Below, one piece after another: positions 1-64,000 of a stretch of DNA of 64,000 bases. The notes under the pieces are model-generated. The model saw only the letters and a program-made list of their open reading frames with translations, had not been told where the DNA came from and did no database searches. The stretch lies in the sequence record OR525701.1; one strand, 5' to 3'. The number at the start of each line of letters is the position of its first letter. Position 1 is the first letter of the stretch. Origin of the DNA: Escherichia phage vB-Eco-KMB38. Position numbers and translations under genes: made by a program.

Positions 1-2214
1 TTATTTGGCCGCTTCCACGGCCTTCATGAATTTAACGATTTGAGCGACCTGTTCTTTGGAAAGAGTACCACGTCGTCCCATGTAGTCTGACACAATATGA
101 TAATTGGTTTCGAATTCAATAACCATTTTATCATCATTATCGTAAGCATTATCTTTAAGCTTATCGAAAATTTTAGCACACAATTCTAACTTCTTATTCA
201 GGTCTGTATTAGTAGCACCTGCGAATCGATTCCATCCCCAACGATTATTTACTGTTGAGAGTTTTGCAAAGTCTTTACTGATTTCTTTGTTCTTAGAGCT
301 AAAATACTTACTAAGGAAGTTAAGCTCTTCATTACGAGTAATATGATTCAAATAAGGCTGTGCTCTACGACTTGGTGATACATACTCATCATAATCCACT
401 TTATCGATTAGCGTAATATAGTCATTAATTGATTTTTCGAACAAGCATTCTACTTCACCAAGTTTACGAACTTTCTTAGCAATCTGTGGACGAACTACAG
501 TGAACTCTTTAATACCTGACAAATCAGCAATACGAGTCAAGAAATTGGAGTCATAGTTCAACCAACCTTTATCTGCGTCAAGACATTCAGCATTAGAACG
601 ATTACGAACTATAGCATAACCTTGGATCTCATCAGCTTTACTGGCCGGAATAAAAAGGTCTTCTGATACCCAAACATCTTTTTCGTTCTTAAAGAACCGA
701 TGAGCACTTGGGGATTTAGGACGAGGCTGCGATGAACGTTCTTTAACTTCAATCCACGGTTTAACTAATGCAAGAATTTCAGAGGTCTTATAAAATTTAA
801 GGCTATCACCAGCGAAAATAACCTTTAATCGTTCCAGAAGTTTCATTGCAACTTCATCTTCCGGGTTAATGAATAATACGCTACTACCATATCCGGAAGG
901 AACCTTATCAACGAGTGTTGATGCATCTGTGGAAGTCAAAGCATCGTTCAGAGCACGCATCATTGGTACGCGGCCTTTCACATCGTCAATAACAATATCA
1001 ATATGCTTACGACTAATACCTAGCAGGCTATTAATTGAAATAGTTGCAGACGAGCTTCCGCTTTCACGAATACGACGAAGTCGTGGGTCTGAAACGTTAT
1101 CATATACAACACCAAGGTTGCACCATTCGGGTCCCATTTTAAAACGTTTGTACAACTCAGAATAAGTTAGCTGTTCTTTAGAATATTTCAGTGATTCAAT
1201 ATTAGAACCAGCTTTTTCCATGTATTTACGAGCAGAGTAACCAAGAGAATCGATTTCACGGAATACATGACGTGGATATTCACAATCAATCCATTTCTTA
1301 GAATCTTCAGCAAATAATTTTGCATCAATTTCTGCAACGCGTTTATGGATATTTGCTACTGTACGTTTATCAAATGACAATGCTTCACGAGACGGGGCTA
1401 CATCTAGTTCACCCATAGGGAATTTAATATAAGCTGTAGTGCATCGCGTCATCATCCATGTTTGTTCTTTAATAACACTTCCGATTGGATATACAATACC
1501 ACCATAAACAGCCATGATATTACCACGTTCACCCCATGGAGCTTCCTTAGCCAAATATACATCGTCAAATTCAGGAAAGTATTTAATATCTTTAACACCG
1601 CGAACTTCTGCAATATCACCTAGAGGACGCATAACATATGCAATTTCAGATGCGAACTTTTCAAAATCTTCTGGGTTAACCGGCACAACTACTTCTACAC
1701 CCGTACGGTCATCAGGGCCCATCTTATCTACAAAGGTCGGCTTAATCTGTGGACCACTGTCATCTTGGTAGATTACGTAACCACGAACTTCACCGTTGTG
1801 ATAAGACGTAAGGTTAAACGTATCGGTATATGCTAGTGGAGCTTTAGAGCCGAGTCCGAATCCGCCAATGAAATCGTTACTCGATGTTTTAGTTGAAGCA
1901 AAATATGAGTTATAGATTCCTGGCTCTTCGTCATTACCTCTAATGGTGAAATCGCTCATGCCAGGACCAAAGTCTCGAACTACAAAACGTGGGTCTAAAC
2001 GACCTGGAGCCTGAACAATAAACTTATCAGTGCAACCATTAAGAATTTGTCCATCGATACAGTTTGTGATTAATTCACGTACACAAGCCAATTCTTTGTT
2101 TGTATAAAGGTCATTAGACAAAATCTTATAAACTTTGCTATTGCCTTGAATAGTGAATGCTGTGCTCTTACCGCCTGAACCAATAATCGTTTCTTTAGCT
2201 GTTTCAATAATCAT
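1..2214 (-). CDS. rIIA: rIIA protein (GHKL/Bergerat-fold ATPase-like N-terminal region)
   Basis: 737 aa ORF with DFGPGM motif; size and position next to the topoisomerase gene match T4 rIIA (725 aa). Confidence 0.8.
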   Translation of the reverse strand: MIIETAKETIIGSGGKSTAFTIQGNSKVYKILSNDLYTNKELACVRELITNCIDGQILNGCTDKFIVQAPGRLDPRFVVRDFGPGMSDFTIRGNDEEPGIYNSYFASTKTSSNDFIGGFGLGSKAPLAYTDTFNLTSYHNGEVRGYVIYQDDSGPQIKPTFVDKMGPDDRTGVEVVVPVNPEDFEKFASEIAYVMRPLGDIAEVRGVKDIKYFPEFDDVYLAKEAPWGERGNIMAVYGGIVYPIGSVIKEQTWMMTRCTTAYIKFPMGELDVAPSREALSFDKRTVANIHKRVAEIDAKLFAEDSKKWIDCEYPRHVFREIDSLGYSARKYMEKAGSNIESLKYSKEQLTYSELYKRFKMGPEWCNLGVVYDNVSDPRLRRIRESGSSSATISINSLLGISRKHIDIVIDDVKGRVPMMRALNDALTSTDASTLVDKVPSGYGSSVLFINPEDEVAMKLLERLKVIFAGDSLKFYKTSEILALVKPWIEVKERSSQPRPKSPSAHRFFKNEKDVWVSEDLFIPASKADEIQGYAIVRNRSNAECLDADKGWLNYDSNFLTRIADLSGIKEFTVVRPQIAKKVRKLGEVECLFEKSINDYITLIDKVDYDEYVSPSRRAQPYLNHITRNEELNFLSKYFSSKNKEISKDFAKLSTVNNRWGWNRFAGATNTDLNKKLELCAKIFDKLKDNAYDNDDKMVIEFETNYHIVSDYMGRRGTLSKEQVAQIVKFMKAVEAAK

Positions 2215-2226
2215 ATTTTTCTCTCA

Positions 2227-2427
2227 TCACAAGTTACGTTTAAAAATTTCTGCTACTTCAAGAAGTTCTTCTTTAGTAGCTGTATCGGTTTGTATTTTAT
2301 ATCGAATTTCTTTAAAGCGTTCTTTAAATGACTCTGCTGACTCGATATCAAAAAATCTTTGGATAAGCCGGAATTCCCGGAGCACCGCTTTATCAAAAAG
2401 TTCCAAGTCCACGTTATATGTTCTCAT
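2227..2427 (-). CDS. small hypothetical protein (rIIA.1 position)
   Basis: 66 aa ORF immediately downstream of rIIA on same strand. Confidence 0.5.
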   Translation of the reverse strand: MRTYNVDLELFDKAVLREFRLIQRFFDIESAESFKERFKEIRYKIQTDTATKEELLEVAEIFKRNL

Positions 2428-2519
2428 AATATTCTCTTCAGTAGATTCCTAGGGCACTATTACTAAAGACCATATAATTTATCATCTTATGTGTAATAGT
2501 GCCTCAGGCTATTCAGGAT

Positions 2520-3620
2520 TTACGCTGTGAAGATTTTATCCCACATCGCAACAACTGCATCTCGATTATACTTCTTCCATACTGCTTCAGCACGTTTAAC
2601 TCGAGCTTCGTATGTGTCAGTGAATTCTAATACAGCTTTTGTGTAAAGCGCAACTACTTCTTTCTTAGGAGTAGAGGAATCAATTTCTACACGCACAGTA
2701 TCTGGGTCGTATTCGAATGTCGCATGAGGATAATCCTTAAAAACTAACTGGATTACAGGGACACCTTTAGAGATGGCTTCAATAGAACTATTCTCTACCG
2801 TACCTGTGTCAGGACATGTATTAATAAGTGCTTTAGCTGTTTTAAGACGTTCCATGATTTCACTGTGTGGAGCATCAATAATAACAGGATATTTAGCTGG
2901 TGGTGCCCATTTGCTTGGACAATAACCAATACCATTTTCGCCTAGTGCTTTAATTGCTTCAAGAGCAACATCAGTGCGACGCATCTTAGTGTCATAACGT
3001 TGAGCACTAATAATCAAATCAGTTGCCGGAAGAACTTCAGGTTTTTCATTCAAACAAATAACCGGGTAGTCATCAGGTTCAAATAATGGATTTTCACGCC
3101 AGTAGTCATAATCAATTTTGTCAGTAAGAGCTGAAGTCATATGACAATATTTACGTTCAAATTCACGGAAGGCTTTAGTAGGAGCATAGCTCTTCCCACC
3201 GTTCTTGTGAATCTGGATAGTCTGATCCCAAATTTGAACAATACCACGAGACACCGGTTCAAATGGCGTAGCCATAAAATTCTTATGAACTTTAGAGAGA
3301 CCTGCGTCTTTAATTGCTTGGACGGTTAGTTTAGTCGGTTCCATAGTAACAACAAAATCGTATTCATGGATGCCGGCTAGTTCAACAATCTTACGAGCCA
3401 TAGTATAACTCATACCTAGACTGAATTTAGTCAGATGACCAACAGGATGGTGTGTAACTTTCCAGTCACCAAACGTGTCATTATCAAAGCCGATATAATC
3501 AATATCAGCACCGATGGACACAAGATATTTCAACACATTTAAATGTACTGCTTCAAGTCCACCTTGTACACGGTCAGGATTAAATGGGACTGCACGAGAT
3601 GGGATAAACATAACTTTCAT
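2520..3620 (-). CDS. hypothetical protein, lineage-specific insertion between rIIA.1 and gene 39; candidate DNA sugar-transferase
   Basis: 366 aa ORF with no T4 counterpart at this position; followed by UUCG hairpin terminator; function inferred only from context. Confidence 0.6.
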   Translation of the reverse strand: MKVMFIPSRAVPFNPDRVQGGLEAVHLNVLKYLVSIGADIDYIGFDNDTFGDWKVTHHPVGHLTKFSLGMSYTMARKIVELAGIHEYDFVVTMEPTKLTVQAIKDAGLSKVHKNFMATPFEPVSRGIVQIWDQTIQIHKNGGKSYAPTKAFREFERKYCHMTSALTDKIDYDYWRENPLFEPDDYPVICLNEKPEVLPATDLIISAQRYDTKMRRTDVALEAIKALGENGIGYCPSKWAPPAKYPVIIDAPHSEIMERLKTAKALINTCPDTGTVENSSIEAISKGVPVIQLVFKDYPHATFEYDPDTVRVEIDSSTPKKEVVALYTKAVLEFTDTYEARVKRAEAVWKKYNRDAVVAMWDKIFTA

Positions 3621-3630
3621 AATTAAGCCT

Positions 3631-3664
3631 TATTAAAATTAAAATGAAGCTCCCGAAGGAGCTT
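3631..3664 (-). terminator. hairpin (AAGCUCC-UUCG-GGAGCUU) followed by U-rich tract, overlapping gp39 stop codon
   Basis: inverted repeat with UUCG tetraloop read on minus strand. Confidence 0.55.
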
Positions 3665-5480
3665 AGGACATCCATTCTTTACGAAGTTCTGAATCATCAC
3701 CCATGAGCATTTCAAATAGTTCTTTCCAATTTTCAGGAAGTTTAACTACGTCGTACACTGGGTTCTGAATCATTTCACGATATTCTGACTTTTCAAGGGA
3801 GCCCAATCCCTTGATGTATCGAATACTATGCTTAGGCAGTGTATCTTTAACTTCTTCATACTCAGCTACAGTATAAAACCATTTTTGAGTTTTGCCAATT
3901 TGTGCAATAATTACAGGCGTTTTAACAAAGCGAATACGTCCTTGTTCAAACAATTCAGGCCAATTACTAAAGAAAGCAAGCAAAGCCGGATAAATACTTC
4001 CAAGACCGTCATGATCGGCATCAGTCATAATTGCAATATTACGATAGTTCGTATTCTCTGCCTTTTCACCAAGAATAAGACCTGTGATAGCACAGATATC
4101 AAAGAGCTCTTTGTTCTTCATCATATCAGCATATGACATACCCCAGCTATTCATCACCTTACCACGTAATGGGAATCCACCGTGTAGTTCACGGTCACGA
4201 ACATCAATGAGATAACCAATTGCCGAATCACCTTCTGTTAAGAACAATGTCGTATCTGCATCTTTACCACATTGGTTAGCTTTAATATGCTTATGAACTT
4301 TAGCTTTAGTTGCCTTTTTAGCTGCTTTAGTTTCTGCAGCCTTTTCTGCCGCCAATTTACGAGCTAATGCTGCTTCAACAATAGGCATAATCAAGGCTTC
4401 GTTTTTAAGAAGTGCCTGAGCAATTTTCTTAGCATCTAATTGGATATGATTACGAATATCACCATACGTCGACGTTAAACGTTCTTTAGTCTGAGAATCA
4501 AAACGCATGTTGCTCATGTCTCTAATAAACATCAACATTGTGAGGCATTCTTTAACACGAGCTTTAGTGACTTCAATACCTTTATATTTCTTTTTAATAC
4601 CCGGCAAAAGATGTTCGCAGATATCATCCATTACACATTCAACATGATGTCCGCCATTTTTAGTATGGATGTTATTCACATAAGTTAAATGACGGAAGCC
4701 ATCTGGTGATGTTGTGAATGCTATAGAGACTTTATCATTTTCTTGAATGATGTTATCTTCACCAAATTGTTTAGCAAATCGTTTAAAATTACCATCAACC
4801 TTTTTACCATTAAATGTGAACTTGATATCAGGATAAACGACTGCTAATGTTTGAAGTCGGTCTAAAGTAATATCTAAATAAATTTGAGATAAATTATGCT
4901 CTTCAAATGAAGTGAAATCAGGAGTGAAGATTACTTTAGTGCCTTTACCTTTAGATTTCTTAGAAGACCATGATTTGTTTTCCATTCCGTTTGAACAGTT
5001 AACAGTGATTTCATTTTCGCCATCTGACGTGATGCCTGTAAACAACGTAGAGAAGATATTAGTTAAACTACTCCCGACGCCGTTCATACCACCAGTCTTG
5101 CGTTCAGAATCATCACCAAAGTTACCACCGGCCTTTGGAATAGTCCAGGCTGCTACAGGCCCAGGAATTTGTTCACCTGTTTGGTCAGTAACTAAACCTT
5201 GAGGAATACCACGGCCGTTATCTTCCACCGAAACTTGATTATTTTTAATTTGCACATCAATTTTATTTGCAAACTTAAATGATGTACGAATAGCTTCATC
5301 AACCGAGTTGTCAATAATCTCATCGATTAATTTAACCAGACCAGGAACATATTCAACTTGTTGATATTTACCAAACAAAAAACGCTCGTGGGCTTCTTTA
5401 GCAGAAGAACCAATATACATGCCACTACGTTTCTTAATATGTTCTACATCTGACAGTACCTTAATTTCATTTTTAATCAT
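3663..5480 (-). CDS. 39: DNA topoisomerase II large subunit (GyrB-like), single polypeptide (39+60 fused type)
   Basis: 605 aa; GHKL ATPase motif IDNSVDE, GGMNGVGSS loop, toprim region; position after rIIA. Confidence 0.9.
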   Translation of the reverse strand: MIKNEIKVLSDVEHIKKRSGMYIGSSAKEAHERFLFGKYQQVEYVPGLVKLIDEIIDNSVDEAIRTSFKFANKIDVQIKNNQVSVEDNGRGIPQGLVTDQTGEQIPGPVAAWTIPKAGGNFGDDSERKTGGMNGVGSSLTNIFSTLFTGITSDGENEITVNCSNGMENKSWSSKKSKGKGTKVIFTPDFTSFEEHNLSQIYLDITLDRLQTLAVVYPDIKFTFNGKKVDGNFKRFAKQFGEDNIIQENDKVSIAFTTSPDGFRHLTYVNNIHTKNGGHHVECVMDDICEHLLPGIKKKYKGIEVTKARVKECLTMLMFIRDMSNMRFDSQTKERLTSTYGDIRNHIQLDAKKIAQALLKNEALIMPIVEAALARKLAAEKAAETKAAKKATKAKVHKHIKANQCGKDADTTLFLTEGDSAIGYLIDVRDRELHGGFPLRGKVMNSWGMSYADMMKNKELFDICAITGLILGEKAENTNYRNIAIMTDADHDGLGSIYPALLAFFSNWPELFEQGRIRFVKTPVIIAQIGKTQKWFYTVAEYEEVKDTLPKHSIRYIKGLGSLEKSEYREMIQNPVYDVVKLPENWKELFEMLMGDDSELRKEWMS

Positions 5481-5523
5481 GTTGTCTCCTCGTTATGAAG
5501 GTATTCTATCATCCTAAATCTAA

Positions 5524-5545
5524 AGCAAAAAGGGCCGAAGCCCTT
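5524..5545 (-). terminator. hairpin AAGGGC-UUCG-GCCCUU plus U tract overlapping goF stop
   Basis: inverted repeat followed by T-run on minus strand. Confidence 0.55.
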
Positions 5546-5969
5546 ATTTAAATTTAATTTTCTGAAGTGCATCAATTGCAGCCAGGCGCCCTTGTTCACT
5601 TTTAACTGTAATGACCACATCGCCTGATACGATCACCGAACCATCAACAAATTCTATAGAGCCTTTTTTGAAATCAACAGATGTATCTGGTTCCGGAACT
5701 TCTTCAAAGAATTTAAATTCTGCACCATAAAGCAGAATATCACCTTGCATACTATGAATAGTTCGGCCATAATCGCCTACGGCTTCTACAGCAATCACTG
5801 AAACACCATAACCAATCATCTCTTCCACAATAAAATCTTTAGACAATAAAGTAGTATGCAGATTAGTATTAAGACGTTTACCAGTCGTATTAAGAATTCT
5901 CAAGAAATTATCTTCCTGTCCTTTGATAATACGATATTTCTTACCAACTTCAAAACCTTTAAAAGCCAT
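5544..5969 (-). CDS. goF: goF-like protein (141 aa)
   Basis: 141 aa ORF at T4 goF position downstream of gene 39; same length as T4 goF as I recall it. Confidence 0.5.
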   Translation of the reverse strand: MAFKGFEVGKKYRIIKGQEDNFLRILNTTGKRLNTNLHTTLLSKDFIVEEMIGYGVSVIAVEAVGDYGRTIHSMQGDILLYGAEFKFFEEVPEPDTSVDFKKGSIEFVDGSVIVSGDVVITVKSEQGRLAAIDALQKIKFK

Positions 5970-5971
5970 AA

Positions 5972-6151
5972 TTAACCCTTCTTAAGTAAGTCGTAAAAAC
6001 CACCGTTCACATGTTTAGGAGCAGAAACCCGACGAGTAGACAGACGATGACATTCAGGGCAAACATCGTTTTCTCGTTCAGAAATTCTTTTAATTTTTTC
6101 ATATTCATGACCACAATCTTCGGATTGACATTTATAGTCGTATAACGGCAT
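5972..6151 (-). CDS. small zinc-ribbon protein (59 aa, below ORF-track cutoff)
   Basis: ATG start overlapping upstream stop (TAATG); CxxC...CxxC pairs (CQSEDC...CPEC); translated by hand from sequence. Confidence 0.5.
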   Translation of the reverse strand: MPLYDYKCQSEDCGHEYEKIKRISERENDVCPECHRLSTRRVSAPKHVNGGFYDLLKKG

Positions 6152-6564
6152 TATTGTTCCTTAAAGTGAGCTTTCAACATTTGATACAAAGACCATGCCT
6201 GGTCGTTATTTTCGATAGTAATTGTCATCACTGGAAATTCAGACAATTCGTCAAGTTCATCAGAATCTTGCTCTTCGGACGCTTGATATGGATTTCCAAC
6301 TTCGTCAAAGAACTCTGCTTCATTCGTGGAGAGCCAGATAAAGTTTTCATCAAGGATATCACCACCCGTGTCGTATCCAACCGTGCCAGTAGATGTCACA
6401 ATTTTAGTAGGACGACCAAGATGGTCAACATCTAATACTTTAAATGGTTCCATGCCAAGACGTCGTGCATAAATCCCATTATCAGTGTGGTTTTTAATAA
6501 ACTCTTCTTGGGCACGTTTATCTTTAAATTGGTACCATGAGTTAACGCGGAATTTATTAGCCAT
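6151..6564 (-). CDS. hypothetical protein (acidic C-terminal region)
   Basis: ORF-track 6151..6582; start re-set to ATG (MANKF) preceded by GGAAGGAAAC RBS and overlapping upstream stop. Confidence 0.6.
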
Positions 6565-6791
6565 TAGTAAGTTTCCTTCCAATAAGTTGTACCGTTTTCA
6601 GTGATTTCACGGAAGATACCGTAGATAGGCATTTCATCACCGAGTTTTTCGTAAACGTAAACCACTTCGGTGTAGCATAAAAATCCGGTCCAGTTTTTCT
6701 GTACAACAACTAAATCAGGATTAAACAGAACATCTTCAAACTCATCGATGTTTGAATCAGTAGTTACGTTTTTAATGATTTGACGTTTCAT
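6564..6791 (-). CDS. hypothetical protein
   Basis: ORF-track 6564..6836; likely start at internal ATG (MKRQII) with AAGAGGAGAA RBS, downstream of promoter at 6820-6848. Confidence 0.5.
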
Positions 6792-6819
6792 AATATTCTC
6801 CTCTTGTTTTGATAGGTCT

Positions 6820-6848
6820 ATAGTATCATAGACCATAGTTGTTGTACA
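6820..6848 (-). promoter_or_regulatory. T4-type early promoter (-35 TGTACA, -10 TACTAT)
   Basis: sigma70-like hexamers with 17 bp spacer on minus strand; -10 embedded in dyad GGTCTAT..ATAGACC. Confidence 0.45.
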
Positions 6849-7373
6849 TCATTTTAGCAAAATAAAATCAACTTGTTCTGCCAATGAACGTCTAAACATT
6901 AATTGACAACTTCCGAGGATGAAATCAGGTGCTTCATAGACCGCGATGTAGTATCCTTTAGCTTTCAAGAGTTCAACATCCACCTGGTCATCAAACCATG
7001 CATAAACCGCGTCAACGCTTTCAAATCCAAAATAGAACCCTTGAGCCCAATCTTCACTCAATTCAAATGTGTGCTCAATTCTATAGTATCTTAAGATATT
7101 TTGTTCAAGGAGTTTGTCTTCATTTACTGTAGGACGATTAGGGACATTATAGTTGTCGCCGTGATGGTAGAAGTTACCTGAGAGTATTCCATGCTTATCA
7201 AGGAACTCCCATGTTTCTTCAGAGTTGTCGGTGCCCGACCAACCGTATGGCGAGCGAGGTTCTTTATTCCAAGAGGTTTCCCAAATTCTGACGGCTTTAC
7301 CGTCTTCGATAGCAATTCCTGGTAATGATTCACGTTGAGTGCAAAAACTACGTTCTACGCGGTAAACTAACAT
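6849..7373 (-). CDS. hypothetical protein
   Basis: 174 aa ORF, ATG start with GAGGAG RBS. Confidence 0.65.
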   Translation of the reverse strand: MLVYRVERSFCTQRESLPGIAIEDGKAVRIWETSWNKEPRSPYGWSGTDNSEETWEFLDKHGILSGNFYHHGDNYNVPNRPTVNEDKLLEQNILRYYRIEHTFELSEDWAQGFYFGFESVDAVYAWFDDQVDVELLKAKGYYIAVYEAPDFILGSCQLMFRRSLAEQVDFILLK

Positions 7374-7398
7374 ATTATTCTCCTCTGGTTGATATGGT

Positions 7399-7427
7399 TA
7401 TAATATCAAAACCAGAGGAGAAGTAAA
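7399..7427 (-). promoter_or_regulatory. T4-type early promoter (-35 GTTTAC, 17 bp, -10 TATTAT)
   Basis: match to T4 early promoter consensus on minus strand upstream of 6849..7373. Confidence 0.55.
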
Positions 7428-7432
7428 CAACT

Positions 7433-7852
7433 TTATGCGAAAGCAGCTGGGCTATATTTTTTAATTTGGAATTCAGGAACTACCATGAACTGACCAGCGA
7501 AAACGATGTTATAAAGCTTAACACCATCTTCTACCCAACGGTCGCTAATAAATCCGGCGATTTGCTTAGTTTTCTATGGCGTTCCATCAGTTGCCGCAGC
7601 AATAGTGAATTCATGGTCTTTTTCAACAGAAACTGATCTGCATAGTCCCCATTTGAACGCTTTTTCTTCTGGCTCAATGAACTGGCTTGAGACGTAGCCA
7701 ATATTACCATTAGCATCACGAACTTTAACTTGGTTACGACCAAAAACCGGATCACTCACAGAAAGAACTTCAACCAACTTCCCGGCAACTTTAGAGCGAG
7801 AAGCAACAGATACATATACGTAATCACCTGTAGAGAGATTTACAATATTCAT
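7433..7852 (-). pseudogene. third member of a paralog family interrupted by an in-frame TAG at 7574-7576 (N-terminal 92 aa ORF 7577..7852, C-terminal 45 codons continue in frame to TAA at 7433)
   Basis: hand translation: ...AAATDGTP*KTKQIAGFISDRWVEDGVKLYNIVFAGQFMVV...; both halves align to paralogs 7862..8347 and 8409..8903. Confidence 0.55.
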
Positions 7853-7861
7853 AATAATTCC

Positions 7862-8347
7862 TTAAGCTTTACGAGGAGACACATAGCGAGTGATTTCGGA
7901 TTCTTTAACAACTCGGAAGTCACCTAAGAATACGATATTGTATAACTTTTCACCATCTTCTACCCATTGGTCACTAATGAAGCCACACATGGTATCAGTT
8001 GTGCTTGGATAACCATATTCATCGATGAAGTCAAATTCTTTATCAGTCTGGAATTCAACACCTTTACACAAGGCCCATTTGAACTGTACATTAGGCTCTG
8101 TGGATTCAACTTTTTCTCTTGAAGCAAAAGCACTACTCGCAGGAGTTTCCAAGAACTTTGCACGAACATAAGCGAACTGAGTTTCCCTCGACCCAAGACT
8201 AGGAATAATACGAACTTTTACCTCAGAATCTTCATCTTTAACGCCTTCTTTAAGTTGAATACTTACAACTTCGACCAATTTTCCTGCTGCTTTAGAACGA
8301 GATTTGTTAGATACGCGAACGATTTCACCAATAATACCAAGATTCAT
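7862..8347 (-). CDS. hypothetical protein, paralog family member (shared C-terminal motif DQWVEDGxxLxNxVxxGDFxVV)
   Basis: 161 aa ORF; N-terminus similar to 7577..7852 (KxAGKLVEVxS), C-terminus similar to 8409..8903. Confidence 0.7.
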   Translation of the reverse strand: MNLGIIGEIVRVSNKSRSKAAGKLVEVVSIQLKEGVKDEDSEVKVRIIPSLGSRETQFAYVRAKFLETPASSAFASREKVESTEPNVQFKWALCKGVEFQTDKEFDFIDEYGYPSTTDTMCGFISDQWVEDGEKLYNIVFLGDFRVVKESEITRYVSPRKA

Positions 8348-8375
8348 AATTTTCTCTCTTTGTTTAAGTTGAATT

Positions 8376-8404
8376 CATTATACTCCATCCGTCCTTGGAT
8401 GTAC
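8376..8404 (-). promoter_or_regulatory. T4-type early promoter (-35 TGTACA, -10 TATAAT)
   Basis: hexamers with 17 bp spacer containing CCAAGGACGG. Confidence 0.5.
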
Positions 8405-8408
8405 AACA

Positions 8409-8903
8409 TTAATTAAGGATATTAACCACAGCACTACGTGGAACTACACTAAAATCACCTGCATGAACAACGTTCAGAAGTTCAACACCGTCTTCAATCC
8501 ATTGGTCAGTTACCCATCCATTTACTGGACCAGCGAATGGGCGTCGAATTGAAACATATTTACACAACAAATCAGTAGGCTCAATAGGCTTAATCAGAGT
8601 ACCGTACATACAAGCGATATCCATATCAATACAGATATCTTTAACGGGTTCTACTTCTTCAATCAACAGTTCAAAGTCGGTGCTTGGAAGGGCGGTGGTA
8701 GAAATTGTACCATATGAATTTTTAATTTCTAAGAATAACCAAGGGCCTTCAACTTGTTTGATGAAGTTAACAATAGTGAAACTATTACCTTGAGTGGCAC
8801 CTAAAATTTCACAAAACTTTTCATAAGCTCGCACTGAAGCACCGTACCAGTTGATTTGTTTTTCATCTTTCAGGATGTAAGTAGCCGTAGTATTGATATT
8901 CAT
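8409..8903 (-). CDS. hypothetical protein, paralog family member
   Basis: 164 aa ORF; C-terminal WVTDQWIEDGVELLNVVHAGDFSVV matches paralogs. Confidence 0.7.
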   Translation of the reverse strand: MNINTTATYILKDEKQINWYGASVRAYEKFCEILGATQGNSFTIVNFIKQVEGPWLFLEIKNSYGTISTTALPSTDFELLIEEVEPVKDICIDMDIACMYGTLIKPIEPTDLLCKYVSIRRPFAGPVNGWVTDQWIEDGVELLNVVHAGDFSVVPRSAVVNILN

Positions 8904-8933
8904 AATGTTTTCCTGTTTGGTTAAGATAGAAAG

Positions 8934-8963
8934 ATTATACTCAAACCATCCTTGGTTGTAAAC
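8934..8963 (-). promoter_or_regulatory. T4-type early promoter (-35 GTTTAC, -10 TATAAT)
   Basis: hexamers with 18 bp spacer AACCAAGGATGGTTTGAG. Confidence 0.5.
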
Positions 8964-8968
8964 TGGTT

Positions 8969-9646
8969 TTATCGCTGTTTTACACTTAACGGGTCAGGAT
9001 TCTCAGGGACATCTTCAAGGCCAAGCGCATAACGCTGAGCATATTTTAACATCAAAATATCTTTAGCACAATCGTGAATACTATCATGGGCAACGAATCC
9101 TTTTAGCGTACCCATCGGTAATGGACACATACTTAATCCTCGTGTCAACGAGTAAGCTTCGATTGCCGTACGAATATCACGTTGAGCCCAGAATTTAACA
9201 GGTTCTAATTTATCAGTATCAATATCTGGTTCAAGAACACCTTCATCACGATAGAGGTCACGAATCAAATCGACCAATATCGGGAAGTCAAAGCTCATAC
9301 CACGGCACCACATCTGTGATTTCCATTGGTCAACTTTATTAGCTCGACAATAATCTAAAAAGATTTTAATGCCTTCAAGCGTAGTGACATCGTCTTCAGA
9401 CGGAGCCAAGTTTTTACGCGCTTCAGCCGATTGTTCTTTCCACCATTTCATAGTGGATTTAGCGAAAACTCGCTTCCCTTTCTGAGAAGCTAAATTAAAT
9501 TTAATTCGCTTACCTCGTTGAACAAGTTCTTCAAATGATTCAACAACTTCAGGGTCGGAATTATATGCAATAACCGCAAGGTCAATAACAGCCGCTTTTG
9601 ATGTATTGCCGAATGTTTCAAAATCTATAATAACATCAGTGCTCAT
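8969..9646 (-). CDS. dexA: exonuclease A (DEDD 3'-5' exonuclease)
   Basis: 225 aa; DFETFG exo motif; position upstream of dda as in T4. Confidence 0.8.
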   Translation of the reverse strand: MSTDVIIDFETFGNTSKAAVIDLAVIAYNSDPEVVESFEELVQRGKRIKFNLASQKGKRVFAKSTMKWWKEQSAEARKNLAPSEDDVTTLEGIKIFLDYCRANKVDQWKSQMWCRGMSFDFPILVDLIRDLYRDEGVLEPDIDTDKLEPVKFWAQRDIRTAIEAYSLTRGLSMCPLPMGTLKGFVAHDSIHDCAKDILMLKYAQRYALGLEDVPENPDPLSVKQR

Positions 9647-9655
9647 AATTTTCTC

Positions 9656-10969
9656 TCAAATAAAATGGACGTCAAAACGACCACGAGTTGTGCCGACATA
9701 CAATAACTGTTTAGCTAATTCTGAATCGGCATAATGGATACACGGTGTATAAACAAAGGCTGTGTCAACAGACATACCCTGGGCCTTATGGAAGGTTGAT
9801 ACTGGTAGTGCCTTCACCTTAGTGAACATACGTTTAGCATCCCAGAATTCGCTCCATGGAGCTTTACCACCTTTATTCCAGAATTTGTATGTTTCTGCGG
9901 TCTTAGCCAAAAACAAATTGAATTTATAAAGCTCTTCTTCAGAAGAAATAACCTTTATATCTTCGCGGATGTATTCTTCATCATCACCATATGTTTCTAC
10001 TGTAAGATTCCAGTATCGTATCATATATTCGCCTGAAACACCACGTGCTTTAACGAATGTAGACGTTTCTACAGCATCTCGAATACGAACGAATTGCCCG
10101 TTATTGAAAAGCATTTCGGTCATATTTTTACCATCTAGCTTATATGTCTTAGTAAATGGCTCTTGTAGAACAATGACTTCGTCTTTAATAAATGGTTTTT
10201 CTGTTTCAAGAAGTTTTCGGCGAATAATTGAATTTAACTTGTCCACCGACTTATTTGTGAATGCCATCATTCGATTTTCGAAAAGGTCTTCAGGAGTTTT
10301 AACGACGTTAAAATAGTTCATCATATACGATTTAAGGTCTGTATATCCATGAACACCGTGTCCATCAACTACTTTATCGTAAATCCATTTGCCATTACGA
10401 ATATCAGTCGCAACATCAATAATTGGTGCATTGCTACGTTTAACTTCTGTAAGGTTGCATTGCACGAAGTCTTTGTGAGTGAAGAAAGGACTTAGATACG
10501 CAGTTGATTCGCCTGGGTCTACCGGTCGAATCTGGCATCGGTCACCAATTCCAATTACTGTGCACCATTTAGGGATACTAGCTAACATTATTTTAAACAG
10601 AGGACGGTCGCACATTGACGCTTCATCAAATAACAGTACACGACACAAGGCTAAGTCGGGAACCTTTTTCTGTTCAAACAATACGTTTTCTTCGTATGTA
10701 GTTGGGTTGATTTTAAGAATGCTATGAATAGTCGATGCTTCTTGACCCGCAAGTTTGCTTAGAACCTTTTTAGCAGCATGTGTAGGGGCTGCTAAAATAA
10801 TACCTGATTCTCCAGAAGAAATAAGGGCTTCAACGATGAATCTAGTAAGGGTTGTTTTACCTGTACCAGCGGGTCCATTAATAGTTACATGATGTTTCTT
10901 TTCTTTAATAGCTTCCATAACAACGTTGAAGGCGTTTTTCTGGCCTTCAGTCAAATCATCAAATGTCAT
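9656..10969 (-). CDS. dda: Dda DNA helicase (SF1B)
   Basis: 437 aa; Walker A GPAGTGKTT; T4 dda is 439 aa at same position. Confidence 0.9.
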   Translation of the reverse strand: MTFDDLTEGQKNAFNVVMEAIKEKKHHVTINGPAGTGKTTLTRFIVEALISSGESGIILAAPTHAAKKVLSKLAGQEASTIHSILKINPTTYEENVLFEQKKVPDLALCRVLLFDEASMCDRPLFKIMLASIPKWCTVIGIGDRCQIRPVDPGESTAYLSPFFTHKDFVQCNLTEVKRSNAPIIDVATDIRNGKWIYDKVVDGHGVHGYTDLKSYMMNYFNVVKTPEDLFENRMMAFTNKSVDKLNSIIRRKLLETEKPFIKDEVIVLQEPFTKTYKLDGKNMTEMLFNNGQFVRIRDAVETSTFVKARGVSGEYMIRYWNLTVETYGDDEEYIREDIKVISSEEELYKFNLFLAKTAETYKFWNKGGKAPWSEFWDAKRMFTKVKALPVSTFHKAQGMSVDTAFVYTPCIHYADSELAKQLLYVGTTRGRFDVHFI

Positions 10970-11277
10970 CGTAAAGTCCCTGCAATTGGAATACTAACAA
11001 TACGGCCTGTGTCCAGGATTCGTTGATACAATCTTTGCGTCTCCGCATCTAGTTTAACGTGTTTCATTTCAAGCTTATTAAACCAGAACTTACGCGGAGT
11101 TTCGACCATTCTTAGAACTCCCATTTTTAAATCTGTTTTATACTGTGTTTTCAAAGTATCGAAAACTTTATCTGCAATATCCTTTCTAAAAAATACTGCA
11201 GGACGATGCTCATCAAGTGGGACCGGGACAGTAAATCCTTCCATATCTCGATAAACTATTGCATATACATAAACCAT
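10966..11277 (-). CDS. hypothetical protein (dda.1 position)
   Basis: 103 aa ORF with ATGA overlap to dda. Confidence 0.55.
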   Translation of the reverse strand: MVYVYAIVYRDMEGFTVPVPLDEHRPAVFFRKDIADKVFDTLKTQYKTDLKMGVLRMVETPRKFWFNKLEMKHVKLDAETQRLYQRILDTGRIVSIPIAGTLR

Positions 11278-11279
11278 AA

Positions 11280-12026
11280 TTAACCTTTAATCAGTTGGAA
11301 TAATGATACGTTAAGTGGTAAGCCACGTTTCAATTTTAATTTACCAATGAAACCAATCTTTTCAAAACGTTGCAGACCTTGGATAACTTTATCATATGTA
11401 TCGAAAAGCGATTCAGCGTCAGTTAATTTAGTTTTAGTTTTCCAGTCAGAGCCTTTAAGAAGAACGTTGAGTTTAGTAAGTTCATGGCCTTCTGCTTGAT
11501 GTGAGCCATTAATGCGTGCTTTTAAAGCAACAATTCTAAGTTTAGATTCGTTAGATAAAGGTTGATTTTTCATCATGTTCGCCATATGCTTAACACGATT
11601 TTCACGTTTTGCTCGGATTTTTAAAATAGTACCGTAAACCTTTTTAATTTGGGCCCATTTCTTCTCGTCGAGATTAAGTTTCTCTACTTTACGGGCAGAA
11701 GGATTAGCGATACGTCTTGCAATGGCATCACGTTTCTCAATAAGTTCTTCTAATGTTAAATCAGAACGAGCCGTGTTATATTTTTTCTTAACCGGGATAA
11801 CATTACCTTTAATGTAGCCTATATCATTATTAAAACGTTCTAAGGATAATTTCTCACCTTCAACAGAGTTATTAAAAGATTCACCTGAGTAAGCGCAGAC
11901 CTTTTGATCAAGAATGTTTTTAAGGTAATTAAAGTCCAAGTTAAAATCCTTAGAGCGTCTCTTCGCAGAAGCTCTGGTGTGGTCAAGACGACGATTGATT
12001 TTGTTAATTTTATTATTTGATAACAT
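11280..12026 (-). CDS. srd: Srd-like protein (putative anti-sigma/sigma-related factor)
   Basis: 248 aa basic protein at the T4 srd position between dda and modA; name by synteny only. Confidence 0.5.
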   Translation of the reverse strand: MLSNNKINKINRRLDHTRASAKRRSKDFNLDFNYLKNILDQKVCAYSGESFNNSVEGEKLSLERFNNDIGYIKGNVIPVKKKYNTARSDLTLEELIEKRDAIARRIANPSARKVEKLNLDEKKWAQIKKVYGTILKIRAKRENRVKHMANMMKNQPLSNESKLRIVALKARINGSHQAEGHELTKLNVLLKGSDWKTKTKLTDAESLFDTYDKVIQGLQRFEKIGFIGKLKLKRGLPLNVSLFQLIKG

Positions 12027-12178
12027 AATATTTTCCTCTGTCTTACGGACGTTAGGTCATTTAGCTGATAAGCTTATAATATCATGCCCTCAGGTAGTGT
12101 ACACTCTTTTTTCATAAAATGCTTTAATTTTTTATGTGTTATAATGGTTCTGAGTTCCATCCGGTTATTCTAATTCAG

Positions 12179-12787
12179 TCAGTAACTGACAATAGACAGA
12201 TTCCAGATTGTATAACTTCCATCTTGAATAATAGAATCTACACGCAGTGTAGTCCCTATAGGGAGCATAAATTCACATTCGTCGGATATAAGTCTAGCAT
12301 TAGACCGTCTTGTCGCTTCAGGGAAAGCTCCATTGAACTCACAAGATGGCGCAGCCAGAATCATGTTAAGCATATGTTCACGGAAGTTGAAAGCAAATGG
12401 TGCATCTTTGATGCAGAACATATTAAATGTTCCGTAAAAATTATACGAAGCAAAGTTACGTGCTACACTGAACACCGGGCTGAAGCTCATTACTCTATCA
12501 AATTTAATAATACTACCAATGCCTTTATCATCAAGTGTGACCATAGTTTTCTTAGAGATTCCACGATACATTGTCTCAGGAACAGAAGACGACCAATTTC
12601 TACGAACGATTGAACTTAACTCCTGTTGAATACAGTCTGGCTTGTTTTCCATACACTGCCACAGGATGCTTTGTTCATTATCGTTGAATTGACTATCAAT
12701 TTCGTACTGCAATACATCTTGATATTCGGGGTTTTGAGCACGACGAACCATTTCTTCAATTTCACACTCGTTATACGGCATAAACAT
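12179..12787 (-). CDS. modA: ADP-ribosyltransferase ModA
   Basis: 202 aa; paralogous to adjacent ModB-like ORF; conserved YRG(I/V) Arg motif; T4 synteny. Confidence 0.7.
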   Translation of the reverse strand: MFMPYNECEIEEMVRRAQNPEYQDVLQYEIDSQFNDNEQSILWQCMENKPDCIQQELSSIVRRNWSSSVPETMYRGISKKTMVTLDDKGIGSIIKFDRVMSFSPVFSVARNFASYNFYGTFNMFCIKDAPFAFNFREHMLNMILAAPSCEFNGAFPEATRRSNARLISDECEFMLPIGTTLRVDSIIQDGSYTIWNLSIVSY

Positions 12788-12844
12788 TTTGGTTTCTCCT
12801 GTGGTTGATAAAGGTATAGTATCATCATCGGAAGAGTTTGTACA

Positions 12845-13426
12845 CTAAAAATTCAACATTTTCAAATGAATGATTTTGTATAATCGAGATAAAGGGTCAT
12901 ATTCTAAGTCTTCAATTTCCACAATCTCAAATCTAGAGATACCTGAGACCATGTACTCTTGTTCAGATTCAATCATATCTAGGACGTCAACACGCGTTTC
13001 TTCCATAACATGCTTAGGGTTCTTTCCGGCGAGTACAATGTTAATCATGTTTTGGTAGTAATCAAAAATGAATGGAGCATTCCTGAGACTAAGAATAGTG
13101 TACGTCTGATATTCCCATCTCCCAGAGAATTGACGAGCTGTACTGAAATCAGTTGTGAACGATGTTACTCGTCCAGGAGACCAATGGCATCCAACAGAAA
13201 GAAGTGAAAGACGTTCTACTTCTTCTGGAGTTACACCGCGGTAGAGTTCTACTGGTACTGTAGAAGTCATATGCTTACGAACAAGATGGTCTAATTCATA
13301 GTGGAAATCCGGGTCTTCCTTAGAATCGGTGCAAGCCCAGAGAATGTTTTGTTCTTGGCGGGTGAATTTGCTATCAATCAGATTTGTTAGGTATTCACGT
13401 TCTTGAAGTTCAGATTGACATGTCAT
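12845..13426 (-). CDS. modB: ADP-ribosyltransferase ModB
   Basis: 193 aa paralog of ModA (shared ILWxC...VPxxxYRG segments). Confidence 0.7.
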   Translation of the reverse strand: MTCQSELQEREYLTNLIDSKFTRQEQNILWACTDSKEDPDFHYELDHLVRKHMTSTVPVELYRGVTPEEVERLSLLSVGCHWSPGRVTSFTTDFSTARQFSGRWEYQTYTILSLRNAPFIFDYYQNMINIVLAGKNPKHVMEETRVDVLDMIESEQEYMVSGISRFEIVEIEDLEYDPLSRLYKIIHLKMLNF

Positions 13427-13453
13427 GATAGACCTCCATTTAAAGATAAGCCT

Positions 13454-13482
13454 ATCATAACACGAGAGGAGGGAATGTAAAC
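13454..13482 (-). promoter_or_regulatory. T4-type early promoter (-35 GTTTAC, 17 bp, -10 TATGAT)
   Basis: consensus hexamers on minus strand upstream of modB start. Confidence 0.5.
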
Positions 13483-13642
13483 TACTTTTTAAGCTTTCCT
13501 ACTAAAGGTCCATCAGGGCCAGGTTGTTCTAACATGAATAACGATGCTTTAAAAAGCAATGTCAACCCTTTCACCATTCGATACCATGTCTCAAAGTCTT
13601 TTTCCTTGATTTCTAGTAAGAATTTCTCTTTAAATTTCTCTT

Positions 13643-13831
13643 TCATTTCCAAGGACTCCATGGTGGAGGGTCGTCATAATAAGAGGCAAGGTCTTTCAGG
13701 GCTTCAACAGGTAAACTAAAGCCGTGTCGTTGTATAATACTATCTAGTTCATCAACAAGTTCACTACGATGCACTTTAGGAGCCTCAACTTCAGGCTCGT
13801 CAAACATACTCATAAGGTCCATATTATTCAC
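13643..13831 (-). CDS. small hypothetical protein
   Basis: 62 aa ORF in gene-dense minus-strand run. Confidence 0.4.
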   Translation of the reverse strand: MNNMDLMSMFDEPEVEAPKVHRSELVDELDSIIQRHGFSLPVEALKDLASYYDDPPPWSPWK

Positions 13832-14288
13832 CTAAATAAAAACTAGCAGGTTCAGAGAATGTTTCTAGTGCTACACCTTTTGTCTTAAAAAATTTCCAAA
13901 TAGCTCGTTGCAAATGGATTAAATCTGCTAATGATGTAATAAAGTATTTTTTGGCAAAATACTTGTGGTCTCGCTTTTCAAACAAGTCTAAACGCTTTTC
14001 AGGATTCACATAAACGGCATTTTCCGTAGATTCATAACCTAAGTCCTTTATGCCTTCTTCAAGACTAAACGGAGAATTTTTAGAACGAGTAATAGCTCCA
14101 ACTCGCTCTACACGAATTTTGTAACCTTTAGGAATCTGCAATTTGCAGAATTCTTCTACGATATATTGCGGATTATTTAGACTTTTGTTAATGAGAATAG
14201 CTATTTCTAGTGGAGTCTTATCTTCTACTGGTATATGTTTAAATGACTTGGCTTCAAGCAAATACATTTTAAATAACATAGCATCCAT
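13824..14288 (-). CDS. hypothetical protein
   Basis: 154 aa ORF; start overlaps upstream stop (TAATG). Confidence 0.55.
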   Translation of the reverse strand: MDAMLFKMYLLEAKSFKHIPVEDKTPLEIAILINKSLNNPQYIVEEFCKLQIPKGYKIRVERVGAITRSKNSPFSLEEGIKDLGYESTENAVYVNPEKRLDLFEKRDHKYFAKKYFITSLADLIHLQRAIWKFFKTKGVALETFSEPASFYLGE

Positions 14289-14467
14289 TATAATTTCCTC
14301 GATGGTTCACCCATATAAAGTTTTACAATACGTTCGCCTTCATCTTCGACGAGTTTTTCTTCGTGTTTCTGGAATTCTTTAGCCATATTCTCTTCAAGAA
14401 CATCTAACCAATCTTCTGGTCCGACTCCATCATTCCAGCTTTTAAACCATTTTACTATTTTGTTCAT
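14288..14467 (-). CDS. small hypothetical protein (59 aa, below ORF-track cutoff)
   Basis: ATGA overlap with upstream ORF and TAATG overlap with downstream ORF; hand translation MNKIVKWFKSW... Confidence 0.45.
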   Translation of the reverse strand: MNKIVKWFKSWNDGVGPEDWLDVLEENMAKEFQKHEEKLVEDEGERIVKLYMGEPSRKL

Positions 14468-14700
14468 TCGCAGCTCCCTGAGTCCGAACTACAATCAGAA
14501 TAACTTGAACCAGAATCTCCAGACCAGGATGATACGTAAGAATGATTATAACTTGAAGAGCTTGAAGCAGACTTAGGACGAATAACTTCTTCCATCATGC
14601 CGTCACCAATATATTCCCAACTTTTTTCATGTGTATCAGGAATAGGCATCATACCTTCGCCTGGTTTAACAACAAATAACTTCTTCAGCATCGTAAGCAT
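14464..14700 (-). CDS. hypothetical Ser-rich protein
   Basis: ORF-track 14464..14775; start probably at an internal ATG because of overlap with 14666..14893. Confidence 0.4.
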   Translation of the reverse strand: MLTMLKKLFVVKPGEGMMPIPDTHEKSWEYIGDGMMEEVIRPKSASSSSSYNHSYVSSWSGDSGSSYSDCSSDSGSCE

Positions 14701-14893
14701 TAATTGTTCCTCGAACAAAACGAACACCACCATCATCCCAACGGATTTCGGCATTAAATTTGACGTCTTCACCATCCATCATGAATGAATGTACGACTAC
14801 ATCATCGTAATATCCAAGACCGTATTTCAACGAAACTTCTTGAGCAATCAAAGCACCTAATGTGTTATTAGGTTTAATCCAACGATTTAACAT
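14666..14893 (-). CDS. small hypothetical protein
   Basis: 75 aa ORF. Confidence 0.45.
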   Translation of the reverse strand: MLNRWIKPNNTLGALIAQEVSLKYGLGYYDDVVVHSFMMDGEDVKFNAEIRWDDGGVRFVRGTINAYDAEEVICC

Positions 14894-14961
14894 AATGTTC
14901 TCCTCTTGAGTAAGTAAGAATATCTTAACATAGTTTTTAGTGGATGTAAACTCTAGAAACG

Positions 14962-14989
14962 AAAAAAAAAGGAATCCCGAAGGATTCCT
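14962..14989 (-). terminator. rho-independent terminator downstream of soc (AGGAAUCC-UUCG-GGAUUCCU + U9)
   Basis: 8 bp stem, UUCG tetraloop, 9-nt T-run on minus strand. Confidence 0.7.
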
Positions 14990-14997
14990 TAAATTAT

Positions 14998-15234
14998 TTA
15001 ACCACTTACTGGTGTAGGGGTAAACATTGCAGCGTTCTTAGTACGCCAATCTGCTGCGTCAGTCACCACAGTAGTGTAAGCAGCTTTTTCAGATGGGAAA
15101 GTCTGATAATGAGCATCAGCAATCCGATGTTCGTTTGAATAAATCTCAAACGGTACAGAAACTTCCATACCTTTAACTTCTTTACCTTCACCCGCAGGAT
15201 GCGTAAAGGTTTTGATGTTTACATAACCACCCAT
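14998..15234 (-). CDS. soc: small outer capsid protein Soc
   Basis: 78 aa; GYVNIKTF...AHYQTFPSEKAAY matches T4 Soc as I recall it; late promoter upstream. Confidence 0.8.
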   Translation of the reverse strand: MGGYVNIKTFTHPAGEGKEVKGMEVSVPFEIYSNEHRIADAHYQTFPSEKAAYTTVVTDAADWRTKNAAMFTPTPVSG

Positions 15235-15265
15235 AATTAACTCCTTTGTTGTTTAATTACAGGTG

Positions 15266-15273
15266 TATTTATA
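15266..15273 (-). promoter_or_regulatory. T4 late promoter TATAAATA upstream of soc
   Basis: exact TATAAATA on minus strand about 32 nt upstream of soc ATG. Confidence 0.6.
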
Positions 15274-15279
15274 ACTTAA

Positions 15280-15801
15280 TTAGTAACCATTATCCTGACG
15301 TTCAAAGTTGTGTTGGTTTTTCAGGTAATACAGTTTGAAGATTTCTTCAGCAGAAAGACCCAGACCTTGGAACATATTCAGAACAAAGTGGAGGATATCA
15401 ATCATCTCGAATTTAATTTCAAGCTGGTCTTCAGGGGACAGTTCATCGATACGACGATTTCGATATTCAGCATGCTGTGCTTTCCATGGCTTCCACACAG
15501 AGCTGGCAGCTTTTTCACCGTTGGACATACCACCGAGTGAAGTCAGCAGTTCACGGAATTCATCATCAATATAATCTTTCTGATTACGCAGCCAATCAAC
15601 AACATCACCGGCAGTAGCCAATTCATCAGGATGTTTGTTATGTTCAGGCTTGTCATTTGCCAGACGAACCTGTAAAGATTTCTGCATATCAAGCATTACC
15701 TGCAGTGGGTCTTTATCTTCGTGAATCAGAGCATTAAAATAAGCTTCTTCTGCTTTATCAACACCAGAAATAAGTTGTGAACATTCGTTAAAGTGCGCCA
15801 T
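15280..15801 (-). CDS. 56: dCTP pyrophosphatase (dCTPase/dUTPase, MazG-like)
   Basis: ORF-track 15280..15816; start re-set to MAHFNECSQ (matches T4 gp56 N-terminus) with AAAGGA RBS. Confidence 0.8.
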   Translation of the reverse strand: MAHFNECSQLISGVDKAEEAYFNALIHEDKDPLQVMLDMQKSLQVRLANDKPEHNKHPDELATAGDVVDWLRNQKDYIDDEFRELLTSLGGMSNGEKAASSVWKPWKAQHAEYRNRRIDELSPEDQLEIKFEMIDILHFVLNMFQGLGLSAEEIFKLYYLKNQHNFERQDNGY

Positions 15802-15889
15802 TATTTTTCCTTTCAATTCAGTATAAGAGAGTTAATTCTAACATTAATTTTATAAAGCGTAATAAATAATATGTAACTAAGGAGATATC

Positions 15890-16087
15890 ATGTTTAAACT
15901 TCCATCGTTAATCAACGCTATTAAAGGCAATAAAAAGAAAACTGCTATCGCCGCAATAGTTGTAGGTGGCATTATTTCATGGAACTTCGGGATTGCACCA
16001 TTGTTAGTTGCCCATGGTGTTATGGTTCCTTCTGTTCCATTGGATACTGTAGTTGATTTGGCCTTTGCTATTATAGGGCTTGTTTAA
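15890..16087 (+). CDS. small hydrophobic membrane protein (65 aa), rare plus-strand gene
   Basis: strong SD TAAGGAGAT 7 nt before ATG; two predicted TM segments; stop overlaps primase stop (convergent). Confidence 0.5.
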   Translation: MFKLPSLINAIKGNKKKTAIAAIVVGGIISWNFGIAPLLVAHGVMVPSVPLDTVVDLAFAIIGLV

Positions 16088-17106
16088 ATCTTTGAATAAC
16101 GAGATAATCTCATTTTAGCATGCAACCCACTTGAAATATTCTGTTTCATATATTCTAAAATTTCTTGTGGTGTTGCATTTTCTTTCATTACCATATCATT
16201 CACATCCTTTGATCTCCATGGAGCTCGGTCCCAGAACATGACACGTTCGCCTGCATCAACTAATCGCTTCATGCGAGCTATAGTATCTGGATGCCTAGGT
16301 TCATTATCCATTACCCATACCCGACGTTCTTTAAATGGTACCACATCTAAATCTATTGAGCCGCCTGTAATAGCGATTGCATTGGGTATGAATAAACTAT
16401 CAATAGGGCCTTCCATTACCCAGACGTCCCCTTCCTTAACGCGTTCAACACCATAAATTTTTGTTGCAGACTCAAACGCTTTAATAGTGATATATTTCTG
16501 AGGAGCATCTTTACGAAGTGCACGTCCTTGGAATGACTCGGCCTTCCCATCTTTATTAAAAATAGGAATCACTAAACGTGGTTCGGGAATCTCTTTCTTA
16601 TACGTACCAGGTTGAATCTTGTTGACCAATTTGGGCCATTCTAATGTGAACCATAATCTGTTCCATGATTCTTTAGGAATACACCGAGACTTAACATATT
16701 TCACAATAGGATGCTCTTCAGGCAGCTTGTCAAGACGAGAACAAGACGGCAAAGAATTTATAGTCTTTTTCTCTGGTTCTGGTTTATGTTCAGGAACCTT
16801 TTCAATCTTTGGTTCCATTCTAGCTTTTTCTTTACGAACTTCCATTAGATATTCGCGATAAAGCTCTTCATCATACTCTTTTAAGTATCCGGAAATTGTA
16901 TTGTGGTATTGACAATTATAGCAATGTACATTACCAGGAGTACCGCCATAATACCAACCGCGGGCTTTCATTGCATCTGTCTGAGAGTCGCCACAAACTG
17001 GACAACGAAACGTTAATTTAAATGTGCTTGAATTATTGATTTGTCTAAAACGAGGGAGGTGAGAAAACGCACGATAAGCAAATTCATTATCTATCCATTC
17101 AGCCAT
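16084..17106 (-). CDS. 61: DNA primase
   Basis: 340 aa; zinc ribbon CPVCGDS...CYNCQ; T4 gp61 is 342 aa at same position. Confidence 0.9.
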   Translation of the reverse strand: MAEWIDNEFAYRAFSHLPRFRQINNSSTFKLTFRCPVCGDSQTDAMKARGWYYGGTPGNVHCYNCQYHNTISGYLKEYDEELYREYLMEVRKEKARMEPKIEKVPEHKPEPEKKTINSLPSCSRLDKLPEEHPIVKYVKSRCIPKESWNRLWFTLEWPKLVNKIQPGTYKKEIPEPRLVIPIFNKDGKAESFQGRALRKDAPQKYITIKAFESATKIYGVERVKEGDVWVMEGPIDSLFIPNAIAITGGSIDLDVVPFKERRVWVMDNEPRHPDTIARMKRLVDAGERVMFWDRAPWRSKDVNDMVMKENATPQEILEYMKQNISSGLHAKMRLSRYSKI

Positions 17107-17145
17107 AGTATTCTCCAGAGGCCTTAAATTAATAAGGCCATCATA

Positions 17146-17640
17146 TCACAACTTATTAATATTTACTTTAATTCGCTTTCTTTTCTTGGAAGGAATTTGT
17201 TCTGGGCCTTTATTTACGACTGCACCTGTAGTAGTTCCTGATGCAATAGCTTGAGGACTGCCGCCTGAATCACCAGCAACCATATCCTCAAATAAAGGGA
17301 GTTCTTTAAATATTTCTTTCTGTTGTTCTTCAGTAATGTTATAGCGTGAAGCTACAGCACTCCAAGCAGACATCATTGAGGCCATTCCATTAAGACCTGG
17401 AACAGTGCTCATCATTCGCTTCATTGAACGAACTGAAGCATGAAAAGGTGTATAAGCCGCTTTCTCTTCAGGAGTAGAAGGACGTTTAAGAACACTTCCA
17501 CGTTCATCGATGATTTTGGCTTCGTATGCTTTCCATTCGGTAAAAGGTTTTTGCATTAGTCGAATAAACTTATATGCGTAAACAGAATCTATTGCAGTGT
17601 TAATAATACCCATAGGTACCTCCTGAGTATATTTAATCAA
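17146..17640 (-). CDS. hypothetical protein (61.1 position)
   Basis: 164 aa ORF. Confidence 0.55.
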   Translation of the reverse strand: MIKYTQEVPMGIINTAIDSVYAYKFIRLMQKPFTEWKAYEAKIIDERGSVLKRPSTPEEKAAYTPFHASVRSMKRMMSTVPGLNGMASMMSAWSAVASRYNITEEQQKEIFKELPLFEDMVAGDSGGSPQAIASGTTTGAVVNKGPEQIPSKKRKRIKVNINKL

Positions 17641-17830
17641 TTACAAAGATTGCTTTGTCACCATTTATATCTGTGACTTCATATGTAGTGCCTTCATACT
17701 GTGGAATATCCCAAATTACACCATCATTAGCTTTTACGCTAATATGGCATTGGTGTTTTGAAACAACTTCATAATCTTCAAAACTTGTAAAAACACTAAT
17801 TTTAGAACCAGTGCAAATTGCAGTAGTCAT
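17633..17830 (-). CDS. small hypothetical protein
   Basis: 65 aa ORF. Confidence 0.45.
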   Translation of the reverse strand: MTTAICTGSKISVFTSFEDYEVVSKHQCHISVKANDGVIWDIPQYEGTTYEVTDINGDKAIFVID

Positions 17831-17832
17831 TT

Positions 17833-18492
17833 TTAACCTCGATTCATAAATGCATTAAATATTTGGTCATCAACAGAAATTTCTAATTCGACTTCAATTG
17901 CTTCAGCCTTTTCTTCAGGTGGTAATTCGTATCCACACACTACAATTTTTTCATCGATATCAAAATACACAGAAGCAATATGATTAATGTTATTTTCGGT
18001 TAAGTCTAAATCAACATCAACATCTTTTTGACCTACACTTAAAGGATAACTAATACGGGTTATTTTATTATCTTTAACAAAGAGTCCACCGACATACTCT
18101 GTACTACGTTTGAAGTTTACACGTTTCCGAAATGAAAGATATGATGCATCTTTACCGTGAGCTCGGCTCATAGGACATAATGAATAGCTAGAATAAGAGA
18201 TGTCAAATCCTACACCTTCAATATGAGCCAACGCGTCATGATTAAACCAATTATAATCATATGCCAAATCCATTATATTGTAATATGTGAAAGGCACTGG
18301 ATTAACATCATACGTTGTACCTTTAAAATCTGCCCAGGCAACGATTTCGTTATCTTTAACAATTACAAAAATTACACCAATATGATATCCGTTATTATTT
18401 TCGTTCGGCGTTATATTATAACATTGTGCATTAGGAAATTTACCATATTTAAATGGTGCGTTTTTGTGCATGTAATAAATCATATTATTCAC
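17833..18492 (-). CDS. hypothetical protein
   Basis: 219 aa ORF. Confidence 0.6.
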   Translation of the reverse strand: MNNMIYYMHKNAPFKYGKFPNAQCYNITPNENNNGYHIGVIFVIVKDNEIVAWADFKGTTYDVNPVPFTYYNIMDLAYDYNWFNHDALAHIEGVGFDISYSSYSLCPMSRAHGKDASYLSFRKRVNFKRSTEYVGGLFVKDNKITRISYPLSVGQKDVDVDLDLTENNINHIASVYFDIDEKIVVCGYELPPEEKAEAIEVELEISVDDQIFNAFMNRG

Positions 18493-18778
18493 CTGTGATT
18501 TCGGTTACGATATCTTTGTTATCGAAATTAGGGTCGCAATACAAAACATAATTGTACTGCATGATACCGCCAGACTTAAGTTGGTCAACAACTTTATTAA
18601 CCATATTAGGACGGTCTCGTTTAGTGATGTTCATGATATCAGAGAAGATTTGTTGTTCAACATCTTCTTGATTTGCCGTCATTGACCACTCACAGAGGTC
18701 TTTATCATAACCTGCCGTAACTGGAGCCGGTGCACATGATACTGCAAGTAAGATTGCTGCCAATGATAACTTTTTCAT
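18485..18778 (-). CDS. sp: periplasmic protein with signal peptide, spackle-like (superinfection exclusion)
   Basis: 97 aa with N-terminal signal peptide MKKLSLAAILLAVSCAPA; T4 sp is 97 aa at this locus. Confidence 0.55.
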   Translation of the reverse strand: MKKLSLAAILLAVSCAPAPVTAGYDKDLCEWSMTANQEDVEQQIFSDIMNITKRDRPNMVNKVVDQLKSGGIMQYNYVLYCDPNFDNKDIVTEITGE

Positions 18779-18841
18779 TTTAACTCCTTAGTTGATTTGA
18801 TAGGACTACTATACTATAGTCCATCTATAATGTAAACAAGT

Positions 18842-19090
18842 TTATTCTTTTTCGCGAATAATAATTACTTGTTGAGGCTGCTGAGCAGATTTCTTTTCGG
18901 CAACGATAGACCAAATTAAAGTTCCAATCCAACCAACCATCGTCCAGTTAAAGAGTAAAGATACAAAGAAGATTGCTGTTGTGCTTTTTGTGCCACGAAT
19001 GAGTGCGATTACCCAAGGCAACATGTAAATGATGATTGAACCAATACCTGCGATTAAAACTGCTACTGAACTAGCTACGAATAATTCCAT
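18842..19090 (-). CDS. small membrane protein (2 TM helices)
   Basis: 82 aa hydrophobic ORF. Confidence 0.55.
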   Translation of the reverse strand: MELFVASSVAVLIAGIGSIIIYMLPWVIALIRGTKSTTAIFFVSLLFNWTMVGWIGTLIWSIVAEKKSAQQPQQVIIIREKE

Positions 19091-19151
19091 GTTAATTTCC
19101 TCTTGATTTGTTATGTTTATAGTATCTTGTTTTAACTTTTGCGTAAACCAA

Positions 19152-19520
19152 TTAATTAAATTTGTTTAAACGTTCAATACACTGGACGTAGTTATTCGCG
19201 ATTTGTTTCTGGGTAGGCTCTTTACCAGTTGTTTCAACATAGCGAATGAATGCGATTTCAGTAGCCTGTAAGCAATGTTCTTTAACGCGTTGTTCTTTTG
19301 ACAACGCTACGGTATCAGAATCACGATACCGTTGAGCATGGGCATCAGCTTGAATCATTCGATTACCTACAGTAACCGGGTCTTCCACTTCAACTTTAGG
19401 TTGGTTATACTGTTTAACATTCGGATTGTAAATCAGTTGGCCAACATTATTAGGGATAAAGCCATGGGCACCACATCCGGTTAATCCAAATACCATTGCT
19501 AAAGCGATTAATTTTTTCAT
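19152..19520 (-). CDS. putative lipoprotein
   Basis: 122 aa; signal peptide with lipobox LTGC. Confidence 0.6.
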   Translation of the reverse strand: MKKLIALAMVFGLTGCGAHGFIPNNVGQLIYNPNVKQYNQPKVEVEDPVTVGNRMIQADAHAQRYRDSDTVALSKEQRVKEHCLQATEIAFIRYVETTGKEPTQKQIANNYVQCIERLNKFN

Positions 19521-19580
19521 TTCAATTTCCTCTGTAGTTGATAGAAAGATAGTAACACAGTATGTGGTGCTTGTAAACAG

Positions 19581-19832
19581 CTATTTTAAACTTTTGCGAA
19601 ATTTGCGTTTTTCTTGACGAATCTGCCGTTTAGTCGGACGTACAGCAAATTTAACGAAGTCCACTTTGCCATGTGGAAACTTTTCAGATGCTTCGCAGTC
19701 CATCATTAGTTCCCATCCTTCCAGAATAAGAGCTTTCCATTGTGTAGTTGATGCAAATTCGTATGTTGATGGTTTAAACACAGTTGAATACATATTATCC
19801 TCTGAAATCAGCTTCAAAAACTTTCTCGTCAT
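19581..19832 (-). CDS. small protein with basic C-terminal tail (RPTKRQIR motif)
   Basis: 83 aa; tail similar to 48010..48207. Confidence 0.5.
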   Translation of the reverse strand: MTRKFLKLISEDNMYSTVFKPSTYEFASTTQWKALILEGWELMMDCEASEKFPHGKVDFVKFAVRPTKRQIRQEKRKFRKSLK

Positions 19833-19986
19833 TAATAAATGCTTTAACTAATGCATTGTTCACTTCAGCAAGTTGTACCGTAACCCACTCGATTTCTTCG
19901 CGATCACCTGATAACATGATATCTTTAGTGAACATCTCACCGCTTTTAAACCAACCGATAAAAGTAACTTTAGTTAATTTGCTCAT
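19795..19986 (-). CDS. dmd: Dmd-like protein (discriminator of mRNA degradation, anti-RnlA/LsoA)
   Basis: ORF-track 19795..20007; start re-set to MSKLTKV; FIGWFKSGEMFTKD...VKAFINDEKV resembles T4 Dmd as I recall it. Confidence 0.55.
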   Translation of the reverse strand: MSKLTKVTFIGWFKSGEMFTKDIMLSGDREEIEWVTVQLAEVNNALVKAFINDEKVFEADFRG

Positions 19987-20300
19987 ATTTCCTCGCAAAA
20001 CGCCCATTCAGCGTGATAAACTGTAGCGCCTTTAGTATCATTCATTTGAACTACATCTACCGGAGAAATTACTCGATAGAGACGTGGTTCACCTCCATAA
20101 GAGCGTGCTGCTCGTCCTGCATAAATCTTTGCTAAGCCGATATCTTCAGTAAAGAATACACGGTTCAAGTTTTTCTTACGTCCAGTTTCAGACAGAACTC
20201 CTGTTTCCTCAGGAGGACAAAGCATGTTTTCGATGTTAGCTGAACTACTTGAACCGTGATAAAAAATCTTAAATTCTGCTTTACAATCGATGGTTTTCAT
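19983..20300 (-). CDS. hypothetical protein
   Basis: 105 aa ORF. Confidence 0.55.
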   Translation of the reverse strand: MKTIDCKAEFKIFYHGSSSSANIENMLCPPEETGVLSETGRKKNLNRVFFTEDIGLAKIYAGRAARSYGGEPRLYRVISPVDVVQMNDTKGATVYHAEWAFCEEI

Positions 20301-20326
20301 TTTGTTCTCCAGTAGTTGATAGGTCT

Positions 20327-20355
20327 ATAATAACACAACTACTGGAGAAGTAAAC
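20327..20355 (-). promoter_or_regulatory. T4-type early promoter (-35 GTTTAC, 17 bp, -10 TATTAT, then AGACCTATC)
   Basis: consensus hexamers on minus strand upstream of 19983..20300. Confidence 0.55.
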
Positions 20356-20730
20356 TTAAAAACGTAATTTAGATATATCTGCGTTGATTTCGTTTTGGTT
20401 TGCGTCGTATGCAATTAAACGAACCGCTTTAGATGGGTCATTCAATGCATAGAAATGATGGAACATTGCTCGAACGATATCACCATTTACGAGTTCTACC
20501 TGGATAGGAGAACCTTTTTCGAGTTGGAAATGTTCATAAGCTTTGATGGTTCGTAGATAATCAAGTTTTTGATTTCCAGCTCCAACTATTTGTACGATAC
20601 GTTTGCCTGTGTTTTCCATACGAGATACAATAGTTTTAGGAGCAAGAATAACGTAGGTTGCCAGCGGAGAAACTACTTCAACAGTTGTGTTTTCGGTGAT
20701 TGCAGTAAAAATTGCTTGAGACATATTCAT
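20356..20730 (-). CDS. hypothetical protein
   Basis: 124 aa ORF. Confidence 0.6.
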   Translation of the reverse strand: MNMSQAIFTAITENTTVEVVSPLATYVILAPKTIVSRMENTGKRIVQIVGAGNQKLDYLRTIKAYEHFQLEKGSPIQVELVNGDIVRAMFHHFYALNDPSKAVRLIAYDANQNEINADISKLRF

Positions 20731-20795
20731 AATGTTTTCCTCTTGGTTGGTGTAAGTTCATCATACCATGCTTAGAGGAAGATGTAAACCCCGAA

Positions 20796-20811
20796 AGGAG
20801 ACCGAAGTCTC
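20796..20811 (-). terminator. GGAGAC-UUCG-GUCUCC hairpin just downstream of gene 41 stop
   Basis: perfect 6 bp stem with UUCG loop; T-run lies on plus-strand side so terminator polarity is uncertain. Confidence 0.4.
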
Positions 20812-20818
20812 CTTTTTA

Positions 20819-22261
20819 TTAAAATTTTAACTCATTGGCTAAGCTATCTAGGTCAGCACGTGTTGCTTTGGCTTTACCTACGCGTTCCGTACGATTCACC
20901 TCTGCCTGACGCATCTGAGCACCTGCGTTTTCATTTACTGTGTTAGGTGTGTTCATGCCTTCTTGCTCAATCTCAACCCATTTCTGATTGCCTTTACGTA
21001 CACCCATCAAGAACTTGTTCCACTTATTCTTATCACCGTATCGTGATTTGATTTGTTTGATAAGTTGTTGTTCAGCTTGTGCAAGTTCTTCAGTTTCAAT
21101 TACAGCCAACATGAAATCTGCCGTTGCTGGTAAACCTGCTGATTCTGCGATATCACTCATGTTCATGTCTGAAGCATCCCATGCTGCACGTCCTACTTGA
21201 GCTGCAGTCCATAGAACTGTTTCAGATTCTACTGCTAATGCACGAAGTTCTTCTGCGATAGCTTTAACTAATGTGTAACTATTTTCGGTGTAAACTCTGA
21301 TACGACAAGACCCACAAATACCTAAGTAATCAACTATGATTACAGACGGCACAAAGTTCTTCTTAAGTTTTAACTCATTAAGCAATGCACGGAATGTATT
21401 AGCATTAGCTCCACCAGTAGGATACTGTTTAACTACTAAACGTCCTAATGTGGATTTTGAACGCCATTTTTCCATCTTGGCTTTATATTCAGCATAAGAT
21501 ACGTTACCATCATCAATATCATCAAGTGATACGTCAAGCATGTTTGCATCTATACGCTTAGCACAAACTTCTTCGGCCATTTCCATGGAAATATAAAGAA
21601 CGTTATGACCTGTTTGAAGATAATCTGCAGCAAGTGAACAAAGGCCTAAAGATTTACCAACGTTAACACCGGCCATTAAAACGTTTAGTGTACCTGTTTC
21701 TGCACCGCCTTTAGTGATTTTATTCAAAATGTTTAATTTGAACGGGACCTTACGTGCTTTGTTCAGATAAGAAAGCCAGCGTGCTTCGTAGTCTTCCATC
21801 CAGTCATGTCCAACATAACTATCGAACGAAATTGAAAGTGCTTGACGCATAATATCAGGAATAGCTCCTACGTCAGGCATTTTCTTGTTACGTTGTTCTG
21901 GAGGTAGTTCAGCATTAGACTGAATCTCAATGATTTTGGATGTAGCATTATACATCGCTTTTTGCTGGACATATTTCTCAGTTTCTTTAACCAACCATTC
22001 GTGGTCTTCAGGAGTATCAGCTAATTTTTCAATTAGGTCTGAAGTTCCTTTATATTCGGCTTCAGTTAAAGAACTGTTATCTAAAGCCACCTTTAACGCA
22101 TTGATAGATGGCATTGCATTATATTCGTTAACGTGGCTCTTTATAATTTTAAAGACATTTTTTGCCGGTCCACGCTCAAAATACTCAGAATCCATATAAG
22201 GCCAGACCTTAGAAAAATAAGCCTGGTCGTATACTAGATGAGACAAAATAATTTCTACCAC
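20819..22261 (-). CDS. 41: replicative DNA helicase (DnaB-like)
   Basis: 480 aa; Walker A GVNVGKS; T4 gp41 is 475 aa at same position. Confidence 0.9.
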   Translation of the reverse strand: MVEIILSHLVYDQAYFSKVWPYMDSEYFERGPAKNVFKIIKSHVNEYNAMPSINALKVALDNSSLTEAEYKGTSDLIEKLADTPEDHEWLVKETEKYVQQKAMYNATSKIIEIQSNAELPPEQRNKKMPDVGAIPDIMRQALSISFDSYVGHDWMEDYEARWLSYLNKARKVPFKLNILNKITKGGAETGTLNVLMAGVNVGKSLGLCSLAADYLQTGHNVLYISMEMAEEVCAKRIDANMLDVSLDDIDDGNVSYAEYKAKMEKWRSKSTLGRLVVKQYPTGGANANTFRALLNELKLKKNFVPSVIIVDYLGICGSCRIRVYTENSYTLVKAIAEELRALAVESETVLWTAAQVGRAAWDASDMNMSDIAESAGLPATADFMLAVIETEELAQAEQQLIKQIKSRYGDKNKWNKFLMGVRKGNQKWVEIEQEGMNTPNTVNENAGAQMRQAEVNRTERVGKAKATRADLDSLANELKF

Positions 22262-22270
22262 GATAACTCC

Positions 22271-22633
22271 TTAAAAGAATTTAAATTTTTTCTTGGTTCG
22301 TTCATTAAAAGCTTGTTGTACTTGCATTGTAACACATTTTTCAACGTGCGGTGCAAGTTCTGCTTTTCTGTCCTGGTCAAGAACTGCAAAGTCCATTACG
22401 ATTTTACCATCAACCCAGTCTAGTTTTGTAATATAGACTATATGATGGGAACCGTCTTCAAGTGTAATCAGAATCTCTTGAATGACATTTTCCATTGCTG
22501 AACGGATAATTTTAAGAGATTCATTAAACACTCGTTCTTTGCGAATGTCTTCCCCTTCCGAAGAAGGGGATTCATCAACGATTTCTAGATTTAAATCATC
22601 GAGATTATTCATCGAAATCTTCCATTTCGTCAA
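22271..22633 (-). CDS. hypothetical protein (gene 40 position)
   Basis: 120 aa ORF between 41 and uvsX. Confidence 0.5.
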   Translation of the reverse strand: MTKWKISMNNLDDLNLEIVDESPSSEGEDIRKERVFNESLKIIRSAMENVIQEILITLEDGSHHIVYITKLDWVDGKIVMDFAVLDQDRKAELAPHVEKCVTMQVQQAFNERTKKKFKFF

Positions 22634-23777
22634 GGTCGTTTTCTATATCTGCTGCAGACGGAGCATCAGAAGTTTTAACCGGAACTTTAGTTGTTGCTTT
22701 GCAATTAATAAGGTCGTTAACCGCGTCATCAACTTCTTTAATAGAAGAGATAGCACCTAGTTTATATTTAGTTTCAATTGCATCTCGGAAAGGTTTGTGT
22801 TTAAACAACGGTCCCCAGAATTCTACACAATCAGTAGCTTTAGCACGCCATGATTTTTCTTCACGAATCATTTCACCTGTTTCTTCGTCAAGGAATTCAC
22901 GAGCATACCAACCAGCTTTAGGCTTAACCACAAAACCGATTTCAGTTGCCATTTCTAACAAGCCACTGAATGGGTCAATACCACCGTCGAAATTAACCGT
23001 GATCGGGAAAGTAGATTTCTCTTTAACTGTACGAGATTTTTCTGCTTTCAACGTGAAGTCATAACCAGTCAATTCTGTACCTTCTTTAACCTGACGTTTA
23101 GAGATAAAAAATACCGTGTTGGCGGAATAAAGAATACCTGTACCACCACCCATAATCTCTTTAGGATACAATCCGCCAATTTCCATTGCAGTATGGTTAA
23201 TTGCAACACATGGAATATCTTTAATAGTCAGATAAGGAGTCACAATGCGGAACAGAGATTTAAGTGCCTTAGCACGAGACATATCACCTACAACTTTCTC
23301 GTTCAATGCATCTTCAGTTTCTTTCTTAGATGCAGTATTACCGATTGAATCGATAAAGATAATAACTTTATCACCCCGTTCAATCGCGTCAAGCTGATTA
23401 GTCATATCAACTTTAAGTTGTTCGACAGATTGAATCGGAGTATGAACTACACGGTCTAAATCAACACCCATTGAACGAAAATAAGATTCTGAAGCACCGA
23501 ATTCTGAGTCATAAAACAAACAGATTGCATCTTTATATTTCTTCATATATGCTGCAACCATGGTCAGCCCAAACAATGTTTTAAAGTGTTTAGAAGGAGC
23601 AGCAAAAATAGTTAAGCCTGATTGCAACCCGGCATTCAGTGCACCACCTAGTGCAATATTCAACATCGGAATACGAGTAGGGACTTCATCACGATTATTA
23701 AACAGCTTAGACTTAGTCAAGTCTGCAGTCATTTTAGAAGTAGAAGCTTTAATCAGACGAGATTTTAAATCAGACAT
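22605..23777 (-). CDS. uvsX: UvsX recombinase (RecA-like)
   Basis: 390 aa; RecA-fold P-loop FAAPSKHFKT; T4 UvsX is 391 aa. Confidence 0.9.
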   Translation of the reverse strand: MSDLKSRLIKASTSKMTADLTKSKLFNNRDEVPTRIPMLNIALGGALNAGLQSGLTIFAAPSKHFKTLFGLTMVAAYMKKYKDAICLFYDSEFGASESYFRSMGVDLDRVVHTPIQSVEQLKVDMTNQLDAIERGDKVIIFIDSIGNTASKKETEDALNEKVVGDMSRAKALKSLFRIVTPYLTIKDIPCVAINHTAMEIGGLYPKEIMGGGTGILYSANTVFFISKRQVKEGTELTGYDFTLKAEKSRTVKEKSTFPITVNFDGGIDPFSGLLEMATEIGFVVKPKAGWYAREFLDEETGEMIREEKSWRAKATDCVEFWGPLFKHKPFRDAIETKYKLGAISSIKEVDDAVNDLINCKATTKVPVKTSDAPSAADIENDLDEMEDFDE

Positions 23778-23875
23778 TGTATTTTTCCATAGGCATCATT
23801 ATATTTTACTCATGTTTAAAAGATAAGATGATTATATACTAAGGGTTATACAGCATTTAAAACTTTAAATGGCTC

Positions 23876-24424
23876 TTAACGAGCCCATTTGATAATTTCT
23901 GTAATCAAATAATTACGTTCGCTTGCATTAAATCCTATAACTTTGTTAGCACCATCATGATTAAGTAATTGATACGTTTGGATTTTGTTATGAATTGCAA
24001 ACTCTTCAAAATGTGAAATGACTGTATTAAAACCGAATGAGGACAAAGTAATAAGGTCGTCTTCAAAACTTTCAGTCATTTCGTTACGTGTTAAAATAAT
24101 TGTGAACACATCATGGTTTTGGCAAAGACGAACATAATCCTGTTCATAAACGTCAAGAACCGAGTCCGCATCTTGTCGAATACGTCCATAAACCCAGTTA
24201 CTAATATATCCACGGTCTAACAGATAAATCTTAGTAGGGTCTAAATAATTCAACATCGTTTCGAAGCAGCCAACTTCATTTCGAGACTTAACATCGAAAC
24301 GCCCATCAACTGTTCGTTTAGGGAAATCAATCTTTACATATCTTTCACTAATTTCCATTATGTCATTAATGAAAGTTGTTTTACCAGCATTATCTGGGCC
24401 ATCTACTAAAATAATTTTAGCCAT
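23876..24424 (-). CDS. P-loop kinase-like protein (Walker A GPDNAGKTT), substrate unknown
   Basis: 182 aa; occupies the T4 beta-glucosyltransferase locus between uvsX and 42. Confidence 0.6.
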   Translation of the reverse strand: MAKIILVDGPDNAGKTTFINDIMEISERYVKIDFPKRTVDGRFDVKSRNEVGCFETMLNYLDPTKIYLLDRGYISNWVYGRIRQDADSVLDVYEQDYVRLCQNHDVFTIILTRNEMTESFEDDLITLSSFGFNTVISHFEEFAIHNKIQTYQLLNHDGANKVIGFNASERNYLITEIIKWAR

Positions 24425-24425
24425 T

Positions 24426-25325
24426 TTATTCCTCGATTACGACATCTTCATATTTAGGTATATTATACGGTGAAGAAATTAAAGCATTAAAGTAGATGAA
24501 CTCACCAAGACCTGGATGAAATACTTCTTCAGGATTTTCGAAATATTGAATCTTCGGACGTCCTTTAAGAATTTGATAGTACTCAGTTTTAGTTGGTTTA
24601 AAAATTCGAATCAGCGCTTCTTCAGGATACTTATTTCTGTCGAAGCTATTATTTGGATCGGTTATATAAAGCGGTTGACCTAATTGAATTGCACATTCAA
24701 CCACTTGTTCAAAACGATAGCATGGGTCACTAATTCGAAATGGATGAAAAATACCATCTAGATGAATAGGAGCCAAATCACCCACAAGACGCTGCATGAT
24801 GGAAGGACGTATAACTTTCTGAGTTACGATAATCTTATTACCATCTGCACCTGCGTTAACCAGCACTTCTTTTTGACGTTCATTCAACACAGTAGTTTGA
24901 AGTGAACGATTAACTGACAACATATCGGTTTTTAAGAATTCGTCAATATAAAAACGTGGTTTATTAGGGTCTGCCGTGATATTGAAATTGAATTCTACAT
25001 CAAAAGCGCCGTCATATCCAGTGATATCTGTTATTAGAAAATCACAATCATAATAAGCAATTAATGAATCAACCACAAATTCATTTTCAGACCAGAAATA
25101 TTTACGAGTGTTATACGCGTTATCTTTATACCATAATGGAACAAACTTAAATTCCGGGAAAAGACGTTCACATTCTTTAATATCAGATGCATTACGTGGA
25201 TATGTAATCACATCACCTGGATTAGCACGGTGCAAATGAAGTTGGAAGTTGCCATCCTTAAGGATAGCATACTGTCCAGTTTCATAAGACCGCATACTCA
25301 AGATAGGTACGCGGAAAATAGCCAT
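24426..25325 (-). CDS. hypothetical protein, candidate DNA sugar-transferase
   Basis: 299 aa ORF tightly packed between the P-loop gene and gene 42; no recognisable motif. Confidence 0.6.
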   Translation of the reverse strand: MAIFRVPILSMRSYETGQYAILKDGNFQLHLHRANPGDVITYPRNASDIKECERLFPEFKFVPLWYKDNAYNTRKYFWSENEFVVDSLIAYYDCDFLITDITGYDGAFDVEFNFNITADPNKPRFYIDEFLKTDMLSVNRSLQTTVLNERQKEVLVNAGADGNKIIVTQKVIRPSIMQRLVGDLAPIHLDGIFHPFRISDPCYRFEQVVECAIQLGQPLYITDPNNSFDRNKYPEEALIRIFKPTKTEYYQILKGRPKIQYFENPEEVFHPGLGEFIYFNALISSPYNIPKYEDVVIEE

Positions 25326-26041
25326 TAGTCAAGGAATCCTTTAACATAATCAAAATCACGTTCAAACACATGGGCACTTACCATGGTATGAGTATAATCA
25401 CCAACTTCTACACCGCATTCGTTAGCGATATAATGAAGTAATTTTCCTTGGAGATAAAAATCCAATTGCATAACAACAGCACAGTTCTGAGAACGCATAT
25501 GACAGTGGGTATAAAGCTTACCATCACGAATATAATAGGTCACTGAGTCAGTACATGGATATTCAAGCGTTTCGTCTGAATCAAGCAAAGCCTGATCAGA
25601 ACTTTCTAGAATTTGGAACACAACTCTTCGAGAGTTAGGTTTCTCTTTAAGTTCTTTTAGAAGAGCTGGTAATTGGGCCGCAATGCGAGGACCATAGAAA
25701 GTGTTGAAGTTCGCAGGCAAAGCATCTGATTTTGGTTTAGAAATGAATTTAGCGACATTAGGATATGCCTTAAACGCTTCTTCTGCATCAGTACCACCAG
25801 AAATCATAAACTTCCAGAAGTCTTCGGCATATTCATAAGAGATGCGGTTAATACGTGGGTCAGTCATTTTGAATGATGACGGAGTGTCAACAACTACTGT
25901 CATAGACCCAATTTCATTACAACGACCAATACGAGAATCAGTTACGAATTCCGGGTTTTCTAAAATTTCACGATTGACTGCTTTAAATGCGGTTTGAAAA
26001 TCTGCGGCTTTGATATATTTCATTGTGTTATGTTTTCCCAT
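25325..26041 (-). CDS. 42: dCMP hydroxymethylase (thymidylate synthase family)
   Basis: 238 aa; PNSRRVVFQI, YPCTDSVTYYIRDGK and HMRSQN segments parallel T4 gp42 as I recall it. Confidence 0.8.
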   Translation of the reverse strand: MGKHNTMKYIKAADFQTAFKAVNREILENPEFVTDSRIGRCNEIGSMTVVVDTPSSFKMTDPRINRISYEYAEDFWKFMISGGTDAEEAFKAYPNVAKFISKPKSDALPANFNTFYGPRIAAQLPALLKELKEKPNSRRVVFQILESSDQALLDSDETLEYPCTDSVTYYIRDGKLYTHCHMRSQNCAVVMQLDFYLQGKLLHYIANECGVEVGDYTHTMVSAHVFERDFDYVKGFLD

Positions 26042-26319
26042 GTTTACCTCAATACAATTTATTATATACTCAATTCATAAAGCTTATTTGAATTTCTTGG
26101 CAATGTTGATATAACGTAAAGCTTCACCATCAATACTTCCAAGAACACTATGAAGAAATGCATCAGCTTAGTATTCCAATTGAACAGGTTCTTTAATCAC
26201 TTTAGCCGCTTTGGTTTCAAACAGGCCCATCAGGGCCTTTTTAAGAATTTGTTCGTTAGTGTTCAGTTTTATAGTCAAAATCTTTTCATTAAGTTGGTGG
26301 TTAAAAGTTTTTCTAGAAA

Positions 26320-27480
26320 TCATTCCGGGTACCTCAAAGCGTCATCAGAGTTAGTTATATCAATAATAGATATAGAGTTTTCTGCTAACCCATTTTTAGA
26401 TAACTGACGTTTATAATATCTTTCACAATATGTACACGTCGTCCCGCAGATTTCATTAGCACAATCGAAATCTGGATGTCTGAACCACCTTTTTTCTAAA
26501 AAGCCATCTAACAAAGAGGTTTCAATATTTACTGTATGTGAAAACTCGGTCTCATTTTCAAGAGTGAAAATAGTCTCTAAAGGCTTCCACAGTTCTAACA
26601 AATTACCTTCAAACTTTTCAGAAGCGTATGCTTCAAGAACTTTCAAAATGTAGTCTGTGCTACCTGTACGTCCTGAAACTTTGAATTGAGTGATACCAAT
26701 ATCATTATAAAGTTTCAAATCTTGAGGACGAACAAAACGAGTTCTCAACCAGTTAAATGGGTCTGTATCACGAGCTTTAATACAGTGCTGCATAGGATAT
26801 CCGTTTAAGGATTTAGCATCATCAGCTGTAACATCAGTACTATGGAAAATATAGCAAGAGTCACGATAGCTACAATGTGTTGTATACCCTTTACCAGCAT
26901 TAGAACAGAACTCATTTACAAGAACTTCAAATATTATATTGTTCTTATTGCAAAACTCTGCTGCACGCTTCAGGAAAGAAACTGAACGGTTCTTATGAAT
27001 TCCACAGCAGACCTTTTTGATATTATACTGGTCATGCAAGTATTTGATTTGAGTTACAGCATCGACATGTAGAATTGTTGAAACTTCAATCTCAATGTCT
27101 TTATTGACTTCACGAACAATTTCCATAACAACAGGGTTAGCGATAGTAATACGCCATACGCCTATTGACCAAAGATACTGAACATAATCCTGAATAGCTT
27201 TCTTCTTCCACTCAACTAGTTCTCTTTTTGAACCAGGATTTATCGTGTTGAGTGTATAGTTAAAGCAAATACCTAATTCGTTACAACGTTTAACGTAATC
27301 TTCTAACATCTTTTTGTCAACGTCAGGAAGCCTAAAATCAGGTCTGGCTGCTACAAAAGCCATTTCTCTTGTAGAGCCGTATACTTCATTTATCAAGCTA
27401 TTAGGATAAGTTTTATTGAGCTCTACGATTTTATCAAGAAGAGCTAAATCAAAATTCGTTCCGATTTTAAAAGTATTCAT
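26320..27480 (-). CDS. Cys-rich enzyme of unknown function (tentative peptidase-U32-like/metal-binding)
   Basis: 386 aa; C-terminal CANEICGTTCTYC cluster and internal CSNAGKGYTTHCSYRDSC; part of island between 42 and 43. Confidence 0.6.
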   Translation of the reverse strand: MNTFKIGTNFDLALLDKIVELNKTYPNSLINEVYGSTREMAFVAARPDFRLPDVDKKMLEDYVKRCNELGICFNYTLNTINPGSKRELVEWKKKAIQDYVQYLWSIGVWRITIANPVVMEIVREVNKDIEIEVSTILHVDAVTQIKYLHDQYNIKKVCCGIHKNRSVSFLKRAAEFCNKNNIIFEVLVNEFCSNAGKGYTTHCSYRDSCYIFHSTDVTADDAKSLNGYPMQHCIKARDTDPFNWLRTRFVRPQDLKLYNDIGITQFKVSGRTGSTDYILKVLEAYASEKFEGNLLELWKPLETIFTLENETEFSHTVNIETSLLDGFLEKRWFRHPDFDCANEICGTTCTYCERYYKRQLSKNGLAENSISIIDITNSDDALRYPE

Positions 27481-27539
27481 TTTTTTGCATCTCGCGTTAA
27501 TTGATGCGATGGTTTTTTTTGCAGGTCTTACTTAAATTA

Positions 27540-27941
27540 TTATAGATTCGGTTTATACGATTTAAATGTTTCGAATTCGCCTTTATTCATAAGAGCTTTG
27601 AATTCGTCAGGACGCATAGCTTTGTCGTCGATAATCCAATCATATACTGGTTTATGTGTTAGCAAATTATGGTACTTCAAGCCAATGTTTGCCAAGTTCT
27701 GAATCAGACTTGGGAGAATGTCAATTGCTATACGACCAGGACCTACTGACTTCATACCGCGAGCAGTGTAAAGCGTTATGGTATGCCCTGCATCATACAG
27801 GGCATTAATGGCAGACACCATTTCGACGTCTGGTTTGAAGTTCACGTAATCACGATTGTTATTCCACTCTGTTATACAATCATCGACATCAAAACAAAGA
27901 TTAAGCATGTTTTCTACACGGCGCATTAGATTCGTTCCCAT
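27540..27941 (-). CDS. HAD-superfamily phosphatase-like protein
   Basis: 133 aa; N-terminal FDVDDCIT resembles HAD motif I; small cap-less HAD architecture. Confidence 0.6.
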   Translation of the reverse strand: MGTNLMRRVENMLNLCFDVDDCITEWNNNRDYVNFKPDVEMVSAINALYDAGHTITLYTARGMKSVGPGRIAIDILPSLIQNLANIGLKYHNLLTHKPVYDWIIDDKAMRPDEFKALMNKGEFETFKSYKPNL

Positions 27942-29611
27942 TGATGAGTGATATCGCCACCGATTGGACGATAGGAAACACCAGTTTCTTTATCAGTTAG
28001 TACCCATTTACCAGGATTTTTTGTAATCAGAGTAGCCGTTACAGGTTCTGCTACGTCATAACTAATAGAGCCGTCTTGAAGTACACGGCCCATATTACGT
28101 AATTGCTTAGTCAGAAGTTCCATACCTTTATAATATGCGGCTACCGCTTTAAGTGGATTATTCTTGAAATAACCACCTAATGCAATCCAGATAATTGCCA
28201 CTGCCAAATGATGATACTCGTTAAACGAACTCATCTTTCCATATTTGTAAACTAATGGATTGATGTTAATAGTCACATTACAAGTTGTTTCATCAATAGT
28301 AAACTGCCCCCAGGTCGGATTAGCGTTGAATTCATCATATCCTGAAACAGCGTAAAGCACTTTAGCTTCATCGTACAATTTTGGCCCGTAAATCTTGGTT
28401 TCACCAAAATATCCACGAGGGTCGATAAACTTGACTTCGCCGTTATCAGTAATCATAGTATTACTGAAGTTCGGGTCACCATGAATAACAGAGTACTGTC
28501 CCTGAGAACGGTTATGATAACGAATAAGGTGTTCTAAAGCTTGTTTCAGCATTGGCTTCAGACGTCCAATCTTAGTGTAGTTCACATGTGTGATTTTACC
28601 AAATGAATCAATCAATGGTTGAATGCTTTCACAACGATCAATAACTTTCGTATAGAATTCTTTAGTGAAATCACGACGAACAGTTTCAGGACTTACAAAA
28701 TAAGTGTCTGTGCTGAATTTCAGTGCATCTAAAATTGCATCAACAATTTGTGGACGAGCAAGACTTGATTTGGATTTAATATATTCAAATGCTGGCTTAC
28801 CTTTAATGCGTTCCATTTCAAAGTTATTTTCATTAACAGAAACTAACTGAGGAACTGAATCTGATTTCACTTTAAGATACCACGAAATCTCATCTTTCTG
28901 AAGAGCTCGTCCCTGTTCGGTTAATGCGAATTTAGTTACAGTTTCTTCACCAATTTCAACTGCATTAAAACTACGATTAAGTTCACGAACTTCATGAGCT
29001 TTTTCAAGTTTAGGCATATCACCTAAATCAATTAGATTCATAAGCTCTGATTTATTGAATGCGCTGCCGTAAAGGAATTCTACGAAATCACGTCCTTTGC
29101 AGTATTCATGAATTTCCTCATCAGTAGAACCCATATAGAATTCCCAGTCTTTGAACTGATAAATTCCTACAACATTACCACCTGTTGAACCTACGTTAGT
29201 GATATTTTCACCGTCGAAATTATATCGACATTCGTCACCCTTAACATAGATTGCGTTAACATTCCAAGACCATGAACCAAAATCAGGAATAATATCACAC
29301 CAGTTAACAATTACATTATGGCCGTCTAAATCTTTGTGTAATTTAGCAAGAGCATAAGCAGAACCATACGCTTCATCAACTGTACGAATAGTCACATTGA
29401 ACCCTTCTTGCTCACAATAAGCTCGAACGGTTTCAGCAAATTTTGAATGAACTACTACAATAATTTCATCTGCGCCAAGGTCAGAATAAATTGTATACAA
29501 ATTGCTCAGAATAGTGTCTTGTTTATAGTTAACAAGCACCTTAGGAATATGATGCGTTATTGGATACAAACGAGTTGCCAGTCCAGCACCAAGAATAACA
29601 GCTTTTTTCAT
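27926..29611 (-). CDS. bifunctional sugar-1-phosphate nucleotidyltransferase / sugar kinase (APH/choline-kinase-like)
   Basis: 561 aa; N-terminal AVILGAGLATRLYP nucleotidyltransferase motif; C-terminal IHGDPNFSN Brenner-type kinase motif. Confidence 0.7.
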   Translation of the reverse strand: MKKAVILGAGLATRLYPITHHIPKVLVNYKQDTILSNLYTIYSDLGADEIIVVVHSKFAETVRAYCEQEGFNVTIRTVDEAYGSAYALAKLHKDLDGHNVIVNWCDIIPDFGSWSWNVNAIYVKGDECRYNFDGENITNVGSTGGNVVGIYQFKDWEFYMGSTDEEIHEYCKGRDFVEFLYGSAFNKSELMNLIDLGDMPKLEKAHEVRELNRSFNAVEIGEETVTKFALTEQGRALQKDEISWYLKVKSDSVPQLVSVNENNFEMERIKGKPAFEYIKSKSSLARPQIVDAILDALKFSTDTYFVSPETVRRDFTKEFYTKVIDRCESIQPLIDSFGKITHVNYTKIGRLKPMLKQALEHLIRYHNRSQGQYSVIHGDPNFSNTMITDNGEVKFIDPRGYFGETKIYGPKLYDEAKVLYAVSGYDEFNANPTWGQFTIDETTCNVTININPLVYKYGKMSSFNEYHHLAVAIIWIALGGYFKNNPLKAVAAYYKGMELLTKQLRNMGRVLQDGSISYDVAEPVTATLITKNPGKWVLTDKETGVSYRPIGGDITHQWERI

Positions 29612-29644
29612 GTTGAAGTCCTCATTGGTAAGTAGGAGTATTGT

Positions 29645-29788
29645 ACACTATTCTAGTTAAAGCATTCATACTTTGCTTGTAGTCCAATCATAATCCATCC
29701 AATTACAAGTGTTGGAATCATTACCGGAGCCGTTAAGCTCCAGTAGATAGTCATGACAAGCATCAATAGTAAAAGTCCTATTGTTATT
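29645..29788 (-). CDS. small hydrophobic peptide (47 aa)
   Basis: hand-translated ORF MKAITIGLLLLMLVMTIYW... between SIS gene and kinase gene; below ORF-track cutoff. Confidence 0.3.
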
Positions 29789-29792
29789 GCTT

Positions 29793-30428
29793 TCATTGCT
29801 CGCCTCGTAACATGGCACCTAGTGCACCGCCAGGGTGGAACTTAAGGAAATCATTAGAGGTAAATCCACGTTCAGACGAAAGGTTGATAGCAAACGTATC
29901 GATAAGCGCTAACAACAATGTAGTGGACATAGTCGGAGCCAGAGAATTCTCATCAACCTCTACCGCGATGCCGGTGCAGAACGTATAATCAAAAAGAGCT
30001 TCGTATTCTTGTGGAATGTCAGGGTTACAATGTAACAGAATCTGTTTAACCTGAGGACGAATCATACGAAGATGTTTAGCAACACCTATCATTTCTTCAG
30101 TCTTACCAGAACGACTGATGTGGACTAATACATCATTAGGTGCAATAAATCCTGCGTCACCATGAGAATAATGCCCGGTATTCAAATACATGCTAGGAAT
30201 ACCTAGTGAAGCAAAAGTCTCGGAAGCTTTAGTTGCGATATTAGCATTCTTACCAACACCTGTAATAATTACCCGGCTTTCATAATTACTAAGTCCAGGG
30301 CGTCGAAGAGTTTCTAGAATAGCATTATAACGAGCAGGGTTTTGACTAATTACTTTAGCCATAGTGGCAAGAGATGAAGCTTGTTTTACGATTGCGTCAA
30401 TAGCGATAGTAATAGGAGTAGTTTTCAT
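29793..30428 (-). CDS. SIS-domain sugar-phosphate isomerase, arabinose-5-phosphate isomerase (KdsD/GutQ/KpsF)-like, no CBS domains
   Basis: 211 aa; VIITGVGKNANIATK..HGD..ISRSG and LAPTMSTT...FHPGGALG motifs parallel KdsD SIS domain. Confidence 0.75.
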   Translation of the reverse strand: MKTTPITIAIDAIVKQASSLATMAKVISQNPARYNAILETLRRPGLSNYESRVIITGVGKNANIATKASETFASLGIPSMYLNTGHYSHGDAGFIAPNDVLVHISRSGKTEEMIGVAKHLRMIRPQVKQILLHCNPDIPQEYEALFDYTFCTGIAVEVDENSLAPTMSTTLLLALIDTFAINLSSERGFTSNDFLKFHPGGALGAMLRGEQ

Positions 30429-30468
30429 ATTTCTCTCATTTAATTAGTTGGCCGTCCTTGGCATTATA

Positions 30469-33180
30469 TCAAAAATCAAACATATCGAACAGAGATGCTT
30501 TCTTCTCGTAATCGAGTTTCGCTGCTGATGTGAATCCTTCAAGTGGTTTAATAAATGTCTTCTCAAGGAGAACAGTGTAGTCCATCCAATGAAGTACATC
30601 GTCTTTAATTAAATCTGTGATTTCAGTACCAGAAGGCCATGCGATACATTTATCACCGAATGGGTTTCCTTCACGTAAAGGCAGAACATATACTTTTTCA
30701 CCTTCTACAACTTGTGGTGCATCAATATTACCTTTGATAGCTCGGTTATATGTCAGAATTCCACGAATATGGAACGGACATTTAGGACCAGGGAATCCAC
30801 CGACATCATATTTAGCAATGTTATTCGCAGAAGATACCGACGCGATGCTAATATAATTCAATTGACGGAATTCTTTTTCAAACTCTTTAAAATATTCTTG
30901 TAATGATTCTTCACCTTCTTGAAGCATACGACGAATACATTCTTTAAGAGCTTTCTGTACTGCTTTAGGGGTCGAAGATTTCTGAGTCTCTAGACCCATG
31001 ATTTTGAGTTTAGGCTCAGCGTAACGAGTGCCTTCCATATCCCACACGTTTAATGCATAACGTTTCTTACCAGTCCAGAATCCACCAATACCTTTAGAAC
31101 CGAGCGGAGGCCCAGCAATAGCTTCTCGGTCCATGAACATCAAATGTTGCTTATTATTCATGTATTCGCACATTTCACGGAAACCTCTATCAATAGCAGG
31201 TTCCATACGTTCACGAGCGAACTTATCTAAGAAGTCTACCCAATGGTTGGTATCACGGAATTTAGATTCACCAACCTTATCGATAATTTTATCAGCAGAT
31301 ACGTAAATAGAGTCTGTATCACCATAAAGAACGAAAGCTTCACCTTCTGTACCACAAACTTCATTCAGATATTCATTAACTTTACGTTCAATCCACTGTA
31401 AAGCCATTTGCCCGAATGTTGTGATTGCAGTAGCATTACGCAAATCATAATAACGGAACCAAACGTTTCCAAGTGCACCATAAAGTGAGTTGATAAGCAA
31501 TTTACGGTTAATTTGGGCAGTCATACCTGCAACTTCAGTACGTTGAGCTCTAAACAACATTTCATTAAGAGATTTAGCAGACAACTTTTTAATCTTTTCT
31601 TTAATCTCATCACTGAAGTCGAAACGATAATCAACATCTAATGGTTCGTCAACAGAAAGATTAGGATTATGCAATGCCTCTTTAATTATTTCACCATTAC
31701 GTTGAGCTGCAAGCATGTAACCTTTATGTTCTTTACGTTGATTAAAGACCTTAGTGATTTCAGTTGGAACTACACCATCACGGTCTTTATAATACATCAT
31801 GCCGTTAGGAGAGCAACTGTACACATCTGAAGGACGTTCAGCGATTGCGTTAATATAATCATGCAGTGGAGCTACTTTAAACGTTCCTGCTATTGTTTCC
31901 GGGCTAATATTCACTTGGCGAATAATACTTGGATACAGAGATGTAAGGTCGAAACTCATTACATATTTGTATCGATTTGGAATAGGTTCCTTAACAAAAG
32001 CGCCAGGATAAGGTTGAACCGGGTGAGAACGACCTTGTGGAATCACCTTGTTTTGTTCTTTAAGGCTATTAAAAATAATAGCATCCCAAGTTTTAATTGG
32101 ACTGAACACAGATTGAATCTGAATTTTAGCATAATAACCCATGTCCAAACTCAAGTTGATGAACTGACGCTTAGCATCAATTTGCAATACACGATATACG
32201 TCGATAATGTTATAAGAAATATATCGTTGGTGATTGCTTTCACGAAGTTTAGAAATAGGACCGTCGTATTTCAGTTTACCAACGTTCAATTCAAATTCTG
32301 AAATGTAATCCAGAGAATACGACGGTTGGTTCGTGAAAGAGAACTTTTTGTAAAGGTCAATGTAATCAAGAACAGAGATACCGAACAATGTAATGATTTC
32401 ACGAGAACCATACATGTTTTCGATAACTTTAACACGAGTTTTACGATGTGGTGATAAACGTTTCGCAGTAGATTCGCCAAAAATATTCTTGATTCGGTTA
32501 TACACATATGGAATATCAAATGACTCAACGTTCCATCCAGTCAAAATGACAGGAGTTTTCTGTTGCCAGAAGTTGAGATATTCCATCAACAATTCTTTTT
32601 CGTTATCGAACGGCATATAAATGATTTTATCGATAATTTCAGATGGAACTTCATCACCGCCTTGTTCTTGAAGCTTAGCAGCGATTTCAATAGACCATTC
32701 TTCTACATTACCATATGGAGAATTCAATAGATCAAATACGTAGAACCTGTCGTCAATTGAGTCATAATGGGTGATAGCATCAATCGGATGTTTTGCTTGT
32801 GACGGCTCAGGGAACCCATCCGGAGATGTTACTTCGATGTCGAAGTTAGCCACACGAATTTTTGTATGGTCGTATTTGATTTCATAGTTATAAGTGTCAG
32901 ACAAATACGCCAATTTGAAATCGTCCATGCCAAGTGCTTCAAGTCCGATATCTTCCATGCGTTTAATCCATTGGGAGGCATCACGCATATTAGCGAACAA
33001 CTTACGAGTACACGGCTTACCGTAGATATCGAAATATTTCGTAGCCTGACTTTCTGGACAATGAGCAAACAGTGATGGTTTATATTCTACTTCACGAGTA
33101 CGTTCACGGCCATTAGAATCGATGTAACGTTCAAAAATTGAATCACCAATCTGTTCAACCGTTAAGTAAAATTCTTTCAT
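30469..33180 (-). CDS. 43: DNA polymerase (family B, with 3'-5' exonuclease)
   Basis: 903 aa; exo motif FDIEVTS, pol motifs DLTSLYPSII and YGDTDS; sequence matches my recollection of RB69 gp43. Confidence 0.95.
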   Translation of the reverse strand: MKEFYLTVEQIGDSIFERYIDSNGRERTREVEYKPSLFAHCPESQATKYFDIYGKPCTRKLFANMRDASQWIKRMEDIGLEALGMDDFKLAYLSDTYNYEIKYDHTKIRVANFDIEVTSPDGFPEPSQAKHPIDAITHYDSIDDRFYVFDLLNSPYGNVEEWSIEIAAKLQEQGGDEVPSEIIDKIIYMPFDNEKELLMEYLNFWQQKTPVILTGWNVESFDIPYVYNRIKNIFGESTAKRLSPHRKTRVKVIENMYGSREIITLFGISVLDYIDLYKKFSFTNQPSYSLDYISEFELNVGKLKYDGPISKLRESNHQRYISYNIIDVYRVLQIDAKRQFINLSLDMGYYAKIQIQSVFSPIKTWDAIIFNSLKEQNKVIPQGRSHPVQPYPGAFVKEPIPNRYKYVMSFDLTSLYPSIIRQVNISPETIAGTFKVAPLHDYINAIAERPSDVYSCSPNGMMYYKDRDGVVPTEITKVFNQRKEHKGYMLAAQRNGEIIKEALHNPNLSVDEPLDVDYRFDFSDEIKEKIKKLSAKSLNEMLFRAQRTEVAGMTAQINRKLLINSLYGALGNVWFRYYDLRNATAITTFGQMALQWIERKVNEYLNEVCGTEGEAFVLYGDTDSIYVSADKIIDKVGESKFRDTNHWVDFLDKFARERMEPAIDRGFREMCEYMNNKQHLMFMDREAIAGPPLGSKGIGGFWTGKKRYALNVWDMEGTRYAEPKLKIMGLETQKSSTPKAVQKALKECIRRMLQEGEESLQEYFKEFEKEFRQLNYISIASVSSANNIAKYDVGGFPGPKCPFHIRGILTYNRAIKGNIDAPQVVEGEKVYVLPLREGNPFGDKCIAWPSGTEITDLIKDDVLHWMDYTVLLEKTFIKPLEGFTSAAKLDYEKKASLFDMFDF

Positions 33181-33238
33181 TTAATTTCCTTTAGACGAGT
33201 TATTGTCTTTTGTTTGTTGATGAACTTATTATACTCCA

Positions 33239-33258
33239 AATGGGACCGAAGTCCCATT
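33239..33258 (-). terminator. hairpin AAUGGGAC-UUCG-GUCCCAUU between regA and gene 43
   Basis: 8 bp stem with UUCG tetraloop; could also be part of the gene 43 mRNA leader. Confidence 0.5.
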
Positions 33259-33261
33259 GCT

Positions 33262-33630
33262 TTAATTACCAATTGTATATTTTGCTTTCAAAGTCCAGTC
33301 ATCTTTCTGTTTAAAAGAGATAACACGGAAGTTATTAGTCAGGCCAAACAGATCTTCACGAGCAGAGTCTTCAATAACAATCAATCCCCAGTCTTCAAGC
33401 AACTGGGCAATCGAATCACGTCGCTGATAGTCTTCACCATCAATATCAACCTGACGTCCATCCATACGCAACATTTCTTTAAAGTGGACGATGTAGTATT
33501 TACCTTGCTTTTGGAGGATATGACAGGACTGATAAAGAACTTTATCCTTGTTATTAGCGATGCCCATACGGGTCAAAGTCTCTTTGACTTTCAGAAAATC
33601 TTCAGGGTTCTTCAATTTAATTTCAATCAT
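33262..33630 (-). CDS. regA: translational repressor RegA
   Basis: ORF-track 33262..33639; start re-set to MIEIKLK; near-identical in pattern to T4 RegA (LKVKETLTRMGIANNKDKVLYQSCHILQK). Confidence 0.85.
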   Translation of the reverse strand: MIEIKLKNPEDFLKVKETLTRMGIANNKDKVLYQSCHILQKQGKYYIVHFKEMLRMDGRQVDIDGEDYQRRDSIAQLLEDWGLIVIEDSAREDLFGLTNNFRVISFKQKDDWTLKAKYTIGN

Positions 33631-33632
33631 TT

Positions 33633-34196
33633 TTACCATTCCAATGCTAATTTTTTAAATTGTTTTTGTTCTTTCACATTTTTTGTAACTTCTTTGAGAA
33701 ACTCATCAGTGACCATGGCCTTCAGTTCTTTAAGGACTATTGGCAACTTGTTATTTTTTTCAAGGAGCCGCTTATACTCGGTAGCATCATTCATGTTGAT
33801 TGTGTAATGTTTCATCAACAGTTTGATAACTAGTAACTCTGAAGTGTCTTCGACTAGTTTAGCCCATTTAGAGAATCGACGGCCATGTGGAATTGCCGCC
33901 ATCATATAGTTGAAGTGCGCTTCATCACTTAATTCAGAACCGACTAAGTTCATCATGTAAACAGCTGGCATACATTCTGGGAACTGGGATAATGAGTTCT
34001 CAACCATAAATTTTGAGTAGTCGACCTGAGCAATTGACATAGATTTCTTTTCATTAATAGCATTAATGATTTTAAAGAATTCATTCTCAGGTTTTTCTTT
34101 AAACATATCAGCACATTTTTGAATCGCATCAGCGTCATTAGACTTCCATGCAATTTGGTGCTCGTTAAGCCGGACGTCATCATCGAATAAGTTCAT
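33633..34196 (-). CDS. 62: clamp loader small subunit
   Basis: 187 aa, same length as T4 gp62, synteny regA-62-44-45. Confidence 0.8.
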
Positions 34197-34197
34197 A

Positions 34198-35160
34198 TTA
34201 TTTCCAAGTCAGTTCGCAGGTCAGTTGAAGAAGCATATACATAACATGTAATTCAATATTACTTGCTAATCCATGAAACTTATTATTTTCGCCTGCAATT
34301 TCATAAAGCGAAATAATACTTTTACCTGGTGCAACTTTGTCATAACACTCAGAAACTAATTTATCGATGAACCATGAATAATCAGCGGCATATTTTGGAG
34401 CTAATGCACGAAGCTGTTTGATATCTTTATTTTTCATTGCTTCTATGACATCATCTACCGTGCCACGATCATTGGTTACAATCGACAAAATACCTGCATC
34501 AAGAACACCTTTAGACGAGTACTGGTCTAATTGACCAATTGTACGACGAAAGTCTGGGAAGTTCTTTTTAACCAGAGCTGCAACAACTTTCATATCAGCG
34601 ATTTCGATATTTTCGTTCTTACAGATTTCAACCATACGATGAATCATTTTCTTCATCATCGATATTTTATCTTCTTCGGTTGGACGTCCGAATTCGATAA
34701 CTCGACAACGACTACGTAACGGTTCGATAATTCCATCGATGTTGTTGGCAGTAATAATAATAGAACAGTTACTAGAGAATTCTTCCATGAATGTACGAAG
34801 GTGACGTTGTGATTCAGCGAGGCCACTACGGTCAAATTCATCAATAACAATAACTTTAGGCTTGCCTTCCATTGAGACTGAACGAGCGAATGCAGTTAAT
34901 GGACCACGCACAAAATCAATCTTACAATCAGAACCGTTGACGAACATCATTTCGGCATTGATATCATTACATAATGCTTTTGCTACGGTTGTTTTACCGG
35001 TACCAGGAGATGGAGAGTGTAAAATAATATGAGGAAGTTTTCCTTTAGATACTAAAGACTTGAATGTTTCATGGTCATACGCAGGCAGAATACATTCGTC
35101 AATGGAAGAAGGACGATATTTCTGTTCTAGAATGTGTTCTTTGGAATTGATAGTAATCAT
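34198..35160 (-). CDS. 44: clamp loader large subunit (AAA+ ATPase)
   Basis: 320 aa; Walker [11 protein letters not shown]. Confidence 0.85.
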
Positions 35161-35235
35161 GTAATTTTCCTCATTATCATTAAACTGGAGGATTTCTCCT
35201 CCATAATCGTATCACAATAAACGTAAAGCTTTGAC

Positions 35236-35922
35236 TTAGAAGTCGTGAGTAGAATCGGCTTCCATCGCAATAACATAACTTACTTGAGAGCTTTCAAACT
35301 TAGCTGCAACTTTATCACCAGCTCCCCACAACATTACTTTATAATTACCTGGCTGGATTTTCATATTAGCCATATTGATTACGAAGTTAAAGTTATTAGA
35401 ACCGTCATAATCAGTAAGAGTCAAAGAATACTTAGGACGAGTTAGTCCGGAATCTTCAACTTTATTATAGCCATTGATAACAATTTTACCATCTTTATTT
35501 GTAATAGCAATTGTATCAATCTGAAGACCACGTGAAACTCGAAGCAATTGTTGAAGGTCTTCAGCTTTAATTTCAGTAATCACAGAAGCCACTGGGAATT
35601 GAATTGGCTTATTAGGAAAAACAATGGTGCTCTTGTCAGCGGCAGGCCAATAAACTGTGGAACGTGTATCTGCAATTTTAATATTGCCATCAGTATGCAT
35701 TGAAATTTCGGCATCATCAGACACTAGACTCAAAATGCTTAAGAAGCTATTCAAATCATAAAGTGCTACGTCAAAATCAATTTCATCAGAGATATTTGCT
35801 TCCGCATAAGTGGTGCCATTAACTGCACGAGTCATAATAAATTTACCTTGACTCAGCAGAATGCCAGAGTTAATAGAGGCAAAGTTTTTCAGAATAGCGA
35901 TAGTATCTTTAGACAGTTTCAT
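35236..35922 (-). CDS. 45: sliding clamp
   Basis: ORF-track start is TTG; re-set to ATG (MKLSKDTIAILKNF) with AAAGGAAAT RBS; 228 aa as T4 gp45. Confidence 0.85.
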   Translation of the reverse strand: MKLSKDTIAILKNFASINSGILLSQGKFIMTRAVNGTTYAEANISDEIDFDVALYDLNSFLSILSLVSDDAEISMHTDGNIKIADTRSTVYWPAADKSTIVFPNKPIQFPVASVITEIKAEDLQQLLRVSRGLQIDTIAITNKDGKIVINGYNKVEDSGLTRPKYSLTLTDYDGSNNFNFVINMANMKIQPGNYKVMLWGAGDKVAAKFESSQVSYVIAMEADSTHDF

Positions 35923-35964
35923 TTTATTTCCTTTCAAGACAATTCAAAGTTTATAACAAATTTA

Positions 35965-36381
35965 TTATGCAGCAACCATCTGCTTTTTAATAGCTTCAGG
36001 CAGTGATTCAATATATTCTGGAATTTTAGAAGCAACAATTTCGCCAGCTGCAATTAGTTGTTCGTCGGCATCAACACAGTAAAAATCTTCAAGGCGTTCA
36101 GAACCGTCTTTATCAAGAACGATTTTAGCACCTGCTTCGATAGAATCTTTATAGTGCTTACGCATCAAATGAATCCACATATCAGACACATCGTTATCAA
36201 TAAAGCCATAAATCATAAAACGAGTTTCTTGTGGCAAAGATTGGAGTTTTTTAGCACTTGCGTCATCACAATGCAGGACCCATGCTTTACGAACACGATT
36301 ATGGTTATGTGGGTTAGCGTCAGTACGGATAGAAGTAACTTTCAGATCAGCAGCAGTGAAACCTTTAGCAGTAGTAAACAT
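35965..36381 (-). CDS. rpbA: RNA polymerase-binding protein RpbA-like
   Basis: 138 aa ORF at the T4 rpbA position between 45 and 46; name by synteny only. Confidence 0.5.
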   Translation of the reverse strand: MFTTAKGFTAADLKVTSIRTDANPHNHNRVRKAWVLHCDDASAKKLQSLPQETRFMIYGFIDNDVSDMWIHLMRKHYKDSIEAGAKIVLDKDGSERLEDFYCVDADEQLIAAGEIVASKIPEYIESLPEAIKKQMVAA

Positions 36382-36393
36382 ATTATTTCTCTC

Positions 36394-36594
36394 TTATTCG
36401 TAGAAGTCGGTAACTGTCCATGCGGAATTGCGATTAGACATTATTTTATTATACTCATCTTTAAAAGCAGATTTGAGCATTTGTTCAGTAACAATATGTT
36501 CTTCACCTGAAAACGTATTGGTCAAAACATATTTTTTAATTTCAGGGACAACGAGAAGATGTTGGCCGGTTGAATACTCCATGTTGTTCTCCAT
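36394..36594 (-). CDS. small hypothetical protein
   Basis: 66 aa ORF. Confidence 0.5.
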   Translation of the reverse strand: MENNMEYSTGQHLLVVPEIKKYVLTNTFSGEEHIVTEQMLKSAFKDEYNKIMSNRNSAWTVTDFYE

Positions 36595-36636
36595 TTAATT
36601 TGATGTGGTCATTATAACCACATCATGTTAAAGCGT

Positions 36637-38325
36637 TTATGAAACAGTCATCACAGTAAATCGTCCAACTTTGCTCATTTGAAGATGTTGTCCATAAGCT
36701 TGTGGGTCATGGTCTCTGTGACTAATTATAAACACGTTTGCATCGGTTAGAGAGTTAAGAATTGTTGAAATAGCTTTAATACCTTCAGAATCAGTCGCGG
36801 AATCCATGACTTCGTCCATAATTAATGTATTGATTCTAACACCAGAGACCTTTTCAGCAATATCTCGCCATGTAAACAACAATGCGATATCGATACGTGC
36901 CTTTTCACCTTGACTAAATGAAGCATAACTGAACTCTTCACGGCCACGTGATTTTATAGATTCATTGAATTCTTCGTCAATAGAAAACACGTAATCAGCT
37001 TCCATGATTTTAAGATAATGGTTAATCTGCTTGTTGAACAGAGGCACATATTTTTTAATGATAGCACCTTTAATACCAGAATCTTTTAACATATCTGTGA
37101 TAATACCACGATGGTATTTTTCAAGAACGATATCCGATTTTGTTTTAATGATTTTATCAAGTTCTTTTTGAAGCAAAGCTATCTCATCGGCATGGTCGAT
37201 AAATTCCGCCGAGGCTTGTTCTATTGCAGCTTTAACTTTCTTAGCTTTATCAATAGTGGCAATCATTGCTTGTTTCTTGGTGCGAATATCAGATGCAAGG
37301 TCCTGCTTAGTCTTAACATTAGCTCTATATTCGTCCACTAGGACACTCAGATTATCTCTGTGGCAGGTAAGTTGCTCGAATGAGTGATTACATTCATGAA
37401 GCTTATCGGTAATCTTAGAGACAATAGGATCACCCTGGTGCAACTGTGATGCGCAAGTAGGACATGTACCGCCATCATGATACATCTTAATAACTTTGTT
37501 GTATGAGTCAATTTTAGATTTAATCAAGAATGCTTCTTGTCCTATCTTGTTGAATGCCTCAGTAGGGTCTTCATCAAGAACGATATTAAGTAGTCGCTCA
37601 TTAGCTTCTTCGATCTCTGCTTTTAATGAACGAGCTTCTTTGGCTAGGTCGTCATACATATTCTGTAGACGCGCTACATTATCACCAGATAATTTCTTTT
37701 GACGTTCGATATTTTCGTTATAAATCTTAATTTGTTGGATAATACCATCTTTCTTGGCATCGAGAACTTGTCCCTGGGAATTAAGTTCTCGAACTTGAGA
37801 CTTATTGATTTTATCCATTTCAGCGAGTGTGCCAACTTCTAAAAGGTCTTCGACAAGTTTTCTACGAGCAGGGGTGCTAAGAGCCATGAAAGGGGTATAC
37901 CCTGCCGTCCCAAGCACAACGATTTGTTTAAAAGACGCGTATGACATTCCGATGCTACGTTCAAATTCTTCTTGGAAGTCACGACTGCTGGCAGATTCAT
38001 CGAGACGAACACCGTCAACGGAGATTTCGAAAATATTGGGCTTTTGGCCGCGTCTAATGAAGTATTTTTTATCATCGAATTCCATCCAAAGCTCAACTAA
38101 GAGCTCTTTCTTGTTCGTGCTATTAATGATTTGTCCTTTCTTAACATCACGAAATGGTTTACCGAAAAGTCCGAAAGTAATGGCTTCTAACATCGTAGAT
38201 TTACCACCGCCATTTTTACCGGTGATTAAGGTCTTTTGGACTTTATCTAATTGGATATCGATAGGATTCCCACCTACCGACATGATGTTTTGATAACGAA
38301 CACGATTTAATTTAAATGATTTCAT
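36637..38325 (-). CDS. 46: recombination endonuclease subunit (Rad50/SbcC-like)
   Basis: 562 aa; Walker A GKNGGGKST, coiled-coil middle, C-terminal signature region. Confidence 0.85.
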   Translation of the reverse strand: MKSFKLNRVRYQNIMSVGGNPIDIQLDKVQKTLITGKNGGGKSTMLEAITFGLFGKPFRDVKKGQIINSTNKKELLVELWMEFDDKKYFIRRGQKPNIFEISVDGVRLDESASSRDFQEEFERSIGMSYASFKQIVVLGTAGYTPFMALSTPARRKLVEDLLEVGTLAEMDKINKSQVRELNSQGQVLDAKKDGIIQQIKIYNENIERQKKLSGDNVARLQNMYDDLAKEARSLKAEIEEANERLLNIVLDEDPTEAFNKIGQEAFLIKSKIDSYNKVIKMYHDGGTCPTCASQLHQGDPIVSKITDKLHECNHSFEQLTCHRDNLSVLVDEYRANVKTKQDLASDIRTKKQAMIATIDKAKKVKAAIEQASAEFIDHADEIALLQKELDKIIKTKSDIVLEKYHRGIITDMLKDSGIKGAIIKKYVPLFNKQINHYLKIMEADYVFSIDEEFNESIKSRGREEFSYASFSQGEKARIDIALLFTWRDIAEKVSGVRINTLIMDEVMDSATDSEGIKAISTILNSLTDANVFIISHRDHDPQAYGQHLQMSKVGRFTVMTVS

Positions 38326-38576
38326 ATGTATTCTCTTCGAATGAAGTCCTCTACATATTTTAACATGTCATCTCTATCAGCAAAATATTCATCTAGTTCT
38401 GCATACATAACAACACCTGGTGCATACTCACAGGTAACATACATTGTTCCAAAGAAACGAGGAGTTGATTCCTCGTAATTCTCAGTCCATTCAACGATAC
38501 CAATATAACCGTCACCAATACTAAATTCATGACGATGGATTTCACAATCAGTCTTCGTCATTATACGCATCCTCAA
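38322..38576 (-). CDS. small hypothetical protein
   Basis: 84 aa ORF. Confidence 0.5.
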   Translation of the reverse strand: MRMRIMTKTDCEIHRHEFSIGDGYIGIVEWTENYEESTPRFFGTMYVTCEYAPGVVMYAELDEYFADRDDMLKYVEDFIRREYI

Positions 38577-38805
38577 TACACGCTTCAGCCATTTTAAGAA
38601 TAGAGCCGGGAGTATCGTTGTCCATTATATTAAAGCTAAATTCAATAGCCCAGTCGGTGCAGACATGAACTGCTTTAACTTCATTGCCTTCAACGCGTAA
38701 TGGCTCAATCCAATACTTGATGGTGTTCTCGAATCCATCATCATCTTTAACGTCTATTTCAACTTCAAGCCCGAGCCCAGCATTGTTAAATTCATCTAAA
38801 GTCAT
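38548..38805 (-). CDS. small hypothetical acidic protein
   Basis: 85 aa ORF. Confidence 0.5.
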   Translation of the reverse strand: MTLDEFNNAGLGLEVEIDVKDDDGFENTIKYWIEPLRVEGNEVKAVHVCTDWAIEFSFNIMDNDTPGSILKMAEACIEDAYNDED

Positions 38806-39821
38806 TGTGTTGCCTCAATATAAAGTTCGTTGGAATATTTGACCAGCGCTTCTCTGTCTTCGTCTGAGATATCTGGAATCGCGTCAATATATTCTTTAAT
38901 GATATCTTGAAGTGATTTAATCTCGATTTCCTGGTCATCATCAGATTCAACACTGTTATCAACTTTAGAAACCATACGAAGAGAGTGAACTACTTTTTCA
39001 AGTTCAGATTCAAACTTAGTCAACTCTGAATCAATTTCTGATACTATAACACGTAAGGCTAGATTAGTATAATCAGAATAATTGATTTTGCCTTTAAACG
39101 GATAAGTGATTCGTCGATGCCATGTTGTTTCATTAGGAATAAATTCCATACGTTCAACATCAGTGTCAAATACCCAGAATCCGCGCGGGTCATTCTCATC
39201 ACCTGCAGTAAGTGTCCATGGTGTCCCAATATATTTGACGTTAGCAGCTTCAGAGATTGTGTGGAAGTGGCCGGACCAGACTTGTTTATAGGTCTTTAAG
39301 AAATCAGGTTCAAGCCCATGAGACTTCATTCCTTTATAGAAATAAAAGCCGTTTAATTCCCAGTGACCAACACAATACGCGGCAGAAGAAGTCTTGATGT
39401 GCTCTAAGATTTCACCTGTATTTTCTTCACACATCCATGGAACGATATCAATCAAACATCCGCCAAAATCTACAGTAGTCGGATGCTCGTAAATAGTAAA
39501 GTTTTCAAATTGAGTTAACAATTCAGAAACAGTGTTAGGTGTTATTGTATTCTTAAACGCCATGTCATGGTTTCCTATCGTGACATGAACGTGAATGCCT
39601 GCTTTAGAAATCATATCAACGATTTCACGATTGAATTCCATTGTACGATGTGTTATTGCTTTACGGACGTCAAACCAATCGCCGTACTGAATCCAAGTTT
39701 TAATCCCGTGTTTCTTAGAGTATTCAATTGCTTGACGAATACCATCACGTTGAATATCTTGAACCCATGGGTCGTCTTGTTTGACTCCGATATGGAAGTC
39801 GCCTAAGTGCAAAATTTTCAT
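38802..39821 (-). CDS. 47: recombination endonuclease subunit (Mre11/SbcD-like)
   Basis: 339 aa; phosphoesterase motif LHLGDFHIG and GNHD. Confidence 0.85.
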   Translation of the reverse strand: MKILHLGDFHIGVKQDDPWVQDIQRDGIRQAIEYSKKHGIKTWIQYGDWFDVRKAITHRTMEFNREIVDMISKAGIHVHVTIGNHDMAFKNTITPNTVSELLTQFENFTIYEHPTTVDFGGCLIDIVPWMCEENTGEILEHIKTSSAAYCVGHWELNGFYFYKGMKSHGLEPDFLKTYKQVWSGHFHTISEAANVKYIGTPWTLTAGDENDPRGFWVFDTDVERMEFIPNETTWHRRITYPFKGKINYSDYTNLALRVIVSEIDSELTKFESELEKVVHSLRMVSKVDNSVESDDDQEIEIKSLQDIIKEYIDAIPDISDEDREALVKYSNELYIEATQ

Positions 39822-39867
39822 ATTATTTCCTCATTAGTTAATTCATTTTATCATCCGTTTATAAAGC

Positions 39868-39896
39868 AAAAAAAAAAAGGAACTCCGAAGAGTTCC
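39868..39896 (-). terminator. rho-independent terminator (GGAACUC-UUCG-GAGUUCC + U11) overlapping upstream stop codon
   Basis: 7 bp stem, UUCG loop, 11-nt T-run on minus strand. Confidence 0.7.
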
Positions 39897-40069
39897 TATC
39901 CACATAGTACACCGTACAGAGGCTCATTTGAACTTTTAAATCGAATGGGCTTGTATGTAATAGTTCCTTCGGCTTTAGCTTTATCATAAGACTCTTTAAA
40001 ACGTCTCATTCTTTCTGCTTTGCCTTTACGGATTTTATCGAAATTTTCAGAAGTCGGGATGTTCGTCAT
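39896..40069 (-). CDS. small hypothetical protein (57 aa, below ORF-track cutoff)
   Basis: hand translation MTNIPTSENFDKIRKGKAERM...; stop codon inside terminator hairpin. Confidence 0.45.
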   Translation of the reverse strand: MTNIPTSENFDKIRKGKAERMRRFKESYDKAKAEGTITYKPIRFKSSNEPLYGVLCG

Positions 40070-40108
40070 GCATAAGCACCTCTCAGAAAATGCCTAAATC
40101 AATTTCTC

Positions 40109-40330
40109 TCATCGTTTCCACCATTTCTTAACTTGAAATGAATCGACCCACACGAGTTGTTTTGGGTCTGCCTTTACAATAGGCGGACAAATTTCTGTAA
40201 TAGAACCGTCGTGATATTCCTTTTCAGAAATTTTAACACAAAGAGGACCACCCAATTTAACGGTGAACCCTGCGTTCAGCTTCAGACGTTTAAACTTTGT
40301 TTGAACTAGCGCCATTAATGATGTCCTCAA
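40109..40330 (-). CDS. small hypothetical protein
   Basis: 73 aa ORF. Confidence 0.45.
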   Translation of the reverse strand: MRTSLMALVQTKFKRLKLNAGFTVKLGGPLCVKISEKEYHDGSITEICPPIVKADPKQLVWVDSFQVKKWWKR

Positions 40331-40613
40331 TAGCCTGACGAGTAGTAACCCACTGGATTTTAATTAACTTGTCATTATACGGTTGTCGTAGAATATCCCG
40401 AGATTTCTTAATAGCATATTCGTAAGCTTCGAAGTTGTTTTGAATTGCTGCTTCTTGAGCATGTGCATAAAGACGGTTTAGTTCAAAACGATTCTTTTTA
40501 AGAATCTTTTCGGATTTTTTACGTGCTTCAGCTTCATTTTTCTTTTGGATTTCTTGTAGCATTTTAGCTACTGCATCTTCTGCTTCTTTATTTTCAATAA
40601 TCTCGGTAGTCAT
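40290..40613 (-). CDS. hypothetical protein
   Basis: 107 aa ORF. Confidence 0.5.
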   Translation of the reverse strand: MTTEIIENKEAEDAVAKMLQEIQKKNEAEARKKSEKILKKNRFELNRLYAHAQEAAIQNNFEAYEYAIKKSRDILRQPYNDKLIKIQWVTTRQAIEDIINGASSNKV

Positions 40614-40614
40614 A

Positions 40615-40830
40615 TTATCTCATTAAATTAAAATAAAAACGTCCATCCTCTTCAATACAGAACTCATATTCAACTGGAGTCCCGTTTATCGAAAATGACA
40701 CGTCATGTGGGTTCAAAGGGTCGATGTCAAAATTAATTTTAAATTCACGACCCAACAGTTTTACCAAATAAGGGATTGCTTCGTCAAAAGGTTCTTCTAA
40801 GTAGTTAGAGATGTCAATTGTCATCCTCAT
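40615..40830 (-). CDS. small hypothetical protein
   Basis: ORF-track 40615..40908 overlaps gene 55; start probably at an internal ATG. Confidence 0.4.
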
Positions 40831-41371
40831 ATAAAAAATCCAAACTAGGCGAATCGCTAACAACTTCCTTCTTTTCAGCCCCAGGAGCTTTATAAGCGGA
40901 TTCTTCATAATGCGTCATTTTATCGTAGATGTCTTGAATAAACGTTTCATCTACCAACGCTACCATATCATCGTCATGACTGTCGTAGACATTATGAACG
41001 AAGTAACTATATTTCTTTGCAACTTCCTTACGTTCTTTTTTGATACGTTGGACAAAAGCATTAAAACAAGCTCGAGTTATGTATGCATGTGGGTTATTGT
41101 ACTTAGTTTCGTCGAAATTATGAAGTCCCTTAATAGAGGCTTCAATCCCATCTGCAATCATCTCCTGCTTCCAAGACTGGGTATATCCTGAAAAGTTGAA
41201 ACGTTTGGACAGGCCTTCGGCGATAAGCATAATTGCTAAACCGATGGTATCATTCTGACGAATAATTTTGTTTGGGTCTTTATTATTTAAGAGCTCCTTT
41301 TTCCACTCGATTATAGCGGCGAGAAGCTCTTTATTATTCACATAGTTATTTTTAGGTTTTTGTTCAGTCAT
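40814..41371 (-). CDS. 55: late-transcription sigma factor gp55
   Basis: ORF-track start is TTG; re-set to ATG ([17 protein letters not shown]) with AAGAGG RBS, 185 aa; closely parallels T4 gp55. Confidence 0.85.
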
Positions 41372-41443
41372 AAGTACCTCTTGGCTCAATTCATAGGTCT
41401 ATTATATCATAATATTTAGAGACCTATCTTAAAGCACGAGATA

Positions 41444-41713
41444 CTATCGGAGCAAACAATACGCCTGGAATACTTTTTCCATTAAACGTTTGAACTCATG
41501 GTTATCGATATAAAGCTCAGTAAGACCGGCATTATAAAGAAAATCTAAAAAGTTCTCATGTGTTTCGTTATAGTCGCCTTCGTTTAATTGAGATACATGA
41601 GTTTCCCAAAAACCAACACCTTTAACGAATGGAAAATACGTGACTTTCATGTATTCGTCAACATAAAATTCGCCCAGCTTTTCTTCAGTTATACTGATTC
41701 GAGTTAATTTCAT
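41444..41713 (-). CDS. hypothetical protein
   Basis: 89 aa ORF. Confidence 0.5.
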   Translation of the reverse strand: MKLTRISITEEKLGEFYVDEYMKVTYFPFVKGVGFWETHVSQLNEGDYNETHENFLDFLYNAGLTELYIDNHEFKRLMEKVFQAYCLLR

Positions 41714-41937
41714 TCTAGTTCCTTTGCTGCTTCAAGAGCAGCATCCAGCGAATCAAATTGGTCAACGAAATCAATATTCAACGCATCGTCAACCGTAGCA
41801 TATAACCACCATTGTTTGAATTCGTATTCTAGAATAAATCCAGGACCTTCAATCTGAGGAAGACCTAGACTATTTGTACCAACTTCGTAACCAGCTAGAC
41901 GCAGGTCATTAATCAAAGTTTCTGTTAATACGCTCAT
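41710..41937 (-). CDS. small acidic hypothetical protein
   Basis: 75 aa ORF. Confidence 0.5.
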   Translation of the reverse strand: MSVLTETLINDLRLAGYEVGTNSLGLPQIEGPGFILEYEFKQWWLYATVDDALNIDFVDQFDSLDAALEAAKELE

Positions 41938-42296
41938 TTTACCGCCTTAACAATTTTAAGGTCAACGAATTTTTTCTTACGTTGATTTTTCATACGACGG
42001 ATAGTCTTTTCAGAGATTTCATGTTTCTGATAAGCTTTAGATTCAACACCAAATGCAGCAACGTCAAATTCAGAAAGAATATATTGTACTAGAATTTCAC
42101 GAATAGAATTACGTCCAATTTTCTGGTCGTGTTTTTGCATGATTTCATAAAGACGGAATTCCCACGCATCAAGAACTTGAGGAGTAACAATATTGCCAGA
42201 TTCCAGAAGAGCAACAACTTTATCGAAAGCGAAAGAATTAACTACGTTTTTGATTTTAGTAGACATATTATTTTCCTCGGTTATTTTATTATCCAA
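41934..42296 (-). CDS. hypothetical protein
   Basis: 120 aa ORF. Confidence 0.5.
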   Translation of the reverse strand: MDNKITEENNMSTKIKNVVNSFAFDKVVALLESGNIVTPQVLDAWEFRLYEIMQKHDQKIGRNSIREILVQYILSEFDVAAFGVESKAYQKHEISEKTIRRMKNQRKKKFVDLKIVKAVK

Positions 42297-42332
42297 CGAG
42301 AGAATTATACTCTGCTCTCAAGAGTTTGTATA

Positions 42333-42572
42333 CTATTTTTTAAGCATGAAAAGCAAGTAATTTGTATCGCGTGGAGTAATATCAACACCCATATCAAAGA
42401 TGCCTTTATAGATTGGGTATTTGTTTTCGGTTGTATCGAAGCTGAAACTATTTCCATCACATCTAACAGTAATAGCATCTGTTAAAATGTCATACTCAAT
42501 CCTAACAATTGAATCCCCGATTTTAACGTCGAGGTGTTTTTTGAATTTGATAAAATCTAATTCTTGAGCCAT
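42333..42572 (-). CDS. hypothetical protein
   Basis: 79 aa ORF. Confidence 0.5.
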   Translation of the reverse strand: MAQELDFIKFKKHLDVKIGDSIVRIEYDILTDAITVRCDGNSFSFDTTENKYPIYKGIFDMGVDITPRDTNYLLFMLKK

Positions 42573-42635
42573 GATATTTTCCTCATTTTAAGACGATAGG
42601 AAGACATGTTATTATCTTCCTATCGTTGTACATTA

Positions 42636-42848
42636 TTAACCGAACTTTTTAGCGCCTTTCCAGCCTTCGTACATAACTGCGCAAGTCAATAGCACGGCAT
42701 GTTGGCATTCTTTGTATTTGTAAATCCAGAACCAGCGTAAAAAGTCTTCATCCTCAACACCGTTGAGTTTCATATTGGCAAAGAATTCGGCACGTTCTTC
42801 ACGAAGTTGCCATGACACAATATTTTCAGGATTCATTTTGTGTTCCAC
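42636..42848 (-). CDS. hypothetical protein
   Basis: 70 aa ORF. Confidence 0.5.
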   Translation of the reverse strand: MEHKMNPENIVSWQLREERAEFFANMKLNGVEDEDFLRWFWIYKYKECQHAVLLTCAVMYEGWKGAKKFG

Positions 42849-42974
42849 GCCCCATTTTCATCGATGAACTTAATCCAGTCATTTACAGACCATTTAGTTG
42901 TATCGCCCTTTGGATTAACATTTAAAGTATATAATCCCTGCTTAAAAAGCATTCGTTTGATATTCATAATTTCC

Positions 42975-43295
42975 TCAACTGTAACGATAACATTCGTTAG
43001 CTTTACGTTTGGCTTCAGTATGAGAAGTATTATAATCATAATCTTCTTTACTGTAAACATCTTTTTTCAACTTACGAACTTCTTTGCGGAGTTGTCGATT
43101 CATTTCGTTCTTGACTTCAGAATCAACGCCTTTCATACGTTTCCATTTATCTGAGCGGAAGATGTTTTCAACCATGTCTTTGTGGCTAACACCGTCAGGA
43201 GCTTTACGCTTACCAAAATAGTCATAATCACGAACTTTCAAATCTTTACGACGATATGTTTTACCCATAAGTACCTCAGAGGTTGATCGATACAA
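42975..43295 (-). CDS. hypothetical basic protein
   Basis: 106 aa ORF. Confidence 0.45.
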   Translation of the reverse strand: MYRSTSEVLMGKTYRRKDLKVRDYDYFGKRKAPDGVSHKDMVENIFRSDKWKRMKGVDSEVKNEMNRQLRKEVRKLKKDVYSKEDYDYNTSHTEAKRKANECYRYS

Positions 43296-43524
43296 CGCGT
43301 TTGATAAAATTCACTTCACTTACTGAAAGGTCTTTAAGACCGATTGATTCTAAACGCTGAGTAAGCGTCAACATCGGGATATAATCCCAATGAGTTTTAT
43401 TTGCTTGATAAGTACGAACGCCATTAGCAATTTCAACATGCAAATCGGAAATGGTAATGAATACCGGATGCTCGTCATTAACTTTAAGGGTTAGAACAAC
43501 CTTCTTTGAATCTAAACTAATCAT
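43276..43524 (-). CDS. hypothetical protein
   Basis: 82 aa ORF. Confidence 0.5.
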   Translation of the reverse strand: MISLDSKKVVLTLKVNDEHPVFITISDLHVEIANGVRTYQANKTHWDYIPMLTLTQRLESIGLKDLSVSEVNFIKRVVSINL

Positions 43525-43865
43525 GGTTTAATTTCCTTCGCAATTGAACAGAAGATACCACGGTCACAAAGCATTTCACCAATTTCTGGATATTTGATTG
43601 AACGGTACCAAACATCCAGGCTTGAAACTCTGGTTATCTGTATGGCATTACCATTGACAGAATAGTACTGGTCAACCTTAATTTCTTTATCTTCAATTGT
43701 CATTTTATTTTCCTCTATAGTAGATGGTTTAATCTTAACACATTTATTGAGGATGTAAACTGTTTTATGAAAATATTTTTTGATTTGAGAGGGGCACAAG
43801 GAGATAGTGAAGTGAAGATTCCAATGGATTATATTAGAAATGAGATAAAGAAGACCAGGCGGCAC
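43521..43865 (-). CDS. hypothetical protein (start uncertain)
   Basis: 114 aa ORF; may start at an internal ATG. Confidence 0.4.
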   Translation of the reverse strand: MPPGLLYLISNIIHWNLHFTISLCPSQIKKYFHKTVYILNKCVKIKPSTIEENKMTIEDKEIKVDQYYSVNGNAIQITRVSSLDVWYRSIKYPEIGEMLCDRGIFCSIAKEIKP

Positions 43866-43869
43866 CTGG

Positions 43870-44193
43870 TCAATCTTCTATGATATCAGAGTCATATCCT
43901 AATGAAATCAAGGACTTTTTAAACTCTGCAATATTCTTTTGTTTCTTATCATTTAAAAATATGACAGGATAACGAATATTAAGTGAAGTGAATCCTGCAC
44001 GTTTAGCAAGAGATACGATTAAAGGACGGTCATATTCAATCTTACCATTATTAGTGAGGACTTTATAAAATGTATAAGGAGCATTGAGCTCCTTTAAAAG
44101 TTTTGTAACAGTATAACATCCTGGACAACGTCCAACTTCTTCAGGGATGCCATAAATTTCAATCTTGTTCTTTAAGTTCGAGTTTTGTTCCAC
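43870..44193 (-). CDS. nrdH: thioredoxin-fold redoxin (NrdH/glutaredoxin-like, CPGC active site)
   Basis: KIEIYGIPEEVGRCPGCY redox motif; probable GTG start with AAGGAA RBS (ORF-track 43870..44322). Confidence 0.5.
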   Translation of the reverse strand: MEQNSNLKNKIEIYGIPEEVGRCPGCYTVTKLLKELNAPYTFYKVLTNNGKIEYDRPLIVSLAKRAGFTSLNIRYPVIFLNDKKQKNIAEFKKSLISLGYDSDIIED

Positions 44194-44476
44194 GAGAAAT
44201 AATTCCTTGGTAAGCCCAATAAGGAGGATTAACAGAATCCTCACCCGAGTTTTCTTCAGGAAAATAAACCTGGATAACGAAGCCGGATTCATCAAATGTA
44301 AAATAAACTGTAGGCAGTTCACCTAACAATTCGACACGAGCATTAATTTCTTCGAGATCTCGTTCACGTCCAGCCCAAAAACTAGGATTTAGATTACATT
44401 CGTAAAAATAATAGTCATTACCGAACATATCAAACCCCTTCCAACTCTCTACCACGTACCGCTCAAAACTAATCAT
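44159..44476 (-). CDS. hypothetical protein
   Basis: 105 aa ORF. Confidence 0.5.
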   Translation of the reverse strand: MISFERYVVESWKGFDMFGNDYYFYECNLNPSFWAGRERDLEEINARVELLGELPTVYFTFDESGFVIQVYFPEENSGEDSVNPPYWAYQGIISRGTKLELKEQD

Positions 44477-44478
44477 AA

Positions 44479-44694
44479 TTAAGCCTTTTTATCAAGAACA
44501 GAATTCAGTTTGTTAGTAATTTTGTCCAGACGCTCATTGAACTCACTAGAAGATAAACCCTTTTCTGGAGAAATTAAACTAATCACGAAAAATACACCAG
44601 TAAAAGGAATAAGAAAAATAGCTCCAACTGCCATAAACAAAAAGAACGTTACAGTTGTAAGAAAATCAGCTAAACCTTTACGAAATTTGTACAT
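44479..44694 (-). CDS. small membrane protein
   Basis: 71 aa hydrophobic ORF. Confidence 0.5.
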   Translation of the reverse strand: MYKFRKGLADFLTTVTFFLFMAVGAIFLIPFTGVFFVISLISPEKGLSSSEFNERLDKITNKLNSVLDKKA

Positions 44695-44804
44695 ATTTAC
44701 CCTTAATTAACTAAGCATTGATAATCATTAAACTATATTGCGAATAAAATTCTGGACCAAAACGAAAAATCATATCATTTATAGTATCCATAATGTAATT
44801 CAAT

Positions 44805-45275
44805 TTAATCATGTTTCCACACCCCATCGGTATTTGACCAAAGACGCTGATTATCTGATCCTCGCCACAGCTTTTTAGTCGGAAGATTTTTCTCATACTT
44901 CCCATCAATAATAACATCAACATATTTAAGCATTTCTAGTTGTTTAATATCTTCAAACTTATATCCTGTCCACAACCAAATGCTTTTATTGGGATAAAGA
45001 TTTTTTACTGTTTGAGCAATGCGATGAATAACATCTCGGTTATCAGGATAGAGAGGGTCTCCTCCGGTTATAGTTAATCCTTCTATATAATCATTATTCA
45101 AACATTCAATCAATTGTTCTAGTGTTTCACCAGTGAATGGAATACCATTTCTAGCATTCCATGTTGATTTATTATAACACCCTTCGCATTTATGCAAACA
45201 ACCCGTAACGAAAAGAACGACCCTGCAACCAGGGCCATTCACAAAATCGCAAGGATAAAATCTATCATAATTCAT
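44805..45275 (-). CDS. nrdG: anaerobic ribonucleotide reductase activating protein (radical SAM)
   Basis: 156 aa; CLHKCEGC (Cx3Cx2C); same length as T4 NrdG. Confidence 0.85.
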   Translation of the reverse strand: MNYDRFYPCDFVNGPGCRVVLFVTGCLHKCEGCYNKSTWNARNGIPFTGETLEQLIECLNNDYIEGLTITGGDPLYPDNRDVIHRIAQTVKNLYPNKSIWLWTGYKFEDIKQLEMLKYVDVIIDGKYEKNLPTKKLWRGSDNQRLWSNTDGVWKHD

Positions 45276-47089
45276 TGGTGTTTAACCCTATGCATGATTT
45301 CTTTATTTTTGCCGAGATTAAATCCGCGTTCGTTCGGATTTCCCAAATAACCACAAGTTCTTCTTATTGTGTTCATCTTTTTAGGGTCAGTTTCTCCGCA
45401 AACTGAACAAACAAATCCGTTTTCAGTAGGAGTCATTTCATGGGTACTTCCACATGTAAAACATTTATCTACTGGCATATTAACACCAAAATAATCTAAA
45501 TGTTGTGCGGCATAATCCCATACAGCCTCAAGACCTTTTAAGTTATTTTTCATATCAGGAAGTTCAACATAAGAAATGTGACCACCGGTCGCAATGAAAT
45601 GATATGGCGCTTCACGAGAAATCTTTTCAAACGGAGTAATATTTTCTTCTACTGAAACATGGAAACTATTAGTGTACCAGCCTTTATCAGTAACATCTTT
45701 TACACTTCCATATTTTTCTGTATCAAGTTTACAGAAACGATAACACAAGTTTTCAGCAGGAGTAGAATACAAGCTAAAAGCAAAACCGGTTCTTTCAGTC
45801 CACTGTTTAAGATGAGCATTCATTTTAGTTAAAATTTCTTGTCCAATATCACGACCGACAAGAATATTCAATTCGTGAATACCAATGTATCCTAGGGACA
45901 CTGAACTTCTACCGTTTTTAAATAACTCAATTATATCGTCATCAGGTTTAAGACGAACCCCGAATGCACCTTCTTGGTAAAGAATAGGAGCAACAGTCGC
46001 TTTAACTCCTTTTAAGGAACTAATTCTACACATCAAAGCTTCAAAACACAAATCCATTCGTTCATTGAACAATTCGGCAAATTTCTGTTCATTGAATTGT
46101 GTTCCAATATAAGAATCTAACGCAATGCGAGGAAGATTCAGTGTTACAACACCAAGATTATTGCGTCCATCAAGAATTTCATTACCAGTCGAATCTTTCC
46201 ATACACTCAAGAAACTACGGCAACCCATTGGAGAAACTGGAACTGAAGAACCAGTAATAGCTTTATTATTCTTAACCGAAATAATGTCAGGATACATTCT
46301 TTTGCTTGCACATTCTAACGCAAGTTGTTTAATATCATAGTTCGGATCATCTTTATAAAGATTAACACCTTCTTCAACGAACATAACAAGCTTAGGGAAA
46401 ATAGGAGTTATTCCATCACGACCAAGGCCTTTAATGCGGTTTTTAAGAATTGCTTTCTGAATCATTCGTTCAGTCCAGTCGGTTCCTGTACCAAATGTAA
46501 TTGTTACAAAAGGAGTCTGTCCGTTTGAACTAAAGAGAGTATTTACTTCATATTCATAAGCTTGGAATGCATCGTATACGTCTTTTTCTGTTTTAGATTG
46601 AGCATAATTCAACGCATCAGCGATTTGCCATTTTTCTGCATCTTCAACATGTTTAGCGTATGTGCGTTTAACATAAGGAGAAAGAACTTTATCGACATTC
46701 GCAAATGTAGTTCCGCCATATTGGTGTGAAGCAACTTGTGCGGTAATTTGTGCCATAATTGCAGTAGCAACGCCAATAGATTTAGGCGTTTCAATTTGAG
46801 CATTGCCTAATTTAAATCCATTCTCAAGCATCCCCTTTAAATCGACTAAACAGCAATTAGTAAATGGAAGAGCAGGAGAATAATCAATATCATGCATGTG
46901 AATGATTCCGCTTTCATGCGCATTCATAATAAAAGACGGGACCATATTTTTGGCAATGTGCTTAGACACAATACCAGCCATAAGGTCCCGTTGAGTTGGA
47001 AAAACACGAGAATCTTTATTAGCATTCTCGTTTAAAAGGTCTTTATTAGTTTTATGAATTAATCCTTCAATTTCTTTTTCAATTTTCAT
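45272..47089 (-). CDS. nrdD: anaerobic ribonucleoside-triphosphate reductase
   Basis: 605 aa; C-terminal Zn site CFTCG...CSVCG and glycyl-radical motif RTCGYLG; uninterrupted. Confidence 0.9.
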   Translation of the reverse strand: MKIEKEIEGLIHKTNKDLLNENANKDSRVFPTQRDLMAGIVSKHIAKNMVPSFIMNAHESGIIHMHDIDYSPALPFTNCCLVDLKGMLENGFKLGNAQIETPKSIGVATAIMAQITAQVASHQYGGTTFANVDKVLSPYVKRTYAKHVEDAEKWQIADALNYAQSKTEKDVYDAFQAYEYEVNTLFSSNGQTPFVTITFGTGTDWTERMIQKAILKNRIKGLGRDGITPIFPKLVMFVEEGVNLYKDDPNYDIKQLALECASKRMYPDIISVKNNKAITGSSVPVSPMGCRSFLSVWKDSTGNEILDGRNNLGVVTLNLPRIALDSYIGTQFNEQKFAELFNERMDLCFEALMCRISSLKGVKATVAPILYQEGAFGVRLKPDDDIIELFKNGRSSVSLGYIGIHELNILVGRDIGQEILTKMNAHLKQWTERTGFAFSLYSTPAENLCYRFCKLDTEKYGSVKDVTDKGWYTNSFHVSVEENITPFEKISREAPYHFIATGGHISYVELPDMKNNLKGLEAVWDYAAQHLDYFGVNMPVDKCFTCGSTHEMTPTENGFVCSVCGETDPKKMNTIRRTCGYLGNPNERGFNLGKNKEIMHRVKHQ

Positions 47090-47559
47090 TTTAAACTCTT
47101 TCTAAGCTGCTTTTTGAATGAAGCTATTAATTGTGTTTTAGTATCTGATTCATTATATTCAAATCCTCTTTGAAGCATCTCGGTCATCATTTCCTCTTTA
47201 CCTAGTCTTGAGAACTCTTTAGTTTTGTCTGGAACAAAATTAGGATGGATATTATTATCAGAATAATCTTGTTTCAAATAAGCGAGAAGAGCTTCAAGCC
47301 ATTCTAGGTAGTCGACATCACGGCCTTTAAGACCAGAACGGTTGAACTTATGCTTCATTTGACCTTCTGCTGCGTTGCACAGATTACAGAGTAATCCACG
47401 AACTCTACCGGCTTTTGGCCCGTTTAATTCATGGTCGTGGTCAAGATGGTTACCTTGAACATCAGGGTCTAATTCACGGTGGCAAATAGGACACTTACCG
47501 TTCTGTGCATCATAAAATTTTTGTTTTTCTTCTTTATATTTTGCGCCTGATAATAACAT
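47086..47559 (-). CDS. 49: endonuclease VII (Holliday junction resolvase)
   Basis: 157 aa; near-identical pattern to T4 endo VII (CPICHRELDPD...HLDHDHELNGPKAG). Confidence 0.9.
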   Translation of the reverse strand: MLLSGAKYKEEKQKFYDAQNGKCPICHRELDPDVQGNHLDHDHELNGPKAGRVRGLLCNLCNAAEGQMKHKFNRSGLKGRDVDYLEWLEALLAYLKQDYSDNNIHPNFVPDKTKEFSRLGKEEMMTEMLQRGFEYNESDTKTQLIASFKKQLRKSLK

Positions 47560-47594
47560 GATAAACCCTTACCTTAAATAGATAAGGGTATTTA

Positions 47595-48008
47595 TTAACT
47601 TAAACGTCTTTCTAAATATTCAATGTATTCTGCGGCTGCTTGCATCAGGTTACCTTCATAGCCGTCGTTATTTTCTTGTCCGGCTAATTTAGCTAAAGCA
47701 TAAGAAATACGTTCACCTTCGAATTCGCCAAGTCCACCATCACAAACTACTTGGTCAATTTCTTCGAGTTCATCTATTGAATGGGATTCCCAGAAGCACC
47801 AAAGAGAAGTATCACGGTCATAGATGCAAAGTTTCTCACCTGTGTTCAACATCACTTCGATAATGCCATGGTCGCCATAACCATCTTCGGTAGTAGTACC
47901 AATTACCTTGATGATCATATCTTTCTTTAATTCAGGAAACTTGACTTGTAGTTCTTCATCTTCTTTAACAATCTTGAACCATTTACCGCGAGTTTCAGAA
48001 ATATTCAT
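47595..48008 (-). CDS. hypothetical protein
   Basis: ORF-track 47595..48146; start re-set to internal ATG (MNISETRGKW). Confidence 0.5.
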   Translation of the reverse strand: MNISETRGKWFKIVKEDEELQVKFPELKKDMIIKVIGTTTEDGYGDHGIIEVMLNTGEKLCIYDRDTSLWCFWESHSIDELEEIDQVVCDGGLGEFEGERISYALAKLAGQENNDGYEGNLMQAAAEYIEYLERRLS

Positions 48009-48009
48009 A

Positions 48010-48207
48010 TCAATATTCTCTATAAAAGTTACGATGAGAACGTTTAGCTTTGCGAAGCTGACGTTTAGTAGGACGAACTGTAAATGGTTGTCCAGAGAAA
48101 AAATTCGGATCGGTTTTAATAAGCAAATACCAATCATGTTTGCCATTTTTTAATAAACGGTACAATAATTTAACTTGCATAATAATCTCTTCCCATTTCC
48201 ATATCAA
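48010..48207 (-). CDS. small protein with basic C-terminal tail (RPTKRQLR motif)
   Basis: 65 aa; tail paralogous to 19581..19832. Confidence 0.5.
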   Translation of the reverse strand: MIWKWEEIIMQVKLLYRLLKNGKHDWYLLIKTDPNFFSGQPFTVRPTKRQLRKAKRSHRNFYREY

Positions 48208-48308
48208 TTAATTCATTTATTGAAGGTTCATCATAACACGTTTCTTCGTCGTTGTAAACTATTTCAACGTCTGGCTCGACAGTCTCCCAACGAGCAGAAT
48301 ACCACGGT

Positions 48309-48665
48309 TTAACCCCGGAGTTTATTGAGCTCTTCATAATCAATCCAGGATTCTAGCCCTGACGGCAGGTCACATTCAATGTTCCACAGAAGCTCTTCAA
48401 TAGCTTGCAGGCGATTATATTCTTCAACGGTAATGGTAACCATTGGTGCAACCGGTTCTGCCTTTTTAACCATCATATCGTTCATCAGGACGTAAAGGTC
48501 ATCACGAACGGCAGTGTCGCTCCATCCCCATGATTTGGCTTCGTAAGCTAATGATGAAGGGAGCACATTTAAAACTTCAATAATAGTTGGAGCATCAGGA
48601 CCAAGTTCATTGGCACAAACTTCGTATACATCTTGGAAATCTTTAAGATTTAATGAATATGACAT
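48309..48665 (-). CDS. hypothetical protein
   Basis: 118 aa ORF. Confidence 0.55.
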   Translation of the reverse strand: MSYSLNLKDFQDVYEVCANELGPDAPTIIEVLNVLPSSLAYEAKSWGWSDTAVRDDLYVLMNDMMVKKAEPVAPMVTITVEEYNRLQAIEELLWNIECDLPSGLESWIDYEELNKLRG

Positions 48666-48683
48666 TTAAAATATTCTCGCAGT

Positions 48684-48980
48684 TTATTGTTCTACACATG
48701 CACAGGAAACTTCGAAGTCAGGACCACCGTATTCCCAGTGGTATTCACCAACAGGAATCCAGTCACCATGCTCGTTTTCTTCATAGTCCTCAGGCTCAAG
48801 GCCAACGAATCGCCATTGGACACCGATGATTCTATTACCCATCATTACTCGAAATTCGCCCCATGGATTATCAATAGCATACTGAATATCGTTCTTAGCA
48901 CGAGAGCACATTTCTTGATATAACAAAGTTTCTAATTCGTCCTGGTCATAAGGGCCTGGGAAAGTTAAATCGATATTCAT
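48684..48980 (-). CDS. hypothetical protein
   Basis: 98 aa ORF. Confidence 0.55.
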   Translation of the reverse strand: MNIDLTFPGPYDQDELETLLYQEMCSRAKNDIQYAIDNPWGEFRVMMGNRIIGVQWRFVGLEPEDYEENEHGDWIPVGEYHWEYGGPDFEVSCACVEQ

Positions 48981-49240
48981 TTAAAATATTCTCGCAGTTG
49001 GTCAAATCCACCAATGTGACTTCCGTCAGGAGCAAACACTTGAGGCATCGTCAATCCAACATGTGTTTCACGTCCAAGCTTAGCCAGAAGCTCAGCAATT
49101 TTTTCTTCATCGAATACACCTTTTTCCGGCATAACATTAATGAATTCGAATGGCTGTTTCTTAACAGTCAGCAATCGTTTCGCGTTATCACAATAAATGC
49201 ATTTATGAATAGTAGAGTCATACCCGTACACTTTAAACAT
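48977..49240 (-). CDS. nrdC: thioredoxin/glutaredoxin NrdC
   Basis: start re-set to MFKVYGYDS; CIYC active site; closely parallels T4 NrdC (87 aa). Confidence 0.85.
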   Translation of the reverse strand: MFKVYGYDSTIHKCIYCDNAKRLLTVKKQPFEFINVMPEKGVFDEEKIAELLAKLGRETHVGLTMPQVFAPDGSHIGGFDQLREYFK

Positions 49241-49646
49241 TATTTTTCCTTTCATCGATTAAATATGCAATGCCAAATACAATACATGTAATAAAACCTG
49301 TGATACAGATAGAAACCAACAACACTGTACCAAAGAACCAAATCAAGTTATCTTTAGTAGTTTGTTTGATATCCATCTCACGAATTTCTATAGCTATCGT
49401 ATCACCTTTATTCAGAAGCGTATAAAACGACGGTGATACACGCCTGTCAAAAACTCGTCCTTGTTCATCTTTATAAACTGCAATAAATTCTAATTTAGAA
49501 TATTTTCCTGTAGATTGTCCTGAGATTAATTCCACTACCTCCACAGGAATTACTTTAGTTTCCATGTAAGTATTCTGGCTGTTCCAAATGAATGGAATAA
49601 TAGCAAAAACTAAAGCTGCGATAAAACAACGAAGGCTATATCTCAT
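49233..49646 (-). CDS. membrane protein
   Basis: 137 aa with N- and C-terminal TM segments. Confidence 0.55.
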   Translation of the reverse strand: MRYSLRCFIAALVFAIIPFIWNSQNTYMETKVIPVEVVELISGQSTGKYSKLEFIAVYKDEQGRVFDRRVSPSFYTLLNKGDTIAIEIREMDIKQTTKDNLIWFFGTVLLVSICITGFITCIVFGIAYLIDERKNNV

Positions 49647-49951
49647 TATAATGTTCTCTCAAATTTGTGGAAGCATTTACGGCATTTCAATTTCAAGTTA
49701 TCAGTGGTCCAGTTAACCAGTTGGACTTGGATAGTTCCACATTCCGGGCATGGATGTTTTGCTGCCGATTTGGCAGCATTTTCACGTCGTTCAACCATTT
49801 TCATTATTTCGTTCCATGCCGGAGGAACGAACTCTTCTTCACTATGAATTTTATCTCGTTGAACAAATTCAATCTTTGAACTATCGTCAATAAACTTAAC
49901 CAAGCCATGATTAGTGCTCATATCAATATCCTCTAAAAGACGTAGTTTCAT
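49646..49951 (-). CDS. zinc-ribbon protein
   Basis: 101 aa; CPECG...CRKC pairs. Confidence 0.55.
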   Translation of the reverse strand: MKLRLLEDIDMSTNHGLVKFIDDSSKIEFVQRDKIHSEEEFVPPAWNEIMKMVERRENAAKSAAKHPCPECGTIQVQLVNWTTDNLKLKCRKCFHKFERTL

Positions 49952-50895
49952 TATAAAACCTCAATGGCATTTCGTAAACCGTCCGCTTTCGCATTCAGAG
50001 CTTTTAACGATTTAGTTTGTTCTGCAATCTGGGCTTCGACTTCTTTCAGACGAGATTTGAGGTACTCACGTTCTTCAGCCATGATATCAACCTTTTCTGC
50101 TTTAGGTTCTTTAATAGGCTTAAACACATTAGGGTTCTTCAGTTTAATTTTAATTCGAGAACTGAATAACATTGAACCGTTATCTTCGGTTTCGTCGAAC
50201 ATTTCAACAACATCCATAGTCTGTAACATCATACGAAGTTTATAAGACAGCGAACGAACGGTTTTGTTGTGCTTATTAATTTCTTCGGCTTTCATTGTAC
50301 CGAGATTACGTGAGTAATAATAAGGAACCTGGATATCAATTGATAATGATGCGTTACCATTACCTGTTGGTTTGAATACTGCAGTAACCCAATCTTTAAC
50401 ATGAACTTTATTTGTACGTCCATCGCCACCTGTGAATAATTTACGAGAATGTTTAAAAAGCATATTCACTTGGTTATTGAATTCACAAGCAAATTTATCA
50501 GCAAATTTAGTTTCAGGAATGGTAGATAACCAATCAGCTAAATGAGTCTTTTTAACATCATTAACAATAGTGAATTCAACCAAATCGGTTTTAGATGTCA
50601 CAGATTTAATAAAGCTCGGCTTCATAAAGTTTTTAATGTTATCGCGAGCTACAGTAGAAGATAATAAACGAGAACGTTTGAACCATTGAAGCAGTGTCCC
50701 TAATGAATGAGAATACGCATTTTGAGTATCTTTACAGATATGATTTTCTTGGCCTGTGTATGTACCAAAATCGCGAAGAATACCACTTACTACATCTCGG
50801 TGTGGAACATCAAATCCTAATGAACCAGAAGCACGTTGGGCATGAACGTTAGCGATAAGACCTGCAAAGTATTCAATGTAATGTGAACGTGTCAT
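49951..50895 (-). CDS. hypothetical protein with C-terminal coiled coil
   Basis: 314 aa; heptad-rich C-terminus; own early promoter. Confidence 0.65.
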   Translation of the reverse strand: MTRSHYIEYFAGLIANVHAQRASGSLGFDVPHRDVVSGILRDFGTYTGQENHICKDTQNAYSHSLGTLLQWFKRSRLLSSTVARDNIKNFMKPSFIKSVTSKTDLVEFTIVNDVKKTHLADWLSTIPETKFADKFACEFNNQVNMLFKHSRKLFTGGDGRTNKVHVKDWVTAVFKPTGNGNASLSIDIQVPYYYSRNLGTMKAEEINKHNKTVRSLSYKLRMMLQTMDVVEMFDETEDNGSMLFSSRIKIKLKNPNVFKPIKEPKAEKVDIMAEEREYLKSRLKEVEAQIAEQTKSLKALNAKADGLRNAIEVL

Positions 50896-50923
50896 AATAT
50901 TTTCCTCTCGTTAAGATAGATTC

Positions 50924-50953
50924 ATTATACTCCAACCATCCTTGGTTGTAAAC
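50924..50953 (-). promoter_or_regulatory. T4-type early promoter (-35 GTTTAC, -10 TATAAT, spacer AACCAAGGATGGTTGGAG)
   Basis: consensus hexamers; spacer shared with promoters at 8376 and 8934. Confidence 0.5.
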
Positions 50954-50957
50954 TGAT

Positions 50958-51917
50958 TTATGATTTTAATGCATTCATTGCGTTAAAAAGTTTAGAGTAC
51001 TGCAACTGGAGATTCGTTACAACACTTTGAGCATCACGAAGCTTAGCTTGTGCTTTGTCAAGTTCAACAGACAGTTGGTCTATAGTGGCCTTGATTTGAT
51101 TGTAATGGTAATCTTCGGCCGGAAGAAGGTCATTAGAAACATTTAGTTTTACTGCAGACAGTTTGCACACATTTGGCAAACCTTTAAACATTGATTTACC
51201 CGAAGTAGAATAAGCACTTAGGACTTCGGCCTGTTCAATTGGGGTTCCAGTAAGCGATGCTTCAAACAATGCATTTTCCTTTTTAAGATTTTGATAGTAT
51301 TCAGAGTCTTTGTGCCACCATGGCGCAGGAACCTTTTTACCAATAGATACACGAGCCTGGATAGCGATATTGCCCTTATTCTTGATAGGGTCGATAATAT
51401 TAAGCTCACGAGAATAAATTGCTTTAATCTGGTGGATATTATCACCTAAAACTTCCAGTGCTTGGTGGAATACACGAGCAACATTATCATTCTTAGGTTT
51501 ATATGTAAGAGTGAACTCATTCTCACTGATAACCATGATTTCTAACTTATCGTAAGTATATTTCAAATGTTTCATGTTAATTGCTTGAGGACGAATACGA
51601 GAAGCAATGGCCATCAGATTGTTAAGGTTATTTCGGAACTGTTTAGCAAAATATTGTCCGCAGCCGCCGATACAAAAATTACGAAGTTTCTGTTTGGCTA
51701 ATAAACGGCTGAACTCACCATTTTTAATGAACTCTTTAACGGGTGTGTTAGTAACGCATTCAAATTGAGTAAACATACGAGAATTAATCCCATAATATGA
51801 ACAGATTTCCTCAATCTCTTCAGGAGTCTTTACAGGCATACGGATAGGATTAGGTCCTGGAGTATATGCGTTCGAGGTAAATTCTTTGATAAGTTCTCTA
51901 CGTGTAATAAAAGCCAT
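50958..51917 (-). CDS. hypothetical protein with C-terminal coiled coil
   Basis: 319 aa. Confidence 0.65.
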   Translation of the reverse strand: MAFITRRELIKEFTSNAYTPGPNPIRMPVKTPEEIEEICSYYGINSRMFTQFECVTNTPVKEFIKNGEFSRLLAKQKLRNFCIGGCGQYFAKQFRNNLNNLMAIASRIRPQAINMKHLKYTYDKLEIMVISENEFTLTYKPKNDNVARVFHQALEVLGDNIHQIKAIYSRELNIIDPIKNKGNIAIQARVSIGKKVPAPWWHKDSEYYQNLKKENALFEASLTGTPIEQAEVLSAYSTSGKSMFKGLPNVCKLSAVKLNVSNDLLPAEDYHYNQIKATIDQLSVELDKAQAKLRDAQSVVTNLQLQYSKLFNAMNALKS

Positions 51918-51943
51918 TTTATATTCCTCATGTTGAAAAATTT

Positions 51944-51972
51944 ATTATACTCCAACCGTCCTTGGTTGTACA
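51944..51972 (-). promoter_or_regulatory. T4-type early promoter (-35 TGTACA, 17 bp, -10 TATAAT)
   Basis: hexamers on minus strand, spacer CCAAGGACGG. Confidence 0.5.
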
Positions 51973-52968
51973 TCATTCCTTAAGAAGTTTTACTACTTGA
52001 ATAAGATTAGCTCGTTCTGTTTTATTTTTACCGTTTAAGCCCGCTAATCGTGAGATTTCATCATCAGTCTGTTGAATAGTTACATTAAGTTCGTTAATCA
52101 AAGCTTCAAAGTATTTGATTTGCTCAGCATGTTTTGATTCAAATTTCTGAACCGGAATAACGTCTTGGTTTAGTTCATCAATAAGGTCTTTAAGAGCATC
52201 TTCTTGGTTGATATCATATTCAACTTCTTTTATTTCTTCAACGAGCTCGTCTTTATATCTAACGTCTTTTAGTCCTGGTGCTGGTCCTGAAATCTCTTCT
52301 TTAAGAGTGCAAACATATCCAATACGATATCCAGTGCCGTCTCGCTTGATATCAACTTCGTCGATAAATCCACAATGTTTGAGACCAGAGCCGATTAGGT
52401 CAAAATATCCTTGACGACGTCCTTCAAACGTTACACGAACTACTAAGACAGTTTTGCCTGCAACCTTTTGAAGCTCACATTTATAAAAGTCAGTTGAACC
52501 TGAATAACGTGGATGAGTTTTAAAGTTCATCTGACGATATATGCCCATTTGTAAACGTGCTGTTACGGCCATAAAACGTGTTTGGTTCTCGTTAAGATGA
52601 GCAACAATCCATTTCAAAGGCATTTTACACTGTTCACGACCGAACAAATCAGTACGTCCTAGATTACGCAGGATGTTGTTAGAGTTAATCATCGACAGAA
52701 CGTTAAGTTTATTCAGCGCGCTGAAGATTCCATCAGCCATTGATTTTCCGTAGCCTTTACACGCTTTAATAAGCGCTCGCGGTAGATTAGTATAGATTTC
52801 AGACGGCATATGAAAATCAAATTTACTAACCAGTAATTGATGAACTTGGATAGCAATTCGTTCATAATTAAGTGCTCTGCGATCATTATGGTCTTTAAAC
52901 CACACTTTAATCTGTGAAGCACATAAACCGTTAATTTCATGTTTTACCGCATCAGATGTAATGCTCAT
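51973..52968 (-). CDS. hypothetical protein with C-terminal coiled coil
   Basis: 331 aa. Confidence 0.65.
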   Translation of the reverse strand: MSITSDAVKHEINGLCASQIKVWFKDHNDRRALNYERIAIQVHQLLVSKFDFHMPSEIYTNLPRALIKACKGYGKSMADGIFSALNKLNVLSMINSNNILRNLGRTDLFGREQCKMPLKWIVAHLNENQTRFMAVTARLQMGIYRQMNFKTHPRYSGSTDFYKCELQKVAGKTVLVVRVTFEGRRQGYFDLIGSGLKHCGFIDEVDIKRDGTGYRIGYVCTLKEEISGPAPGLKDVRYKDELVEEIKEVEYDINQEDALKDLIDELNQDVIPVQKFESKHAEQIKYFEALINELNVTIQQTDDEISRLAGLNGKNKTERANLIQVVKLLKE

Positions 52969-53003
52969 AACTATTTCCTCAGATTGAATTGGAACTCAAA
53001 ACC

Positions 53004-53032
53004 ATTATAACCCGTCCTTGGGTAAAGCGTTT
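53004..53032 (-). promoter_or_regulatory. possible MotA-dependent middle promoter (MotA-box-like CGCTTTA, about 13 bp, -10 TATAAT)
   Basis: near-consensus MotA box positioned about 13 bp upstream of TATAAT. Confidence 0.35.
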
Positions 53033-53558
53033 ATGCGTGAACCGACTTTAAACGTTCTTCAAATTTCCGAAGAGTACTAATACGTTCTGCTTTCTGTTTT
53101 GTATAGTTTGCAATACGTTCTGAAGTGAGAGCGTATCGTTCGTTTACTGTTTCTTTCATGAAGTCAGGGATTTCACGAGAAGCTTTAATTTCATCAAACT
53201 TATCGAGTACTGCCTGGTCTTCAGCGATTAAATTTTCGTACATCTCGATATCTTTCTTGATAAACTCGATATCTTCCTGGGTTACTTTGGATAAACGAGA
53301 TGCTTTATCCTTTTTGTACTGCTCGTTAGTTTCACGAGACCAGAATAATGTACGTTTTTTGTTAGTGTTTTTGTAGACTTCCACAATTCCAACCGAATCG
53401 ATGATAACAATCCAATTCCAGCGAGATTTGAAAATCTGACCTCCGTCCACGGTAATCTCGTTACCATAAGCAACGTCATTAAAGAACTTGCTTTGTGCTT
53501 CAGATTTAAATTTACCGTCGTTATAATTTACCAGGTTGAAAATATCTTTAGCGTTCAT
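53031..53558 (-). CDS. hypothetical protein
   Basis: 175 aa ORF. Confidence 0.6.
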   Translation of the reverse strand: MNAKDIFNLVNYNDGKFKSEAQSKFFNDVAYGNEITVDGGQIFKSRWNWIVIIDSVGIVEVYKNTNKKRTLFWSRETNEQYKKDKASRLSKVTQEDIEFIKKDIEMYENLIAEDQAVLDKFDEIKASREIPDFMKETVNERYALTSERIANYTKQKAERISTLRKFEERLKSVHA

Positions 53559-53585
53559 GTTTTACCTCCAGTAGTTGATAGGTCT

Positions 53586-53614
53586 ATAATAACATAATCA
53601 TAGACCTTGTAAAC
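53586..53614 (-). promoter_or_regulatory. T4-type early promoter (-35 GTTTAC, 17 bp, -10 TATTAT, then AGACCTATC)
   Basis: consensus hexamers; -10 bracketed by dyad GGTCTAT/ATAGACC. Confidence 0.55.
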
Positions 53615-53616
53615 AA

Positions 53617-53904
53617 CTAAAAGAAACTTTTTTCGGTATTTTTTCCACTGAACCAAACCGACTTCGGGATTTTTTGTAATTTTTCAGATTTAAGTTTCTC
53701 TTCCTGTTCTTTCTTATACACATCCTTATCGTACTGGAGCATCTCTATGGCATTCTTTTGCAAACGATCTAAGGTAATTAAGGCTTTAGTTTTTCCTTTC
53801 AAGGAAGAGTCCTGGCGAACCTCCTCGCTATATTGCATTGTAGAACTAACCATACGATGAGCATAGAGTTCGACTGCGGCTTTAATTTTTTGCATAAAAT
53901 CCAT
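53617..53904 (-). CDS. hypothetical protein
   Basis: 95 aa ORF. Confidence 0.5.
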   Translation of the reverse strand: MDFMQKIKAAVELYAHRMVSSTMQYSEEVRQDSSLKGKTKALITLDRLQKNAIEMLQYDKDVYKKEQEEKLKSEKLQKIPKSVWFSGKNTEKSFF

Positions 53905-54042
53905 AACATATCCTCTTTGATTTGTACATCATTATTTTTAAATATTTCTATGCCCTCAGTAGGTTCCTGGTGTCCTTCTTTGAGGTAAGCCATATGATTA
54001 TTCATCTTTATGGCTTTTGTTACCTCAGAACTTCCTATAAGC

Positions 54043-55044
54043 TTATTTCAGTAAAGTTACTTCAGAGATTTCCTCCCAACCATCTTTATCAGTTGAAATA
54101 AAATCTGCTACATAAAGAGCCGTACGTAATGACACATTGCGAAGACGAGATATGTTAGCCTTCATCCAGGACAATGCTTTATACGTTTCTGCATCCGTCA
54201 GACCACGTTTCTGCATCATGTCAGTAGATAATATTACATCTTCAACTCGAACCATAATCTCTTCATTAGAGTGTACTCCAAGGTCAAGATACACTGAACG
54301 AGATACTAAAGCTTGAAGGTGTGGAGCAAGTTTCGAACCACGTTCTAACTCTTTATCGATATCAACGTTTGTAATGAAAACGATAGTACCTTCAAACTCA
54401 AATTCTTTATCAATACCCTTATCATCAAGATAAGATGATGCAGTGCTCCAGCAAACTTTGCGTTTATCACCAGTATCTAATGCTGCTTTAAGAAGGTTCA
54501 AGATATCCATATCCGAGAATACGTCAACGTCGTCGATTAAGAGAACGCTGTCTGCATCACGGTTGAGCCAAAGTTGTTCGTAAAGGCCAATACCTGAGAT
54601 TTTACCATTAATGCTTTTGTATTTGATGAAACCGTTATCATTAGCATTATTAAGCGCTCTATCCAGAGAATACGTCTTACCAATACCGGCTGCACCTGAA
54701 ATAATGAGTGAACGAATTTTGCCATCGATAATGCCATTCGTCATCATGTTCATTACTTTAAAGCGTTTGTTGATACGAGTTTTCATATCTTCAGTGCTTT
54801 CAACAACTGCAACTGGTGATGTCTCAGCTCCTTCCATTACGATATCTGATTTGAAGACCCATACTCCACGTTCAGAACCATCAATCATAACGAAAATTTT
54901 ACCGTCACCTAAGTGGGAACATTCAGGATTAAGCTTTGCCGGGAACCAGGTCTTTGTGGCAACATAAGAACCGGAGATTTCGTTATTACGATAGATACCT
55001 TTTTTGATTTGAACGTTGAACATTTTATTCTCCAATTTACTCAT
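54043..55044 (-). CDS. P-loop ATPase (Walker A GAAGIGKT, Walker B VLLIDDVD)
   Basis: 333 aa; N-terminal non-ATPase domain of about 100 aa. Confidence 0.65.
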   Translation of the reverse strand: MSKLENKMFNVQIKKGIYRNNEISGSYVATKTWFPAKLNPECSHLGDGKIFVMIDGSERGVWVFKSDIVMEGAETSPVAVVESTEDMKTRINKRFKVMNMMTNGIIDGKIRSLIISGAAGIGKTYSLDRALNNANDNGFIKYKSINGKISGIGLYEQLWLNRDADSVLLIDDVDVFSDMDILNLLKAALDTGDKRKVCWSTASSYLDDKGIDKEFEFEGTIVFITNVDIDKELERGSKLAPHLQALVSRSVYLDLGVHSNEEIMVRVEDVILSTDMMQKRGLTDAETYKALSWMKANISRLRNVSLRTALYVADFISTDKDGWEEISEVTLLK

Positions 55045-55061
55045 TTCGTTTCGATAGGTCT

Positions 55062-55090
55062 ATAATAACATATCCTAAAAGCATGTACAC
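55062..55090 (-). promoter_or_regulatory. T4-type early promoter (-35 GTGTAC, 17 bp, -10 TATTAT, then AGACCTATC)
   Basis: hexamers on minus strand upstream of ATPase gene. Confidence 0.5.
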
Positions 55091-55118
55091 TACTTTTTAA
55101 AAATATTTTGACCCCCTA

Positions 55119-55136
55119 AAGGGCCCGAAGGCCCTT
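55119..55136 (-). terminator. hairpin AAGGGCC-UUCG-GGCCCUU immediately after stop of 55138..56127
   Basis: 7 bp GC-rich stem, UUCG loop; weak U tract. Confidence 0.45.
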
Positions 55137-55137
55137 A

Positions 55138-56127
55138 TCATTTATAGTATGAATTGTGGTTTTCTAAGTAGACTTGCTCAAGGAAGTCATCCCAGAAACT
55201 CATATCTACTTTTTGCTGCATACCGTTCTTAGCAGCTTGTTCTGCCGCATGTTCAACTTGGTCAACGATATCTTCTAGGAATTCTTGTACAGTTTTAAAT
55301 GTATGTTTACCAAGCTTAACATCGAGAATAAATGGAGCATCCTTAAGCGGGTAAACCAGGTCGCCGGTTTTGTAAATTTCTAAGAGCTGAAGTCCACCAC
55401 GGCATGCATGACTCAATGCTTTCCAATCAATACCTTCATTGGCTTCTGCCTTACGAGCACGTTCACCGTAGTTCTCTTCAAGTTTAACCAGGATGGCATT
55501 GAACTCTTTATTGGTTAACGTATCTTGGAATTTACGGTCCAACAGACTATAGAATGTTTGCTTACCTGTTTTCTCGTTTTCAGTTTCAACCCATGAAGCA
55601 AATTCACCTACAGGCAGAACATTCTTCATATGTGATAAACGAATTACTGCACCATTATCAAAGTATTGTCCCCATTCATTAGAACGTTTAAGGGCTTGGC
55701 GGAGAACAGCCAGACGAGAACCCTTGACACCGTATTTAGAAGCTTGCTTACGGACGTACCCTAAATAAGATTTCATGTTAGTGGTATAGAAACGAGACCT
55801 GTTATCTTGAATATACTTCCATACATCAGGCAAATCAGATTTAACTACTAGACTTGGTGGAGTGTGAAGCATATCTAATGCGACGGTTTCACCATCTGCA
55901 GCTAGTTTAAAGAAATATTTGAGACTATACAACTCGTGGTCAATATCATCTTTAGTGTTTTTAGATGATGTGTTATTCGTGTTCTTGCTCATGTGTTCTT
56001 TAACATTACCGGTCAAGATATCACGAGCGTGAGGGACATAAATTTCTTTAAAATCGACGTCAGATTCAGGAGTAGACGTTCCATAAAGGTGGCTACCAAA
56101 GTAGCCTTTCATAATTGTTTTCATCAT
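55138..56127 (-). CDS. Pol-beta-superfamily nucleotidyltransferase-like protein
   Basis: 329 aa; N-terminal GSHLYGTSTPESDVDF (GS..x9..DxD) motif. Confidence 0.65.
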   Translation of the reverse strand: MMKTIMKGYFGSHLYGTSTPESDVDFKEIYVPHARDILTGNVKEHMSKNTNNTSSKNTKDDIDHELYSLKYFFKLAADGETVALDMLHTPPSLVVKSDLPDVWKYIQDNRSRFYTTNMKSYLGYVRKQASKYGVKGSRLAVLRQALKRSNEWGQYFDNGAVIRLSHMKNVLPVGEFASWVETENEKTGKQTFYSLLDRKFQDTLTNKEFNAILVKLEENYGERARKAEANEGIDWKALSHACRGGLQLLEIYKTGDLVYPLKDAPFILDVKLGKHTFKTVQEFLEDIVDQVEHAAEQAAKNGMQQKVDMSFWDDFLEQVYLENHNSYYK

Positions 56128-56597
56128 TTAGCCTTATATTCAAGGGTAGGACAGACTTTTTCTTTACGAGCTTTAAGGTATTCACCTATTAATGATTTCT
56201 TACGTTCAATAGGCCCAAGTCCATTTTTAATTCGTTCTTGGTTTTGTGCAATGAGCTCAATTTCTTTATAATATTTTCTGTCGTTATATTTGTCTAACAA
56301 CCAAGATGGACCAATTACCGCCCCGACAGCAATAAGAACCATTACTGATATTGTTAAAATGCCTATACCAATTGAGGCTGGAACTAATGTCCATAGACTG
56401 CTAAAAACAAAGAATTTAGTTAAAATTTCCTGGCCAATGATTGTGGCTGCTGCTAAAATCGCAAATCCAATAATCGAAACAGCTAATACCGGAATAAACG
56501 TTTTCCAAAAATAAGCACATAATGTTTTCGGACGATTCCATGTACTATTGAATGCGGCATAAATTTTATAGTGCCAAGAGTTTTCATTGATAATCAT
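56124..56597 (-). CDS. membrane protein
   Basis: 157 aa with central TM helices. Confidence 0.6.
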   Translation of the reverse strand: MIINENSWHYKIYAAFNSTWNRPKTLCAYFWKTFIPVLAVSIIGFAILAAATIIGQEILTKFFVFSSLWTLVPASIGIGILTISVMVLIAVGAVIGPSWLLDKYNDRKYYKEIELIAQNQERIKNGLGPIERKKSLIGEYLKARKEKVCPTLEYKAK

Positions 56598-56606
56598 AAT
56601 AATTCC

Positions 56607-57149
56607 TTATTTCAAAGTTGGGATAATAGAATCAAGATAAGCTTTAAGAGCAACTGCTTCATCTTTGTCTAATGCAACGATATGTTGACGAAGGTCATCA
56701 ATTTGGCGAATAACTACAACATCACCATCTTCATAAGAAGGATTAACACTCAGGACTGTTGTATAGTCAGGGTTGTCCGGATTTGTAATAAAAGCATTAC
56801 GGCATTTAGCCCATTGAAGTTTGGCCTTTTTGGCTGTTTCAGATTCCATGAATTCTTTCACTTTAGTGACGAATGTTTTCCAATTATTAATAGAAAAACA
56901 TTCGTCTTCTGTTTCGATATTAACCCCACTATAAAGTCCATGATAAAAACGAACTTGAAGGTCTTCGTTAATGTTAATTACAGATGCATGGCCTGGTGGA
57001 TTGAGTTTCAAAATCTTGTCCAGTTCCATAGGAAGAATAGTAACCGCATCATCTTCTTGTGTCAGAACGTAAGCATACCCGCGTTTTTCAATACATAAAT
57101 CACCAAACAACTCAGTCGTTTCAATTACAGTTTTCATATTATTCACCAA
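56607..57149 (-). CDS. hypothetical protein
   Basis: 180 aa ORF; true start may be ATG (MKTVIE) about 12 nt downstream. Confidence 0.6.
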   Translation of the reverse strand: MVNNMKTVIETTELFGDLCIEKRGYAYVLTQEDDAVTILPMELDKILKLNPPGHASVININEDLQVRFYHGLYSGVNIETEDECFSINNWKTFVTKVKEFMESETAKKAKLQWAKCRNAFITNPDNPDYTTVLSVNPSYEDGDVVVIRQIDDLRQHIVALDKDEAVALKAYLDSIIPTLK

Positions 57150-57483
57150 TTAAAGTTTCAACAAAATTCACCAAATCATTCTGACAAGCATCAACCTGAT
57201 TTTCATAAAAGTCTACGTTATCATTTACCGCGTGATAAGCTACATCATTCAAATCTGAATCGGCTTCACGTAAGTCACGGATAAGGTCCATCAATTTATT
57301 AGCTTGTTCACGGGTCATTTTACCATACTCGCTTCAATAAGATTCACTATGCCGTTTACCATGTTATAAGTAAACATTGGATAATTGTATTGTACTACAA
57401 CATAAGCGATAAGCAAAAGTTTCATTTTGTTCTCCATTTGTTTTTGGTAGGACTACTATAACACAGTCCTACCAAGATGTAAA

Positions 57484-57717
57484 CTACCGATTGTGTTTTA
57501 AATGTTGATAAAGTTCTTCAACTTGTTTAGGGTCCAAAACAATTAAGTCATTTTCTTGACGAAGATAAATCCATCCCTTATCCCCAGGACCATTTTTACA
57601 AAACATCACCACCGTATCATCATCTTCAGCGCTTTCAGGTAAAAGTTCAAGTACACCGTCTTCAGATTTTCCAGTATAATCGTAAAGCATAATATCCTCA
57701 CATAATCTCGTTAACAT
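57484..57717 (-). CDS. hypothetical protein
   Basis: 77 aa ORF. Confidence 0.5.
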   Translation of the reverse strand: MLTRLCEDIMLYDYTGKSEDGVLELLPESAEDDDTVVMFCKNGPGDKGWIYLRQENDLIVLDPKQVEELYQHLKHNR

Positions 57718-57916
57718 ACATTTGCAATTCGGTGTGCGTATCAGCCATCTTTTTCATAGCTCTGTTAATGTCGATATCACCGTCTTCACACCCATGGGCA
57801 TTTTCCCAATCAGATACAGCGTTAGCATACTCTTCAATCAAAAACATTAACTTAGAAATTTTTTCTTTACGTGACATAACGTTCTCCTCTAGTAAGTAAG
57901 GTCTACTATAACACAA
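57698..57916 (-). CDS. hypothetical protein
   Basis: 72 aa ORF. Confidence 0.45.
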   Translation of the reverse strand: MCYSRPYLLEENVMSRKEKISKLMFLIEEYANAVSDWENAHGCEDGDIDINRAMKKMADTHTELQMYVNEIM

Positions 57917-57942
57917 CCTGAGGAGAAGTAAACTGTTAAATG

Positions 57943-57975
57943 CAAAAAAGCCCCAACCTTTCGGAAGGGGCTTTG
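57943..57975 (-). terminator. terminator hairpin (GCCCC..GAAA..GGGGC) + U6, copy 1 of a 36-bp direct repeat
   Basis: stem with GNRA-type loop and internal UU/UU, followed by T-run; contains stop codon of 57977..58534. Confidence 0.6.
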
Positions 57976-57976
57976 A

Positions 57977-58534
57977 TTAGTTTTTGTAATATCGTAAAGG
58001 GTTGATATGGAATGAAAGCATTGCGCGTGGAATAGGACGACTCAAAAGACTCTTAAGTTTCCAACCACAGTAAACACGCAGATAAAATGTAATACCACCA
58101 ACCTTAAGATAAGGTATAGCAGCGAATAATCCCCATGCAGACTCGTTCCAAACTAAAAGATATCCATGATGTGCCGGATCAGGAGATCCAGATTTAGTTT
58201 CAGCGTTGCCTTTATAGTGCCATTCTGATGAAGCTTCGCGACCTAAAACATGATACGAAAAATTATATGCTTTGTTGCGCCATAACCAAGCTACGCGTTG
58301 AGCATATTTACCTATAACAGGAATTTTACGTATTTTAGACCAACGTTCAACATGACCACGGTCACCATCGATAGGATTATCGTAAGTCATCATCCAGTCA
58401 AAGCCATAAGGTAGTTTACCTGTTTTTTCACTATGGAATGGAACTACAAATGGTGCTAGAATAATTGCTAAAATCGCTGCGATCCAATCTATAGGAACAA
58501 GAACAACCCAACTTATGTATTTTAAAAATTTCAT
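57977..58534 (-). CDS. membrane-anchored hypothetical protein
   Basis: 185 aa; N-terminal TM helix; flanked by identical terminator repeats. Confidence 0.6.
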   Translation of the reverse strand: MKFLKYISWVVLVPIDWIAAILAIILAPFVVPFHSEKTGKLPYGFDWMMTYDNPIDGDRGHVERWSKIRKIPVIGKYAQRVAWLWRNKAYNFSYHVLGREASSEWHYKGNAETKSGSPDPAHHGYLLVWNESAWGLFAAIPYLKVGGITFYLRVYCGWKLKSLLSRPIPRAMLSFHINPLRYYKN

Positions 58535-58566
58535 ATATCCTCTCTTAGTTTACAAGGATATTTATA

Positions 58567-58598
58567 CAAAAAGCCCCAACCTTTCGGAAGGGGCTTTG
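58567..58598 (-). terminator. terminator hairpin, copy 2 of 36-bp direct repeat, overlapping rI stop
   Basis: identical to 57944-57979 core (AAAAAGCCCCAACCTTTCGGAAGGGGCTTTGATTAG). Confidence 0.6.
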
Positions 58599-58599
58599 A

Positions 58600-58902
58600 T
58601 TAGATAGATGTAGGCTCTAATTTTATTTTCATGAACTCGGCAAATTGTCTGGCAGTTTTTATGCCTTGTTCCTGGCATTCAAATGCATCATCACAGGGGC
58701 TATTTTTGTAATGCTTTGCCATATACTTATAGAATTTTTCAGAATTCTCGACATTTTGAATTTCGAACAAAGTATATACGTTTTTAATCCCTGATTCCAT
58801 AAAGTTATCAAAGTACGGGTCAACATATGCAGTGCCAACAATAGGAGTCGTTGCTGCAAAAAACCCCAGCATCGCCACAATGGCTATCGCTCTTAAGGCC
58901 AT
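58600..58902 (-). CDS. rI: lysis inhibition regulator RI (periplasmic antiholin)
   Basis: 100 aa; signal-anchor N-terminus; VDPYFDNFMESGI...CDDAFEC parallels T4 RI as I recall it; adjacent to tk. Confidence 0.75.
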   Translation of the reverse strand: MALRAIAIVAMLGFFAATTPIVGTAYVDPYFDNFMESGIKNVYTLFEIQNVENSEKFYKYMAKHYKNSPCDDAFECQEQGIKTARQFAEFMKIKLEPTSI

Positions 58903-58914
58903 ATAGGCCTCCTG

Positions 58915-59127
58915 TTAATTTTGGCCAGTATTTATTTTTCGCCTTTGGACGGCCTTAACATCTGCGAGGTATTTTTCCAGCTTGCGCTTGCGTGTATAAT
59001 CAGCTTTAGAACCAGTTTGACGGATATCCTCGTTTAAATGAGAAATAGAATGTCCTAATTCTCTTCGGATTTCATCCAATTGGGTTACAGTAAGATTACG
59101 AAGTTGTCTTTCGTTTAATTGCTGCAT
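58915..59127 (-). CDS. small hypothetical protein (rI.1 position)
   Basis: 70 aa ORF. Confidence 0.5.
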
Positions 59128-59151
59128 ATATACCTCTTGGTTAGATATTAG

Positions 59152-59159
59152 TATTTATA
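59152..59159 (-). promoter_or_regulatory. T4 late promoter TATAAATA
   Basis: exact TATAAATA on minus strand about 25 nt upstream of 58915..59127 start. Confidence 0.5.
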
Positions 59160-59736
59160 ACAACCCTGTCAAATCATTCCAATGCTTCCGGCATAATGAC
59201 ACATATCTATCAGTATCACCAATTTCAATTTGACTGCCATCTGTAATTGGAAGTCCGTCTTCCGTGACTCTAGCTACCATTGTGGCCTTTTTACCGCAAT
59301 GACAGACACCTTTAAGTTCAACAAGCTTATCGGCGATAGCCATTAATGCTTGAGAACCTTCAAATAGATTACCTTTAAAATCTGTTCGTAGTCCATATGC
59401 CATTACCGGCACATTGTATACGTCAACAATACGACTAAGTTGATACACCTTTTCAGTAGTTAAGAACTGAGCTTCGTCAACAAATACACAGTGAATATCC
59501 TTTTGTGCTGCAGCCCATTTATAAAATTCAAAGATATCCATGTCTTTTGTAATTATATTGGCATCCTGACGAATACCAATGCGAGAGACTATTTCACCTT
59601 TTGAATCACGAGTATCAATAGCCGGTTTAAGAACTAATACACCCATGCCACGTTCTTTATAGTTATGTGCGGCAGTAAGTAATGAAGCAGACTTACCTGC
59701 GTTCATTGCTGCATATGTAAAAATTAAACTAGCCAT
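59155..59736 (-). CDS. tk: thymidine kinase
   Basis: 193 aa; P-loop MNAGKS, Zn site CHCGKKAT...CRKH; same length as T4 Tk. Confidence 0.9.
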   Translation of the reverse strand: MASLIFTYAAMNAGKSASLLTAAHNYKERGMGVLVLKPAIDTRDSKGEIVSRIGIRQDANIITKDMDIFEFYKWAAAQKDIHCVFVDEAQFLTTEKVYQLSRIVDVYNVPVMAYGLRTDFKGNLFEGSQALMAIADKLVELKGVCHCGKKATMVARVTEDGLPITDGSQIEIGDTDRYVSLCRKHWNDLTGLL

Positions 59737-59745
59737 AAGAGTCCC

Positions 59746-59928
59746 TTATAGTGAATTCACATAGTCAATGAGTTCTTGTTCTTTCCTGTCAAATGATTCC
59801 ATCAATGCTTGATATTCTTCGTCTGTCAAAGGAGCGTATTCATCATACGCACTGGTGGCTGCTTGTTCATCCAATAGGTCATGGATAAGTTCGAACAGTT
59901 TAGTTTTCTCTTCTTTAGTCAATTTCAT
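59746..59928 (-). CDS. small acidic hypothetical protein
   Basis: 60 aa ORF. Confidence 0.45.
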   Translation of the reverse strand: MKLTKEEKTKLFELIHDLLDEQAATSAYDEYAPLTDEEYQALMESFDRKEQELIDYVNSL

Positions 59929-60152
59929 TTAGGTTCACCTTCTTTAACGAAATCCGGGTAAGGGTAAAATCCTGAGTAAAACCCTTCACCTTTATGATTG
60001 CTACAACCTTTGTTCGAACAGTAACACCAATAATCAAAATCACAAGCCATTTCGTCATTGCATAAAGCAAAAACTACAGGCCATTCGCATTTTTCGCATT
60101 TAGCACCTGTAAGAATTTTTGTTTGACTCATAGCCATGTCACCTTTAAGCAA
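59925..60152 (-). CDS. small Cys-rich hypothetical protein
   Basis: 75 aa; 8 Cys. Confidence 0.5.
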   Translation of the reverse strand: MLKGDMAMSQTKILTGAKCEKCEWPVVFALCNDEMACDFDYWCYCSNKGCSNHKGEGFYSGFYPYPDFVKEGEPK

Positions 60153-60355
60153 TATTCTTCTACATGTTGTTTACGGCCTTTCTTATCAATAAAGGTATAT
60201 TCAACGAATGTTCCGATGTAGTCTTTATCTACATCATGTGGACTATTAATTGGACATTTAGTACGACAAATGCGTTCCCATTGACGAATAATTACTGTCT
60301 TATTCTTTGGGTCATATGGATGTGGATAGTGTATATTCATAACAATGGTTCCCAA
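60128..60355 (-). CDS. small hypothetical protein
   Basis: 75 aa ORF. Confidence 0.5.
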   Translation of the reverse strand: MGTIVMNIHYPHPYDPKNKTVIIRQWERICRTKCPINSPHDVDKDYIGTFVEYTFIDKKGRKQHVEEYCLKVTWL

Positions 60356-60834
60356 TCAACAATCACAATTTCTAGTTTAGTGGAATATGTATCTAAAATC
60401 TCTTCGATGACATCCCAGTTTCCACCACCGATACCTGCACCAATTCTTGGCATATAAATTACAGGCTTTGTTATCTTATTCTTTCCGAATTCATTTAATT
60501 CTATTATACAATTCATTAAAGCAGAGTACTCAAAATTAGGTCCCGGCTCAAACTGTGTATAAAGATTAAAGCAATAAGCTTTATGGGTCTTAAAATATTT
60601 TTCATAAACTGAATAAGTCCCGAGTTTAGACTCATCTCCATATACAGTTTGAAGTTTATCGGCTTCCAGAATTTTTGGATAAGCCTTTGCTAATTGTCCT
60701 GCTACACCGGCGCCCATTGTATGAAAACAATTACACCCATGAGCAATATTATTACCTTTAGAAAACAGGGCGACAATATCGCCCTTGATATAGTTTTTAA
60801 TCACTTGCTGCAAGTCCTCTAGTATAAGAGTCAA
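60337..60834 (-). CDS. macro-domain protein (ADP-ribose binding/processing)
   Basis: 165 aa; NIAHGCNCFHTMGAGVAGQLAK and GAGIGGG segments typical of macrodomains. Confidence 0.6.
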   Translation of the reverse strand: MTLILEDLQQVIKNYIKGDIVALFSKGNNIAHGCNCFHTMGAGVAGQLAKAYPKILEADKLQTVYGDESKLGTYSVYEKYFKTHKAYCFNLYTQFEPGPNFEYSALMNCIIELNEFGKNKITKPVIYMPRIGAGIGGGNWDVIEEILDTYSTKLEIVIVDWEPLL

Positions 60835-61144
60835 CTAGGCGGTCTACCATAGAATTGCATGCTGCCTTATCTTTAGGTTCCGCCACCGAGCATTCTAATA
60901 TTTGCCATTTTTTATGATATCGTTTAATTAAGGTAGACGCCTTGAACCTACTAGACGCCCCATCTTTTTCTCCGTCTTTATACGCATATAACAATTTTTG
61001 TGAAAAATCTACTTTACACTCTTGACTTTTACCACAATAATCAGACGCCGTTCTGTTTGTATACTCCGTTACATCAGTATATGTAGTATTAGCAAGAGCG
61101 TTAAATGAAACCAAGCCAACTATTAAAGCCAACATTTTGGTCAT
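60797..61144 (-). CDS. secreted/periplasmic hypothetical protein
   Basis: 115 aa; N-terminal signal peptide; Cys pairs. Confidence 0.55.
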   Translation of the reverse strand: MTKMLALIVGLVSFNALANTTYTDVTEYTNRTASDYCGKSQECKVDFSQKLLYAYKDGEKDGASSRFKASTLIKRYHKKWQILECSVAEPKDKAACNSMVDRLVDSYTRGLAASD

Positions 61145-61683
61145 TCTTTTATTTCCAGTAGTTTATTTGATTTAAGGTAATTAGCCTTTTCTAGGACTTC
61201 AGAAGCATATTTACTTCCAGCACTTGTCTTCCATCCCGCATTGTATGAGGATATAGCTTTTCTTATATCCCCGTTATGTATATTTAACCAATAAGAAAAT
61301 TCGATATAAGCCCATCTGGTTGAATTAGACCGCTTAGATAGCATTTTCTTAATTTGGGCATCAGTCATATTATAACCAAGCTGGTTAATTCTTGCCCTCA
61401 TTGTTGGTAGATAGTTTTGGAACATTCCATACGCATGGTGACCTTTCTTATCTTTAAGATTAATACCAGCAGATGATTCCTGCCATAGTATTGCGGCCAT
61501 TATGTATCCAAGTCCTTTCTTATGCATATTTTCATGCGTTTTAAATTTTCCATCCTTAGAAAACTGCTCCCCAAACTGATAAGCATAATTCAAGTTATCG
61601 AGTTGGACATTACTAAAAGTATGCTCGGAGCTATGTGCTGATAATGAAAGAGCAAATAGACCAGCGAGTAGTGCTTTTCTCAT
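61141..61683 (-). CDS. periplasmic lytic-transglycosylase-like (SLT domain) protein
   Basis: 180 aa; signal peptide; AILWQESS, YGMFQ, AYNAG motifs. Confidence 0.6.
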   Translation of the reverse strand: MRKALLAGLFALSLSAHSSEHTFSNVQLDNLNYAYQFGEQFSKDGKFKTHENMHKKGLGYIMAAILWQESSAGINLKDKKGHHAYGMFQNYLPTMRARINQLGYNMTDAQIKKMLSKRSNSTRWAYIEFSYWLNIHNGDIRKAISSYNAGWKTSAGSKYASEVLEKANYLKSNKLLEIKE

Positions 61684-61691
61684 GTTTACCT

Positions 61692-62150
61692 CTAGATTTT
61701 AATCACTGCTTTAGAAGCTTTTCCTGGTAGTCGTTTACTGTTAATAATAGCCATTCTGCATTGAAGAGTCTTCATTTTGAACGCTGGATTTTCGCGACAA
61801 ACTGTAAGTCCTAACCAAAGATTTCCATCAGTTATTTCTAAACGGCCCGGGCGATATTCGACACCTTCGACAAAATCTTCATCAACATCTGGACGTGCCG
61901 GCATTGATAAAAATTCTGCAACTTCTTTAACATGATTTTTTACTTTACGAAATAATTCAAAAACGTAATTCTCATCTATTTCTCTCTGGATGGCACGATC
62001 TAAGAGATGTTGAGAATACTTGATATGAAAGCCGGGTAGCCCAAGAGACTTTGCAGCATCTTTTATACCGGCATTTATTTTGCGGAACTCCGTTTCAAAG
62101 ATTCGACGGAGTTTATTACGGCGGATAAAAACGTCTGAATTGATAGTCAT
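61692..62150 (-). CDS. regB: RegB site-specific endoribonuclease
   Basis: ORF-track 61692..62174; start re-set to MTINSDVFIRRNKLRR; closely parallels T4 RegB. Confidence 0.8.
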   Translation of the reverse strand: MTINSDVFIRRNKLRRIFETEFRKINAGIKDAAKSLGLPGFHIKYSQHLLDRAIQREIDENYVFELFRKVKNHVKEVAEFLSMPARPDVDEDFVEGVEYRPGRLEITDGNLWLGLTVCRENPAFKMKTLQCRMAIINSKRLPGKASKAVIKI

Positions 62151-62178
62151 TTTGATTTCTCCTCTAGTTGACATGTCT

Positions 62179-62207
62179 ATAGTAACACAACTAGAGGAGA
62201 AGTAAAC
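62179..62207 (-). promoter_or_regulatory. T4-type early promoter (-35 GTTTAC, 17 bp, -10 TACTAT)
   Basis: hexamers upstream of regB. Confidence 0.5.
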
Positions 62208-62211
62208 TACT

Positions 62212-62427
62212 TTATTGATAAAATGGAGTTAAAGCCCAAGATTCTTTAGATACCATATTGGCGAAATGCCTCATCTCTTCGATTTGGCGACGACGTTGGT
62301 CAGCATAGTCTTCTTCGCCTTCTTCCTTACAATCTTCAAGGTCTTCTTCAAGATACTTTAAGTATTCACTACAAATTTTGTTGACTTTTTCTTGAAAGTC
62401 CAATAACCCGGTAATAGTAGAAGCCAT
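62212..62427 (-). CDS. small hypothetical protein
   Basis: 71 aa ORF. Confidence 0.5.
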   Translation of the reverse strand: MASTITGLLDFQEKVNKICSEYLKYLEEDLEDCKEEGEEDYADQRRRQIEEMRHFANMVSKESWALTPFYQ

Positions 62428-62861
62428 TAGTATTTTTCCTCAGGTCGAAATACTGCACGGCATGCCCACATACTAGCTTCTTTTAGATGTTGCTTAGCAT
62501 ACTTAAGAGCCTGCACTGCATCCATATCTTCTTTGGTTTGTTGCTCTGTTTCGTTTTCTTTCAAGATATATGCTTCTTCAATCAGAGCATCAAACATCAA
62601 TCCAAGACGGACTTCAGCATCTTTGATAGCGTTCACTTTATTGATTTTATCGTCGGTATGCGGCTTGTAGCCTTTGATGTCTTCAATCGACATAAGGAAT
62701 TTCCTCATCGGTGGCAAGGTCATATTCGACCAATTGGATAGGCTCGTTAATACCATATCCACGTACAGTGATATCAGTTGTCGGATAGTTTCCAGTAATA
62801 TCACCCATTCTAAATGCTTCAATGAATGATTGCTCGCCTGAGCAACTAAACCAGGCGGCAA
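62427..62861 (-). CDS. hypothetical protein
   Basis: 144 aa ORF (start uncertain). Confidence 0.45.
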   Translation of the reverse strand: MPPGLVAQASNHSLKHLEWVILLETIRQLISLYVDMVLTSLSNWSNMTLPPMRKFLMSIEDIKGYKPHTDDKINKVNAIKDAEVRLGLMFDALIEEAYILKENETEQQTKEDMDAVQALKYAKQHLKEASMWACRAVFRPEEKY

Positions 62862-62907
62862 AACATTTTAAAACATCTTCAGACCCTTCTATAATCAATT
62901 TAGCCAT
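62683..62907 (-). CDS. small hypothetical protein
   Basis: 74 aa ORF; overlaps previous in another frame, only one may be real over the shared part. Confidence 0.4.
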   Translation of the reverse strand: MAKLIIEGSEDVLKCFAAWFSCSGEQSFIEAFRMGDITGNYPTTDITVRGYGINEPIQLVEYDLATDEEIPYVD

Positions 62908-63269
62908 TATAGACTCTCGGTAAAGGTACGAGCGATAACGTCGCGCTGCTGTTCCGGAGTCAGAGAGTTAAAGCGAACTGCATAACCGGATACACGGATG
63001 GTCAGCTGCGGATATTTTTCTGGATGCTTAACTGCATCTTCCAGAGTTTCACGACGCAGAACGTTAACGTTCAGGTGTTGACCACCTTCAATTTTAACTT
63101 TAGGTTGATGTTCAATTTCAATTTCACGAGCATTCAAACCGTAGAAAATTTCCGGGTCTACAATAGCGTCTTCTTTAAAAGTCTTAGAGACAATAATCCG
63201 GGCTTGAGTACCGTCTTCAAAATAAATAGTGCCTTTATGTTCACCTTCAAGAATTTGATATGCTTTCAT
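62907..63269 (-). CDS. autonomous glycyl radical cofactor (GrcA/YfiD-like)
   Basis: 120 aa; C-terminal [60 protein letters not shown] matches E. coli GrcA C-terminus as I recall it. Confidence 0.8.
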
Positions 63270-63275
63270 ATAACC

Positions 63276-63584
63276 TCAATTAGAAAATAAATTTATCCAA
63301 GATTTTTCTTTAATCAAAAATGGGTCGGAATTAAACGCCATTAAACTTTGAGTGATTAATCCCTTAAATGGCCCATCAATAAATTCCATTTTGAAATGCG
63401 GAATACTAGTCATCAACCGTGCATTAGGAGCAGTACAAAGAACCTGCTGCCCTGCGAACGGACCTTTAGTCAAACGATATCGTTTAGGTTTAAAATGGTA
63501 AATCTCATAATTTTCTACAAGGGCCCTTTTATTGCATACTGGGCTATTATAACAATACTCAAAAACTTCAATAGTGGTCATCAT
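63276..63584 (-). CDS. hypothetical protein
   Basis: 102 aa ORF; ATGA overlap with upstream gene. Confidence 0.55.
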   Translation of the reverse strand: MMTTIEVFEYCYNSPVCNKRALVENYEIYHFKPKRYRLTKGPFAGQQVLCTAPNARLMTSIPHFKMEFIDGPFKGLITQSLMAFNSDPFLIKEKSWINLFSN

Positions 63585-64000
63585 TGCATTCCAATCACAA
63601 AAAATTGAGGACGAGCATTACCGCCGATGCAATATTTGCTTTTGCAACAGTGTTGGACTGTTTTAATATGGATGTCGTAAATCTTATCCATATCAGGAGC
63701 TTTAATAGGCTCGTCAATTATATACAGAATACGAGAAAGCGTTAATCCACGGAATTTATGTCCTTCATTACCAATAAAACTACGGACAGAATCAGTAAAT
63801 AAACGGAATCGAATATCGTCGCTAGAATAACGAGAAAATTCTTTTTTAATGTTGCCAACAGAAATTTTAGCATAAGCTGAAGTATTAGAAAGAACAATAA
63901 CTGTTCCACCATCATATAGCCAATTAACAGCAAAATTAGTTACTGCGGTCGATTTACCTGATTGTCTGCCGCCGTCTAAACGAAGTGTACAGTACTGCTT
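63581..64000 (-). CDS. P-loop NTPase, partial (N-terminus lies beyond window end)
   Basis: open frame from window edge; Walker A LDGGRQSGKST; stop overlaps next start. Confidence 0.5.
   Translation of the reverse strand, partial: KQYCTLRLDGGRQSGKSTAVTNFAVNWLYDGGTVIVLSNTSAYAKISVGNIKKEFSRYSSDDIRFRLFTDSVRSFIGNEGHKFRGLTLSRILYIIDEPIKAPDMDKIYDIHIKTVQHCCKSKYCIGGNARPQFFVIGMQ

Follow-up and report, generated by a model that had tools for sequence, protein, structure and literature searches.

A T-even phage glycyl-radical cofactor gene whose 3′ half probably derives from host grcA

Among spare parts for pyruvate formate-lyase (PFL), PMC8683613 names E. coli YfiD and phage T4 Y06I as the two validated examples. 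Both are reported to be activated by PFL-AE and to restore O2-cleaved PFL (Wagner et al. 2001, as cited in that paper), and the radical role of the residue equivalent to Gly95 of the protein studied here is established for PFL and GrcA (PMC8683613). A second relevant system is found in the cyanophages, T4-like phages whose metabolic genes psbA and psbD show patchy GC and have swapped segments with the host homologue (PMC1484495).

Here we analyzed a window of 64,000 nucleotides, the whole stretch taken from Escherichia phage vB-Eco-KMB38 (OR525701.1). This phage is an RB69-like T-even, and its vs.6 gene is 100% identical to that of Escherichia phage PTK and 98.1% identical to RB69 vs.6. The vs.6 gene and its spare-part role are already known, and both are ordinary; the DNA-level pattern is what is unusual. 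Our literature searches for a host-tracking tract or DNA-level identity in vs.6 found no description, although an earlier mention is possible. We propose, with a probability of about 0.85, that vs.6 encodes a PFL spare part and is a mosaic of an old phage 5′ part and a recent copy of E. coli grcA, generated by host-specific conversion that has happened more than once.

The vs.6 gene and its predicted product

An ATG-to-TAA open reading frame of 120 amino acids occupies exactly the vs.6 interval, and it can be divided as follows.

62907..63269, minus strand: vs.6 coding sequence, 120 codons plus TAA, for a predicted phage autonomous glycyl-radical cofactor, orthologue of T4 Y06I (from the open reading frame list and the sequence)
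63092..63269, minus strand: 5′ part of phage lineage, covering gene nt 1-178 (residues 1-59); AT-rich and conserved among T4-like phages, with 30% identity to the N-terminus of GrcA
62920..63091, minus strand: putative conversion tract of host origin, gene nt 179-350 (codons 60 to 117, both in part), encoding the glycyl-radical domain; from codon-by-codon comparison and exact-run analysis
63021..63021, minus strand: sole difference from E. coli grcA within the tract, CCA versus CCG at Pro83, synonymous (codon comparison)
62985..62987, minus strand: codon for Gly95, the predicted radical-bearing glycine of the RVSGYAV motif (alignment to 6OWR and PflB 1H16)
62907..62919, minus strand: phage-type 3′ end (gene nt 351-363, ..C GAG AGT CTA TAA), from the sequence
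63274..63277, minus strand: GAGG, a Shine-Dalgarno-like motif 5-8 nt upstream of the vs.6 ATG, read from the sequence, with a presumed role in initiation

Gly_radical is the sole Pfam domain in the vs.6 protein (residues 59-101, 67.3 bits against a cut-off of 22.2). The protein also matches PDB 6OWR (E. coli YfiD) with E = 2e-42 and NCBIfam TIGR04365 (GrcA, spare_glycyl) with 159.1 bits and E = 6e-47, over profile positions 23-126 of 126. The latter score falls below the curated equivalog cut-off of 170 bits because the phage N-terminus is divergent. As TIGR04365 is tuned to bacterial GrcA, we place vs.6 in the phage vs.6/Y06I subgroup and do not call it a bacterial GrcA equivalog in the strict sense. 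All 60 positions of residues 61-120 agree with E. coli GrcA 68-127, while residues 1-60 share only 18 of 60 with GrcA in a global alignment, with homology detectable from about residue 18-21 onward. The first-pass annotation, made from the letters alone, had suggested a GrcA/YfiD-like cofactor with a divergent N-terminal half and a C-terminus of about 60 residues matching E. coli GrcA; each of these points holds, and the outcome named there as refuting, a merely moderate protein similarity, did not occur. AlphaFold2 places beta strands in the phage N-terminal part with pLDDT 84-87, a single model to which we give low weight.

The RVSGYAV sequence is a PFL-type radical motif, and the vs.6 protein is identical to PflB residues 696-759 at 49 of 64 positions. 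Its Gly95 aligns as the counterpart of GrcA Gly102 and PflB Gly734 and forms an invariant column in an alignment of 57 phage and bacterial homologues. T4 vs.6/Y06I is identical at 113 of 120 residues, T4 and the window have the gene order vs.7/vs.6/vs.5/vs.4 in common, and vs.6 is single copy in T4. The T4 homologue that the earlier annotation had named as a spare part for PFL is thus the orthologue of the present gene, with its validation as reported in PMC8683613. By homology to these characterised proteins, vs.6 is predicted to be a phage autonomous glycyl-radical cofactor of the GrcA/YfiD/T4-Y06I type.

The vs.6 stop overlaps the vs.5 start (TAATG), and all four sense codons touched by the 3′ end (nt 351-363) are synonymous variants of the host sequence; this end may act as the vs.5 translation-initiation region. 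Upstream, the GAGG motif overlaps the vs.7 stop TGA (63276-63278). A promoter and terminator scan around vs.6 gave background level only.

A grcA-like tract that follows the host genus

The tract is identical to E. coli grcA at 171 of 172 nt (99.4%), and T4 vs.6 carries an exact run of 178 nt with it (178/178). Upstream of the tract, no DNA match between vs.6 and E. coli grcA was detectable. At the junction GC rises from 33.9% in the 5′ part to 49.4% in the tract, the value for E. coli grcA being 50.0%. We searched the whole window by megablast against 5,426 E. coli genomes, and the tract was the only match; no other host-like DNA was found in the 64 kb. Every one of these genomes has a match of at least 98% to the tract, and every one carries grcA at ung-grcA-eamB. 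None contained an exact match (best 99.4%), the CCA variant being absent from all; its absence suggests some drift after conversion. The alternative donors pflB and tdcE were ruled out, with only about 79% DNA identity. The alignment to grcA and pflB that the first-pass annotation had named as a check therefore gave near-identity to grcA, about 79% to pflB, and a junction at gene nt 179.

These comparisons support the reading of the vs.6 coding sequence as a DNA-level chimera with its junction at gene nt 179. The earlier idea of a chimeric or recently host-derived gene thus stands for the 3′ tract, which appears to be a recent host copy, and fails for the gene as a whole, which belongs to an old phage family homologous to GrcA over most of its length.

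We then compared vs.6 with its relatives in other T4-like phages. T4 and the window are 62% identical in vs.7, 70% in vs.5 and 66% in vs.4. Within vs.6, identity is 88% in the 5′ part (dS 0.44), 99.4% in the tract (dS 0.024) and 73% in the last 15 nt. At the protein level, residues 1-60 are identical to T4 at 53 of 60 positions, to Klebsiella phage JD18 at 44 and to CC31 at 40. Tequatrovirus and Mosigvirus each keep their genus-own sequence until 9 nt before the tract and resume it 1-7 nt after. The GAG AGT CTA end is also present in RB69, moskry, mobillu and Mosigvirus-like IMG/VR contigs, the T4-type end being GAA/GAG AGT TTG. This contrast in identity, together with the genus-specific flanks, suggests that conversion post-dates the divergence of the phages.

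The allele in the tract differs with the host genus. Over codons 61-113, T4 shares 53/53 codons with E. coli and the window 52/53, versus 34-36/53 for both with K. pneumoniae. The Klebsiella phages JD18 and UTI-K1 show the converse, sharing 50/53 and 48/53 codons with K. pneumoniae and 36-38/53 with E. coli, and Mineola carries an exact 164-nt run (164/164) with K. pneumoniae-type grcA. The K. pneumoniae-type tract of the Klebsiella Jiaodaviruses starts at the very junction used by E. coli T-evens, and identity to it is 95% or more in 120 Klebsiella/Raoultella phage records, against 87-89% for E. coli phages (the K. pneumoniae grcA sequence was obtained through a metagenome scan and an exact cluster look-up). 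A third allele occurs in L115, a T4-like contig from human metagenomes with a Haemophilus-type tract of about 70 nt; it differs from its relatives at 10 consecutive differences (nt 312-378), all as in Haemophilus-type grcA. For the K. oxytoca phage PKO111, none of the sampled hosts exceeded 90% as a donor. Slopekvirus, Karamvirus, Krischvirus, T5-like and jumbo phages of these hosts had no tract, with equal protein conservation. Taken together, these sequence patterns indicate that host grcA has replaced the glycyl-radical half on at least three occasions.

A small number of separate transfers from host to phage (one for each host group), followed by phage-phage spread and without continuing host exchange, would account for part of the data, and we regard this as an unlikely explanation that nevertheless deserves serious weight. 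The 17 E. coli T-even vs.6 genes sampled all have the identical 5′ junction, at nt 179, and CCA and several other phage-private variants within the tract are absent from E. coli. T-evens isolated on Salmonella, Yersinia, Serratia and Citrobacter retain the E. coli-type tract, which implies either that tracking is not immediate or that those phages live mainly on E. coli. However, events that each stop where host homology stops would produce a shared junction just as well. Spread between phages should moreover drag flanks along, whereas the Tequatrovirus and Mosigvirus flanks described above are genus-specific on both sides and the flanking genes are only 62-73% identical; a passage in PMC6024577 also states that RB69 is unable to recombine with T4. 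Jiaodavirus tracts have identical 3′ ends but vary among themselves at up to 17 sites, and a good number of these variants are also Klebsiella/Raoultella alleles. An 'HNH homing endonuclease' annotated over the tract in phage ZCEC14, a possible vehicle for phage-phage spread, proved to be merely a mislabelled vs.6 coding sequence.

Shared polymorphisms hint weakly at ongoing exchange between phage and host. At grcA nt 240, CGT and CGC occur at about 45/55% in E. coli, and the site is polymorphic in both phage genera (528 versus 85 records). A second shared variant, T at nt 294, was present in just 5 E. coli genomes, and this rarity makes parallel mutation plausible.

Alternative roles and origins

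The proposed target of the spare part is host PFL. The first-pass annotation had added that the protein might also serve the phage anaerobic ribonucleotide reductase, and both components of that enzyme are encoded in the window:

45272-47089: NrdD
44805-45275: NrdG

An early genome paper pointed to the shared Gly_radical domain of Pfam and suggested a role in nucleotide metabolism (PMC1524935). Jumbo phage K64-1 encodes its homologue immediately downstream of nrdD. We nevertheless judge it quite improbable that vs.6 acts on NrdD, whether instead of or besides PFL. By BLASTP the vs.6 protein has no detectable similarity to the window NrdD (best E = 6.1, away from the RRTCGYLG radical site), and the 33 PDB matches include 0 NrdD chains, with GrcA and PflB at the top. 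The domain identities given above, 60/60 to GrcA and 49/64 to PflB, point the same way. The reductant of class III ribonucleotide reductases is formate, a PFL product, and an indirect link between vs.6 and NrdD through PFL formate is plausible.

Next, we considered whether the resemblance could have arisen with no transfer at all, by purifying selection on the glycyl-radical domain combined with convergence on optimal codons. The domain is indeed constrained, with 41 of the last 60 residues invariant across the 57 homologues, and grcA codons are highly biased. Yet vs.6 shares 55 of 56 codons with E. coli grcA, where the codon usage of this phage would predict 23.8 of 56 (Poisson-binomial P = 2.8e-24). 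The T4-like EkoM5VN, L105, L107 and L108 provide a direct control; although they encode the same 56 residues, only 31-34/56 of their codons agree with E. coli, at 84-86% nt identity, and their longest one-mismatch runs are 35-41 nt. Codon-bias convergence is ruled out by these phages. Over the tract codons, dS between phage and E. coli is 0-0.024, versus 0.40 for E. coli and Citrobacter and 1.2 for E. coli and Salmonella, so that the tract is nearer to E. coli grcA than is the grcA of either relative. The Klebsiella phages, in turn, follow Klebsiella codons and not those of E. coli. Thus, the resemblance is far beyond chance and protein-level constraint, as the 171/172 nt, the 55/56 codons and the control phages indicate, and an origin without transfer is very hard to credit.

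A functional DNA or RNA element inside the tract, such as a regulatory RNA or a binding site conserved in phage and host, is a scarcely tenable explanation. Nothing besides the identity itself speaks for one; an Rfam search at E ≤ 1 placed no family over the tract, whether in the window, in T4 or at the E. coli locus, and synonymous sites vary freely among hosts and non-Tevenvirinae phages.

Identity alone gives no direction, and E. coli could in principle have taken the 3′ half of its grcA from a T-even phage. The composition argues against this, as the tract is host-like in GC and codon usage (GC3 41.1%, compared with 42.9% in E. coli grcA, 29.8% in the phage ORFs and 21.7% in the gene's own 5′ part). 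In comparisons between E. coli and other Enterobacteriaceae, the 5′ half of grcA and the tract diverge to similar degrees, and this makes E. coli grcA look vertically inherited. The invariant ung-grcA-eamB position of grcA in all 5,426 genomes also counts against such a transfer, and no cell would survive lytic infection to inherit the tract. We consider the reversed direction extremely improbable.

Finally, mis-assembly of host reads into the phage genome, which an exact host identity in a short patch could resemble, is negligible as an explanation, given that the in-frame tract recurs with the same junctions in 728 independently sequenced phage records (T4, T2 and RB69 among them) and in IMG/VR contigs, and contains phage-private variants.

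Proposed mechanism, implications and comparison with known systems

We therefore return to the mosaic reading, a PFL spare part converted more than once by host grcA. During infection under microaerobic, gut-like conditions, the small vs.6 protein would dock on host pyruvate formate-lyase whose radical domain oxygen has removed. If vs.6 works as its characterised homologues do, the radical on Gly95 would be installed by the host activase PflA, and production of acetyl-CoA and formate would thereby be restored. The first 178 nt would represent an old AT-rich phage lineage and nt 179-350 a recent copy of chromosomal grcA. Judging from the sequence patterns, phage DNA would most likely have acquired the copy from fragments of host DNA in the course of infection, by homologous recombination or gene conversion. 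Phage and host DNA would be similar enough to recombine because the radical-domain protein is extremely conserved, and once a conversion had taken place, the perfect homology should ease further ones. More than one host-specific conversion would have occurred, E. coli-type in Tequatrovirus and Mosigvirus, K. pneumoniae-type in the Jiaodaviruses and Haemophilus-type in one contig.

We tentatively extend this model to a stronger one, which we hold to be a real possibility: the glycyl-radical half may evolve continuously in concert with the grcA that the current host carries, with chromosomal fragments recombining into the phage at a measurable rate. If so, a phage that shifts host would find its radical domain automatically matched to the local PflB and PflA, host adaptation would proceed by templated copying and not by mutation, and vs.6 would be a natural reporter of recombination between a virulent hmC-modified phage and the host chromosome.

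T-evens are the best-studied virulent phages, and they destroy host DNA. In these phages, a stretch of 164-178 nt is about 100% identical to a gene of the current host and switches allele with the host genus, with no other nucleotide similarity to the host. If conversion is recurrent, vs.6 offers a simple and testable means of measuring how phages and host chromosomes recombine in nature, and recurrent conversion would explain how an auxiliary protein keeps its compatibility with host partners. There are practical consequences as well. The tract is a reliable nucleotide-level signal for host prediction, and host-read filters will remove or mis-assign it. The grcA gene has been proposed as a qPCR marker for Straboviridae (PMC12845203); since every E. 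coli genome searched matches the tract at 98% or more, such an assay could amplify E. coli DNA, depending on the primer sites.

Compared with known systems, vs.6 is closest to T4 Y06I, an orthologue of equal length with the same vs.7-vs.6-vs.5 neighbourhood and the same 5′ junction of the tract. The window protein differs by seven N-terminal substitutions. Its tract has a single synonymous change of its own and stops 6 nt short of the T4 end point (nt 350 versus 356), and its last codons are Mosigvirus-type GAG AGT CTA in place of the T4-type GAA AGT TTG. With E. coli GrcA (YfiD, 6OWR), vs.6 has residues 61-120 (GrcA 68-127) in common, including the radical site, and 99.4% of the corresponding tract DNA. 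In contrast to GrcA, the phage protein is seven residues shorter, and its N-terminal 60 residues are 30% identical, AT-rich in their coding sequence and phage-conserved. The resemblance to PflB covers its C-terminal glycyl-radical domain (696-759), the segment thought, according to PMC8683613, to be replaced by the spare part after O2 cleavage at Gly734. Unlike PflB, vs.6 is a stand-alone 14-kDa protein without the catalytic barrel, and the tract matches pflB DNA at only about 79%. Finally, cyanophage psbA and psbD also show intragenic host-phage recombination in a phage metabolic gene. The present case differs from them in its enterobacterial hosts, in its phages, which are classical hmC-containing T-evens, in the absence of any back-transfer seen to the host, and in a tract that is short (164-178 nt), has fixed junctions, replaces the catalytic half only and is about 100% identical to the current host species.

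Mosaic structure of vs.6

The window derives from an RB69-like T-even phage (Mosigvirus). Its 363-nt vs.6 stretch matches Escherichia phage PTK at 100% and RB69, in which it is annotated as vs.6, at 98.1%; the vs.6 stop codon overlaps the start of vs.5 (TAATG). The features considered here are the following:

62907..63269, minus strand: vs.6 open reading frame, ATG to TAA, 120 codons (ORF list and sequence)
63274-63277, minus strand: GAGG motif overlapping the vs.7 stop codon (sequence)
45272-47089, minus strand: NrdD (Pfam NRDD, 571 bits, and Gly_radical)
44805-45275, minus strand: NrdG, the NrdD activase

The vs.6 protein passed the Pfam Gly_radical cut-off (67.3 bits against 22.2) and matched the NCBIfam GrcA model with E = 6e-47, although its 159.1 bits fall slightly below the 170-bit equivalog cut-off. 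Among solved structures, the best match was E. coli YfiD/GrcA (6OWR), followed by PflB. The first-pass annotation had claimed that the last 60 or so residues match GrcA and that the N-terminal half is divergent, and both statements hold: residues 61-120 are identical to GrcA 68-127 at 60/60 positions, and residues 1-60 at only 18/60. Residues 61-120 share 49/64 positions with PflB 696-759. Neither the gene family nor its function is new, and the GrcA label is present in many GenBank records. An early comparative paper listed vs.6 among the conserved T4-like ORFs and guessed a role in nucleotide metabolism (PMC1524935).

At the DNA level, a codon-by-codon comparison with grcA of E. coli strain 1190 revealed that 171 of 172 nt are identical between gene nt 179 and 350 (window 62920-63091), hereafter the tract. 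The sole mismatch, CCA versus CCG at window 63021, is synonymous. Upstream of nt 179 the codons mostly differ, and in the last 13 nt of vs.6 all four sense codons touched differ synonymously from grcA. In T4 vs.6, the exact run with grcA extends over 178 nt (nt 179-356). Nucleotide alignment placed the junction at gene nt 179 and bore out the earlier suggestion that the gene is chimeric, its 3' tract being host-derived. pflB matched the tract at only ~79% and was rejected as the source.

Within the tract, 55/56 codons are identical to grcA, against 23.8/56 expected from the codon usage of the phage itself (49 ORFs, 14,306 codons; P = 2.8e-24). As a control, four T4-like phages of other hosts encoding the identical 56 residues shared 31-34 codons at 84-86% nucleotide identity, and their longest one-mismatch run to any sampled host gene was 35-41 nt. 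The tract is also host-like in composition: GC rises from 33.9% (GC3 21.7%) in the 5' part of vs.6 to 49.4% (GC3 41.1%) in the tract, compared with 50.0% (GC3 42.9%) in the corresponding stretch of E. coli grcA and a window mean of 37.1%. When the whole 64-kb window was searched against 5,426 complete E. coli genomes, the tract was the only match. All 5,426/5,426 carried a grcA match of at least 98%, and none carried an exact (100%) copy of the window's tract.

Donor, age and number of the transfers

The 5' half and the tract of E. coli grcA diverge similarly from other Enterobacteriaceae (dS 0.57 and 0.40, respectively, from Citrobacter; 0.80 and 1.20 from Salmonella), so the host gene looks vertically inherited. 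Synonymous distance from the E. coli tract increases from the phages (0-0.024) to a second Escherichia species (0.05), Citrobacter (0.40) and Salmonella (1.2). Since the phage tract is closer to E. coli than is grcA of these other bacteria, the distances identify the donor as E. coli or a very closely related bacterium. Between T4 and the window, identity is 62% in vs.7, 88% in the 5' part of vs.6 (dS 0.44), 99.4% in the tract (dS 0.024), 73% in the last 15 nt of vs.6, 70% in vs.5 and 66% in vs.4. Judged by this profile, the transfer is more recent than the split between the phage genera.

We found the tract in 728 phage records, 642 of them at ≥95% identity; this group comprises phages of E. 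coli and Shigella and other T-evens, including T4, T2 and RB69. BLAST identity bands and 41-mer allele probes underlie these population counts; base-by-base comparison covered about 25 phage genes. Klebsiella phages have 85-89% identity to the window's tract. Klebsiella host grcA was taken from a metagenome scan and assigned solely through its product, which is exactly K. pneumoniae GrcA (GRCA_KLEP7). Against this gene, the Klebsiella Jiaodaviruses mirror what is seen with E. coli: their tract begins at the shared junction (nt 179-181) and stops at about nt 344. In Mineola it is an unbroken 164-nt match, while JD18 has three mismatches in 164 nt, two of which correspond to a second Klebsiella allele. 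Over codons 61-113, JD18 and UTI-K1 match K. pneumoniae at 50/53 and 48/53 codons and E. coli at 36-38/53; conversely, T4 and the window match E. coli at 53/53 and 52/53 and K. pneumoniae at 34-36/53. The K. pneumoniae tract is at least 95% identical in 120 Klebsiella/Raoultella phage records and 87-89% identical in E. coli phages.

A third donor type appears in a T4-like phage from human metagenomes (L115:301-693; IMG/VR UViG_3300008607_000007), which differs from its close relatives L113 and L114 at 33 sites. Within nt 312-378 (~70 nt), 10/10 consecutive differences agree with Haemophilus-type grcA (loci L066 and L069), against only 6/23 elsewhere.

The main polymorphism of the E. coli tract, CGT/CGC at grcA nt 240 (~45/55% of genomes), also segregates in both phage genera (528 versus 85 records), and a second shared variant, nt 294 T, occurs in only 5 E. 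coli genomes and ~26 phage records. Parallel mutation is a fair alternative to continuing exchange with the host as the source of these shared polymorphisms. Jiaodavirus tracts differ from one another at up to 17 sites but share an invariant 3' end, and many of the variants match Klebsiella/Raoultella alleles; for K. oxytoca phage PKO111, no sampled host exceeded 90%. In both Tequatrovirus and Mosigvirus, the sequence is genus-specific as close as 9 nt before the tract and again from 1-7 nt after it. Phage-to-phage transfer would be expected to bring the flanks too and fits less well than separate conversions, each ending where host homology ends. From these comparisons, we conclude that host sequence entered phages in at least three independent events, with E. 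coli, Klebsiella and Haemophilus-type donors.

Homologues and irregular records

The tract is of the E. coli type (98-99%), rather than of the type of the isolation host, in Tequatroviruses and Mosigviruses from Salmonella, Yersinia, Serratia and Citrobacter (for example Salmonella phage pSe_SNUABM_01 (L181), Yersinia fPS-65, Serratia PhiZZ30 and Citrobacter PhiZZ23), a possible sign that these phages live mainly on E. coli in nature.

The host-identical tract was absent from homologues of Slopekvirus, Karamvirus, Krischvirus, Pseudotevenvirus, T5-like and jumbo phages. Klebsiella jumbo phage K64-1 (AB897757.1, L093:801-964) has an unannotated GrcA-like sequence ~160 nt downstream of its annotated nrdD, and related 345-357-kb IMG/VR contigs (L118, L119, L121) encode 118-aa homologues. 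T5-like phage DaisyDussoix (L090:620-988) and ~35 IMG/VR contigs (L136-L162, L173) encode a 122-aa homologue adjoining tRNA genes, with 73-75% nucleotide identity and no host-identical tract; it is annotated variously as formate acetyltransferase, acetyltransferase, RNR subunit or 2-ketobutyrate formate-lyase. In T4-like Aeromonas phage 31 (L089:417-785), vs.6 is found next to gene 30.3 within the tRNA gene cluster, not in the vs-regB region.

In Escherichia phage ZCEC14 (OP168898.1, L177:1303-1665), the label on vs.6 is 'HNH homing endonuclease' and that on an adjacent gene is 'deoxynucleoside kinase'; product names appear shifted or mis-assigned. Klebsiella sp. WOUb02 (L023, NZ_CP170105.1) carries grcA on a 275-kb replicon labelled 'plasmid unnamed4'. 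An enterobacterial-type grcA is also present on a contig (L032, NZ_JBQPOM010000029.1) whose label, Vagococcus sp. WN89Y, names a Gram-positive genus; this suggests contamination or mislabelling. Finally, P0012, a 118-aa phage-type protein named 'GrcA [Escherichia coli]' at NCBI, lies on a 167,969-bp contig, probably the genome of a T4-like phage submitted under the name of a bacterium.

Function, mechanism and precedents

According to the literature (PMC8683613), PFL activase activates both YfiD and T4 Y06I, which bind O2-cleaved PFL and restore its activity, in agreement with the spare-part role given for Y06I in the first-pass annotation; Y06I and the window's protein are identical at 113/120 residues. 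The same paper describes the C-terminal part of YfiD as a duplicate of the PFL C-terminus, and its N-terminal 60 residues as disordered and important for radical installation, not catalysis. The catalytic half of the window's protein is identical to that of the host, and the switch from phage to host sequence at residue 60/61 is near this structural boundary. We hypothesize that extra spare parts from the phage would sustain host PFL activity under microaerobic, gut-like conditions.

The N-terminal half is conserved among T4-like phages and may change the timing or manner of radical installation. Whereas the YfiD N-terminus is reported as disordered, a single AlphaFold2 model of moderate confidence (mean pLDDT 74, pTM 0.40) predicts four beta strands (pLDDT 84-87) in the phage-specific N-terminal 50 residues (63092-63269, minus strand); the radical domain has lower confidence (pLDDT 46-78).

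NrdD and NrdG (44805-47089) are encoded ~16 kb from vs.6, so this phage has two distinct glycyl-radical functions that suit low-oxygen conditions. The suggestion that vs.6 also serves NrdD as a direct spare part was not supported (similarity E = 6.1). Formate is the reductant of class III ribonucleotide reductase, and sustained PFL activity could therefore supply NrdD/NrdG with formate.

T-even infection fragments host DNA, and the very active phage homologous recombination system could copy grcA into vs.6. T4 recombination needs ~50 bp of homology, for which 164-178 nt of perfect homology is ample. In the radical domain alignment, 41/60 columns are invariant, so even unconverted genes are 83-86% identical to host DNA; this identity could seed a first conversion, after which the converted tract would recombine more readily.

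grcA has been chosen as a Straboviridae marker for PCR/qPCR typing of E. coli phages (PMC12845203). As 168 nt of vs.6 have a match of at least 98% in every E. coli genome, primers for this assay, if located in the host-identical half, would amplify E. coli.

In the literature searched, we found no account of T-even vs.6 and host grcA being identical at the nucleotide level, or of the identical stretch being replaced host by host, though an earlier remark is possible. For cyanophage psbA/psbD, phage and host versions of a metabolic gene are known to exchange segments (PMC1484495). Like that exchange, the vs.6 tract represents a known kind of phenomenon, here in an already known gene.
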